From contig NC_092347.1 in assembly GCF_963676685.1 (NCBI RefSeq), positions 82,460,001 to 82,524,000 on the forward strand: a stretch of 64,000 nucleotides of DNA, written 5' to 3'. The position numbers were made by a program, and so were the translations under genes. Below, one piece after another: positions 1-64,000 of the stretch. Each line of letters starts with the position of its first letter. The stretch's first letter is position 1. This stretch comes from Mytilus edulis (taxonomy: Eukaryota). The notes beneath the pieces were generated by a model that did no database searches, had not been told where the DNA came from, and worked only from the letters and a program-made list of their open reading frames with translations.

Positions 1-370
1 TTATGTTTTTTCGACTCAATATTTTGATTGTACTTTGGTACGTGATTACCTTATTGCTGTATTACATGTATGTGCAGGAAATCTGCGTCTGAGTGTATTT
101 TGAATAAACAGTTGAATAAGACAAGTTTGACTTGGCAGTCAGTTCATGTCACAGACTACTATTTGTTTAATCTTATGGTAAAATTGAGAATGAAAATGTA
201 TACTGGGTCAAAGAGACTACAACTCGACCAAAGAGTAGAAAACAGCCGAAGGCCATCAATGATTCTACAAATTAGAAGTAGTTTGTTCTACATCGAGGTT
301 TGAAGGATAAAGCTTGGGTCACGTGTTTGTGTTAAATAAATTATAAATTACATTTTTGTACGAGACTTAC

Positions 371-415
371 CATTCGGAACCAGATATTTACTGTAACGAT
401 CTGTTCTCTTTCATT
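371..415 (-). CDS. nAChR-like (Cys-loop receptor) subunit gene A, coding exon 3 (45 bp, NEREQIVTVNIWFRM); gene continues beyond window start
   Basis: cag acceptor (418-416) and gtaagt donor (370-365); 45-bp phase-0 exon matching the conserved nAChR exon DEKNQxLxxNxW. Confidence 0.85.
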
Positions 416-802
416 CTGTAACAAATGATAATTAAAGGTGTTAAAACATATTTAAAATAAAAACTGTGGCTGTCAAAGGTACAACATGTAGGTTTTTATG
501 TTTTTAATGTAGTAAAATTGAGAAGATAAAGACTACTTTCTTTATTCTAACATATGCTTATTAAAAGTAAGCATTGGCATTTCTCGTTAATAAAACTATG
601 CAACAGCTTGTGCCCCATTATTTATACTTTACGTTAACCTTCCTTTTTCTTTTTTTTTTTATCTTTTCTGTCTGGAAATAAAAATCCGTTAGTAATTGTA
701 GGTATCAACGACTGAATTTTTCGTTTATCAGGAGTAGGAAAATATGTCTTATAATCCTACTTCTCCGAAATAATACCCTAGAAATTAAAAAAAAAAGAAA
801 TA

Positions 803-1244
803 GAATGGAATTCAAAACAGTGTGGCTGTGGCCATTGATTGACACATTAAATTCATCCATTGACTGGGACAATTTAGGTGAACGTTTGTATGTAACGACC
901 ATGCTCACTATGTACTTTTTAAAGACACTTAAACTATGGGGTCACCAAAGGTTCTCAACACCTTAATAAAGTAATTCGAAAAATTAATCAGAAATAACAC
1001 GATGTTTTGATTTATATCAATTATATAAATCGAAGCATAAAGGTTATTCCTGATGAATTTTTCGAATTATTTTATAATTAAAGGCGTTAAGAAACCTTTG
1101 GTGACCCCACAGTTTAAATGTCTATCGTAGGTACGTCGTGAACAGTGGTCGTTACAGACAAACGTTCACGTAAATTGTCCCAGTCAATGGATGAATTTAA
1201 TGTGTCAATCAATGGCCACAGCCACACTGTTTTGAATTTCATTC
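803..1244. mobile_element. Fold-back MITE (near-complete palindrome), TA-flanked
   Basis: Arms gaatg(g/a)aattcaaaacagtgtggctgtggccattgattgacac... are inverted over most of the length; TA on both sides; second copy at 43910-44360. Confidence 0.85.
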
Positions 1245-2759
1245 TAAAAGGTTTGAGCGATAAAAAAAAAAAATGTTTACAATTCAAATTCACATTAACA
1301 CATCTTGTATGATACATAACCATAAAATGCATATCTATATACCCTATTTTAATGCTGCATTGATTCTGAATAAAGAGAGATGGGGGTAAACGTCTATGCG
1401 CTATCACTAATATATCATTTAATTTCTACATCCTTGTGTGCGACAGAGTTAAGATATCATCATAGATCAAACAACTGATATGTTCACTCTCGCAAATATG
1501 TATCTCATTAAATTGCATTATATGTCTAGGAATACAGGTCCATTTATCCTGTACATAAATATACTATAACCATTTTATATTTATTAGTGCATTATGGCCA
1601 CATTAATGTTTCATTATGATGAATCAACGATCTGAAATTTGTTGACATCGGAGGGGAGGGATTTTGATATACAAATAAAACGGTTTAGTTGCCAATGTCT
1701 CACATATCCAACAGAAACTGAATGTAGATGTAAACAACTGCAGGTCAAAATGGAAGTCCTTCAAAAATCAGCAAAGTCCATATCATTTACTCAGCTATTT
1801 AAAAAGACTACAACATGACAAAACGTAAAGCATTGCAACCGGTAAATCCAACTATGTATGTACAATAAACACGAAAACAAACTGTCAAACACCAACCAAC
1901 CAACCAACAACACTCACTGAACTCCTGGACATTATTGACCTAGACATTTTAATATACATGTATATAATACATGTTCTGTTTTTTTTAAAAGAAATTGGAA
2001 TCTTTATATAAATGAAGAGACAACTATTTTTTATACGATTACAAGACTAATATCATCTAACAAGAGACATGTTCTCACAAAAGATAAATATTAAACGGCA
2101 AAACTTCAAACGTGTAGGAATATAATAAACCAATTATTTTACAGATCAAATACATTTTTTCGAAGAATGATACTAACTAGAATTGCTTACTCCTGAACTT
2201 ACTTTTACTACATAGAACAGTGGTGTAGCAGTACAACATAAAAACTTAAAAAAAAAAAAAAACTTGTCAGATCGATACAAAGTAGAAAATATCTCTTACA
2301 AAAATACAGAGAGTACGTGGCAGAGTACTAATACATCCCCACAGCAAAAAAAGAAAAATAATTCGTGTGGCATTTTTTATCACGTAAGAAACAAAGGTAA
2401 TTCAAGAAATACGATTAAATGCGATGTTTTGACACTTCTGAAATGACAATTTATGTCTGAAAAATTTCATCACAATGTCTTTAATGAGTTCTACACAGGC
2501 GTAATGCTTAAATACAAATTACATTCATTATCGCAATTTTACGAAATTTTCATTCGTTCTTACTGACTTATAATTTCTTTTTTCAGCACAGTAGAGTGAT
2601 ATGAAACAGTGTCGCTAAAAACTAAGGGCGCACGTGTCGTTATCAATAGCAATATCAAGGTAAAATAGCAATAAACAGATTATCATTGGTTATCTCAACT
2701 CGAATTCACCTCTCACTATCCAATCTTCTACTAAGGTGTATAATGAACTTGTTACTTAC

Positions 2760-2914
2760 CACATCCATAACTTGTCTGAGTGCCGTCTGCAGCTTAACTG
2801 TAACATTCCCGCCATTTTGACAAACTGGTAACAAATCTATCGTATAGTTGGTATTCATAAATAGATGTTGGTACAACTCTGTTGTGAGTAGCTGTGTTTG
2901 TGCCAAGTACATCC
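2760..2914 (-). CDS. nAChR-like subunit gene A, coding exon 2 (G-MYLAQTQLLTTELYQHLFMNTNYTIDLLPVCQNGGNVTVKLQTALRQVMDV)
   Basis: tttgtag acceptor and gtaagt donor; 155 bp, phase 1 to 0; N-terminal helix, NY..P and V.V..LRQ..DV pattern of the Cys-loop ligand-binding domain; joins exon 371-415 in frame. Confidence 0.85.
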
Positions 2915-4649
2915 CTACAAAACAGGTTTGAATTATGCACAAAATGACGCATAGAGTAGATGTATACATTGCGAAAGTATCACTGCTGTTAACGTCTTAT
3001 GTTAGACAAATGCTTCAAGTTTATAATCTTCCTCACGACAACTGGTGTGACTACAATGATAAATTATCCATGTACAAATTGCGGATCATCGTTTATGCTG
3101 ATCTACGAATCAGGATTCTATTATTTCTCATCGTTTGCTAGTATTAATTCCAATCTAAATTTATATATATATTGTCCATGCAAGCAACTTTTATTAATTA
3201 TTTATTTTAACTAGAAACTTCCATTTATTACTACGGATTTTAAACGAACGTACAAAACTTCAAATCAGTATTATAGCAGAGTTTTTTTTTAAATTTCCAA
3301 GCCCATTTGTTTCCTTATTCAACAATATTTGAGTATCGATCAATATAAGCGCACAGCATAACTGTTATGATGAATTTCCACAACTATAAGTTATAGATTT
3401 TTCTATTATTAATTGAGCAACTACAAGTATAGATATTCTAATTGTAATTAATAATAGATGTTCTAATGAGGTGATTACATGTATTACAATGTCATTAAAT
3501 TAAGTTCTAAATGTTCCCTGACATGATAATTTCATTTAGACGTTTAGAGTATGGTTGACGTAGAAACAAACTGAGTATTCTCTGTAACGAGTTGAGACCT
3601 GATTTACACATATTTTATTACCAATGTTATTTCAAATGATCGGGCGGAGCTTACGTTTAATTTGCATAGGGACAGTCTATTTGAAGATAATGACATAACA
3701 ATGATACAAATCTTTTGAATATAGAATATTGAAGTGCTATCTAAGTTTAATTTCGATATATGCATATTTACATTTTTTCTCATATAATAGAAAATAGCTT
3801 TTATCATTTTGTATATTTAGTCGAATAATGATGTGTATATTTCATACAAAGGTCTATTTTTCATGAATGGAGGGTAAATATTCTAGACTTAAATCGATCA
3901 CAGGGTCAGTTTTCAGTGGGGACGCTGACGTTGTTTAAAATAAAACTTGTTTTCTAAGTTTCGAGTTGATTGGACTACAATTTCATCAAAAACTACCTTA
4001 ACATAAAACTTTAACATGAAGCGGGACAGACGGACGGACGATCGGACGTACAGACCGAAAAATGTAATGCCCCAAAGTGGGACAAAATACTACTTTACCA
4101 AATTAAAAAAAAAAAAATTCTGAGTTCATATTAGAATACACATAATGCAGTTGATATATAAAATAGTCAAAGGCGGATTGAGGGCGGATGCAATCTTCAA
4201 TCTATTCTTTGTTTATTCTTCATTGTTTTTTTTTATATCACATTGCCACATACTTCGTAATCGTTTAAGTTGAAACATGTCTGAATTATATCATGTGTAT
4301 AAAGTATTTATATTATAAATGTATGTGTCAATTTTCTTTAAATTTGGTAGAAAGTAAACTGGCAAATAACACGTACTATGACTTCAAAGTTGTTTATTAT
4401 TTACTTCGGCATATTAAAATCTATTTTATTATAAAGATTTTAAATGAACTCTTACTTTTAAATCGATTTAGTTTCATTTTTTTTTTATAATTCTTTTATA
4501 CGGCCTGAATACAAAGAAATAGTAATTTCAGAATTTTTAAAATGTGTAACTTTAATTATATGTAAACTGTTTTAATCAAGCGGAAAATGTAATGTTTAAA
4601 TGATTCGCAACACGAAAGTTGGTATTCTTGATGATTGTAACTGTGTAAC

Positions 4650-4704
4650 CATGGAAGTAATATTGAATATTACTTCCATGGTAATATTGAATATTACTTC
4701 CATG
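4650..4704. mobile_element. 55-bp palindromic mini-element, P-superfamily-like (CATG...CATG ends, 7-bp TSD)
   Basis: CATGGAAGTAATATT-G-AATATTACTTCCATG plus a 24-bp partial duplication; GTGTAAC at 4643-4649 and 4705-4711. Confidence 0.6.
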
Positions 4705-5212
4705 GTGTAACTAAGATAAAGAACTTTTATTTATCGCTTGATTTTTAATTGGTACGATTTCTCCTTAGCATGGTTAATATGTCCAGTGAAAATCAAATAT
4801 AACAAATGAATGAACAACTTGGATTAGGAAAAATAGATCATATCACAGCAATCTGATTGACACAGAACTTGTATTTTAATCAGATTATTCACAACCATTA
4901 GAAAATAGAGGTATATATAAGATAGGGTAAGGCGCTCTTTATACGGATCACTAACGATGTGTTAACAAACCAAATGCATGGCATGCTATATTACACATTT
5001 TTTTTTAATTTCTTTTAAAAGTTGAAATGCTATGTACCACTATGTACAGACGTAGGAAAAGGAAAGTCTTAAAAACATTAATCAAACTTATAAATAATGG
5101 TTGTCATTTGCATTTAACTGACTTCGTTTAACTATAATGAAAACTGACACTTTAATTTTGCATTTTTCACTTACATGTGCATACACGTTTTCGTATCTCA
5201 CTAAAATGACAC

Positions 5213-7896
5213 ATTGTAAACCATTATATATTTTAATTTATTATTTTTAATTGCGTATTTTAAACTTACAGATAATGTTTCAATAGTTTAATATTACACT
5301 TCCCTTATCAAGCCAAGTCTTGTATTAAACAATGTTTTTATAAATTATATTTATGAATAATTGAACTACAATTGTATGTACATGTATATCAACAATAAGG
5401 TCCGGGTTCATCATAAAGATCTATCACTGCCAATGTATAATTATTATTATTTAAATTAAATGTTCATAAAACCGATCTAATCCGTATTTCTATGCCGACA
5501 GTAACTTGTAAGTTGTAGCTACTGCTGGGCTGACACCGTTGTTATCCATCCTCGGGGACCATCAGTGTTTCATGTATATGTTACAGTAAATAGGTGAAAT
5601 TAGGAATTACATGTAATTACTAAAATTTAGGAATTACAGGTAATTCCTGATGCACTTAGTTAATACAAGTAATTCCTTAAACGGCCCAGTTATTACCAGT
5701 AATTACTAATTTTAAAATGAATTTTTACACCTATTTACTGACTGCTAAAACAATGTTGTATTATGGTTAGATGATCAAAAGTTAGTACTCTTAAAATTTT
5801 GAATGGTTGATTTGTATAAAAAAATCTATTGAATAAATATGGACTTTCAAATATTTGGTTAAATCAGAGTAACTTTAGTTTTAATCCAAAATGGTTAAAG
5901 TTGACCATTATACAGATAATTTTTTACCAATTTCAGCAGACATGGAAATCAGAAATGGAAAATTCTCCCAAAGCATTATGTTTTAACTTTTTAAAGAAAA
6001 CTTTGAATTTGAAGAATATTTAGACTTATTACCTTATAAAGATAAGATAAAGTTATGTCATTAGCTTCTAGATATAAAAAAAAAATAAATATCTTTTTTT
6101 TGTTGTTAAATCATTAATAAAAATGATATAGTGAAATTAGAATTCACTGTTAGCAGCCAATCTGGTTCTATTTTGTTAAATTAGCTGAGAAACAAGGTTG
6201 ATGAGTTGTGCACTTGCGAGTGAATATTTGGACCTCATTGAATACCTTCAATTCAACCCCTAGCTGGAGATGGGTTATTGATGTATTAATCTATTAAAAT
6301 TGTAAGGGTTTTGCAGAACAAATAGTCTCGCCTTCTTTTGCTGTTAATCGCAGGCTCAACAAAAATGAGGGAAAAATATTAAAATTTTCCTCTAGATACT
6401 ATCTTTTGACTAGTACTGTAAGAAGCTTCTGTCAAAATTGGGTAAAAATACAGGATGGTTTATAAATTCTAATGTTTTAAAAACTTTAACTGCAGAGTGT
6501 ATGTAATGTTAACTGGGGAAAACTAGTCCTTTTATAAGTAATATACGAAAAAAAAGGATTTTTTTTTCAAACTTTACTTTTGGATATTATCTTATGATCA
6601 TAAGCATTAAGCTTCTGTCCAAGTTTGGTAGAAATCCAAGATATTTGGAGAAAATGATTTTAAAGTTTTAAACCACAGTGCTTGACGGAGATTTTAGTTT
6701 AACAAAATTATGAAAATCAATTTTGAATTGATATCATTGTCTTGCATGCATATATTTACGGAGTTTCAAAACCTATAAAACAACCATTTTCCAGTTTCAA
6801 TACATAAAACACTAAAGAGTATGCACTTTTGATGTGTCTTATATTCCAACATCCCTAAGTAAGCTCCCTTAAAATACCCTACCCTTTACTTTTTTATTTG
6901 GTATCTTGAATTATGTTTTGAATTTTAAAACAAAAACATCAAGTTAGTAAATAGCTGTAAAAATGACATTAAAAATCAGTGATTACCAGTAATCACTGAA
7001 ACAACTAGTAAATACATGTAATTACTAAATTGGTTAGTAATTACAGGTATTTACTTAAATGTTTAGTAATTACATGTAATTCCTAATTTCACCTATTTAC
7101 TGTAACATATATATTAATAATATTAAACGGCACCAATTTATCGTTGCTGGACTATTTGGCTATTATCCGGGCTTAATTGCCTTCTTCTATTAACTGTAAA
7201 CAACCGGGTTTCTTTTTTTTCCCCGTTTTCCTCTCTTTTTTCCCAATTTTCAATATAATAGATAATTTTTTGAAGAGTTGACTATCAAGATATATGAAAC
7301 TTTAAGGTAGACATCTTCTGAGATTGTAAACCATTATATATTTTAATTTATTATTTTTAATTGCGTATTTTAAACTTACAGATAATGTTTCAATAGTTTA
7401 ATATTACACTTCCCTTATCAAGCCAAGTCTTGTATTAAACAATGTTTTTATAAATTATATTTATGAATAATTGAACTACAAATGTATGTACATGTATATC
7501 AACAATAAGGTCCGGGTTCATCATAAAGATCTATCACTGCCAATGTATAATTATTTAAATTAAATGTTCATAAAACCGATCTGTTCCGTATTTCTATGCC
7601 GACAGTAACTTGTAAGTTGTAGCTATTGCTGGGCTGACACCGTTGTTATCCATCCTCGGGGACCATCAGTGTTACATGTATTATATTAATAATATTAAAC
7701 GGCACCAATTTATCGTTGCTGGACTATTTGGCTATTATCCGGGCTTTATTGCCTTCTTCTATTAACTATAAACAACCGGGTTTCTTTTTTTTTTCCGTTT
7801 TCCTCTCTTTTTCCCCAATTTTCAATATAATAGATCATGTTTTGAAGAGTTGACTATCAAGATATATGAAACTTTAAGGTAGACAACTTCTGAGAT
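5213..7896. repeat. Local tandem duplication of a ~570-bp segment; first copy interrupted by a MITE
   Basis: attgtaaaccattatatatttt... starts at ~5213 and ~7323; copy 2 shows the empty site near 7675-7690. Confidence 0.85.
5579..7107. mobile_element. Non-autonomous TIR element, Ginger-like (TGT...ACA ends, TATA flanks), carrying a LINE-like remnant at ~5800-6050
   Basis: ~45-bp TIR tgttacagtaaataggtgaaattaggaattacatgtaattactaaa; TATA at 5575-5578 and 7108-7111; absent from the duplicated copy. Superfamily inferred from termini only. Confidence 0.7.
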
Positions 7897-8222
7897 TAAG
7901 TTGAAGGCTTCAGAATTTTGAACAAAGACATGTAATGGATGAATTAACAATTGACACAGAAAGATGATATTCCATACACAATGAACCGAACACACATATT
8001 AACTGAAGTGCAACCGATGAAATATAAAAAAAAACCCAGGGGGTCACATATTGGTAAAAAAAATCAACTCTAACTTAATGTAAGTTAAAACATGAAATTT
8101 TTTTTTCAAATAAAATATAAACACAAATAAAGAAGGTGGATCCACTCCACAAACGCCTGTGTTTTCGCCTACATGATTGAAATTTTCTAAATTGGCTTCA
8201 TACAACTAAAACTATATAATAT

Positions 8223-9290
8223 ATAAGATGAAGATGATCGCCAATGAGACAACTTTCCACAAGGGACCAAATGACGCAGAAATAATCAGATTATAGTCAA
8301 CAATATGGCCTTCAACAAAGAGCAAAGTCCATACCGCATGCATAGTCAGCTTTTATAGGCCTCGAAATGACAAATGCAAAACAATTCAATCGAGAAACAT
8401 AACAGCCTAATTAATGTACAAAAAGTGAACAAAAAAAATCGCAAAACAGCAACAAACGATAACCACTGAATTACAGGCTTCTAACTTGGGACAGACACGT
8501 AAGTCTAAGATGCACGATTGTTTTATTTGTTGTAAGTGGGCTTTTAAATAGCTTTCAGTAACTGCGAGTACTCTCAGATCTGTACTAAGTGTCTTTTTCT
8601 TGTTGGGATATACAAGTACCCGGCCACGTTCACTTGTATTTGATTTTTATAGTTCGTTCTTGTTTTGTATTTTTATACCGCTGTCCCGTGCTAGGGGTGG
8701 TTGGAATCCCACTTACATGTTTAACCTCGCAACATATGTATGTATGTGCCTGTCCAAAGTCAGGAGCCTGTAATTCAGTGTTTGCCGTTTGTTTATGTGT
8801 TACATATTTTTTCATTTTAGGCCGTTTGTTTTCTTGTTTGAAGTGTTTAACATTGGCATTTCGGGGCCTTTAATAACTGACTATGCTGTATGGGCTTTGC
8901 TCATTGTCGAAGGCCTATAGTTGGTAATTTCTGTGTCATTTGGTCTTTTGTGTAGAGTTGTCTCATTAACAATCATACCACATCTTCTTTTTTATATATT
9001 ATGTTGCGGGGTTAAACATCCTAACCCTTCCTTCACCTTTGACAGTGGTGTAATAGTACAAAATAAGAACGAACTATAAAAATCTGTCGAAAAAGACTTT
9101 ACTCTTAGATGGATACAAATAGAAATACACATATAACAAAAACAAAGAGTAGACGTGAGTCTGACCGGATACTTTTACATCCCAACAACAAAAAGACATT
9201 AAGTGCAGGTTTGACAGTACTCGTAGTTACTAACAGCTACTTCAAAGCCAATAACAATTTATACAAAAATCATGCATTTAAGACTAAAAT
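8223..9290. repeat. Cluster of fragments of a high-copy dispersed SINE-like repeat in both orientations
   Basis: agatgtggtatgattgccaatgagacaac...aaccactgaattacaggctcctgacttgg motif recurs at ~19557-19990, 44930-45100, 59555-59850 and 62090-62350. Confidence 0.7.
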
Positions 9291-11759
9291 GTCATACATA
9301 TTTGACGGTCTTCTTTTCTGTATTTTCCAATTTTTTAAGCCTTTTCCCTCTATGCTTTACTTTTTTTTTGCCAATTATTCTCTATTCCGTAAACAATGGT
9401 AAATCAATCACCCTCGTATACATGGTATATGGGATAAACTTTATATAGCAATTACTTTGATATCGTATATGAAATAGCTCTTTTTTCCGATCATGCTGAG
9501 AAAGATGGTTTGAATGATTGAAATATGATGCAAAGCTATCAAGCTGGACTTCGGAAAGGCTCTAGACGATGAAATCCATACAGAGATTGAAAAGGGAATA
9601 GCATCTAATGACAAAACATTATTGCTAGTACTATACTTGCTCACATAACAGAAATGAAAAACAGTTTCAAAACTCTATCCAACAGAAGTTAGAAATGAAA
9701 AAAAAGAACAAACGTTCTCCTTTTTCTTTCTGTTGTGTATTTTTTTAAAGCTCAAGAAACCTTTGTTAGCAATAAGACTGTTACAGTATCTAAAGTACAA
9801 GCCGCATGCATCACCGAAGTAAATAATAAAAAAAGCTAAAAAGTATAAACAATTTATACCCTCGTTTGCCATCAATACTTTCATATCCGCTGATTCACAA
9901 GTTTAAGCTATAGAGACCGTTCTCGACTAAGATTTGAAAAATACTGCATGTGTTACAATTAATCATGCTGAATTACAGTATCTATAATTATGTATATCAA
10001 GTACTGTTTTTAGTCTGAATTTTTAGTATTGGTATTTTCAAATAAAAAACCCCGATACATTATGTATGCTAATACAAAATATAGCGCAATAATATATACT
10101 AATAAGTATATTATTTTTTTATTATGTAGCGATGTTATTTAGCTGATATGATGCGGTTAGTTTTCTCATTTGAATTGTTTTGCATTGATCATTTCGTGCA
10201 TTCGAAGCTTTTTTCTTTTCGCGGGAACTCTGGAGGTCAGAACAAATAGACAAATAACAAATTACAAAATATGATATTCAAAACTAAAATCAAGCACATC
10301 CATACTACCCCCCCCCAAAAAAAAGACAATCGCAAAAGGGTGGAACTCATGTTATCCAGAAGTATCCCGTGCAGTATCATGTAAATCAGAATTACCCCTT
10401 TTATTGTTCCCTGCCTTTACGAATCAACTAATAAAGATTATACATTGCTCAATATAAAAAAATTAAATGAACCAAGCAGAAAACTTATCGTACTATCAAT
10501 GTTATAAGTTCAAATTGAAATAAAATAAAAGTAGCAACCTGCTGGAGACGACCAACCTCCTCATTAGGAATACTTTAGTAGTTTATGATCTTATATATAT
10601 ATCAATGAAAGTGTTTAGAAATTGTAAGATTAATATCTGCATGCCATGAAGTACTGTTTTAATGATTTAACACCAACACAGCTTTGTGTAAAACGTTATA
10701 TGTACACATGAGTAGATAAACAAGCTTCCATGCATCCGAGGTATTAACCTATTTTTTTAAAAAGGTTTTGATAACAAATTACAAACATTGTCATGTAGCA
10801 ACCATTTTTATATCTGGGCCATGGTCTTGTAGCGTCAAGCGTCGTATTCTTTAGACAACTATTAGATACATCTCATCTGTGACATTTGCACCCAGAGTTA
10901 AACATGTTAAACCGAAATTATTATCCTTTTTCGTAGGCCCTAATGCGCAAACAATTACAGGATGTTATGCAATTCTCCAACGAAATTTTTTACTTTCCAC
11001 TGACTATAGAGCAGTGGGTGTGATAATTTGGTTTTTATGAAAGTTTGTTGGGATTTCAAAAATGTATGCATTTAAGTAAGTAAACGGTTGACTGCTTTTA
11101 TACACAAAAGATTTAAAATATATCAATTCTTTTTCGTTTTTACCTTTGTAAAATATTATTCATGGCTAACTCTCCAGCGGAGACACGTTATTGTTAATAT
11201 GATTTTTAAAACACTTGATGACAACTTTTATATAATATATATATAAATATCTTTGAAATAGCCTCATTGAAAGTACAAACTTTTCAGTCGAACAAGTTTA
11301 ATTACTTCATGCATCTGTTCAGCTAATTAACATCGCGCAATAAATGACAATTTACAATGAAATGTATCCGTTGTCTTCTTAAATGATTGCTATCATTCAT
11401 TGAAATGTAAATCGGTATTTAATAAGGCTGTTACAGTCACGGAAAGAAACACAAATTAATGTATATATACACAATTACAATTTTCGGATAAATCTCTGAA
11501 CACCCATACTACGCTAATTTAAAGTCATATGAAACTTCAAATTATATTAAAGTTGAATATGATTTATTCATTTGACTATTTTTAAAACAAGTGTGCGTGA
11601 ACTTTGGAATTTTTGAAAAAAGAAAATCAGTTATATAGTCTGGAAGGTAAATAGTAAAAACTTATTTTTTTTAAAGAACAGATTAAAAACACAAAATTAT
11701 TTAACAAAGTTACCTACAAATTGATACGCATGCAAACTATATGGTGTTTTTTTTTATCA

Positions 11760-12684
11760 TTAACCAGATTTTTGTGACAAAAATGTCGGTTATTGGTTTG
11801 TGATGTACGTCGGGCGGCCGGCCGGCAATCACATGTTGTCCGTGCATTTACTCATGAACCGTTTAACCAAAGCTTTTAAAATTTTAATATGTTGTTACTG
11901 ACAACTAAATGAAGGTCAAGTTCAATAATGGCGATTTTTACTCTTACCGTTCATGAGTTATGGTTCTTGAAAGATTGAAAAATGGAGTTTCCATTCGTGT
12001 CCGTGCACTTACGCATGAACTGTTCTACCAAAGCTTCCCAAATTTTAATATGTTGTTACTGATGACAAAATGGAGGTCAATTTCAATAATGACGATTTTG
12101 ACTTTTACCGTTCAGGAGTTATGGTTCTTGAAAGATTGAAAAATGGAGTTTCCAGTCGTGTGAACTCGTGCATTTACGCATGAACTGTTCTACCAAAGCT
12201 TCCCAAATTTTAATATGTTGTTACTGATGACAAAATAGAGGTCAAGTTTAATAATGACGATTTTGACTTTTACCGTTCAGGAGTTATGGTTCTTGAAAAA
12301 TTGAAAAATGGTATTTCCAGTCGTGTCCGTGCATTTTCTCATGAACCATTCAACCAAACCTTTTGAAATTTTTATATGTTGTTACTGATGACAAAATAGA
12401 GGTCAAGTTCAATAATGACAATTTTGACTTTTACCGTTCAGGAGTTATGGTTCTTGAAAGATTGTAAAATGGCGTTTCCATTCACGTTGTTGCATTTTCT
12501 CATGAACCATTCAATCTAAGCTTTTCAAATTTTAATATGTTGATACTGAGGACAAAATGGAGGTCAAATGTGATATTGACGATTTTCATTTTCACCGTTC
12601 ATCACTAATGGTTCTTGTGATATTGCCAGGACACAAATAAATATTAATAAATCCGGTTTGCTGTCGTTGTGACAGCCTCTTGTT
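11760..12684 (+). mobile_element. Helentron-associated (HINE/pearl-like) non-autonomous element with ~5 internal tandem copies of a ~161-167 bp unit
   Basis: Unit gtccgtgcatttac(t/g)catgaac... at ~11838, 11999, 12166, 12325, 12488; GC-rich microsatellite-like 5' part; 3' hairpin gctgtcgttgtgacagc followed by ctcttgtttt. Confidence 0.7.
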
Positions 12685-12939
12685 TTTATATAAAATCACT
12701 TATTTTTTACGTGCTCCACGTAAACTTCGGCAACCAACTCGATATTTAATTCTCTTGCGATCAACGATCACTGAATGAACTATTATTTCTCGATAATTAC
12801 GGTACAGATTCGTCATAAATGTAAAAAACATATATACAGGACTTGGTTTATTCAAGGAGGTTGTATGAGAAACTTCTCATATAACGTCCTTAGTTTATTG
12901 TATATGCATTTATTGGTTCAAGGAGGGGCGAAATATATC

Positions 12940-13510
12940 AAAAGGACAGTCAAACTCGTAGATCGAAAATAAACTGACAACGCCATGGCTAAAAAAGAAA
13001 AAGACAAACAGACAAATAATAGTACACAAAACACAACAAAGAAAACTAAAGACTAAGCAACAAGAACCCCACCAAAAACTGGGGTGATCTCAGGTGCTCC
13101 GAAAGTGTAAGCAGATTCTGCTCCACATGTGGAACCCGTTGTGTTGCTTATGTTATTACAAATCCGGTAAATATTCTAATTAGTTAGGTCACATTCGTCT
13201 TAAGGGAAAAGGATTGTAGTTACGACTTAAGGAACATAACCGATATCATCTATGAAACGGTTATTCCATAACGGTCAACCAACTCGTGATGGCGTCCTTA
13301 AAATTTACAAAGGGATGATTTCAACTTAACCCTTTGGAACTCGTGGTTTAATAGCTTCCTTTTGAGCAGCAATCCTCTATTGAGGAAATCATGATACGAA
13401 ATACAAGCCCGGGAATATCGTATCAAATGGCAGATATATACTCCGTATGCAGGAGCTGCTGGAATGTTGCTAAATAGAAACGTAAGGTTTACAATTGGGA
13501 CGCTGAAATC
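12940..13510 (-). mobile_element. Penelope-like retroelement 3' fragment
   Basis: Reverse complement encodes degenerate ...KLKSSL.KF.GRHHELVDRYGI; homologous to 15518-15955, 43410-43737 and 47562-47711. Confidence 0.7.
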
Positions 13511-15517
13511 AATAATTCAATAATTTCTATAAAAATATGAGTAAGAAGAAATTCGATTCATATGACTTTAAAGTTTAACATCAAAAATTTCTTTTTTATA
13601 CGAACTGGTGTCATTGACTGACATTTGATACTCATCCTTTAAACAGTTGAACTTGTATAATTATGACTGGCTTAATCATCGTTATGAAGAAAAAGTCAAA
13701 AACAAATATTTGCGTATGATATTACTGAGAATAGAAAGAAATTGATTCCATAATATTGTCGAAGGTGAGAACGATTAATTGAACATAACAATATTTACTA
13801 CAACTATTAAAAAAGTACGTAATTATTTATGATTATATGTTATAATTATCGCATAATATCAAGATATCAAAAACTTTTATGATACAGTACGTTATATCGT
13901 GAGAGGTTTAGGCATACTTAATTGACAAAATTCCTTTATACGACGGTTTCAATGAAACTTGATGGGGATAGTTTATTTAAGCGAAATTAAGGAATGTATC
14001 GGCGATTTTTTTCTTATCTTATTTTGACAAAATTGTCACAATTCGACTGATAAAAACGAATTGCTATTCATTTATTCGTTCCCATATATGTTTGAAACAA
14101 AACAAACGCATGTTATTATTCTTCATATAACTTAAACTGTCAATTGAAGTTGCAATATGTTTTTAAATTTCCACGATACATAATACCTACACGATCGCTC
14201 TAGACGACAAAACCTCAAGTATAGGAACAGAGCTGTTATTCTTATTTTGATTTTTGGAAATTAAATTTGACATAAAGCATCCCTTTTGCTTCAAATTTTT
14301 ATAAAGTAGTATGTCCCACCGCTTTGATAAAGAACATACAGATATACTTTATTTTTCGGATTATGAAGATTGAATACCGTTACAAAATATGACAAACCAT
14401 ACGCGCGTTATTTTTTTATATCATAAGACTTAAAAGTGGCGATCGAATCAAGTACAACGTTGAAGAGCAATGAAAACGAAAATTAACAAAAGTTGTCAAA
14501 AACACGACAAAATGTATATGTGCCTAGGGGTAATATATCCTAAGTGTTTCAATAAAAGAGGAGATATATATTAGATGGTCGATAAAAGACATGTGGGGGT
14601 CAGTGATTAATTTAAAACGTATCTCGTACATTGATTAACGAATTGAAAATGGCGACTCGGTGGATTCTTTAGTGGTTGTCATATTAGTACCGATATTTCT
14701 TCTTAAAATATCATTGTCAGAGAAGCTTTACTCCGTTAATGAAACAATCTTAAAGAGATCATAAACAGTTTGAATTGTTATGAAATATGATGGCAGGTTT
14801 CTCTAGTAAAGCGTTAATCTTTTAGATTAAACGCAGAAACCTTACAAATTCGGAAACACTTCAACTGTAAAAGGTGCGCTTGGTGTTAAATTTCTTCATG
14901 CAAATAAAAATACACCACCTTATGTGAATGCAAACATATAATGATATCTCAAGTGTAAAAAACATATTTAGGTCCACTGTTTGAAGAAGAGGTTTATTAT
15001 TTATATAACAAGTACTTATAAGAAAGTACACACACAACAACGTTCATATACATATACATCCTCTCTGTATTTTTGTTTTTTTAGAACGATATAAATTCCG
15101 TCACCAACGAAATATTTTACATTGATATTTTGAATCGTATCTGACCATTGACAAATATTTTAAGTTTCGTATCTGACCATTGACAGATATTTTAAGTTTA
15201 TCTCCATATTAATGAGGCTCATACATATGTTGTCAAAATGATAGAAAAAATGAAAGATCTTGTCAAACGGTTTTAGTCTTGCTAGCCTCTGAGTATTAAC
15301 CAGTAGACAAGGACATTGTCAGTTCAGATAAGATAATAGAAAATCAAATAAGGTCGTTAGTCTTCTCGTTTGCGTTATTTTTAGGGATATTTATTATATA
15401 TATATCTTGCTATGCGGTATGGGTTATGGTCATTGTTGAAGCCCGTTATGTTGCCTATTATAGTTTATTACATTGAAATTATTAGCCACATCATATTTTA
15501 GTTGCTGCTTACAAGAA

Positions 15518-15955
15518 AGCTATTAAACCAAGAGTTCCAAATGGTGAAGTTGAAATCATCACTTCGTAAATTTTACGGACGCCATTACGGGTAGGTTGAC
15601 CGTTATGGAATAACCGTTTCACAAATGATATCGGATATGTTCATTACGACTTAATAACTACTATTCCCTTCTCTTTCATGAATGTGACCTACCGAATTAG
15701 ACTACTTACCGGATTTGTAATAACATAAGCAACACGACAGGTGCCACATGTGGAGCAGGATCTGCTTACACTTTCGGAGTATCTGAGATAACCCCTAGTT
15801 TTTGGTGGGGTTTGTGTTTTTTATTCTTTAGTTTTCTATGTTGTGTCATGTGTACTATTGTTTGTCTGTTTGTCATTTTCATTTTTAGCCATGACGTTGT
15901 CAGTTTATTTTCGATTTATGAGTTTGACTGTCCTTCTGGTATCTCGTCCCTCTTT
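15518..15955 (+). mobile_element. Penelope-like retroelement 3' fragment
   Basis: Encodes KLLNQEFQMVKLKSSLRKFYGRHYG*VDRYGI, similar to the C-terminus of the RT remnant at 51930-52040. Confidence 0.7.
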
Positions 15956-17543
15956 TAGTATATTACTCAATCATAATACCCTAATACCATTAAGGAATGA
16001 GAGGGAACGGAATATATTAAAAGCCATTAGTTGGACTTTTGATTCATTCACACTTTTATAAATACAGAGTAATGGTGGATACATATACTCAGAAGTACAT
16101 AATGTTGGTTAAAAAATTGTACGCTTTTTTGAATATCCGAAAGCACTGTGCCATTTTTCTCATTTCAGATGTTTCCTATTATTACACAATCTTAATCTGT
16201 TTTCCTTGTCCCTTTATGAGTTGTCTACATACATTTTGTATATTGCATTCAAATACTATGACGTACAAGACTCTAAATAGAAACGCTTGAATGAGACAAC
16301 AACCCAACAGTACAGTCGTGTTACAAATTGAAAGAATAAAGATACGCCAACAGCATGGTTGTAGTTAAGAAGTTGCACGTGCTTGCACGTCCATTCAATA
16401 AATACACAGCACATGTTTGCCCTTGTTGGCCTATTATCAACCAGACTTACTCCGATCTGATAATAAAAAATGAAACATTTGCTACAAAAGAAAACGTACG
16501 GAAACAATTGAAACATGGATTCATTTAAGCGAACATTTAAAAACTGAACCTCTAGGCAATATGAACTGCCGTTAAAACCATAGATATCAGATAACATGTT
16601 GAACGATAAAAAAAAATAAGATGTGGAATGAGATAGTTTTGGTGTATTGTATTCTTTTCAAATGAGACATTTTCCGAAACGATAAGATCATCATTCTTAG
16701 AAAAAACATTTCTATCTTTCTAAAGAGATTTGTCTCAAAGGAAATTTGACATCGTAGCGTGATGAACTTAGTATATAATAACACAAAGCTAATATGATTC
16801 CTTCCACTTCCTCAATATTTCCGAGAAATTATTTTTCTGTTCTTAAAACTGTTGCACTTTAATGAAACTCATTCATTAACATGTTTTCTACATGATGTAA
16901 AGTAATGCATGGCCAATATGCTACATATTTAAATAGAAATGATGAAATACTTTCCAATCCACTTTTTTCTATATTTTCGTCCATTTTTGTATGACAATGA
17001 ATTTGAATTTCAACGCTATTGTCATATTGTGAACGAATTTTATTTATTGATAAGTGCAATTAACTTTTTTTTTGTCAATATATTTCCGTTACAGTGTAAA
17101 CTAACAAAATCTGTTTTCTTTAAATCTATTTAAAATTAGTAACTTGAAAGCCATGTTAGGATTTCATTTTACGGATCATAAGCGGTTTCTTTTATAAAAT
17201 ACATTTTTTTTACATGTGCAGCATTTTATGTTTTATATCATTCATTGTTATGACATTTCAAGACTTCGTTGCAACTTGTTCTCTAGTTCCAATTTATGCA
17301 TACAATTGCTTTAGAATTTTGTCAAACAAATGAATACTTTTTTTCGTCTTTATCACCATAAGAATGTCGTTTCATGTGTAAATTTGTTAATATAGGATTA
17401 AAATTATGACTGTATTGCGTTAAGTTAACGATAACTACGACTTGGCTGAAACGCTATGCAAAACCAATGTACCAAAAATATTTAAACTGAAAAAAAAATG
17501 TGAAAAAATATTAACATATAAAAGAGACAAGAGTCTGACCTAC

Positions 17544-17577
17544 CTTGAAAAATAAGTAAAACAACATAATTCCACAT
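17544..17577 (-). CDS. Candidate coding exon 1 (signal peptide MWNYVVLLIFQ-G) of nAChR-like gene A
   Basis: ATG at 17577, CAAG|gtaggt phase-1 donor matching the phase-1 acceptor at 2914; joined product MWNYVVLLIFQGMYLAQTQ... reads as a signal peptide and parallels the CQG| exon of gene B. Confidence 0.6.
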
Positions 17578-20500
17578 CTCGATGAAAATATTCCTTTATC
17601 TATACACTTGAATTTGATCACAAAATAAAACCGGACATATAAAATGAATTTCCCTCGAAGTTACATATGATCAAGTTAAATATATATCTCCTTTCCATTT
17701 CATGTTAAAATACCGCAATTCAAAATGTAACTGATAATTATTCGGCTCACTGGACCATAAACAACGAATGTACCCATTTAACATATCCAAAACAATCTAT
17801 ATAGTATCTACATTACAATGTATGTAAACAATGTCATTGTTTATACTAAGGATAATTTTCCAATTTTAAATAAATCTCCGCTCCGTTTCATTTACAAGTC
17901 AAGAATATGATTTTATTTCTTAATCATTATAATCAATAAATAAAGTTATCTGTTTAATGAATTACTTTCATAGTTTATCAAGTAGAGCCAATATCCCAAG
18001 GTAATTTAAATAAATGTTCCTGAATTATTAATGATTTTAATTATGATTAAACGTCATTTCGTAAACAACTGATTTCGCCTAATTTGATTTGATTTTATAA
18101 TCCTTTCGGATACATACTAGGATCAAATAACGTAAATATTTTTTTAGCGAATTGTGCAATAATATTTATAATCATTAGGCACATTAGCCAGGATCCACGT
18201 GTTTGTAAACATATTGTATGAACTTACATAATCTGTTTTAATCTGAATGTATATATGTACATAAGTCTTAACTACACTTTTATTACCAACAAACAAAATG
18301 AATGTATTTAGCTGAGCGGACTGATCTGGCGTTTGTTATATTAAATAGGATGAATACATAATATGATTACCGTATCACCATGGTGATTAGTCAGAGGCTA
18401 AACGTCAGGTTCGGGTAAATCTGTTAACGGTATTTCTGTTATTTCATTGGTTATAAATACTATCTAATGGCTGCTTCGTGGCTGTTTCCGGAATGATTAT
18501 GGGGGAAATGAAGGTCATTTTAACGTCTGATTGGCTATTAATGAGTGGCATGCATTATATGTTCAACGCGTCCGTAAGTGGGGTCGGATTGAAATCATGA
18601 TACTAGGTTATAGGTTCATATTATGATAAAGTGTTCATTTTCTATAGTGATTAGTTATGATAATAACTCACCACAAACTGTCAATTTGGTACAGATTATA
18701 TAATCATGTGACAATGTGATGATTTAATCTTGAAATTATGTTGCTATTTTGGTAAGAAACTGTACATTTATGTATGATTGCTATTCTCTAAAAATAGAAC
18801 AGTAAAGTGTATAATTTACACTTTAAACTGCGTATTAAAACGGTTAAATGATTGAGATACTTTTGTGTTCGATTTCTTCGTATAAAGCTTAGATTTTAAA
18901 TAGTTAATACACAAAACGTATGTATAAAAATAATAACCATTTATTTTTCATTGCTTGGACATATTGATTAGAAAATATTAAAATCACGGAATTTACCGAA
19001 GATGTAATTTCGTTTCCAGCACTTTCATCGCTTCATTGATTTCTGGTGTAAATAAACAAACCCGACGATACTGATTAGAAGAATACAAAAATTACAAGGT
19101 TAGCAATATGGTTTCTTATGTGCAAAGAAGCCTACACCAAGCATCACGGTATTGTTATTGGCAAGGGTTTCAGTGCACTATAGGATACTATAGTGTCAGC
19201 TGTTGCAAATTATATAATTTAGCTTTTTACAATGCACAGCTCTATATTTGACAATGTCCCCCAAGGCAATCATTTTATACGATCCTACGAACCCAAAAAA
19301 CTTGCAACACAGTGAACTCCCAAAAAGATGTTTGCATGTGGGGTAGACAGTTTGATGATCTTTGATGTACTCGTACATGATGATTTATTCTTTGGAGTTG
19401 TCAGGAGGCTGATTTAGAAGGGGGCCAGGGGGCTTGCCATCCTTTTCTGGGAATTTTTGTGGGCCTGCACTTATGAAAATTTCTGGATCCGGCACTGGTT
19501 GTTGGACCATAATAGTCCCAGTATGGACACAGTGGTGATCAGCAGTCATTATAAAAAAGAAGATGTGGTATGATTGCCAATGAGACAACATTACTGTCTA
19601 CAAGAGACCAAAATGACACAGACATTAACAACTATAGGTCACCGTACAGCCTTCAACAATGATCAAAGCCTATACAACACAGTCAGCTATAAATTTAAAA
19701 GGCCCTGATATGACATGTATAACAATTCAAACCAGAAAACCAAGGCCTTATTTATATACATTGATATACAAAAATGAAGGAAAAACAAATATGTAACACA
19801 TAAACAAACGACAACCACTGAATTACAGGCTCCTGACTTGGGACAGAAACATACATAAATAATGTGGCGGGGTAAAACATGTTAGCGGGATTCCGTTCCT
19901 CCCCCTAACCTTGGACAATGGTACATGTATAACAGTACAACATAAAAACAAACTATAAAAATCAGTCAAAAAAGGCTTAACTCATCAAATTGCCCATTGA
20001 TATATCAAAAGCACTGAAAACTTCATTTGATATGTCTGATTTCAATTTATACACATCATCAGGTCTTACACTTAGTATATTTTTTCGTGATGAACATTAC
20101 TATTTGGTTGATTATGTAGGAAATCACTGAAGCATGACTGGAGAAGTCGCCCCCTCCCCAGCCCCCCTTATTGTCCCAGCTGACCTGAGAATCTGTCCCA
20201 TTTTAACCATTAACGTCATACAACAATTACTTTTCCATTGTGGCATCATATATTTTGTATTAAAACATCAAAATTTTACATGGAATATATGTGATGTACA
20301 TGCATGTACAGTTTGTAATGGCAGACATATACATATTGTAGCAATAAGGTGTATCCAAAGCAAAATAATTAATAATAAATCAACTCAATGGATAGAAGCA
20401 TACTGGTAAGTCAATTTTTTTCCCCAAACAGCATCTGCATAGAGTGATGAGATATAAATCAGGAGATCAATCACTGGTTTTAGAAGTCAAGAATTTTTAT

Positions 20501-21528
20501 ATTTTACTTATTTGGGTAGATACATGTACATGTAACACAACATTTATCTTGTCATAATACCTGTACGCTCAGTTTTCTTCATGAAAACTATCACACTGAT
20601 TTTAAATCATTATAGGAATTTCCCCGAAAGCACAGTGTATAAGCAAACATTTCAGGAGGCAAAGAGTCTATTATAGGCTGACTGCAATAGTCTGTATATT
20701 ATCTGAAAAAGCTTAGTTCTTGTTAACTTTCTTATTATTTCAAACATTTAAATAGATGTCTCCCAAATTTGGTGTATTTCTATTAGCTTTTTTTAAAGTC
20801 ATTTTCATTTATTTTTCAACCCGGCCCAGTAATATGTTTAATATAGCTGATTTAGAGAAAGGCGACCTGGGTCACCTCTAACAAAGGCTATATTTATTGT
20901 CACTGCAAACATTTTACCTGTTCAACACCAAATGCTGTCAAGTTTGGGGTCATAATTCATCTTACATGTACATCTCCTTTGAATTGTTTGCTTATTTGTT
21001 CTATGGTCTATCTATGCATATCTATCTATATACCACATTTTCATGGTCCCACAAAAATGTTTAAAATGTATACATTTGACTTTTTTCTAGCTTCTCTCAT
21101 GTGATAGCCATACCTTTTTGGTCACTATTTATGTGTTGCGTTTAAATATGAATTGTAACACTTTACAGTGACTGAACAGGTAAAACAAATACTTCTCAAG
21201 AAACAGAAAAAAGAAGACTACTTGGAACAGCACCAGACTACATGTATGAATAAAACTCAGATCGGAATAGCATGGAGGATATGATATGTCCTTGTGAATA
21301 AGCAAGGAAAGCTTTTAATAATAGTGCCAATTTTTTAATTTACTAGATTTTTCATTCATTATCTGTGCAAATTTCAACATAATTTGTCATAAATCCTTAT
21401 CTAACTTTACTCAAACTTTCAGTGGTGGATCCAGAAATTTTCATAGGTGGGAGCCCACTGACTGCCTAAGAAGGGGACAACTCCAGTCATGCTTCAGTGA
21501 TTCCCTATAAAAACAACAAAATTTTTCC

Positions 21529-23034
21529 AAATCTGACATGGGATAAAATTGTTTATCAGGTCAAGATCTATCTGCCCTGAAATTTTCAGATGAATCAGAC
21601 AACCCGTTGTTGGGTTGGTGCCCCTGAATATGTAATTTTTAGGAAATTTTGCTGTTTTTGGTTATTATCTTGAATAATATTATAGGTAAAGATAAACTGT
21701 AAACAGCAATAATGTTCAGCAAAGTAAGATTTACAAATAAGTCAACATGACCGAAATGGTCAGTTGACCCCTTTAGGAGTTATTGCCCTTTATAGTCAAT
21801 TTTTAACCATTTTTCGTAAATCTTAGTAATCTTTTACAAAAATCTTCTCCTTTGAAACTACATGGCCAAATTAATCCAAACTTGGCCACAATCATTTTTG
21901 GGGTATCTAGTTTAAAAAATGTGTGGTGTGACCCGGCCAACCAACCAAGATGGCCGCCATGGCTAAAAATAGAACATAGAGGGTAAAATGTAGATTTTGG
22001 CTCATAACTCTGAAACCAAAGCATTTAGAGCAAATCTGACATGGGTTAAATTGTTCATCAAGTGAAAATCTATCAGCCCTGAAACTTTCAAATGAATAGG
22101 ACAACCGGTTATTGGGTTGCTGCCCCGAAAAAGTAATTTGAAGGAAATTTTGAAGATTTTGGTGATTATCTTGAATATTATTATAGAAAGAGATAAACTG
22201 TAAACAGCAATAATGTTCAGCAAAGTAAGATCTACAAATAAGTCAACATGACCAAAATTATCAGTTGACCCCTTAAGGAGGTATTGCCCTTTATAGTCCA
22301 TTTTGACCAATTTTTCGTAAATTTTGTAATCTTTTACAAAAATCTTCTCCTCTGAAACTCCTGGGCCAAATTTAACCAAACTGAGCCACAATCATTATTG
22401 GGGTATTTAGTTTAAAAATTGTGTGGCGTGACCCGTCCAACCAACCAAGATGGCTGCCATGGCTAAAAATAGAACATAGAGGGGAAATGTAGATTTTGGC
22501 TTATATCTCTGACATTAAAGCATTTAGAACAAATCTGACTAGGTAAAATTGTTTATCAGGTCAAGATCTATCTGCCCTGAAATTTTCAGACAAATCAGAC
22601 AACCTGTTGTTGGGTTGCTGCCCCCAAATAAGTAATTTTAAGGAAATTTTGCAGATTTTGGTTATTATCTTGAATATTATTATAGATAGAGATAAACTGT
22701 AAACAGCAATAATGTTCAGCAAAGTAAGATTTACAAATAAGTCTACATGACCGAAATGGTCAATTGACCCCCTAAGGAGTAATTGTCCTTTATAGTCAAT
22801 TTTCAACAATTTTTATAAAATTTTTAAATTTTTACTCACATTTTCCACTGAAACTACTGGGCCAAGTTCATTATAGATAGAGATAATTGTAAGCAGCAAG
22901 GATGTTCAGTAAAGTAAGATGTACAAACACATCACCATCACCAAAATACAATTTTGTCATGAATCCATCTGCTTCCTTTGTTTAATAGTCACATAGACCA
23001 AGGTGAGCGACACCGGCTCTTTAGAGCCTCTAGT
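21529..23034 (+). mobile_element. 5'-truncated Helentron-associated element with ~2.8 tandem copies of a ~502-bp unit
   Basis: aaatctgac...aaattgtt(t/c)atca.gt unit at ~21529, 22032, 22531; 3' end ggtgagcgacacc-ggctctttagagcc-tctagtt (subterminal motif plus hairpin). Confidence 0.7.
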
Positions 23035-24824
23035 TCTCATCACAACCAATCAACTGATCATGCTGATACTGACATTACCAGAGAGTACACATCAAATGAA
23101 AAATCACAAATAACTGATACATATTATCAGATATTACAGAATTAAATATGTTTTAAATTTATTACAAAAAAATGTGTTCTCAATCTTGTAGATAGATATT
23201 ACTGGATCTCATATACATGTAAGTACAAAAGACAACTGTCTATCCAAGTCACAATTTATAAAAGTAAACTATTAAAGGTTGTAGTTTGGTCTTCAACGCA
23301 AAGCTTGGTTCACACCAAACAGCAATTTTATACAGTCCATATCAATCATGACAATGGCGTTTGGGGTTAAACATGTTTTCGTAGGTAAATAATATTGCCA
23401 TGGAACTTTTTTCATGAGAGTGTTATAGTCTATAGAGTATTACTTCCTGTTTGGTGGAATTTTGAAATAGAAGTCAATACGTTCTTGCTCAATCCTATGT
23501 CGCTTTGAAGGTGTCATGATTGTAATCCTCAGCTTAAGCAATGTGTTACTGTAATTTGAATTTCAAAATGACTGAGCGACGTTTTTCGAAGCACTGGTCA
23601 ACTCCACCATAACGAATCACATGACTTAATTTGACAATCAGTAAATTCCAGCGAAAAATATCTCTATAAGTAAAGAATTGTCGGATAAAAATTAAATAAT
23701 AGAGTACACAGGAAATGGCCAAGTTCACATAGTAACGTATGATTAATCATTTAAAAAAAAAACGAGCAAAAAGGGGGGGGGGGGGATGGGGCGTACACAC
23801 TTTAGGTCCCCCTCTGGATCCGCCACTGCCTTCTGTTGTTGTCCATTTTGTCAAGTAGTAATCCTCAAAAGTATGTGTAGGTTATATGCTATTTTTATCA
23901 AGTTGATTATAGACACAGAATACATTTTATTATAATATCATTCCCCATTTCCATTCTCAATTTTATTAAGTCTCCTTCCATTATAACACGGGTCCACCAA
24001 TAACACAACAAAAATGACAAATTAGTAGAAAAAAAGCGCTATGTTTTCATATCGCTTGAAGTGCAATATTCCAATAAAAATAAACTACTCACAAACCACT
24101 GATCTCAATATAATCAGCTAAAATACGGCAAGCTTTTTAGAAAAGCTATTACTTGTATGATATAGAAATGAGATGTGGTAAAATTGCTAATGAGACAACA
24201 GTAACTAACCACCAGGGGTCGTGTTATCGGATGTATCCTAAGCTTTGTCTAAAAATATATCATAGTACAAATTATATGCATTCATTTTTTTATTTAAATA
24301 ATACCCATTTAACGTGGCTCTGTACTTGCACATCCCGTCATTGTGTTATTGTTCAATGGTAATTTTTATATTCTTGTCTTTCAGTGTTTCTTTGTTGCAT
24401 ATGCCGTGGCTCTGACAGTACTTATACATCCCGTTATTGTGCTATTCGGTAAATTTTTGTATTCTTGTCTCTCACTTTTTCTAATGTGCTTTGTCTATAT
24501 GCCTTTGTATGCTTCTTGTTGCAAATTTGTTTGCTTTGATAGTTATTAAGATCACAACACAATGTTTACTGCTTTACCTCTATTTTTGGCATTTATACCT
24601 TTTATGTCCGTTTGTTTTATTACACATCGTTGTCAATATAATGGAATTTGATGCGACTGACATATAAGTTAGAGGTGTTAATTAGCTAACTATAAAACCA
24701 GGTTTAATCCATCATTTTCTACACAAGAAAAGCCTGAACCCAGTTAAGAATATGACAGTTGTTATCCATTCGTTTTATGTGTTTGAGCTTCAGATTTTGC
24801 CATTTAAGGTTCCACTAAAGTCAA

Positions 24825-25125
24825 TAGTTATCAAAGGTACCAGGATTATAACTTGTACGCCAGACGCGCGTTTCGTCTACATAAGACTCATCAGTGACGC
24901 TCATATCAAAATATTTGTAAAGCCAAACAAGTACAAAGCTGAAGAGCATCGACGACCCAAAATTCCAAAAAGTTGTGCCAAATACGACTAAGGTAATCTA
25001 TACCTGGGATAAGAAAATCCTTAGTTTTTCGTAAAATTCAAAGTTTTGTAAACGGGAAATTTATAAAAAAAAATATGACCATATTATTGATATTCATGTC
25101 AACACTTAGTGGGCTGGTGATACCC
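24825..25125 (-). mobile_element. Retrozyme-like ~300-bp element (partial monomer) inserted in the Kolobok left TIR
   Basis: Interrupts the TIR between gtcaa and aatat; homologous copies at 53975-54264 and ~61155-61400; contains a hammerhead core. Confidence 0.75.
24857..24900 (-). ncRNA. Type I hammerhead ribozyme with minimal stem III
   Basis: Minus strand gcgtca-CTGATGA-gtct-tatgt-agac-GAAA-cgcgc-GTC-tggcgt: intact core, 4-bp stem II, palindromic ACGCGCGT stem III, GUC cleavage triplet, 6-bp stem I with two GU pairs. Confidence 0.85.
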
Positions 25126-27191
25126 TCAAAATATAGGACACTACAGAAACATTTGAACTTTGCCTGTATTTTTCAACCTAAAATGAACAAAGTCCTAAAC
25201 TATGGGAACATATGTGCATTCAAACATACTACACATATACACACTGTGAAAATTGTAGATAAACTTGAAATTTTAATGTTGTGGCGAAACCGGTTTTGGG
25301 GTGAACACTAAATTTTCCAAAATATCCGGAGGCCTGCGAGATGACTTAATTTGTTTTAAATTGGTATGGACGGATACTGTTACATGTAATGCAGTACAAG
25401 CTAAATTAATGTTTATTTGTCACATAAATATGTTTCAATGACAATTTTGTATGATTTCTGTATTGTACCTTTGATATTCGTCCACTTTAGGTACCAGTCT
25501 TGTATTACAACTCCAATTTCCGGTGCATGTCAAAACATGGAGGGAAACAAAATAGTGCATTTTTTTCTGAATTTTTTTCTGAACTCAATTTTTTCTGTTT
25601 GATTATAGGTTTATGCTGAATTGAAACATATATATAGACTTTAAAAAAAAATCTTGCATCTTTTGGGGAAAGTGGAAAGATATCATGTTTACTGGAAGTG
25701 GTAAAAAGTAGCAAACAGAAAGTATGTTTACTGGAAGTGGTAAAAAGTAGCAAACAGAAAGTAGAAAAAAAATGTTTTGACTTCAGGATTGCGTAACTTT
25801 TTATTCTTCGTGGCAAGACCCCCTTTTTTTTCGATTAAATCACAATTTCACATTAGTGCATACATGATATGAACATGAAATTTTTTTTCTATGTATCATT
25901 TTTTATTTTTTTATTTTCAAAGATCAGCTGTTTTGCATGTAAGCCTATGGAGCAGTCAATTACAAGACTGCAACCTTTAGATACATGACAGTCAGGATTC
26001 TACTTCGTCAAAATTATCTCCCCATTACGCCAGTCTATTTTCACAATCATAGAAATGGAAGCCATTGTAGGGATGACGCGCTGCCAATTTTGTTCTTGAA
26101 AACTGATAAATTTATCCACATAGCACCATTACGATCCTTATATGTCAGTTGTAAAAGACAAATGTATCTACTAGCTAATGAGCATAAGTTAATGATCTTG
26201 TCTGCATTGATTCAACTTAAAAGATCTTAAAACTATTGTCTGGTCGGTTGTCAGGTGGAATTTTCAAAAATTCTTAAACATTTAAAAAAATTCTAATTAA
26301 ATATTTCGTGGAAGGGCAGACTAAAAATTTTACTGGTTGAAGATTATAAACCGTAGTTATCACACACAAACATTTTTTTTCGAAGATAATGCATTTTCAT
26401 CATCCAACTTAAAAGACTGTCGTCAAGTTCTTTTAGTAAAATAAAAGCTATTCGAACACACCTACTCTGTTTTTGTGATTCATTAGAGAGGTATTTCACT
26501 TGACCCATATATTTCATCTTTTCGTTCTGTGATTTTTTTATGTTTTAAAGTCAAACTGTAGCTTTGATATGTAAAAATGATAGGATCTGAAGCGAGATGA
26601 TATATCAAATACTCTTGCTTTGTACGTTTTAAAGACAAAATATACACCTCAAACACGCCCTAACATAAAAAGGTGCAATCGATTTTCTCTTTTCGATACC
26701 CATTTTTTTGATTTTTTTCTCGAGTCACATATTAAATGGAAGGGCAGACACGAAAATTACTGAACTAACAGATTGATAAGTTCTCCGTCCTTGGTAAAAA
26801 AAAATTAAATCGGAGGTTATGCATTTTCTTATCCAACTTGATAGATACCCATGTCGTCGACTTGATATCTAATTGTTCTGCATTACTATGTAATAGATAA
26901 ATTGAAAACTTATGCAAATGGTGTTTTTAGAATAAAACACTTCGTAATTGAGAAGAAAATTGTCGTTTTATTTGTTTCTATTAACTTTTATAATTTTTGT
27001 TACTATAGTGAACATTACAGTAAGCATTTATCACCTTCTCTAAGAGCTTCGATTCTGTTGTTCTATTTCAACTGGGTTTCCGCCTGATGAAATTAAATGA
27101 ACCTCGTAAATCAATACATTTTCTTAAAAATCAACATAAGCTTGTACTGCATTACATGTAACAGTATTCATTCATACCAATTTAAAAAAAA

Positions 27192-28325
27192 TCTCAACTC
27201 ATAATCACTATCCAGGATCTAACCAAAACAGTTGATAACACCGGACAAACAGATGTCATCCTCCTGGACTTCTCCAAGGCTTTCGACAAGGTTCCACATA
27301 AGCGACTTATGCATAAACTACATCACTACGGAATACGGGGCAGTCTCCATAGCTGGATTGAAGACTTTCTAAACGAAAGAACACAACATGTCGTTCTCGA
27401 AAACGGTAAATCCAATACTGCACCTGTCCAATCAGGAGTTCCTCAGGGCAGTGTCCTCGGGCCCATCCTTTTTCTACTTTATATTAACGACCTTCCAGAT
27501 TACACATCATCAGTCAGACTCTTTGCCGATGACTGCGTCTTGTACAGGGAAATAAAAAACACCAAAGATGCAGAACTACTACAAGAAGATCTGGAAACCC
27601 TACAAGAATGGGAGAATGATTGGCTCATAGAATTTCATCCCAAAAAGTGCCAAGTCATCCACATTACCAACAAGAGGAAACCAATTAGACAGCCATATAT
27701 CATCCATGGTCATGTCTTAGAGGAAGTAGAATGTGCAAAATATCTGGGGGCCAACATCCACCACAAACTAAACTGGACTACTCACATAGACCAAGTAGTA
27801 AGAAAAGCCAACAACACCAGGGCTTTTCTACAGAGAAATATATCCCAATGCCCCCGAAAGAACAAGGAACTCTGCTACAAGACCCTTGTGAGACCACAGA
27901 TGGAGTATGCAAGCATCATTTGGGATCCACACACAGCAAACAATATCCACAACCTGGAAATGGTACAACGTAGGGCAGCAAGATTTGTTACTGGTGACTT
28001 CCACCGAACCACTAGTGTAACAAACCTATTACACCAGCTGCAACGGCCAACCCTACAAGAGCGTAGAGCTACGAGCAAAGTCATAATGATGTACCGCATA
28101 GTTAACCACCTGGTTGCAATACCAACATCTTGCTTAATCCCAACAGCAGCAACATTAAGAGGACACAACCAACGATTCCTTGTTCCATTCGCAAGAACGC
28201 AGCTATACCAGTACTCGTTCTTCCTAGACGCCATCAGATTATGGAACAGTCTGCCACCAACTACTGTAGCCTGCAACTCAATTGACACATTCAAGTGTGA
28301 GTTGCAGAAGACCAAGATGTATTAA
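27192..28325 (+). CDS. LINE ORF2 reverse transcriptase, C-terminal part (uninterrupted, 5'-truncated)
   Basis: LDFSKAFDKVPH, SGVPQGSVLGP, LFADD, KYLG, YKTLVRPQMEY and VQRRAARF motifs; frame open from 27192. Confidence 0.92.
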   Translation, partial: SQLIITIQDLTKTVDNTGQTDVILLDFSKAFDKVPHKRLMHKLHHYGIRGSLHSWIEDFLNERTQHVVLENGKSNTAPVQSGVPQGSVLGPILFLLYINDLPDYTSSVRLFADDCVLYREIKNTKDAELLQEDLETLQEWENDWLIEFHPKKCQVIHITNKRKPIRQPYIIHGHVLEEVECAKYLGANIHHKLNWTTHIDQVVRKANNTRAFLQRNISQCPRKNKELCYKTLVRPQMEYASIIWDPHTANNIHNLEMVQRRAARFVTGDFHRTTSVTNLLHQLQRPTLQERRATSKVIMMYRIVNHLVAIPTSCLIPTAATLRGHNQRFLVPFARTQLYQYSFFLDAIRLWNSLPPTTVACNSIDTFKCELQKTKMY

Positions 28326-28460
28326 GGACTGTGAGAAATTTTTAACTGTACATACTATTTTTTAACTGCACTGTAAATATTGGTTTGTCTGCACCACGCA
28401 TCAGTTCGATAATACACCAGATGGTGGTATGAACTGTATATGGAAGAAGAAGAAGAAGAA
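27192..28460 (+). mobile_element. 5'-truncated non-LTR retrotransposon (CR1/L2-group LINE) with (GAA)n tail
   Basis: Open RT frame, short 3' UTR and (GAA)6 tail at 28443-28460; higher GC than flanks; inserted in the Kolobok right TIR. Confidence 0.9.
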
Positions 28461-29111
28461 TTTTTTTTGAAAATTTAGTGTTCACCCCAAAAACCGGTTT
28501 GGCCACAACATAAAAATTTCAAGTTTCTTTACAATATTCACAGTGTGTATATGTTAAGTATGTTTAAATGAACTTATAATGTTCCCATAGTTAAGCACTT
28601 TATTCATTTTAGGTTGAAAAATACTGGCAATGTTTAGATGTTTCTGTAGTGTCCAATATTTTGACTTTAGTGGAACCTTAACTTAGGGACTTTCCGTAAT
28701 TTTCCTTGGAGTTCAGTATTTTTTGGATTTTACTTTTTATGATATATCTCATACTGTACGTCAAAGGTATCCTAAGATAATCTTAACACATATGTCCTAT
28801 CGTAGTCCTTACCACCGACCTTCAAAAGTAAAAATGACTATCCTTGTCAATTAAGATTGAAGTCAAGTGCACCCTGACGAGCGGGGTTCAAACTCACAAC
28901 CTCAGCGTTGACGGGCTAGTGATTACAGTAGTAACTACTTCGATACATAATGAACATCTGCATTTATTAGCTAAAAACTCCCTGTTGTATAAAAACGTAA
29001 CCATCACTTGCAACGATACAGGAAAAGCACGGGATATCATTGTTGGTCTACAAAGATTATTTATCAATAAACAAGATAAACGATACTCGCGTGCCATATA
29101 ATGTCAAAGTT

Positions 29112-29267
29112 AATATAATTTCAATCGTTTGAATTTATGAATTAGTATGAAATTATTTTCTTCTGAATTGTCTGCCCATAGGTGGCGTTTTTAGGTTATG
29201 TGTTTCATCTGATTTGGCGGTTAAATCATTCGGCACGACAGGGTCCACTCGATCGGTCACGTTTATT
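29112..29267 (+). repeat. Split direct repeat A1
   Basis: Identical by eye to 42833-42988. Confidence 0.95.
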
Positions 29268-29311
29268 GTTCTAGTTGTGTTTTGTCGATTTAAGTACATT
29301 CGAATTTAATC

Positions 29312-29692
29312 ATGGATACTGAAGGTGAGCCAGATATTTCGTTGAGAACTGTCTTAACAGCTGTAAACCAACAGAGTAAAGATATCGAGGCAATTATTGA
29401 CGCCAAAGTTACGGAGAAAATTGGTGGATTAAGAGAAGAGTTGCAAGGGGCCAATCAGTTAATGAAATCCCAGGTCAAGAAACTTAAAACAGACGCTTCC
29501 TATAAATGGAAATACGAAGGTAATAAGATTCAATTTGACTTCAATACTGAAAATCTCGAGGATCTTGTTCAGACTTTGTGGGCTATAGACAATGGGAAGG
29601 TAGATTACGCACGAGATTTGTTATCAGCTACCGTAGATAAAATCAAGCATCGTAACAAGCTGATCAAAATTGCTGACACTTCCGAGGGAGGT
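29312..29692 (+). pseudogene. DIRS gag-like ORF1, 5' part (127 codons), interrupted by Merlin
   Basis: WKYEGNKIQFDFN and RNKLIKIADTSEGG; continues in frame at 39064 as WDTARQY. Confidence 0.9.
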
Positions 29693-29711
29693 GGATCAAG
29701 TATAGAATACG

Positions 29712-30040
29712 TGATTGTAGTACCATCGGACTTATATTTAAGTCAAATGAAGTAAATCGGTTCTTATACAAATTACATAATTGTAGTACCATAGGACTTA
29801 TTTTTAAGTCAAATGAAGTAAATCGGTTTTTATACAAGTTAAATTATTTTCCAGGTTTATTATTTGAAGATTGTAGTTATGTTTAATCGCCATATTAAGT
29901 TGGGATCGACAGGTCGACAGGTCGACAGGCCGACAGGTCGACAGGTCGACAGGCCGACAGGCCGACAGGTCGACAGGCCGACAGGTCTATAGGTCGACAG
30001 CGACATGTCAACAATTAGCTTGATTGACAGTCCGACAAGT
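29712..30040. repeat. Merlin left subterminal repeats: ~62-bp tandem pair and (CGACAGGT/C)n array
   Basis: attgtagtaccat.ggactta... occurs twice; 8-mer array at ~29907-30007. Confidence 0.85.
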
Positions 30041-30301
30041 CGAAAATGTAGCTATTTCTTTTTTTATAATTGTTAAAAGTTTAGGCAAACGGTTCTACAG
30101 ATAAAAAAACATAAGCATCAACACATCCAATAACAGTATAAGCTATATATAGTTTTTCATCTAATATATAAAAGAAGTGATTGTATATTTTATTTGAGAG
30201 GAAAAATTAAATTTCAACAAAACAAAACTCGTCAATTACTATTTCTTTAAGTTTACAGTGGCGCTTTTTAATCCATTTTAGTTCATCTTTTATTGGCCGT
30301 T

Positions 30302-30973
30302 TCATTTTTTTTCATTAAAGATTGCAATGTCCTTTAAAAATTTATGGAAAACGTCTCCATTTGAAAACCCGTATCTGTATCTGTAGCAAAATTCATTTAA
30401 TATGTCACCGATTCTTTCATGTCTCACTCCTTTCATTGATTTGATTTTAAGTTTTGCAAGCCCCCATATGCCTTCAATTTCATTTGTGCAGGTTCCATCT
30501 TGTGCTTTAAATTCTTTACTGTGGTTTACAGTTTTATGCACAAATCCTTCCTTTTCCAATGTGTTATACGCCGCCCAACAATCAGAGTTAATGTGTGCTC
30601 CTTCGGCAACATTTTCCTGAATAATTGGTAACAAGGTCTTACGATCTCTTTTTTCCACTATTTGCAAAATCACTTTCCTTGACCCCTTCTCCACCATTCC
30701 AAAAACCCAGGTATCTTGTTTTCCTGTACCTCTGTGATATTTTCTTTTTTTTCCAAAGAGACTTTCGTCGATTTCAATCAAATGTTCACTGTTTGATCCC
30801 AATAAGACTGGATCATTTGTTAACGATTCCTTACATACTATCCGGAACTGGTCATACCATTCAATAACACTGACATGACTGATATCGGAAAGTTTTTCCA
30901 CTTCGTAAATTTGAAGATCTATTCCAAAGTAGTAAACTAGTTCCATCAGTTTTCGTAGTGGCAGTTTGGACTT
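30302..30973 (-). CDS. Merlin transposase exon 2 (DDE_Tnp_IS1595/ISXO2 catalytic domain, 223 aa)
   Basis: EIDESLFGKKRKYHRG, WVFGMVE, RDRKTLLPII, SDCWAAY, VNHS, TNEIEGIW, LNEFCYR; cag acceptor at 30976-30974 in phase 0. Confidence 0.95.
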   Translation of the reverse strand, partial: KSKLPLRKLMELVYYFGIDLQIYEVEKLSDISHVSVIEWYDQFRIVCKESLTNDPVLLGSNSEHLIEIDESLFGKKRKYHRGTGKQDTWVFGMVEKGSRKVILQIVEKRDRKTLLPIIQENVAEGAHINSDCWAAYNTLEKEGFVHKTVNHSKEFKAQDGTCTNEIEGIWGLAKLKIKSMKGVRHERIGDILNEFCYRYRYGFSNGDVFHKFLKDIAIFNEKK

Positions 30974-31558
30974 CTGAGGGAAAAAAAGAACATGAAAGTG
31001 TGATATTTTTTTAAACTTTGCTGTGTATAACAATTCCCAAATAAAAACATAAGAAATACTGTTACATGAATATGCATTTACTTAATTTTTACATACTGGT
31101 TAACACACTGAATAGCGATGATTACACTGACCATTATGTTTATATCACACAACAAAACGCATAAACAGACTACATGTAAATTTTATTTCACAACCGGTAT
31201 TCAAACCTGACATGCTACTGTTGTATTAGCCTATACATACTGTTAAATAGCGCCAAATAAACTTTTTAGAATATTGCAATCAATATCAAAACTTAAAAAC
31301 TAAACGCCAATTTTAATGGATGGATTATGATAATCTATCTATTTTCGGTTTACTATATTTGGCAAACTATCCACAATGACCGGGTGATGCCCGTCCGTAT
31401 CTTATGTCCCATACTCACTGTACATATAATCAGTTATGTTAACCACAACAAATCCCTTGGAAGATGATTTATTTTTTTATATCAACAACAGATGTAGATA
31501 TGATTGGTTCAATATCCATTAACAATAATTAAATTTTGATAATAATCTTTTTATTTAC

Positions 31559-31696
31559 CTCAAAAATACTACTCCTCCTTATGGAGCTGGTTAACAGGCA
31601 TGCTGGGCATTTCCATTGTAAAGAATCTGAAATGTCTTTCCGTTTACACAAATTCATATCTGAAGCACAATGTGTGCAGGTCATTTCTTTCTTTAA
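31559..31696 (-). CDS. Merlin transposase exon 1, 3' part (Zn ribbon CTHC...WKCPAC...SIRRSSIFE)
   Basis: GAG|gtaaat phase-0 donor gives SIFE-KSKLPL; begins at the TTAA target of the piggyBac-like insertion. Confidence 0.9.
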
Positions 31697-33886
31697 CGAG
31701 TTCTGTGCCACAGGGCCGATTATCGGCCCAAAGTCATACTCCTTTCAGTGCCAAAGGGCCGATTCATCGGCCGATTGTAATGATGTTATGAACTACGTAA
31801 TGTACTATGACGTCGCCGTTTATGTGATAAATTTAATTCCGCCGTGTTGAAACATTCGCGCGTTTTTTACCAAGATTACAAAATATGAAAGGGGAGCTTT
31901 TTTATGAAATTTAGGAAAATAAAATTATGTAAGGATGTATTTATAAATATGTATATAATATTTAAAACTATAGCGTCTCAAATCCACTCTTTTTTCCCGA
32001 CGCTATTGCAGTAGTCATTTAGTGTAGGCCGTTTAGTATATTTATGTTTTATTTACTTTCCTAAACGTGTTAAAGTTTGCAAAAATTCAAAGAACATAAT
32101 ACAAATAAAATTGTACCAACATAAAATATAGAAGATAGAAGTTACTCAAATACCCTTAACAACGAACAGATTAGAAAACGTGCAAAAAAAAAAAAAACCA
32201 AAAAGTACGCAAAAAGTGCACTACACAATAATGACGTAATTAATCTAATGACGTGATTCGTTAACGCATCCGTCGGATTATGGCTAATCCTTATCCGTGG
32301 TTATTCAGTTTATCCTCCTGAGTGAGATCTCACACAAAATTTAACCAGAATCTAGGACATATAAAAGAATACTGCAGAGAAATTTCAAAACCATTGCCTA
32401 TTTCATGCTGATTTCCCCAATTCATTCGACGAAGAAGTTTGTCTTGATAACATACAGTTATGCCCATGTTTCATTAAAACGACATCAGAGAATTTTGATG
32501 CATTGTTTTTGCTGTGTTTAATTTTTCTAGGCTTTATACGGCATACGTTTATAGAAATTTCAAAGTAAAAACACTTAAAACATGAATAATAAATCAATCA
32601 TTATGGGCTGTATACAAGAGATACAAGGAAAGTATTTAATATTGTATTTATCGTGTAAAAATGCCGGATTGTGCCGGCCAAATTAATATTCCAGGTCAAC
32701 ATGACTCTTTTAATTGATACATATGTAACATGTTTCTTAGTAAAATACATGTTCGTTGATCGATGCATGTCTGTACTCATTTATTATTCGTCCCTTCTTC
32801 CAAATAAGAGAAAGAAAAACCACGCACAACCTTAGAACTTTGTGAACAATTAAAAATTCTAAATTACAATTACAGTGACTTATTTTTGTACGGTTGTCAA
32901 GAATTAATGAACACATTATTTTTTATATTAAGATACGATAGAAATTTCCTATTAAAAGAACTCTGACAATGTTAGATCAGGTCTTCATTTTATACAATTA
33001 ATTAACGGTTTTTTTCATGACATTTCGGAAGATCATATAATAAGAACCAAAAAAGGGTGGAAAATTGCCGGTCGAAAAGAAGAGATTGTTCTGTATTATC
33101 TGTACGGAATGTCCTGTTGAAAGGAAAAGACTGAAACATGTATATGCATGTGTGCTCTCTGTCGTAAAGTTGTTCATAAATCATGTAATAAATAGAAGAA
33201 ACACAGCAGACGATGTAACTCTGACGAAAAAAATATCTTTCTTGAGAAATGTTTATATGAATCTTCAATTTTGTATCTCAAGCTCATATAATGAAGTTGT
33301 TCACAAAGAATAATCCCAAACTTTCTTTGATTTATATATAATGACAAATTAATTTGCATTATCTGTTTTCGTATAATACCGAATTTTGACCCTGGAGGTA
33401 TATGATTTAAAAGCCAGGTTTGCTTCTCCGGGAAGGGCATTTGATTTTCTGGTACAGTTGGAGACAGTCAACTGAAAGAAGTAAAGTCAAACTTACAATC
33501 GGTGCAATTATTGTTTCATGGACACATAAAAATAGTTATCCCTACTCAAGGCCCATACCAAAAAATATAGTTTACCTTATTAAGTTGCCCTTTCTAGGAC
33601 CAAGGATTCTTACTATACAAATCCTTGCTAGAACCGGAACCAGAATATCTTATAAAACGTGACTTGTCTAAATATCTAAACTCCGGAATCCAAAATCGGT
33701 AATATATGAAAGAAAATAGACTTTTATTAGAAAAGGTTTAATATTCCCGCCATTTTCAGTTAAAATCTTTTTGGCGCTATTATACTTGTACTATGACGTC
33801 GCCGTTTTTGCGTAATCGTAAAGACAATCAAAAAAAGCATTGGCACTGACGGGGTTTCTTTGAAAATTTATTTGGCAGTGAAAGGG
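31697..33886. mobile_element. piggyBac-like non-autonomous element (2190 bp) inserted in Merlin transposase exon 1
   Basis: TTAA at 31693-31696 and 33887-33890; right end TTTGGCAGTGAAAGGG|TTAA, left end TTAA|CGAGTTCTGTGCCACA (10/16 match) with an internal better copy CCTTTCAGTGCCAAA at 31741; removal gives in-frame DNGL-LKKEMTC. Confidence 0.85.
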
Positions 33887-33890
33887 TTAA

Positions 33891-34001
33891 TAATCCATTA
33901 TCCATCATATAAGGTACTATTGATTCTTGGCTAGAGACTACAGCATACCAATTTATTGCCTTTGGTGCTCGATCTAGTAACGGAATTCCTAAGTTTTCCA
34001 T
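33891..34001 (-). CDS. Merlin transposase exon 1, 5' part (MENLGIPLLDRAPKAINWYAVVSSQESIVPYMMDNGL)
   Basis: ATG at 34001; 37 codons that join 31696 in frame; reconstructed protein 306 aa. Confidence 0.85.
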
Positions 34002-34182
34002 TTTCTTTTTCTATACTAATTTTTAACACAAACTACGTGCACACAAATCAGAAAACTGACTATAAAGGATTTCTCCCAAACAACTTTATGACGTTAAAAA
34101 AAAAGGGAAAATATTCAACAGATTTTCGCGAAACTACATTATGACGTTACGTTATCGCTGTTTTGCTTTGAGACTGCTGAAG
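34002..34182. promoter_or_regulatory. Putative bidirectional promoter between the transposase and ATPase genes
   Basis: 181 bp between divergent ATGs; palindrome TTTCGCGAAA (34124-34133, E2F-like), TGACGT CRE-like sites at ~34089 and 34142, CACGT-type motif near 34035. Confidence 0.55.
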
Positions 34183-35074
34183 ATGGCTGCGGCTTTTAAA
34201 AAGTTCAGAAGCGAGGATATTTTATCCCTTTACAAATCCGCTTACAATACTAAAATTCCTTGGAAAGAAGTATTTGAAGAGGAAACAGAGAATTATTTTT
34301 CTATATTTGAAAAAGCTACAAATTGCTCCCGAAGCCTAGTTTTGTCCAGTGTTTTATCACTAACCTCTACTTTGTGTGGTCCAAATACGAAGGTTACAGT
34401 TGGAGACAACTCATATTCTACCGTGTTAAACCAGTATATCGTTGCAGTATGTGCACCCGGTGGAGGAAAAACCAATACATATTACAAAGTCATTGATCCC
34501 GTGGTGGAAAAAATAAAAGAAAAACATGGAATTGCAATTCAATTGGAGGCTTACACGACAGCAGGTCTCCAGAAACACCAATTAAATAACCAAGGGTATG
34601 GTATCATCACGTGTGATGAAGGACACAGGTTTTTGTCATCTGTAAATGTAAAACAATCGAAGGGTGAAGGCGAGAGATCTCTTTTGTGTAAGATGTGGGG
34701 AGGAAAAGGAGACTCCAGCATCCTAGTAACAGGAACAAGAGGTTTTTCCAAAACATCAATGTCCTGCTGTCTATTTATTCAACCTCAACCATTACTTTCA
34801 GAGTTATGTCAACTTGGTGGAGATGATGGTTTAATGGATCGGTTTCTGTTTTGCGTTGCCAAACCAGTCTTTAATACCACGGCAATTACTAAAGCAAATG
34901 TACCACTATTACGAGACACCAAATTGCAAAGTTTTGAAAATGTCATGAACAACATTTACGAGGAACACTTAGCAGGGAAGCACTACAAGTTGTCCGCAGA
35001 TGCCGAGAGTGTGTTTGATGGTTTGATTGACTCATATTCAGACTACATGAATGCCAAATATGGATCTGACCACG
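34183..35074 (+). CDS. DUF3987/YfjI-like P-loop ATPase, exon 1 (alternative in-frame ATG at 34141)
   Basis: Walker A APGGGKT (34453-34473), Walker B IITCDE (34603-34620), LFIQP, DGLMDRFLF arginine-finger-like motif; CACG|gtaagt phase-1 donor. Confidence 0.85.
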
Positions 35075-35646
35075 GTAAGTAAACAATATAGTCATGAAAA
35101 GAAAGTGAACCGGGGTTAAATTTTCAATATTAATGTCAATATCTTTGTTCAAGATAGCAATATTATATTTATTACAATAGTCAAGAATAAAGTATTTTAC
35201 ATCTGCACCCCCCCTCCATCCCCACCTCCTCCAATGTACACAGAATTTTGAAAAAAAGTTGAAATGTATGAAACCACTGTTTAAGGAAGCGAACCCACTT
35301 TTAATTATTGTATCCGCCCATTCACATTTTTAAAAAGGAGTCTTGATTAAGTCGCAGCATTCAATCACATAGGCAATGATATAATCCATTCTAGTTTTTT
35401 ATTGTTAATCAACCGGTTTTAAACTATTACACAAACATTTTCAATTCATACCAGAATTTTAATTTATTAATCGTTTACATAACTATTGTGGCAGCTTATA
35501 TTTGCTTATAACGTAATAAATGTGCATAACAATATAATCTTAAACACAAAACTTATTTTTATTTTTATATTTTTTCAACATTTATTTAAGTTTGCTCATT
35601 TAAATTTCAAACATAATTTACATTATTCTTTTCGTTGTATTTGCAG

Positions 35647-35894
35647 AGGAAGACAAAGAGAATGAAACTCCTAATCTTAACATATCACTAGATGATAGTG
35701 AAATGATGACAAGTAAAGACACCATTCATATTCTTCGTCTTGCTGCCGTTCTGCATGTATTCCAACACAGTTTCAGTTGTGGATTAAATGATGGGTGCTA
35801 CACACCGACACCATTAGAAATAACCAAATCTAGATTAAAACAAGCAATGGTCTTGTATAATTCATTATCTCAACAAAAATCACTGTTTGTTCAG
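35647..35894 (+). CDS. DUF3987-like ATPase, exon 2
   Basis: ttgcag acceptor, CAG|gttagt donor; phase 1 to 0; SKDTIHILRLAAVLHV and EITKSRLKQA resemble the K....R.A..LH / I......A helices of DUF3987 proteins. Confidence 0.85.
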
Positions 35895-36259
35895 GTTAGT
35901 CAAATCATCCTTAGTCTTAGTAATAACATATCAATGGTCTATGATCACACCTAGCATTTTGTGCATTAATATCAAATTGTAATATCAATTTGAATTTGAT
36001 TATTTAATAAAACATTTCTTCAATTTAGATGACACGCAAATCTTAATACGGAACTGTACCAAAATTATATTAAATTCTTGATAACAAATTATTAAGCCAA
36101 ACCAACGGCAAATTTAAAATCAATTAAATCTATTTGCGAAATAATTATCGCTATATTATAACAGCTCTTTTCAATTAATTTTTTTTTATTAATTTTATGT
36201 AGAATACAAAACATCAAATAAAAAGCTTAAATATTAAGTAAATTAAAACTTTATTACAG

Positions 36260-36422
36260 GCTATTGCTTCATGTGATCGGGACACACCAGCTCTTCATTT
36301 AAAACCAGTGGCAACTTTTAGGGACAGAGTCGCCAAGGCCATGTGCAAATCGTGTGGACCATTTGTTACAATACGACAATTACAAAAACGTCTAAAACGT
36401 TCACTTGCCGAGAACATCAAAA
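36260..36422 (+). CDS. DUF3987-like ATPase, exon 3 (AIASCDRD...GPFVTIRQLQKRLKRSLAENIK)
   Basis: ttacag acceptor, gtaagt donor; 163 bp, phase 0 to 1, no stop; not in the ORF track. Confidence 0.8.
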
Positions 36423-36950
36423 GTAAGTTTCCGTAATTATTAATAATTGTTTAAAATAGTTTCCCTATTGTCAAACAAGTTGTTTCATTGGTAACCCATA
36501 CTGAATACACATCAGCTCCTTCCAATGACGCAAATATACTTAAATACAAGGTAAAATATGCATGTTCACAAGAGAACGCTCCAAAATGTATATTTGTTCA
36601 TGGTATAATTTACGAAATGATGTACGTTTGATACAAAAACTCAATTATTAAACATCTTTTAATGTATTTTTGCGTGGGTTAATGATTGTGGGTTGGGGTT
36701 GGGGTTTTTATAAATATCAACATGTGCGTCACTCAGTATGTCCTTATACTTTGAAAGCACAGATGCTCCTTAAAGACACAAAATTTATGCAATTATAGTA
36801 CATCACCTAGTCATGAGCTTAAAAACAATCAAATAATCAATAGAACATGATTCTCATACTACATACAATAAATTTTACGCATGTCTTTTATCATAATTCT
36901 TCTAATATTTTTATATTACACATTTTAATTATACGCATTATACTTTTTAG

Positions 36951-37216
36951 TTGAACTTGAAATGTTGCAACAAAATGGATTCGGCACATTAAAGACACTC
37001 AAAACCCGCCATGGAAAGCGTAACTTTTTCTTCAAAATACCAGGCAATTGCATCGATATGGAAATTGGTGCACATTCTACAATCATCAAATCGGTGGGAA
37101 TTAATATTGACACATATGAGTCAACATTCAACGACTTATCAACTCTTACTGATGAAGAAAAAAACTTTACTATTCAACATCATCCACATGCAGAGGGAAT
37201 CGAAGGACTGTGGTGA
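36951..37216 (+). CDS. DUF3987-like ATPase, exon 4 (winged-helix-like ELEMLQQNGFGTL...FFFK, stop at 37214-37216)
   Basis: tttttag acceptor in phase 1; total CDS 892+248+163+266 = 1569 nt = 522 aa + stop; AATAAA at ~37481 and 37490. Confidence 0.8.
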
Positions 37217-37629
37217 ATTTATTTGATGACCAAACACACGCATTTTGAAACTAATTGTAATCAATTTAGTATCATTTTTCAAGAAAACATAATTCTCATT
37301 ATATTTGTTTCATATCTCATCTCAACTGAAAACTTTTATTCCTTTAATTTTGTTTTTTCAAACAATCAAAGCGTTCATGGACTGCTAAGTGGTTATGGAT
37401 GAAATAACATTAAACATTTTCATTAGATAAATACATGTACAATTATAATTTTGAGGCTTTACAACGAATACAGTTCTGTGAATAAAATTAATAAAATTTA
37501 TCATGCGAAAGCACATATAATTCAGTGGTTTTAATTTAGTTTAATAGAAAAGTGAAAAGCAATGGTGACTGTTTAAAAAAGAAACTAACACCCATCAAGC
37601 AGTAACACAATACGATACAGTTCAATTGC

Positions 37630-38912
37630 TGACTTGTCGACTTGCTGACTATTTTTATTGAGTACTCAACGCCCCCCTACACAACATCCTGACTTAATGA
37701 CAAATAATCTATGGATAACATGAAACATCTGCTTACCTGTCGACCTGTCGTCCTGCTGACCTGTCGACTTGCTGACCTGTCGACCTGTCTATTTGTATTG
37801 CTGACTATTTTTATTGAGTACTCAACTTCCCCCTACACAACATCCCGACTTAATGACAAATAATCTATGGATAACATGTAACATCTGCTTACCTGTCTAC
37901 CTGTCGTCCTGCTGACCTGTCGACCTGTCTATTTGTATTGCTGACTATTTTTATTGAGTACTCAACTTCCCCCTACACAACATCCTGACTTAATGACAAA
38001 TAATCTATGGATAACATGAAACATCTGCTTACCTGTCTACCTGTCGTCCTGCTGACCTGTCGACCTGTCGACCTGTCTATTTGTATTGCTGACTATTTTT
38101 ATTGAGTACTCAACTTCCCCCTACACAACACCCCGACTTAATGACAAATAATCTATGGATAACATGAAACATCTGCTTACCTGTCTACCTGTCGTCCTGC
38201 TGACCTGTCGACCTGTCGACCTGTCGACCTGTCGACCTGTCTATTTGTATTGCTGACTATTTTTATTGAGTACTCAACTTCCCCCTACACAACATCCTGA
38301 CTTAATGACAAATAATCTATGGATAACATGAAACATCTGCTTACCTGTCTACCTGTCGTCCTGCTGACCTGTCGACCTGTCTATTTGTATTGCTGACTAT
38401 TTTTATTGAGTACTCAACTTCCCCCTACACAACATCCTGACTTAATGACAAATAATCTATGGATAACATGAAACATCTGCTTACCTGTCGACCTGTCGTC
38501 CTGGTGACCTGTCGACCTGTCTACCTGTCGACTATTTTATTGAGTACTCAACTTCCCCCTACACAACATCCTGACTTAATGACAAATAATCTATGGATAA
38601 CATGAAACATCTGCTTACCTGTCGACCTGTCGTCCTGCTGACCTGTCTACCTGCTGACCTGTCGACCTGTCGAATTGCTGACCTGTCTACCTGCTGACCT
38701 GTCGACCTGTCGTCCTGATGACTTGTCGACCTGCTGACCTGTCGACCTGTCTACCCGTCGACCTGCTGACCTGTCTACCTGTCTACCTGCTGACCTGTCT
38801 ACCCGTCGACCTGCTGACCTGTCTCCCTGCTGACCTGTTTACCTGTCTACCTGCTGACAGGTCGACCTGCTGACCTGTCGACCTGCTGACTATTTAATTG
38901 AGTATCCAACAT
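37630..38912. repeat. Merlin right subterminal composite tandem array: 7 units of ~135-165 bp with variable (ACCTGTCG/ACCTGCTG)n tracts
   Basis: actatttttattgagtactcaac at ~37648, 37804, 37944, 38093, 38256, 38396, 38531; long 8-mer tract ~38617-38890, inverted relative to the left array. Confidence 0.9.
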
Positions 38913-39063
38913 ATTTAATGTTTCAGCGAATGAATATTTCGATTATGCCGGAACTAGGCCTTCAGATTGTTGCGCGCCTAAACATATTTAAAGTTTTGGC
39001 GTATGAATATTTCGAATATTGCCGGAACTACTTAAACGTATTCTATACTTGGGCCAGGGAGGT

Positions 39064-39429
39064 TGGGATACCGCTAGGCAATATGATGCTAATCCTATTG
39101 CATCTGACTCCGAGGATGAAGCAAAGATTATCCGAGCTGACAATAGAGCTGTCCGCAAGAAGAAAGGGAAGTCCAAGCAGGTTAGAGGTAATGGTTCCAA
39201 AACTAAGGCTAGTAACCAGTCTCTATTAGGACAGGCTCCCAACTTCGTTCCGCAGCCCTTTCGTGGGCCTCAGCAACCTTGGTTCAATGGAATTCCCCTT
39301 CAGCAAGGTTTCAACGCTGGAAAGATGCAGAGGGGACAATGCTACTCTTGTGGGTCTTACGCACACTACAGGTTCAGCTGTCCATATGTCAACAGCAGTA
39401 AACCAGCAACCCAAACCAGGCCCCAGTGA
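39064..39429 (+). pseudogene. DIRS gag-like ORF1, 3' part (121 aa) with CCHC zinc knuckle
   Basis: WDTARQYDANPIASDSEDEAKI...CYSCGSYAHYRFSC; reconstructed gag 248 aa. Confidence 0.9.
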
Positions 39430-41452
39430 ATTTTTAAAAGATGAGTATTTTAATTATCTTGAACTTTCACATGACAATTTAGTAGATAATCATATTGATG
39501 GCAATTTGACCAATAATTATTTTGAATACGAACTAGGTCAATCTGATATAATTGTGAAAGGTAGACTTAGAAAAAACATTCAATTTTGGATAGATATTGG
39601 TGCTCCTAAATTTATTATAGATACTATTAGACATGGTTTTATTTTACCTTTCTATTCCAATCCTATATCGACTTGTTTATCTAATAATTTATCAGCTTTG
39701 AATAATGCAGATTTTGTAAAATCGGCTATTAACGATTTATTAGCTAGAGGTTTAATTGTGGAGACATTAGATATTCCATTTGTTGTGAATCCTTTAACTG
39801 TTGCTGTTCAGTCAAACAACAAAAAACGGTTAATTTTAGATTTGAGAGAAATTAACAGACATTTATGGAAGCAGAGTGTAAAATTTGAAGATATGCGTAT
39901 TGCAAAACATTATATTAATGCACATTCATATATTTTTAAGTATGATGTTCATTCTGCATATCATAACGTCGATATCTTCCCGCCTCACACTAAATATCTA
40001 GGTTTTGCATGGGAATTAAACGGTGTTAAAAAATATTTCAAATTTCTGGTATTACCGTTTGGTCTCAGTACGGCTTGTTACATATTTACCAAACTAACTA
40101 GACCACTTATTAAAAAGTGGAGAGGAGAAGGCAAGCAGATTATTATGTACTTGGACGATGGGCTTGGTGTACATGATGATAAGGAAGTGTGTACTCAAAT
40201 GTCTATACAGGTTAAAAAAGACATAATTAGTAGCGGTTTTGTACCGAAAGCCGAAAAGTCTATGTGGACACCTACTAAAAATCTAACTTTTTTAGGTACT
40301 CATATTGATACAGATAAAGGCATTTTTACTATCCCTGACAATCGTATTGATAAGATTATGAGTACCATTTCAGATATTGATTTGTGTTTATCCAAAAGTG
40401 GTAAAGTATTTGTAAGGAAGGTAGCTTCCTTGGTAGGACAGATTACATCTACGTCTCCCGTTATAGGCAATATAGTATATTTAATGACTAAACATTTGTC
40501 TATTGACATTAATAGTGTTCATTCATGGAACAGTTATATACATTTATCTGTAGACAGTATTGATCAAATTAATTTTTGGAGGTTTAATTTACATGAAGCC
40601 AATGTTAAACCTTTTAATTGGCAGACTATTGTATATAGTGATGCAAGTAATACGGGTTACGGTGGTTATATCGTGGAAAACCCATATAATATTGCTCATG
40701 GTACGTGGTTAGAATCTGAAGTTTCTACTAGTTCTACATGGAAGGAGTTGACTGCGGTGAAAAATGTATTTTTGTCGCTTATAAACTTTTTAAATGGCAA
40801 GAATGTAAAATGGTTTACTGACAATCAAAATGTTGTTAGCATTGTTAGTAAAGGGAGCACTAAATCAGTTCTGCAAAAGTTAGCTTTAGACATTTTTAGC
40901 ACATGTATTAAACACAATGTTAATATAGATATGGTATGGATCCCACGTACTGAGAACGAGAGAGCTGATTATCTAAGTAGAATTATTGATTCAGATGATT
41001 GGGCTATTTCTGAATTTGTATTTCAGATAGTTGAATCCCTTTGGGGACCTCACGAGGTTGATTGGTTTGCCTCTGACGACAATTTTAAATTGCACGTTTT
41101 TTATTCCAGATTTTGGAATGTGAATTCATCAGGTGTTGATGCGTTCACGGTTGATTGGCGAGGGATCAACGGGTTATTTGTTCCACCTGTTTCTTTGATC
41201 CCACGTGTATTGATGTATATGCGGCAGTGTAAAGCTGTTGGTACTTTAATTTTACCTTACTGGCCCTCTGCCAGTTTTTGGCCAATGCTTTGTCCTTTTG
41301 GTGATGGGTTTATTTCTGAGGTGATAAATTTTATAGATCTTCCTACTTACAAAAATGCTTATGTAGCTGGTAAGAGTAAGAAGGCCATATTTGGCAATGT
41401 TGATTTAACTTTTCGCATGTTAGCATTACGGATGGATTTTTCATCCAGTTAG
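39263..41452 (+). CDS. DIRS pol: reverse transcriptase + RNase H + Dam-methyltransferase-like domain
   Basis: KRLILDLR, LPFGL, YLDD, YSDASNTGYGG, WKEL, TDNQ, NERADYLSR, WGPHEVDWFAS...DAF...PP; overlaps the gag 3' end. Confidence 0.95.
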   Translation: MGLSNLGSMEFPFSKVSTLERCRGDNATLVGLTHTTGSAVHMSTAVNQQPKPGPSEFLKDEYFNYLELSHDNLVDNHIDGNLTNNYFEYELGQSDIIVKGRLRKNIQFWIDIGAPKFIIDTIRHGFILPFYSNPISTCLSNNLSALNNADFVKSAINDLLARGLIVETLDIPFVVNPLTVAVQSNNKKRLILDLREINRHLWKQSVKFEDMRIAKHYINAHSYIFKYDVHSAYHNVDIFPPHTKYLGFAWELNGVKKYFKFLVLPFGLSTACYIFTKLTRPLIKKWRGEGKQIIMYLDDGLGVHDDKEVCTQMSIQVKKDIISSGFVPKAEKSMWTPTKNLTFLGTHIDTDKGIFTIPDNRIDKIMSTISDIDLCLSKSGKVFVRKVASLVGQITSTSPVIGNIVYLMTKHLSIDINSVHSWNSYIHLSVDSIDQINFWRFNLHEANVKPFNWQTIVYSDASNTGYGGYIVENPYNIAHGTWLESEVSTSSTWKELTAVKNVFLSLINFLNGKNVKWFTDNQNVVSIVSKGSTKSVLQKLALDIFSTCIKHNVNIDMVWIPRTENERADYLSRIIDSDDWAISEFVFQIVESLWGPHEVDWFASDDNFKLHVFYSRFWNVNSSGVDAFTVDWRGINGLFVPPVSLIPRVLMYMRQCKAVGTLILPYWPSASFWPMLCPFGDGFISEVINFIDLPTYKNAYVAGKSKKAIFGNVDLTFRMLALRMDFSSS

Positions 41453-41654
41453 CTCATTTTGATGTGAGCATGTATTATAGATCTCTCTTGATCTTTTCTT
41501 ATAGAATGTTGTTTAACATGAATTTCTTGTGTGTTTGTGTTGACAGTGGCGAATATTACAGTGACATTTAGATTGTAGTATTAAGATGATTGTAATGATT
41601 TTAAATGATTTTCATTATTAATGTTTCCTTTCAATTACACATATATTTTTGCAG

Positions 41655-42653
41655 GCATTCGCTGGAGAATTGCAGAATCTACCTGTCTCTTTACTTAGTA
41701 AAGTGAATTTACTTCCAGAATTACTTTCGGAATCTCGAGCACCATCTACAACAAAAGGGTATTATCAAAGTTTTTTACGATGGAAAAAATGGGCTATATT
41801 GAACGGAATTGAAAATTGTGATATTCTACCAGCTAAAGCTTTTCACGTAGCTATATATTTAGCTTCTCTGACACAGTCGAGCAATACTGCTAGTCCAGTT
41901 GTTCAGGCGTTTTATTCTTTAAAGTGGATACATTCACTAATTGGATCTTTATGTTCACCGACTGATTCGTCTTTAGTTATTAATGTGTTAGAAGGTGCGA
42001 AACGCAGTTTGGCTACTCCTACGAATAAAAAGGAACCTATTTCGGTGGAATTGCTGCATAAAATGTATGATGCCATGTTTTCTTTTGGTAACTTGTATAA
42101 TCAACGTATAATTTGTGCGTGTTTCACTGCATTTGCTGGTTTTTTAAGAGTTTCTGAGATGCTTAATATTAGAAGAAGTGATATAGTTATTTTAGAGTGT
42201 TATATGTCAATTCTAATACAACATAGTAAAACAGATGTATATAGAGATGGAAATTCAGTATTAATCGCTCGTACACATTCAAATAAGTGTCCCGTTAAAA
42301 ACATGGAATTATATTTGCAGTGGGCTGATATTTCATGTGATTCTGATGAGTTTATTTTTCGAAATCTAACAAAATGTAAAGATGCCTATGTTTTGCGTAA
42401 AGAAAATACCCCTTTGTCGTATTCAAGGATGCGTGAGCTCTTTATTGAGGCTTTCAAGCCTTTTGTTCATAACATAAAGCGATATGGATTGCACAGTTTG
42501 AGGTCTGGGGGTGCTAGTGTTTGTGCTAATTTGGGTTTACCAGACCGCCTTTTTAAGAGGCACGGTAGATGGCGTTCTGAAACGGCCAAAGATGGTTATG
42601 TTAAGGACTCGTTAGAAGATTTGCTTAAAGTCTCCAAAAATTTAGGGTTATAG
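41655..42653 (+). CDS. DIRS tyrosine recombinase (no ATG; preceded by a splice-acceptor-like site)
   Basis: FLRVSE, HSKTD, HSLRSGG, RHGRW and DGYV give the R-K-H-R-H-Y catalytic set; tttttgcag at 41646-41654. Confidence 0.93.
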   Translation, partial: AFAGELQNLPVSLLSKVNLLPELLSESRAPSTTKGYYQSFLRWKKWAILNGIENCDILPAKAFHVAIYLASLTQSSNTASPVVQAFYSLKWIHSLIGSLCSPTDSSLVINVLEGAKRSLATPTNKKEPISVELLHKMYDAMFSFGNLYNQRIICACFTAFAGFLRVSEMLNIRRSDIVILECYMSILIQHSKTDVYRDGNSVLIARTHSNKCPVKNMELYLQWADISCDSDEFIFRNLTKCKDAYVLRKENTPLSYSRMRELFIEAFKPFVHNIKRYGLHSLRSGGASVCANLGLPDRLFKRHGRWRSETAKDGYVKDSLEDLLKVSKNLGL

Positions 42654-42731
42654 ATTTATTGCTTGAATTTTGAATTCTTTTATTGCATGATATAAAACTT
42701 TCTTTAAAATTTTCCCGTTCTTTGTGTTTCG

Positions 42732-42988
42732 GCCATCGGCTCTGTCGTGTGGTATTGCACTTTACTATTTCTTGTTATTATTATTATGAGAATAATATGT
42801 GGTTTTGATATATGGGTATTAACGGAAGAAGAAATATAATTTCAATCGTTTGAATTTATGAATTAGTATGAAATTATTTTCTTCTGAATTGTCTGCCCAT
42901 AGGTGGCGTTTTTAGGTTATGTGTTTCATCTGATTTGGCGGTTAAATCATTCGGCACGACAGGGTCCACTCGATCGGTCACGTTTATT
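42732..42988 (+). repeat. Internal B1-A2 junction of the split direct repeats
   Basis: B1 ends ...ggaagaagaa and overlaps the A2 start aatataat by one A at 42833. Confidence 0.95.
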
Positions 42989-43155
42989 TTTTAATACTAC
43001 GGTTTTCATAGATTTTGTATCATGCATTAAGAGATTATTTTGCTTTACATGTGTGGGTTCACTGAATGAACTATTTACATATTTATACGAGGACATTATA
43101 AAGATGTTTATATTATGTACATGAGATATATTATTATTAAATGGTAATTAAACCA

Positions 43156-43257
43156 GCCATCGGCTCTGTCGTGTGGTATTGCACTTTACTATTTCTTGTT
43201 ATTATTATTATGAGAATAATATGTGGTTTTGATATATGGGTATTAACGGAAGAAGAA
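43156..43257 (+). repeat. Split direct repeat B2 (element 3' end)
   Basis: Identical by eye to 42732-42833. Confidence 0.95.
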
Positions 43258-43409
43258 TCCAAATAACTTAAAGGGTTGTCATAGCATCTGATGATTCTAT
43301 TCCACCGAATAGTTTGTCGCCTTCGCAAGTGCATGATGACGGCAGACTTGTTTGTTTATGGGCTAGGACATCATATTAAAAGCTACTAGTATTATAAAAG
43401 TGAAAATGG

Positions 43410-43737
43410 TCGAACTCATAAATCGAAAATAAACTGACAACGCCATGGTGAACCATGAAAAAGACAAACAATAGTTCACATGATACAACATATATAGAAA
43501 ACTAAAGAATAAGCAACACGAACCTTACCAAAAACTGGGGGTGAACTCAGGTGCTCCGGAAGAATGAGCAGATCCTGTTCCACATTTGGCACCCGTCGTG
43601 TTGCTCATGTTATAACAAATCCGGTAAATAGTCTAATTCGGTATGTCACATTCATGAAAAGGAAGGGGATTGTAGTTACGACGTAAGGAAAGTATCCGAT
43701 ATCATCTGTGAAATGGTTATTCCATAACGGTCAACCA
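43410..43737 (-). mobile_element. Penelope-like 3' fragment
   Basis: Homologous to 12950-13280. Confidence 0.7.
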
Positions 43738-43909
43738 ACCTAAAGTTGGGACCAAAATTTAAACATATCCTAGATCAGATCTTTTCGATAACACGGCAGA
43801 AGGGCAAAAAATCTCATCAGATTATCTTGGGACATATCTTTGTCCGAAGACATCTTCGATGACACGGCCCCAGAGTTATTTAAATGAAGTGGTAGTAGGC
43901 AAGAGTTTA

Positions 43910-44360
43910 GAATGAAATTCAAAACAGTGTGGCTGTGGCCATTGATTGACACATTAAATTCATCCATTCACTGGGACAATTTAGGTGAACGTTTGTATGT
44001 AACGACCACTGCTCACTATGTACTTTTTAAAGACACTTAAACTATGGGGTCACCAAAGGTTCTCAACACCTTAATAAAGTAATTCGAAAAATTAATCAGA
44101 AATAACACGATGTTTTGATTTATATCAATTATATAAATCAAAACATACAGGTTATTCCTGATTAATTTTTCGAATTATTTTATAATTAAAGGCGTTAAGA
44201 AACCTTTAGTGACCCCACAGTTTTTATTTAAAAATGTATATCGTAGGTACGTCGTGAACAGTGGTCGTTACATACAAACGTTCACGTAAATTGTCCCAGT
44301 CAATGGATGAATTTAATGTGTCAATCAATGGCCACAGCCACACTGTTTTGAATTTCATTC
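43910..44360. mobile_element. Fold-back MITE, second copy
   Basis: Near-identical to 803-1244; TA at 43908-43909 and 44361-44362. Confidence 0.85.
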
Positions 44361-45101
44361 TATGAACCCCTCTTTTTAAAAATGCCATTTGGTTTGATTA
44401 CGGGAGAAGATTATGTGTGCCAATTTTCATAAAAACGTAAATAGTGCATTTTTTTTAAATTTGATAAATATACAGCAACAAACAATGTTTTTATCTACAT
44501 TCATGAACATTTGATAAATATGAGTTATTTTTTAATACAAAATGTGTAACTTTTAAGATACTTATATCCGGCCACGTCCACTCTGTGTTTTCGTTAAATA
44601 TATTTCTATTTGTATCCATCTGATGAGTTAAAGTAAAGCCTTTTTCAACTGACTTTTATAGTTCGTTCTTATGTTGTACTGTTTCACCACTATTCTACGT
44701 CAGGGGAGGATTGGGTGTCCGCAAGCATGTTTAAACCCGCCACATTCTGTACTTAGTCAGGATGATGTACATTTTGTACATGTATATTACATGTATAGTA
44801 GTTATTGTGTGTTACTGTAACAGTGGTCAAATGAGTTTTTTTTTTATAGTTATTTCAACTCTTTTACTATTCTGTTGTGCCACTGTCCCATGTTTTTTGT
44901 TCAGTATTTTGTACCTAAATTAAGTCGTTAGTTTTCTCGTTTGAATTTTACATTTGTCCTTTTAAGGCCTTTTATAGCTGACTATGCGATATAACCTTTC
45001 TCAGTGTTTGAGGCTGTATAGTGACCTGTACTGGAAATATTATTTTATGTTATTTGGTCTCTTGCGAATAGTTGTCTCATTGGCAATCATACCACATCTT
45101 T

Positions 45102-45378
45102 TGTTATGCCCCACATACCATAGTAGAGGGGCATTATGTTTTCTGGTCTGTGCCTCCGTTCGTTCGTTCGTCCCGCTTCAGTTAAAGTTTTTGGGCAAGG
45201 TAGTTTTTGATAAAGTTGAAGTCCAATCAACTTGAAACTTGGTTCACATGTTCTCTATGATATGATCTTTCTAATTTTAATGCCAAATTAAAGTATTGAC
45301 CCCAATTTCACAGTCCACTGAACATGTAAAATGATAGTGCGAGTGGGACATCCGTGTACTATGGAAACATTCTTGTTT
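45102..45378 (+). mobile_element. Short Helentron-associated (HINE-like) element
   Basis: ttatgcccc...ggggcattatg 5' inverted motif, (gttc)n microsatellite, 3' hairpin then cttgttt; related reverse fragment at ~3900-4085. Confidence 0.6.
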
Positions 45379-45561
45379 ATATATAAAACAGTCAGAGAAA
45401 TCTTTACCGTACAGTAGGCTTCAAAAGCCCCTCCTTTTCCCCGAATTAAAACATGTAAAACAATTCAATCGAGATAACTTGCGATCTAATTTATTTGATT
45501 CTGCCATTTGATAATGGACTTTCTGATTTGAATTTTCCTTGGTATTTTTTTTATATATTAA

Positions 45562-45833
45562 GGTGGTACCCAACACTTTCACTAAAATTAATTTGGCTCG
45601 TTTAATTTTCATAAAATTTTGACAAAGTATTTACTTTGACCCTTTGACAAAAATATAAAAATTTCAAAAAATTTGAACCAACCATTTTATCAGGAAAATT
45701 ACACTGGTCATATAGCAGTTTGACAAACACTAATTTTGATCATTGAGAAGCTTATATTCCCTTAACAACACAGGGTAATTAAAACGTTATGATGATTTTA
45801 CAGAGTTATCTCCCTGTAGTGTTAGGTACCACC
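45562..45833. mobile_element. Kolobok-like MITE (272 bp)
   Basis: TTAA at 45558-45561 and 45834-45837; TIR GGTGGTACC(C/T)AACACT. Confidence 0.85.
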
Positions 45834-48409
45834 TTAATTTTTATTACAAACAAATAAATACAATAAAACAAATACGACTACAATGAACCAATGATAACCA
45901 TATTGAACTACATGCTCCTGACTTGGAACAGGCACATAAAAAATGCGGCGAGGTTAAAATGTCTTGGATAAGGATGTAAAAACTTCAAATAAGAATTATT
46001 TTTTCAAATGATTGAGCATTATATATAGAGTATGGACAATGGCGAATACACAGCAAAATAATCTCTCCTCTATAAAGATACTAGTATATCGGTATTTCCG
46101 TGTACGACGCAAACTCGCCGCTCAGAGAACGAGAAAAAAAATCAATAAAAGTTAGTATGGAAACGTTACCGGACACCTGCAAGACAAGTCTTGGGATACC
46201 TATGCCATATATAATCAAATACTGTACCAGAAGCAATGTCAAATATCAATGTTGAAGTTAGTTGTTGACAGTTTGCAGCTAGAATGGTTTTCAAACACAA
46301 GAATTGGAGAACCTGCAAGAGATTGTTCTGTGCTGGTGTTGAAGCTTTTGGTTATTACCTTAAAAACTATCAAAGTTACAGAGAAACCGTCGATAGAAAA
46401 GATTATCAAACCAGTAAGATTTCCGAATAAGTCAAATGGCTATTATCATGATTATAGTCAGTTGACTCCTCCTTAGATTCTGTTACCAACATAACCTTGA
46501 GTTTACCTTGTCATTGTGATTGAACGTACGATCTCCGTACTCAAGGCGAGCACAGTAACCTCGAGATAAATGAGGAGATAAAATATAGATCTATAAATCA
46601 ATAAAATTGCATGCCTTTTAAAGTAATGCATCATCAATTTGGTGTTTTCAAATAATTTAAAGAAAGTTGCAATGCCAATAACTCAATACATAAATTTGAG
46701 TTACTTTTCTTTGTACATACTCAATACCATACCATATTTCAAAATATGTTTTCATTCAACTATATTTAGAGTTTTGATTTAGTATATACAAAGTTCCTAA
46801 CATTCTGATTCTAATGTTAGAGCTATTTTTTTTTACATCTGCTTTTCTCCATTGGGAGTACTTTTTAAAATAATAGCGAGACCGAGCAAAAAATGCATTT
46901 ATATCTGACGGTGTGTTTTATGATATCGGACATACGAACTTTCTATATTTGATGTCTAAAATTTCTTGCACTTTCTTTTATTTCCTTTTACTTGTAATTC
47001 ACTACCTGTTTCAAAAACATGTGAAAAATGTATCATGAAAAATTACGCCAGCTAGTACATTTCTTCCTTGCCATTTCAAATGACAAAAACTGGAATTTTA
47101 AAATCAGAGACAAATTTAAAAAGTGGTAATTTAGAACGATATTATAGAGACACGTTGAAAACAGTTTTAAGAAATAAAAGAAAATTATCTGTCATTCTGT
47201 GGTAAATGACTATATATTGCCAAATAAAATGAAAACTTGATAAACAGACAGTTTAAAAACTCATTCAGACTAAATCATGACACGAGTTGAACATGCCAAC
47301 GTCATACAGAAATTGCACCACAATCAGTACCGATACTGGAAGAAACTAACATTAACGAGTATAAAAAAGAACTTGTTTTTGTTGTCCGATTTTCTTAATA
47401 ATCAATTAAAACGAAGAGCATGTACCTATTTAGGCTAAGCCCTAAATATCTTATACTGGAGTCCGTTGTAGATTCAGATTTAATGTTATGTTATCAAAGT
47501 CTCACCACTTGTATTAATAATTCAAATTTTGATGGCTATAATAATTTTTCTAGTCAATATAAAAGAGGGACGAAAGATACCAAAGGGACAGTCAAACTCA
47601 TAAATCTAAAACAAACTGACAACGCCATGGCTAAAAATGAAAAAGACAAACAGAAAAACAATAGTACACATGACACAACATAGAAAACTAAAGAATAAAC
47701 AACACGAACCCCATATAAGCTATCTGTGATTCTTGGGAGAGTAATCAACATGCGTTTGCGTGCGAAATCTGCAGAGACTTTTAAATAGACGTCGTAGATT
47801 TTCATATACATGTGGATATTTTTCTTTCTTTTCCATTCATCTTTTTAAATGTCTTGCATAACTTGTTAGATTATAGTCTTGTAATTCTATATAAATGGCT
47901 TGTGTAAATTTGCAATTTATTTCAATTAATGTATTATACATTTGTTTGTTGAAGGTGAGACTTTAAGTCTTTATCGAAGAGTGATAATCTTTTAATATTT
48001 GTTTTTATCAATTCTTGTCCCGGACATGTATAATTTCAAAAACCTTAATCCGTTTTCCAATCAATGTCTATTGTTACGGTTAAATTGCTATTGTATGTTA
48101 TGAAAACTTTCTCAGTTTTATTATTACATGTACTACACTCAACTTTGTTTGGCATTGTCTTTCTTTATAGTTTGTTAACTGAGAGCCATTATGATACCAT
48201 CCATTATTTGAAAGTGAAAATAACATCTCATACAGCAATTCGGTGTTTAATTGTTATCACTCCACTAGTCTGTGAGTTGGTTCTGACAGTGGATTTGTAT
48301 TCTATAAGCAGACAAGCAATTATTTTCGGTAACTGCCTTGTTTTTCGGATCTTCGTCTTTTTTCGAAACAGAACCTACGACAATTCGTTTCATTTCCTAA
48401 ACCACCAAC

Positions 48410-48565
48410 GTTGTAGCAATGGCACGAAGAGAGAGCAATATCTCTTGCACGTTAAAGACACCCTTGTAGATTTCGAAAAAGAGCAGGCTAATGCCGCTAC
48501 AAGGCTGCACTCGCACCCTCAAAGTGGAAAGGGATTAATATAAGTTGCAAAACTTGTTCCCCAAT
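48410..48565 (+). mobile_element. SINE fragment (Meta-domain-like central region)
   Basis: atatctcttgcacgttaaagacacccttgtagatttcgaaaaagagcaggct also occurs inverted at 56246-56297. Confidence 0.55.
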
Positions 48566-50476
48566 CCACTATAAATAAATATGTTTAAACTAAACAAACT
48601 GCCCGACTGCCTCACTTTTTTGCGTTGGCAATCATACCAGTTCTCCTTGTATTTTGATTGATAAACACAAGTCCATGTAAATTGAGAAACATACATGCCA
48701 TTTATTTTCACTAAAAGTGTTGTTTTTTTTTTTATAAATTTCTGACTACCGAATTCATATAGACCAACATATTTCACATTAGAATTCTATAGTTCATAAG
48801 AGAAGTTTCAAATCCCCTAAATTTCGGACGTGGATTAAATGATTCAATGAAGTAAGTAATAAGTTCCAATAAGTATTTTTTTTCTTTCATTAGAACATAA
48901 AGAAATAAAAAAGGAACACTGTTTTAAAGAAATTTGTTCCTAAATAAAAACAAATTACACTGTACAACAAACGGTTATAGCGTACAATTTTCCTATTGTT
49001 AAGTATTATATACTTCAGTACGTTCGCTCATTGAAGGCTGATATATGAAATAATAATTCAAAAAATAAATAAAAACAGAATAAACAAAAAAGGTATCTTT
49101 TGGCTTTGCTGGAATTGCTTACCTCTATTTGTCAGTGTGATTTGAGTACCTGAAGTTGAAGTTTTCTGTGCAAAGTGTTGTTGCCTATTGTGTTGTCTTG
49201 AGCCTAGTTTGTCCCCTTCGATTATGGTTAAGATTGCCCCTTGGTATCACCTACCTTTATTGTGGTGACAAAAAACAAAACCTTTCTCCCTTGCCATGCT
49301 TCACCTTGTACAACCTTCAGTTTTCTGTGTAATGTTTTTATAACAATGGTTACTGTATTAAGGAGCACATTACTGCGGACCTACTTATATACAAATGTAA
49401 ATTGGTGCAAAATTGTTAATACATGTTGCCTTTCTTATGAAAAGGGAGATGAGGTATGATTGCCAATGAGATAATTTCTTTATACATGTGGTAAATGTTT
49501 TCAACTCTGCTCCTCGAGGTAGACATCACATATTCTTCAGTGTAAAGTGTAACAAAGACCTGATCTGTTGTAAATTTTTCCTTTGACAACAAGGTTTAAT
49601 GTCATCAACATGGGGGCAATATTCTTCATCTTATATTACAAAAATATCTCCCCACTATAAAGCTAGTTACAATTGTCCTTTATTGGTACAACACATATAG
49701 CGACTAATATGTACTACAAACTGTTTAAGGGTTTCGATATTGAAAGCTTCAAGTCTGATTCAATATTAAAAGCTTCAAGTCTGATTCGATATTGAAAGTT
49801 TCAAGTCTAGACTTTCTGATTGATTATTGCAAGTTTCCCATTCATAAATGATCTGACTGGCCACGTAATAAAAAGGTGACCTTAATACTGCCAACAACAC
49901 TTTTCTACGAAATGTGCCAACTATAGCGAGATACTATTGTGAGCGTTAATCCATAAACGAAAAATACAACTTAAAATTTAAAACTGATTAATTTCAAGAC
50001 TATCTCGTCCTGTCCTTAACATGCATGGAATATTTGCAACTGCACGTTACAAACCCAACTAAAAATACATTCAAGACTATCCAAGATAATGGGTACAACG
50101 TAAAAGTTAACTATTTCTGAATAAGCGTAAGGCTTTTAGCCCGTTGATACAAATCAGAATAAAAACAACCTAATTATAGTCCCACTCATGCTACAAAGAA
50201 CTTAATGTTAATTCCTGCCCTTCCTTTATAATAAATATGTTTTTGTCTGGCAGACAAAGTTTGAATACTAGTATAATACAAATTAAGTATTTGAATTCGA
50301 AACCCACCATAAGTTTTACTCCCTAGACACTTATCAAAAAGGATATTCTGGACAATCATATATCTGTGTTTTTCTTTTGGAAGTTTAACCAAAGTTGAAG
50401 AACTGTATCTCCTTCACTGTCCTGCATGAAAAAATCCAATAAATATGATTTAAACGATCAATGTTATATTGCTTAA

Positions 50477-52070
50477 ATAATCCACAATGCCTTTCAACAT
50501 AAAAATGGTAGCATACGCTATAAATTTATTACTTTGGGATTTCATCAGGCATATTTCGTTAATAGTGACAAACAAAAAGGTAAAACATGCTACACAGAAG
50601 AACAAGTGATCAGTATGCTGGAGTTTCTTATCGACAACATATTTGTTGAGTTTGGAGGTAGACTTTTCCAACAAATTGTAGGCATTACCATGGGAACAAA
50701 CTGTGCGCCTCTTCTTGCCGACCTGTTCTTATTTTCATATGAATCGGAGTTCCTCTAGACACTTGTCAAAAACAAGAGGATCAAAGAAGCCAGATTATTT
50801 AATTTCACTTTCAGATATATTGATGATGTTCTTTCCATAAACAATCCGAACTTTTCTGATTGAGTTCCATTAATATATCGGGCGATATCTTTTCTTTTTG
50901 CGCCAAAAAGTAACTCATTTGCGCCACAACTTAATTGCGCCAATACTTCTTTTGCGCCACATAATTTTCAAAACTATAGGTATCATTTGCGCCAATGAAA
51001 TAATCATCTAATTTGCGCCAATTTTATTTATTTTTATTTATATATAACAACTAAATGATTGACTTCCATCCTTCTATTTTTGGGCTTGGGTCCGGCAGTT
51101 TACCGACTGGCGGAGTTAAAGTCATTTTAATAACGAAATGTATGCTGAATTAAAACGTTCACCCGTATATATACAGTTAAAACCATATAAAATGTCTCTG
51201 TTCATCATTGAATTAAAGGCTGGTATTTGTAGTTGAGAATAGACACATATTCATTTCTGCTTACTTCTCTACTCATTAGTTCTTTACAAATGCCTGACGG
51301 AATTTGTGTTCTTCGACAATAATGACCGGTTTTCCTCTATCAGACTCAAGTTTTTGAATGGTATATCAGACATCTTGACTCGTGAAAAAACTCGTGAAAA
51401 AAATATTCTATTACTAAACAATCTATTTTTTGGTGAGTTTTCTTAAATTTGATAAGTGTTCAGTGGAAAGGTTAATTATAATACATGTATGATATTGGTA
51501 AAACATGTACATGTATGATATAGGTAAAAAATATTTACAGGTAAATCTGGCGCAATTTCATTTCATTTATTGGCGCAATTAATACCATCAAAATAAAAGA
51601 CAGTGGCGCAATTAATACCTTTTCAAAACTGCAATTGGCGCAAATTGATTCTGCCCAATATATCCCCCAGAACTAGAGATTAAAGAAACAACAGACACGG
51701 CTTCTTTCGCCTCATTTTTAGACTTATATCTGGAATTTGACTTACACAGTCATCTCAGTACCAGAATCTATGACAAATGAGACGATTTTAATTTTGAAAT
51801 TATAAATTTCCCCCACCTTAGTAGCAATATACCAACTTCACCTGCATATGGGATATATATTTCCCAACTTATTCGATATTCAAGAGCTTGCAGCTCATAT
51901 TCCGACTTTGTAAAACGTCATCAGTGTCTGAATAGAAAGTTGATGAACCAGGGTTATATCAAAGAACGTCCCGTCCTTTTTTTTAAAAAGTTCATCGGAA
52001 GGTACCAAGACCTTGTTGATAAATATTCCGTATCAATTCTCAAATAATACACGATGGTCTTGATGTATAG
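50477..52070 (+). pseudogene. Penelope-like retroelement reverse transcriptase, degenerate (stops) and interrupted by a MITE
   Basis: QQIVGITMGTNCAPLLADLFL, FRYIDD, LIY|PPELEIKET, FLDL, SSNIPTSPAYGIYISQLIRYSRACS; putative 3' region continues to ~52950. Confidence 0.88.
50880..51656. mobile_element. Non-autonomous TIR element, 777 bp, GGGC ends, 8-bp TSD (Merlin-like)
   Basis: AATATATC at 50872-50879 and 51657-51664; multiple GCGCCA motifs at left and TGGCGC at right; removal restores the Penelope RT frame. Confidence 0.85.
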
Positions 52071-53974
52071 ATTCTGCGTACTGATGTTGTTTATCATCTT
52101 AACAACGTGTTTTATAATTCATCATTTGTCTTTGTTCTATTATTAATATTACTTTTACTGTTGAATGGTTTTATGTGATATTCGTTTGACGTGGCTCGGT
52201 ACTTAAATATCTCGTCAATGTGTTTGTATTGGCTTTCATTGTTTGGTGGTTTGTTTTGTATATGCGACTTTTTATATTTCTTTTGTTCTTATAACGTGAC
52301 TCTGTACTTTAAAAGATCCCGTCAGTATGATATTGTTCTATTATATGTCATTATGATATATTTCTATTATGAATTACTATATACGTTGAACCACAAACGT
52401 CAAAATCATCCAATCGCGTAGTGGAATTTACTATTTGTGGATTCTTATAAATTCTATATTATTATTATACTTTTGGACTAGTTTAAATCTCGGTCTATTT
52501 CTGAAATTTATTCTTACATACTTTTGATTACATTGAACGACAAATTTATTTGACGTATACAATTTTCTGACGTCAGACACTCAAATCAATGAATGTGTTC
52601 GTAGATGGTAGATGTTTTTTGTGTTCTGTTAAATTATTCATTTTAAAATTGTTATGAACGATGATGACTGATGTAGCCATATTTTGACTATTTCTTTTAT
52701 TGTGTCATTTAACGCATCAATGTAAATATAACGGAATTTTATGAGACTGTCATTAAAGTGAGAGGGTTAGCGCTATAGAACCAGGTTTAATCCACCATTT
52801 TCTACATTTGAAAATGCCTGTACCAAGTCAGGAATATGACAGTTCTTGTCCATTCGTTTTTGATACGTTTTGTTTTTTTATTTTGCCATGTGATTATGGA
52901 CTTTCAGAATTGATTTTCCTCTAAGTTCAGTATTTTTGTGATTTTACTTTTTGCTGGTTCTACCAAATGTTCTACAAAACCTTTTTCTAAATCATCAAAA
53001 GAATAACTAATGTATGATATATCAATATACTGTTTAAGAAGGGATAAATCATTATTTTTACGTACAACTATAAAAGTTCCCGAAATTACAAATGTAAAAC
53101 AATTCACGAGAAAACCGCCAGTCTGACATACTGTACATGTCGCTTTTTTGGGGAGAGTACGTAGCTCCCTTTCGATTTACAATGTTTTATTTGCCTTCTA
53201 GAGTAACGGAACTTTTACTGCCAAATTTAAATCAGTTTTAGTGTACGCGCTGTGAGATTTTCTTGCAGGTTTTACCAGCAATGCCATTTACTGCAGAAGC
53301 TGCTTATTTGTTTACCAGCGTTGTAGCGTCTATATGTTTTTGTACAGTTTTATCACAATTGATTTTAGTAACGACTTTTCGATTGTTCAATAAAATGCAA
53401 ACAATGTTTGTCGGAAAGTATATATAAACTTAAAGCTGGTTTTGATATTGGACAATGTGTCTCGTTTCGTTTCTGGAAAAAAAGATACAACGAAAGCGTA
53501 AACAAAGTTTTAATTGTCTTTTTTGAAGCATAAGTAGTTAATGCATGTTTCCTTTGTATTCCATTTTTTGTACTTAAATGACATTTGCTTCATGTTTAAG
53601 CTACACTTTTGATTGTGTTAAATTCAATTGTAATGAACCTTTTGAAACCCTTCTAAAACTGTATATAAATATTTATCAATACATTGCAATTTAACGCGGT
53701 ATATCTCCCTTCTCTATATATCTATACTGATTTTGATCATAGAGATTTTACTATTAAGTCAAAACATTATATAAGTTTACAATTCAAAAGCCTGCATTAT
53801 GGCCTGGGTGCAATGCGCTTACTAGTATTCTTTGTTTCTTATTTTTTTGTCAATTCAGAATTTGATTATAGTTGTTAAGGTTCCATTGTGATTGTTTCGG
53901 TCTTTTATTTGCATTCTTGTCTACGCGCTGGACGATTTTCTTTAAATATAAAAAATAAATAAAAGAAAATTGTT

Positions 53975-54264
53975 GTCAAAGGTACCAGGATTATAATTTA
54001 ATACGTCAGACGCGCGTTTCGTCTACATAAGACTCATTTGTGACGCTCAGATCAAAATAGTTGTAAAGCCAAACAGGTTCAAAGTTGAAGAGCATTGAGG
54101 ACCCAAAATTCCAAAAAGTTGTGCCAAATAAGGCTAAGGTAATCTATTCCTGGGATAAGAGAATCCTTAGTTTTTCGAAAAATTGAATGTTTTGTAACAG
54201 AAAATTCATAAAAATGACCATATAATTGATATTCATGTCAACATCGAAGTGCTGACTACTGGGC
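53975..54264 (-). mobile_element. Retrozyme-like copy with mutated hammerhead core
   Basis: Homologous to 24825-25125; core reads CAAATGA instead of CTGATGA. Confidence 0.75.
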
Positions 54265-55438
54265 AAAAAAATCTAAATATACACATTATAAATTTAATAT
54301 TATAAGATTAAATAAATTAATCATATAATACATTGTTGTGATGGAAATCACAATTTTAGTCACAATATCATTTATTTTGTTTTATTGTAAATTTTGCCAC
54401 CATATGTCCAATGAAAAACACGTAATGTCAGACACATATTTTTGAGGATACTATATGTTTTTACTATCTATTTTCATATAAAGTCAAACCATGAATCATG
54501 GCAATTTCTATCAATTATAAAATCATACCGTCTCAATAACAGCATAAAACAAAATTCAGCAAAACACTGGCTATACATATTTTATTCATTTATCAATGAA
54601 ATGAGCATTATTTTTTCGAAGAATAGCAATTTTATAACTTCATTAGCTAAATATTTTTTTCATTATCCTGCTTTAGATTTTTAATAAAGACTGAGCAAAA
54701 GTTGGACTTAAGATACTAAAGGGAATTTATACGCTTTACTTGGAAATAAAGACATGGCTAAAATAGAAAGCAAATTAGACCAAACACGAAACAACATTAA
54801 ACAAAACACAACATATAAAAATAAAGAATCAGCAGAAAAAACTAACGAATCTTCAACAAGAACCCCACAAAAAAATGTTCCAATATGTAGATTAGTATAT
54901 TATAATCAAACAAATTTCAAATTCAATTCCTGATCAGAAATTCTGAACATCTCAGGAAACACATATTTTCCTTCCACCAATGCAACAGTTAATTGTGCGA
55001 CCTAAAAGCTAAATACTAAATCTGATTACAATAAAGATCATGTATACAAGGTATATGCGTTATGTCAGTAAAGCTTAGAAATAGTATCTGTATTTAAAAC
55101 AGATTGTGAAGATATTCTTACGGAAATCCAAAAGTCAATAATTCAAATTACATTACTATGAATAAGGTATCCGTTTGCACAGTGTATCATTGCCTTTTGA
55201 TTTGAATGATTATTATGAATGTAAAATAATTGATAATTAATTATATAATACCAGTGCAATGTATTTACATGAACAAACCTTTATAAAATATAAATAAAGA
55301 TAGTATTCAATTGATCACAGATCAAATCTATTCACTTTCAGGCCATTAGCTATTTAGGATTCCATGACGCTTTGATATAGATTGAAATGTAAATAAAATG
55401 ATTGATTCACCAAAGTCTTAGTCCGCAGTCGTTTGATA

Positions 55439-55496
55439 ATGATGGTTACGTATAAGGTGTTCCTGATGTTGGTTTTCCTGCTCCTACAATGTCAAG
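55439..55496 (+). CDS. nAChR-like subunit gene B, coding exon 1 (signal peptide MMVTYKVFLMLVFLLLQCQ-G)
   Basis: ATG, hydrophobic core, CAAG|gtaagg phase-1 donor matching the acceptor at 57631. Confidence 0.8.
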
Positions 55497-56237
55497 GTAA
55501 GGGAAACAATTATTTTATTCTTATAATTAATTGTTTATAGTTCAGTAAGTAAGATACGTATCATGAATATTCATATAATTCTTTATTTGCCATGACGGCA
55601 AGCAGGGTAAACCATACATCTTATATAATTATGGCTTTATATAACTACGCTTATATTTATTGATATAAACTCGGAATAAGAAATTAAAAAAAAACGTGAT
55701 TAAAAAGAATCGGCGATGTCTCATTTTTAAATCTATCTTCATGATTTTGTGACTTTCTTATTATGCATGAAGTATGTCACTGCAATGTCGTCTAATTTTA
55801 TGGGTTCAAAAATCATTGTCTTGCGATAGTTTTAGAAAGGTAGGAGATCTCCTTATTCTCCTGCTTTGCATGCATCACGCGCATTTACACTTATTCAAAC
55901 TATTTCAATCGAAATTGGACACAGTCGGTAAAATTACAGATTAGGTAGAACTCCATAGTTAGTTAATAAAATTTTGATTTAGCCAAAAAAGTTTAATCAT
56001 TTCCTTTTCTTGGTTTTCTTATATATTAAGCCGACTGTTTGTGTCTTGCATGTGTTTATGTATATAATCAATATCTTCCATAGATTTGATTTATAAAAAT
56101 GTTCGAATGATGAAATATTTTATATTTATTTTGTATCTATGGCAACATTCTACACTTATAACATATAAAATATTGAAAGAAGGGGCATGCAAATGTCACA
56201 TATTCTCCCAACATTTGGTTCAAACTAGAATTTCAAT

Positions 56238-56450
56238 CGGCATAAGCCTGCTCTTTTTCGAAATCTACAAGGGTGTCTTTAACGTGCAAGAGATATGGCT
56301 CTCTCTTAACACGGGTCAGTCATTTATCGTCCCCTCCAGACGGTCTATCATCGTTTCCTCAAGACCATACTCGCAAATGGTGTCAAGGAAAACCGAAAAT
56401 TCAGTTCCAGAAATGTTCATCCCGGAACCAACCAGGAACCTTTGTGTTAG
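56238..56450 (-). mobile_element. tRNA-related SINE fragment, same family as 48410-48565
   Basis: Inverted homology; B-box-like ggttcc/ggttccggg near 56420-56440 on the minus strand. Confidence 0.55.
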
Positions 56451-57630
56451 TACGATACTTCTTATTGTGCTGCTTCATTTGTGACCCTTCAAATGTCGCT
56501 ATGAAGAGTAGGAAAACATGATGTTGTATCATAATCGTTGTTTGCTTTACACCCAGCCATATTTGACGACGCACAAGATGACAATAAAACAACTTTGGTC
56601 CGTCTTAATACTAATTAATTACAAAATGTGCTCATGTTTCCGGAATGCAGTTGCAAATTTGATTCTAAAACATTTTAGTTCTTACAGACTTTTATTTTTT
56701 TCGGGTTTGGCTTTACTCTTTATACATTTTGGTTTATCATCTGTTAAAGGTTTGTACCATTTGGTTTTTTGTCTCGAGCTTCACTGGAGAGACAATAATT
56801 ATCGTATGGGATGATTATACAATAAAAGGTCATTATGAACGATTTTATAACACCAGTCTCGTTGCCATGGGAAAACATCGGACAGTCAATAAACAGTCGT
56901 ATATTTGTATCATGATTAATAATGCATTAATCTTATATATAAAAAAAAAGAGTTAATATTCAGTACTTGGTCTAAATGATATTAATTATTCCCACAGTAA
57001 ATCTTATTAACGAGTAATTCTCTTGTATGAAATAAGCTTCTTTTTCCGAATAAAAAATATGCCTCTAGAGTCCAGAAACAACTTTTTAAATTTTAAACGT
57101 TTTCTTTAATCATCTATTGTTAGTTGTTGTTTCGTTTTTTGCAATCAAATACGACCCAACTTTCGACAATCTTACGACTTTCTATATAATAGTATTAAAA
57201 GTACTTTAAAGTAGAAATGATATGTAGCCCCCTTTTTATTAAAGAAACACGATGATGTTCAAACTTCTTTAGCCTTTACAACTATTTGATTTTAAAAGTA
57301 TTTGCTATAATAATTGTACTTGTTTTTTTTTCCGTTTAATTTACATCTTTCTCTTTGCATTCTTACATCAAAGTTTTCAAAATCTGTCTATTCATAAGAG
57401 GTCTCTATTCTTAACAGTATCAGTCAAGTCTGAACTTTACTTATAAATGAACGAATCTTTAAATTTATTTCCTCCATGTATATGAAGATTTTGCATACAA
57501 AAAGAAAACAAGTAATTATTTACACAATAAACAAAATATCATACATTTTGAGATAAATACTAACAGTTCGAGTTTTGCATCGGGATACAGTATCAATCAA
57601 GTATGACCGTAACTTATGTATATTTCACAG

Positions 57631-57767
57631 GTTTAAAAAGCCACATGATTGATGACTTAGCAGACTCGTTGTTTATTGGTTACAAAGAGGCTGTTCGCCC
57701 ACAGTGCCAAGCAAATGACACAACAACTGTTGATCTGTATATGTCCCTCAGACAAATCATAGACATT
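57631..57767 (+). CDS. nAChR-like subunit gene B, coding exon 2 (G-LKSHMIDDLADSLFIGYKEAVRPQCQANDTTTVDLYMSLRQIIDI)
   Basis: tttcacag acceptor, gtaagt donor, phase 1 to 0; LF.GY...VRP and SLRQIID motifs typical of nAChR N-termini. The next 45-bp exon was not found in the window. Confidence 0.88.
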
Positions 57768-60700
57768 GTAAGTGACACAAATATCAATATAATAAAGTTC
57801 TGAATAATTCATCGGTCATATTAATTCAAATCAGGGGTTTGGTATGAAATGATTAATACGGAAAACAAACAGAAATTATGCCATTCACAATTACTTCATG
57901 ACAATTAATTTATTTTCTCTTACGGATGTGCAAAGAGTAATGCACTTAAACAAAGCAAATCAAACATCAGCATGCATAGAGTCGAAGTGACAGTTATGGA
58001 AAATCTATTGCCTTGCGTCATATTGTACTTAACCCGCCTTAATGAATGGGTGTTTCCATGGATTAAACAATCCTAGTCAACATGTGCCTGTTTGAACTGT
58101 TTTAAGAAGTGCTATTTCAGGTGGGGAAATGAGATGTTTAACTTTATATTATTTTCAGATAATTTTACAAATTAGAAGATACTCTTTGTAGTAGTGCTCA
58201 TATTAAGTCGGTGCCTATATTAGGCAGAAACGAAATGGAATATGTACCCCTGCTTTGCCAATTTTTGATATAGGGCGATAGTTCGAACCCCGACCGTTTA
58301 AAACTTAAGACTTTGAAATTGGGGTTTCCTACTTCTGCCTTTATCACGCAGCATAAGTTCTAGGAGCATTATGTTACATTGACTCCGAGCCGAACAGTCT
58401 CTGGGTAGGGTGACATGTCTTCCAGCGGACTGGTGCAAACTGGGACGTAAAAACCAGACTCAGCGACACGTTCTAATATAAAAAAAAAGGGTTAATTTTA
58501 CATTAACATGTTTCGTCCTGAATATGCATTTAATTTGCCGCTAGATGTTAAGCAGCTATTCATTATCATCATCATCACCAATTTGAACATGTTTAACGTA
58601 CCCACAGGGGGTTTAAAAAGTTCATAGAGGCAAAGTTTTTTAACCTTACATGCAAATGAAATGATCACAGTAGAAAACACAACGTAACCCGATATAACTT
58701 AAACTTTCATGTTAAACATGTTGAGTAAAGGGAGGGAGGGACTGTGGAAAGTCTGTCTAAACTTTGTAACTATTACACTTATAACCAAAGCTCATACGGA
58801 CTAGCTTCAAAAGACATTTAGTAACTAACACACATGTGTTGGGACCATCCTCTGAGTGCAGAAATTTCTCGCTGTATTAAAGACCTATTGGTGGCCTTGT
58901 GCCGTTTTCTGCTTTTAGGAAGGGTTGTTGTCTCTTTGACATATTCCTCATTTCCTTCTCAATTTTATTATTTGGAAACAATCCACATAGTAGACTTTTA
59001 CCACCTGCACATTTCAAATGAATGGGAATCAATAAATTGCGGCTACAAGATTACAACCAATTAAATGGTATATTAAAAGGATTTAGGAAAATAATCCAAT
59101 AACCATGACATAGACCCATTTGATTAATGTTAATTCCAGATTGATGACTTGTTTCGACTTAATTCCCTAAATAACGAATGAAATATTCATGAAATTGTTG
59201 TAATATTATCAACCGACAAACACACCAGCAAATATTGCTTTGTTTTATGCATTAATTATTTACAAACCGTCAAGGAAAATACATAAATAATTGCTATTTT
59301 CTTTCACATTAAAACCTTTGAAGGTATAATATCACTATTATAAAGTCAATCTGTTCGAAAAATTATCCTTGTATGGTCGGTATAATATTCAACGCTAAAC
59401 GAGTAATTAATCTAGTAATCAAACATTACAGTTACGATGAACTATTTATACAGATCGTATTAATAGACAAGACTAGTGTAAGATTAACTTTGTGACAAGC
59501 AAGGTGAACACTAATGCAACAGCACAAAAAGTAAACATGCAATATGAAAAAAAGCAAATGTGATATGATTGCCAGCGTGACAATATTCCAAGTTCAACGT
59601 GAATATACACAATTATACGCAACCGTACGGCCTTCAATAATGAGAAAACCAACACCACAATGTATATTGGGCTACAAATGGTCCTGACATGAAAAATGTG
59701 AACAATTCAAACGAGAAAACTAACATTCTAGTATATATAACAAAACAATTTACACAAACAAGACGACAGACAAGTACCAAAGACAACAACTAAACTTCAG
59801 GCACATGATTTGTGGTAGGTTCATAAAGAACGTAGCGGGGTATAACAATGATTGTGAGCTCAACCCTCTTCTAAAGGACAAGGTACGATAAGCACCAGAG
59901 AACGGCCCCCTAATTTCGTTCAAATTAAAAGTGACTTGCTATTAAATATAATACATTATTTTTAAAGTTTAAAACCTATATTTTTGTAAACATTAATAGA
60001 TTTTTCAACTTCCGTTGATATTATTCATGCCCTGTTGCTGTAAAGACCTCAAGATTCTGGAAAAGGGCAGAAAAATGGCAGTTTCCAAACCTTTTTCTGC
60101 ATTTTAAGCTATGAGCGTACCTACGACCCACGATCATATTTATACCAGGCATTCCTTGAACATAAATGTTGATGCAGTTCAAATATTTTAGTGGGTCGTA
60201 AGTACGCTCATAGTTAAAAATTCAAAAAAAGTGACAAAAAATCGTCGTTGTTTTCATTGAATCATCAAAATTTTTAACCGAACTGCGGACCGGAGATGAA
60301 TTCCGGTTTTTACTAGATCCGACGACGGAAATGTATTCTTGCTACGCTATAATAATGGCTAGTTTCTTTAGGAAGAAAAATAAACATATTTGAAACAGGA
60401 AAACAGGATATTCCTTTACTCATTATTCTTGAATTTAAAGTTTTAGCAGACCGTCGAAATATGACCCAAAATTAGACGGAACTGTGATAAACTTCAGAGA
60501 AATACTGGGAACGTTATTGTGAATGAATATAATAACTGGTTCATACTCAAAAAGTGCATATACGTATTTTGTTTCATAATTGACAAAATCGTCGCCCTGG
60601 AATGTTTTCATCTCCGTTGACACTTTTGTGAAAAGTGCTTTCTTTCACGTCCGCATTTCTACCAAGTATGGCATGCCAAGTTAACATTTTAGACAATCAT

Positions 60701-61238
60701 TTCATAAAAATACAGATGGCGAAAATAAACTACAGAACTGTGAATAATAACATACATTGTTATTCATATCACATAAGTAGACACCATGTGACAATTTTAA
60801 TTAGTTAATTGTGTAAGTGTAACAATAATCAAGATTAAACAAAACTATCCAACACTTTTATGATCTAAATTATGTATCTTCAGTTAATATTTATTTGGTC
60901 ATGGTGTTGAATTTATTGGACTTATTATTTGTAATTGTCACCTGCCTTCTCGTTGTTCTATCTTGACGACAACGCGTGCTACTTCGTATTTCTTCTAAAA
61001 TAACAGCACTACATGTATAATGAATTTAAACATATTCAAAAGAATAAAAGCTTCTTTTATTTTTTAATCAGATATTTACACGTCAAAGAAAATAAAATAA
61101 GTATTGAATATGAAAGGAATAAAACGCATCATAATTAAAGATATCTTGCTTGTAAGACGTGTGTTTCGCATACAAAAGACTCATCAGTGACGGTCGAATA
61201 AAAAATGTCAAATGACCATATTAAAAAGGCTCAAAATT

Positions 61239-61276
<38 letters not shown>

Positions 61277-61880
61277 TGAATAAAGGTTTTTTATTCCTGA
61301 ATATATTATCCGTAGTTTTTGCAAACACTATACAGTTTTGTTAACAGTTAATTCATAAAAGTTACTATTTCAATAATAATTCATGTTTACACAAAGTGCT
61401 AACTTTTGGACATCATGTTGCTGCATGGGTTGTTTGTTTCATTAATTGTTATTGTGCTATACCTTAAAAGGTTACAGTCCGTTGGAAGACATATTACCCT
61501 AACTTGACACTCCGATCCAACTACTTTTTGTTCTTACCCCTTAATGCAAATTGATTGACGGAAATCAGCAAATACCATTTTTTAAGTCTTAAGTTTGACC
61601 AGGCCGGTGTCAGAACCCACGATATCAGGCGTTTTAATTCATTTATTATATTTATTAAATTGTACAATGAATTAATAAAAGGGTGCATACTGTAAGAATC
61701 CATCTTATATGAATCCGCGCTTAAACATACACATCCACCCAAAAGAAATAACTTTTGCAACATAGAGTGGGAGGCCCATATTCGCCGGGGACACAATTTC
61801 GCCGTTTTATGATTTTGAGGTATAAACACTTCAAAGGATGGCTGAAATGGAAGAAAATATGCCGATAAATTATAATTTTA

Positions 61881-63292
61881 CTAGAACACACCCGCGAAAT
61901 CGCGGTCATTCAGAGCGTAGTTTAAAGTATGTAAAGTGTTGTTGGAAGAATTTTGTAAAATATTGAATGACTGGAGAATTTCAGCAAAAGTATCATAAGT
62001 CATAGGTCATTATTTCCAAAATTCGCAATTTTTGGTTTTCTATCAATTTCAATATGAACATACATTTAGTGTGTTATGAACATTTAAGTAAGGAGCCTGT
62101 AATTCAGTGGTTGTCGTTTGTTTATGTGTTACATATTCGTTTTTCGTTCATTTTTTTGTGCATAAATAAGGCCGCTAGTTTTCTGGTTTGAATTGTTTTA
62201 CATTGCCAGTTCGGGGCCTTTTAAAGCTGAGTATGTGGTATGGGCTTTGCTCGTTGTTGAAGGTCGTACGGTGACCTATAGTTGTTAATTTCTGTGTCAT
62301 AGTGGTCTCTTGTGAAGAGTTGTCTCAACATGGCAATCATACCACATCTTTTTTTTTGTAATGTTGTAATCAATGAATTTTGTAAAAGATTTAATGACTG
62401 GAGAATTTTAGAAAAGGTATCAAAAGTTCACATGAATATTTTTAGCGCTTATCTAGAGTTGTCTCAACATGGCAATCATACCACATCTTCTTTTTTTGTG
62501 TAATCAATGAATTTTGTAAAAGATTTAATGACTGGAGAATTTTAGAAAAGGTATCAAAAGTTCACATGAATATTTTTAGCGCTTATCTAGAGTTGTCTCA
62601 ACATGGCAATCATACCACATCTTCTTTTTTTGTGTAATCAATGATTTTTGAAAAAGATTTAATGACTGGAGAATTTTAGAAAAGGTATCAAAAGTTCACA
62701 TGAATATTTTTAGCGCTTATCTGTATAATATGAACACTCATTACAGTAACTATAAAAATATAGTGTATTTACTTTCAATTCTAAGTTTACTAATCGATTC
62801 ATGGTGGTCATTGCCAATTTGGTATAGTATACACACGTGAGTATACAGACTCTCTCTATTTAATAAACTCTGTGACCGCCGTAGATAGTAAATTCTAAGT
62901 TTACTAATCGATCCATGGTGGTCATTGATATGGTATACATACTCTCTCTATTTAATAAACTCTGTGACCGCCGTTGATAGTAAACTTGAAAATGATAGCA
63001 GATAGAATTCTGAAAATACACTTTATTCTTTGTATATATATGTTCAAAGTATACAGAAAAACGCAAACCGGAAGTCTAATCTGACTTAAAATTTCGTCCA
63101 ATGACGGGACAATATCCGGATGCCTTTTTTCTCGTTTTTCTCCCAAAATAACTCAATCTGAATAATCATATGAATGGATGACAAATGCGACTATGCACTG
63201 TACCTATAGGACACAGAGGCGTGTTGATTAATTTATTGTGGAAAGAAGAGAAGCGACACCCAAAATGAGGTCTTCTCGTTTAATAGTATAGA
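61881..63292 (-). mobile_element. Non-autonomous Helitron (1412 bp) with internal tandem duplications
   Basis: Minus strand A|TCTATACTATTAAA...CCGCGA-TT-TCGCGG hairpin-GTGTGTT-CTAG|T: TC start, CTAG end, inserted between A and T; ~133-140 bp unit x3 at 62317-62722. Confidence 0.85.
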
Positions 63293-64000
63293 TAACAAAT
63301 ATGATTATTTTTTAAACTTTAACAAAATTACGGCACTAACTGCAAAAGACCGAAAAACGGACAACAATTTTCGGTCAATTTCCTGAATGAAAAACAGGAT
63401 TTTTTTCTTAGTAATTTTTTGACTGATTGGCCTAAATTTATGTTTTTTACACCTTTGAAATGTCTGCTGTTCATCTATAATGAAATTTATTTGATAAATA
63501 TTATAAAAAGCTGCATTTATTTGGTTTTAAATAGATGTGTAAAAACGGCGAATATGTGCCCCCCATTGACAAAACTTCAGGAAATTTCAAGCACCCTTTA
63601 ATCTAACTTTACAGATGATTATTTTCAAACAAACATGTTTTCAAGCTTAGGAATGTTTTGCATTTGAAGTTATCTTCATATAGAAATATCAGTATACTTC
63701 AAAAACATAACTATTCTTCTTCTTTTTTGGAATTTTATTCTCATACACACTTGTCCCGGTCTACACTTATTTAGTTTTTATACATTGACTTATGATATTT
63801 GGCATACAGTGTATAGCCATGACTCAAATATCATAACAGTCTAATTTTGTTTATTTTCTTTGGTTACATCTTCTGACATCAGACTCGGACTTCTCTTGAA
63901 TTGAATTTTAAATGTACGTATTGTTATGCGTTTACTTTTCTACATTGGCTAGAGGTATAGGGGAAGGGTTGATATCTCATAAACATGTTTAACCCCGCCG

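Follow-up and report, generated by a model that had tools for sequence, protein, structure and literature searches.

Does an AAA+ ATPase gene found between the ends of a Merlin transposon belong to that element, and what might it do there? The question is raised by a 64,000-nucleotide stretch of Mytilus edulis DNA (the window), in which positions 29693–39055 are a copy of a Merlin (IS1595/ISXO2-type DDE) DNA transposon that interrupts the gag of a retroelement, one of DIRS-like type. Our favoured reading, which we hold to be probable though far from certain, is that this is a two-gene Merlin whose ATPase is an element-encoded helicase or translocase accessory with a role in transposition.

The element is bounded by terminal inverted repeats of 20 bp, complementary at 18/20 positions. 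The left one (29693–29712, plus strand, GGATCAAGTATAGAATACGT) begins GGATC, and at least 22 genomic copies begin their homology exactly at 29693 with flanks that are all different; the right one (39036–39055, minus strand) begins GGCCC and is identical in copies L051 and L054. Merlin termini typically begin with GG. The two mismatches are accounted for by GGCCC versus GGATC, an asymmetry shared by every copy read, both ends being constant across copies. The 8-bp target-site duplication AGGGAGGT occupies 29685–29692 on the left and 39056–39063 on the right. Two further copies with both ends have 8-bp duplications of their own (AAATCTTC and GGATTTTC), giving inverted repeats and target duplication in 3/3 copies testable at both ends. 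Excision of the Merlin in silico rejoins the two pieces of the host open reading frame (29312.., 39019..) in frame, and the GG termini, target duplication and restored gag frame of the first-pass annotation were thus all confirmed. Inside the left end lie two 66-bp direct repeats on the plus strand (29714–29848; period 66, 2.0 copies, 91% matches) and an array of about 12 units of the octamer TCGACAGG (29906–30000, plus strand), the reverse complement of which builds the right-end arrays. These (37642–38890, plus strand) are built of units of ~140 bp together with long stretches of the octamer ACCTGTCG and are kept in all deletion derivatives. The canonical length is ~7.2 kb, to which the window copy adds a 2.19-kb nested insertion.

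The transposase gene is on the minus strand. According to a public gene model (P0030), its 306-aa product joins an exon 1 of 83 aa to an exon 2 of 223 aa. Exon 2 (30302–30973; 223 codons plus stop, stop-free) carries the DDE_Tnp_IS1595 domain (Pfam E 5.7e-25, 88.5 bits, cut-off 27), and the catalytic triad D152, D214 and E250 (P0030 numbering) is conserved in 31 homologues. It is separated by a predicted GT..AG intron (30974–31558) from exon 1, whose end (…SIFE) is also found in family B, described below. The 3' part of exon 1 (31559–31696) holds a putative CxxC…CxxC zinc ribbon; the motif occurs in the transposases of families A and B, with weak matches to the Pfam zinc-ribbon models (E 0.02–0.08). 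In the window copy only, exon 1 is split by a nested 2190-bp dispersed-repeat insertion with a TTAA duplication (31697–33886), so that the gene is in three pieces and not two, the 5' part (33887–34001) having its start codon at 34001. The site is empty in sister copies L049 and L050, one RNA contig skips 31697–33886, and the right end of the insertion has at least 40 genomic copies. The repeat is non-coding and the only genes of the element are otherwise the transposase and the ATPase. The 306-aa transposase described at first is a real product, but it is interrupted in the window copy, which is thus probably non-autonomous.

The start codons of the two genes diverge across a spacer of 181 bp (34002–34182), presumably a promoter region common to both, and the same head-to-head layout is seen in family B. 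The four plus-strand exons of the ATPase gene total 1569 nt (522 codons plus stop), are stop-free and are separated by introns that are all GT..AG. Exon 1 (34183–35074) encodes the N-terminal domain and the AAA+ core with Walker A, Walker B, hairpin, IQP and DRF; exon 2 (35647–35894) encodes the lid helices of the AAA+ module, over which the DUF3987 profile continues (positions 314–357). Exon 3 (36260–36422), collinear with homologues of four phyla, provides the first half of a winged helix, its donor at 36422 being confirmed by RNA and its acceptor predicted. Exon 4 with the stop (36951–37216), placed by an RNA junction and by homologue alignment, provides the remaining winged helix and a C-terminal tail. 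Junction 35074/35647 (intron 1) was seen in one RNA contig and four raw RNA reads, and junction 36422/36951 (intron 3) in two RNA contig sets and two raw reads. Splicing of intron 2 (35895–36259) was seen in none of the RNA contigs or reads, the evidence for it coming from homologues; two RNA contig sets keep this intron, and the protein would therefore stop ahead of the winged helix. Hence the four-exon, 522-aa gene first proposed stands as regards its exons, its open frame and the two introns of three seen spliced in RNA, intron 2 being predicted from homologues.

The protein had been described as a P-loop AAA+ ATPase with a winged-helix-like C-terminus, and both domain profiles and structure prediction bear this out. 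Pfam DUF3987 (PF13148) is matched by ATPase exon 1 alone (E 1.6e-19, 70.8 bits) and over the exon 1/2 junction in a public model, P0002 (E 1.7e-23, 83.9 bits), against a cut-off of 27. The match in P0002 spans profile positions 131–356 only, and the first ~120 residues of the ATPase lie outside the profile. The motifs initially picked out are present (Walker A PGGGKT, Walker B ITCDEG, IQP and DGLMDRF), and the key residues of Walker A (GGGK), Walker B (DE) and DRF are invariant in 19 homologues. The DRF arginine, R220, is likewise invariant across the ATPase homologues and is one that we take to be equivalent to that of the MCM SRFD motif. All 19 homologous reading frames stop at the end of exon 1, the position of intron 1 being common to them, and the ATPase is collinear with ~500–517-aa proteins from a clam, a nemertean and a sea anemone. 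Homologues were noted in Mercenaria, Tubulanus, Nematostella and a rotifer.

In the predicted model of the ATPase (pLDDT 86), a beta-hairpin (189–204) precedes the sensor-1 strand. The top Foldseek matches are all MCM (E 8e-6). By VIA-align the model matches MCM with Z 12.8–14.8 (250–277 residues aligned), BrxL with Z 13.8 and Cch (5dgk) with Z 9.3, and MuB (Z 6.1) and TnsC (Z 6.0) over only the first half of the core. The N-terminal OB-fold/zinc domain of MCM is absent from the model, in which fold matches start at about residue 45 and the N-terminal part is short and helical; as modelled, the ATPase is MCM-like and not an MCM orthologue. The C-terminal domain of the 50% identical homologue P0128 has the topology H1-b1-H2-H3-b2-b3 of a winged helix, and 50/50 of the VIA-align matches listed (Z 6.2–7.5), together with the Foldseek list, are winged helices. 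Exons 3 and 4 of the window ATPase are 43% and 52% identical to P0128, on which their winged-helix fold is modelled.

The DUF3987 family comprises SF6 helicases that are related to MCM and carry a winged helix at the C-terminus (PMC4889955); for one member, AgaPH, 5'-3' helicase activity has been proven (PMC11724360). With AgaPH, phage N4 dns and the E. coli YfjI-type proteins the window ATPase shares Walker A/B, an MCM-related core, a winged helix and residence in a mobile element (PMC4889955, PMC11724360). Those helicases work in the replication of their elements and have a primase (PriCT, AEP or DnaG) as fusion partner or neighbour, whereas the window ATPase has no primase, is partnered by a DDE transposase, resides in an animal host and has three introns. 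Since the window element encodes no primase, polymerase or origin-binding protein, a role in replication would need host factors. Motif-based scans of IMG/VR viral contigs and of 185,579 prokaryotic species genomes returned no relatives of the ATPase.

Because the fold sits with MCM, we favour a helicase over an adaptor of the TnsC/MuB/IstB type. Besides a hairpin ahead of sensor 1, the protein is predicted to have an arginine finger of SRF-like type and a winged helix at its C-terminus, and we infer an ATPase or helicase activity, an oligomeric state and an effect on transposition. Transposase and ATPase would be co-expressed from the divergent genes, and the ATPase would assemble into a ring that uses ATP to move along DNA or to unwind it, coupled to transposition. 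The step in question may be one of three: DNA replication across the strand-transfer intermediate, copying of the element once excised, or homology-directed repair that refills the donor gap. An MCM-like motor gene in a Merlin thus suggests a DNA-unwinding or copying step in the spread of the element. A bolder proposal, which we regard as rather unlikely, is that the clade would be the first case, among eukaryotic DDE transposons, of an element that encodes an MCM-like replicative helicase and whose movement is coupled to replication. Here, the forked strand-transfer intermediate, the excised DNA or the iteron-like octamer arrays would be the loading site of the helicase, which would then recruit host polymerases; if intron 2 were retained in a regulated way, the truncated product, devoid of the winged helix, would act as a brake. 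For polymerase recruitment the comparison is with small DNA viruses, which use a single helicase-initiator, and for intron 2 with the P element, whose retained intron yields a brake on transposition.

The first-pass annotation had also likened the ATPase to TnsC, MuB and IstB. In that case it would be a target-capture or transposase-activating regulator, assembling as an ATP-dependent oligomer on target DNA and recruiting or switching on the DDE transposase. Bacterial DDE transposases have established dedicated AAA+ regulators of this kind (PMC11208146), and the window element resembles Tn7, Mu and IS21 in having a dedicated AAA+ protein beside the DDE transposase of the same element. The separate AAA+ gene is tightly linked to the transposase and apparently co-inherited with it, the distance of 181 bp between the divergent start codons points to co-expression, and the winged helix could touch DNA or the transposase. 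The fold lends this analogy no support, however, as the matches to MuB and TnsC are at the generic AAA+ level (Z ~6 versus 13–15 for MCM) and so place the ATPase in another AAA+ clade; the two genes are also divergent and not in an operon, and the host is eukaryotic. No such AAA+ partner is known for prokaryotic IS1595 elements. Moreover, the sole DUF3987 family member to have been tested is a helicase (PMC11724360). Between the two roles considered at the outset, the modelled MCM fold thus favours the helicase, and we think it improbable that the ATPase is a target-selection adaptor.

That the ATPase gene is part of the element and is inherited with it follows from its distribution. Within the Mytilus genome the 3' part of the ATPase is found in only four copies, the same four that have the full transposase, so every full-length copy (n=4) carries both genes. 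The differences among these four (4 synonymous versus 8 non-synonymous) look nearly neutral. A single junction, 31267/37648, with 3-bp microhomology, is common to the 'single-gene' copies, and comparison across it found neither an inverted repeat nor a target duplication at the edges of the segment 31268–37647. These copies are deletions and not the ancestral form, because they are also missing transposase exon 1, which is located inside that segment; the shorter copies arose by internal deletion and were mobilised in trans. Among the genomic copies, none was found that has the whole transposase and lacks the ATPase. The premise that Merlins are normally single-gene fits the described ones (PMC8101967, PMC10294476), but the 'single-gene' copies of this element are deletion derivatives. 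For the degenerate older ATPase copies L007–L011, no transposase was present within the ~1.5 kb available.

The pair recurs in family B (contig C11), which has a related terminus, the same gene layout and unrelated non-coding sequence. Its transposase is 40% (exon 1) and 56% (exon 2) identical to that of the window, exon 1 ending at the same place, and its ATPase is 40–44% identical. Outside this genome, seven ATPase and seven transposase homologues are on contigs of exactly equal size (6510, 2193, 2797, 2713, 2087, 3188 and 3105801), from which matching sizes we infer their pairing; by our estimate about 0.2 matches would be expected by chance. Over these pairs, the divergence of the ATPase is correlated with that of the transposase (Mantel r 0.37, p 0.02). 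In the transposase tree all paired rows fall in one clade (support 98/98), with the six Mytilus Merlins that have no such gene outside it. The pairing is retained over ~45% divergence of this transposase clade, the whole of which appears to travel with the ATPase gene. With four full-length copies, family B and seven indirectly paired outside contigs in a single clade, the pairing is recurrent and not a one-off capture.

The ATPase might also be a long-lived passenger with no part in transposition, be it a selfish hitch-hiker, an anti-silencing or anti-rival factor or a host-useful gene spread by the element. Derivatives without the ATPase still transposed, other Merlin families of the same genome manage without it, and BrxL, which is MCM-like and restricts phages, ranks with the best fold matches. 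The derivatives, however, are also without a complete transposase and were therefore served in trans anyway. The absence of complete-transposase copies lacking the ATPase, and the retention of the pairing with invariant catalytic motifs across so divergent a clade, speak against a passenger, which we hold to be slightly less likely than a regulator. That another mobile element brought the gene into an ordinary single-gene Merlin is very improbable and largely refuted: copies without segment 31268–37647 do exist and the window copy has one true nested insertion elsewhere, but the segment lacks its own termini and target duplication, its loss takes transposase exon 1 with it, and family B has the same layout in unrelated non-coding sequence.

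The window element is like Merlin/IS1595 elements (IS1016 and ISXO2 groups) in its DDE_Tnp_IS1595 domain, GG termini, 8-bp duplication and subterminal repeats, with a putative zinc ribbon at the N-terminus of the transposase (PMC10045372, PMC8101967). Described Merlins, however, are short and single-gene, those curated from bivalves averaging 1635 bp (PMC10294476), whereas the window clade is ~7.2 kb with a second, intron-containing gene. A eukaryote-wide Merlin survey reported no helicase or ATPase (PMC8101967), and we found no earlier description of a Merlin paired with an MCM-like ATPase in the literature consulted. SCCmec with Cch/Cch2 similarly has an MCM-like helicase on an integrative element moved by a separate recombinase (PMC7581432), but it is bacterial, uses serine recombinases and has a primase/polymerase pair with the helicase. 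Lineage-specific accessory DNA-processing genes are also carried by TIR/DDE elements of animals and fungi, namely KolobokH (RecQ helicase) and KolobokE/D/P (nucleases), of which KolobokP occurs also in molluscs (PMC9587614); AcademH is a further such lineage, with a helicase, as cited in PMC10045372. The Kolobok and Academ elements differ in transposase superfamily and in helicase class (RecQ in KolobokH), and their accessory genes have been described as following the transposase domain or as lying on the opposite strand, whereas the two genes of the window element are head-to-head.

The Merlin element occupies positions 29693-39055 of the window. Its left end reads GGATCAAGTATAGAATACGT, and its right end is an inverted copy of this sequence, matched at 18 of 20 positions. 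The ends differ as GGATC (left) and GGCCC (right) in every copy read, which makes this a family trait rather than decay; among the four full-length copies, the right end read is that of the window copy. The octamer AGGGAGGT borders the element on both sides. Boundaries that the first-pass annotation had considered well fixed are thus borne out by the inverted ends, the flanking octamer and the constancy across copies. Domain, termini and the 8-bp duplication all place the element within Merlin. It is inserted into a retroelement (29312-29692 and 39064-41452) whose gag-like ORF it splits, and its removal fuses the two ORF pieces in frame, as had been proposed. Since the next ORF of the retroelement matches reverse transcriptase and RNase H and, weakly, a Dam-like methyltransferase, which is the make-up of DIRS-like elements, we refer to this host as DIRS-like. 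Subterminal octamer arrays lie in inverted orientation at 29906-30000 and 37735-38890 (TCGACAGG on the left, its reverse complement on the right). They are far longer at the right end, where they are contained in higher-order units of ~140 bp, and occur in both subterminal regions of all derivatives. These arrays are candidate binding sites for either the transposase or the ATPase.

At least 22 left ends of this family (family A) are present in the mussel's own genome, with 97-100% identity. The last ATPase exon and the 3' region are found in four copies only, and the same four hold both genes, with divergent start codons 181 bp apart. The ATPase is missing from two copies that retain transposase exon 2 intact, and in both of them 31267 is joined to 37648. 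The missing segment is bordered by 3 bp of microhomology, with neither an inverted repeat nor a duplication; termini or a target site duplication belonging to the ATPase segment itself, which the first-pass annotation had held would count against the pairing, were looked for here and not found. As the missing segment contains transposase exon 1 and has no ends or duplication of its own, the copies without the ATPase are internal-deletion derivatives, and so are the many shorter copies. Among the own-genome copies, none has a complete transposase without the ATPase. A reverse order of events, with single-gene copies being ancestral and the ATPase inserted later, is ruled out on the same grounds. 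One full-length sister copy (G000:C1:85876793-85889557, loci L048 and L002 of the mussel genome) measures ~12 kb from the left end to the last ATPase exon; it carries extra insertions, including one of ~940 bp at the position matching window 31100, and its spacer region has a mismatch of 7.5%.

Using the window sequence and the sister copies, we could read a transposase gene of two minus-strand exons: exon 1 (83 codons), encoding a putative zinc ribbon (CxxC…CxxC), and exon 2 (30305-30973, 223 codons). A GT..AG intron separates them, and the public 306-aa model P0030 joins them in just this way; the minus-strand ORF at 30302-31033 matches Pfam DDE_Tnp_IS1595 (E 5.7e-25). The 306-aa transposase first described for this element therefore exists in the family, but in the window copy a nested insertion of 2190 bp (31697-33886), flanked by a duplicated TTAA, interrupts its exon 1. 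This site is empty in the sister copies, and one sequencing contig skips the insert. The insert is a dispersed repeat, the right end of which has at least 40 genomic copies (77-94% identity). It contains no noteworthy long ORF, and its duplicated TTAA corresponds to a piggyBac-like target preference.

The second gene stands as originally read: four stop-free plus-strand exons totalling 1569 nt (522 codons and a stop), separated by three GT..AG introns. The exons were searched individually, and full-length analyses used the public models P0002 (ATPase) and P0030 together with natural homologues. As anticipated, Pfam identifies DUF3987, which is matched by exon 1 alone (E 1.6e-19), with the profile continuing in exon 2, and spans the exon 1/2 junction in P0002 (E 1.7e-23). 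In 19 homologues (36-68% identity) the Walker A GGGK, the Walker B DE, the hairpin arginine, Q-P and the DRF arginine are invariant, and all 19 ORFs stop where ATPase exon 1 stops; intron 1 is therefore old. Proteins of ~500-517 aa from Mercenaria (clam), Tubulanus (nemertean) and Nematostella (sea anemone), as well as a further protein of 515 aa, align collinearly with all four exons. P0002 takes an earlier exon 3 donor and so lacks 23 residues of exon 3; because these are conserved, alignment of homologues favours the donor chosen in the first-pass annotation. Another public protein, P0001 (537 aa), fuses ATPase exon 1 to unrelated sequence. Both P0001 and P0002 are identical to window 34141-35079 and labelled RAD54/RAD54L in Mytilus edulis. 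Pfam finds neither an SNF2 nor a helicase-C domain in the protein so labelled, DUF3987 being the sole domain, and the label is therefore unsupported and corrected here. Searching the PDB by sequence returned no meaningful relative, and motif-based scans of viral contigs and prokaryotic genomes gave no hit; a metagenome scan yielded two short loci only, lacking space for a partner gene. Judged by language-model features, the nearest large cluster of DUF3987 proteins is 94% eukaryotic and most frequent in rotifers, a hint that the family reaches further among invertebrates than the named matches indicate.

We also aligned reads and contigs of four runs to 31500-37300. Intron 1 of the ATPase gene (junction 35074/35647) is spliced in one contig and four raw reads, and intron 3 (junction 36422/36951) in two contig sets and two raw reads, in each case as GT..AG. 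No spliced form of intron 2 (35895-36259) was seen in the aligned reads and contigs of the four runs, and contigs of two runs retain intron 2 but lack introns 1 and 3. The junctions proposed from sequence are thus seen in RNA for the two outer introns and not for the middle one, the splicing of which is supported only by the gene models P0002 and P0029 and by proteins of relatives that span the junction (P0128 and P0188). With intron 2 retained, the predicted protein ends 19 codons on, before the winged helix. Such retention could be due to incomplete data or to regulated splicing.

The ATPase core was modelled from P0002 with 44 sequences (mean pLDDT 86). Foldseek's best matches to this model are MCM subunits throughout (E from 8e-6), and in an independent all-against-all alignment MCM chains score Z 12.8-14.8 over 250-277 residues, followed by the MCM-like factor BrxL (13.8), by BchI, RavA and ComM (10.6-11.6) and by the SCCmec helicase Cch (9.3). 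In the model, a beta-hairpin with an invariant arginine immediately precedes the sensor-1 strand, and the DRF arginine presumably occupies the position of the MCM SRFD arginine finger. The C-terminal part, modelled on the natural fragment P0128 (50% identical, pLDDT 88), has the topology H1-b1-H2-H3-b2-b3, and every match listed for it is a winged helix (Z 6.2-7.5). The two models thus contain the MCM-like AAA+ fold and winged helix that had been expected, and profile, motifs and winged helix together assign the protein to DUF3987. Judged from the models, the ATPase is MCM-like rather than an MCM orthologue, since it has no OB/zinc N-terminal domain. The main rival to a helicase-like role, foreshadowed by an earlier analogy to TnsC, MuB and IstB, is that the protein acts as a bacterial-style target adaptor. 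This is weakened by the fold: MuB (6.1) and TnsC (6.0) match at the generic AAA+ level only, and the model places the ATPase outside the TnsC/MuB/IstB clades.

The pairing of the two genes recurs beyond this family. On contig C11 of the mussel genome, two loci (family B) have 1064 bp in common at 96% identity, and nothing in them is alignable with family A at the DNA level. The family B terminus is related to that of A at 14/19 positions, its transposase is 40% (exon 1) and 56% (exon 2) identical and its ATPase 40-44% identical. The head-to-head layout is the same, and transposase exon 1 ends at the same point. Outside this genome, pairing was inferred from equal contig sizes: seven ATPase and seven transposase homologues have longest contigs of exactly the same size (6510, 2193, 2797, 2713, 2087, 3188 and 3105801), with ~0.2 coincidences estimated by chance, and the twin contigs of 2-3 kb have space for adjacent genes only. 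Divergences of ATPase and transposase correlate over these outside pairs (Mantel r 0.37, p 0.02). In a maximum-likelihood transposase tree all rows with pairing evidence fall into one 29-row clade (98/98 support), which includes oyster and Mytilus coruscus sequences, and six Merlin loci of the mussel genome with no ATPase within reach fall outside it. A single acquisition of the ATPase at the base of this clade would fit these sequences. With four full-length copies, family B, seven apparent outside pairs and one transposase clade, the pairing is more than the one-off capture that the first-pass annotation had named as a refuting case.

A transposase alone is usually considered sufficient for cut-and-paste transposons of eukaryotes, dedicated ATP-driven partners being known from the bacterial elements Tn7, Mu and IS21. 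To our knowledge, helicase accessories occur in only a few Kolobok and Academ lineages of the eukaryotic elements. KolobokH has an accessory RecQ helicase (PMC9587614) and AcademH, as cited in PMC10045372, an accessory helicase, so the general idea of such a protein in eukaryotic DDE elements is not new. DUF3987 proteins are described as SF6 helicases related to MCM that carry a winged helix at the C-terminus and usually adjoin a primase (PMC4889955, PMC5862659), a picture with which the modelled fold agrees; in contrast, the mussel element lacks the usual primase partner. One of them, AgaPH, unwinds DNA 5' to 3' in a Walker-dependent manner (PMC11724360). The literature examined records this helicase family from phages and prokaryotic islands alone, although unannotated eukaryotic homologues are present in databases. 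In a search of published papers, we found none tying DUF3987 or any helicase or ATPase to Merlin, or DUF3987 to any eukaryotic transposon; a survey of Merlin across eukaryotes (PMC8101967) and a curated bivalve library (PMC10294476) mention neither helicase nor ATPase.

The ATPase gene is conserved, transcribed, co-inherited and placed divergently beside the transposase. Its product is an MCM-like AAA+ protein whose catalytic motifs are intact and which has a domain of DNA-binding type. We suggest that this protein would form a ring, consume ATP and move along or open DNA, and that its activity would aid the element through a replication- or repair-coupled step, such as advance of a fork from the strand-transfer product, replication of the excised DNA or filling-in of the donor gap. 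Because the element encodes no primase or polymerase, host polymerases would be required for such a step. As a further rival, the ATPase could be a passenger gene. Among the four full-length copies compared, changes are close to neutral and say little about selection. An animal Merlin clade has retained an MCM-like helicase, which bears on how DNA transposons increase in copy number, on whether animals have replicative or repair-coupled transposition and on the route by which a replication module of prokaryote or virus type entered metazoan mobile DNA. The element offers a compact two-protein system with defined ends that is open to testing.

Within the flanks examined, no convincing transposase exon 1 accompanies the older degenerate ATPase copies (loci L007-L011, L014 and L015). 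Most degenerate ATPase fragments, together with both family B loci, lie at ~30.0-37.2 Mb of contig C11 (L006, L009-L014, L017, L053 and L055). Many Merlin transposase fragments are found in the same interval, which may be a repeat-rich or duplicated region.
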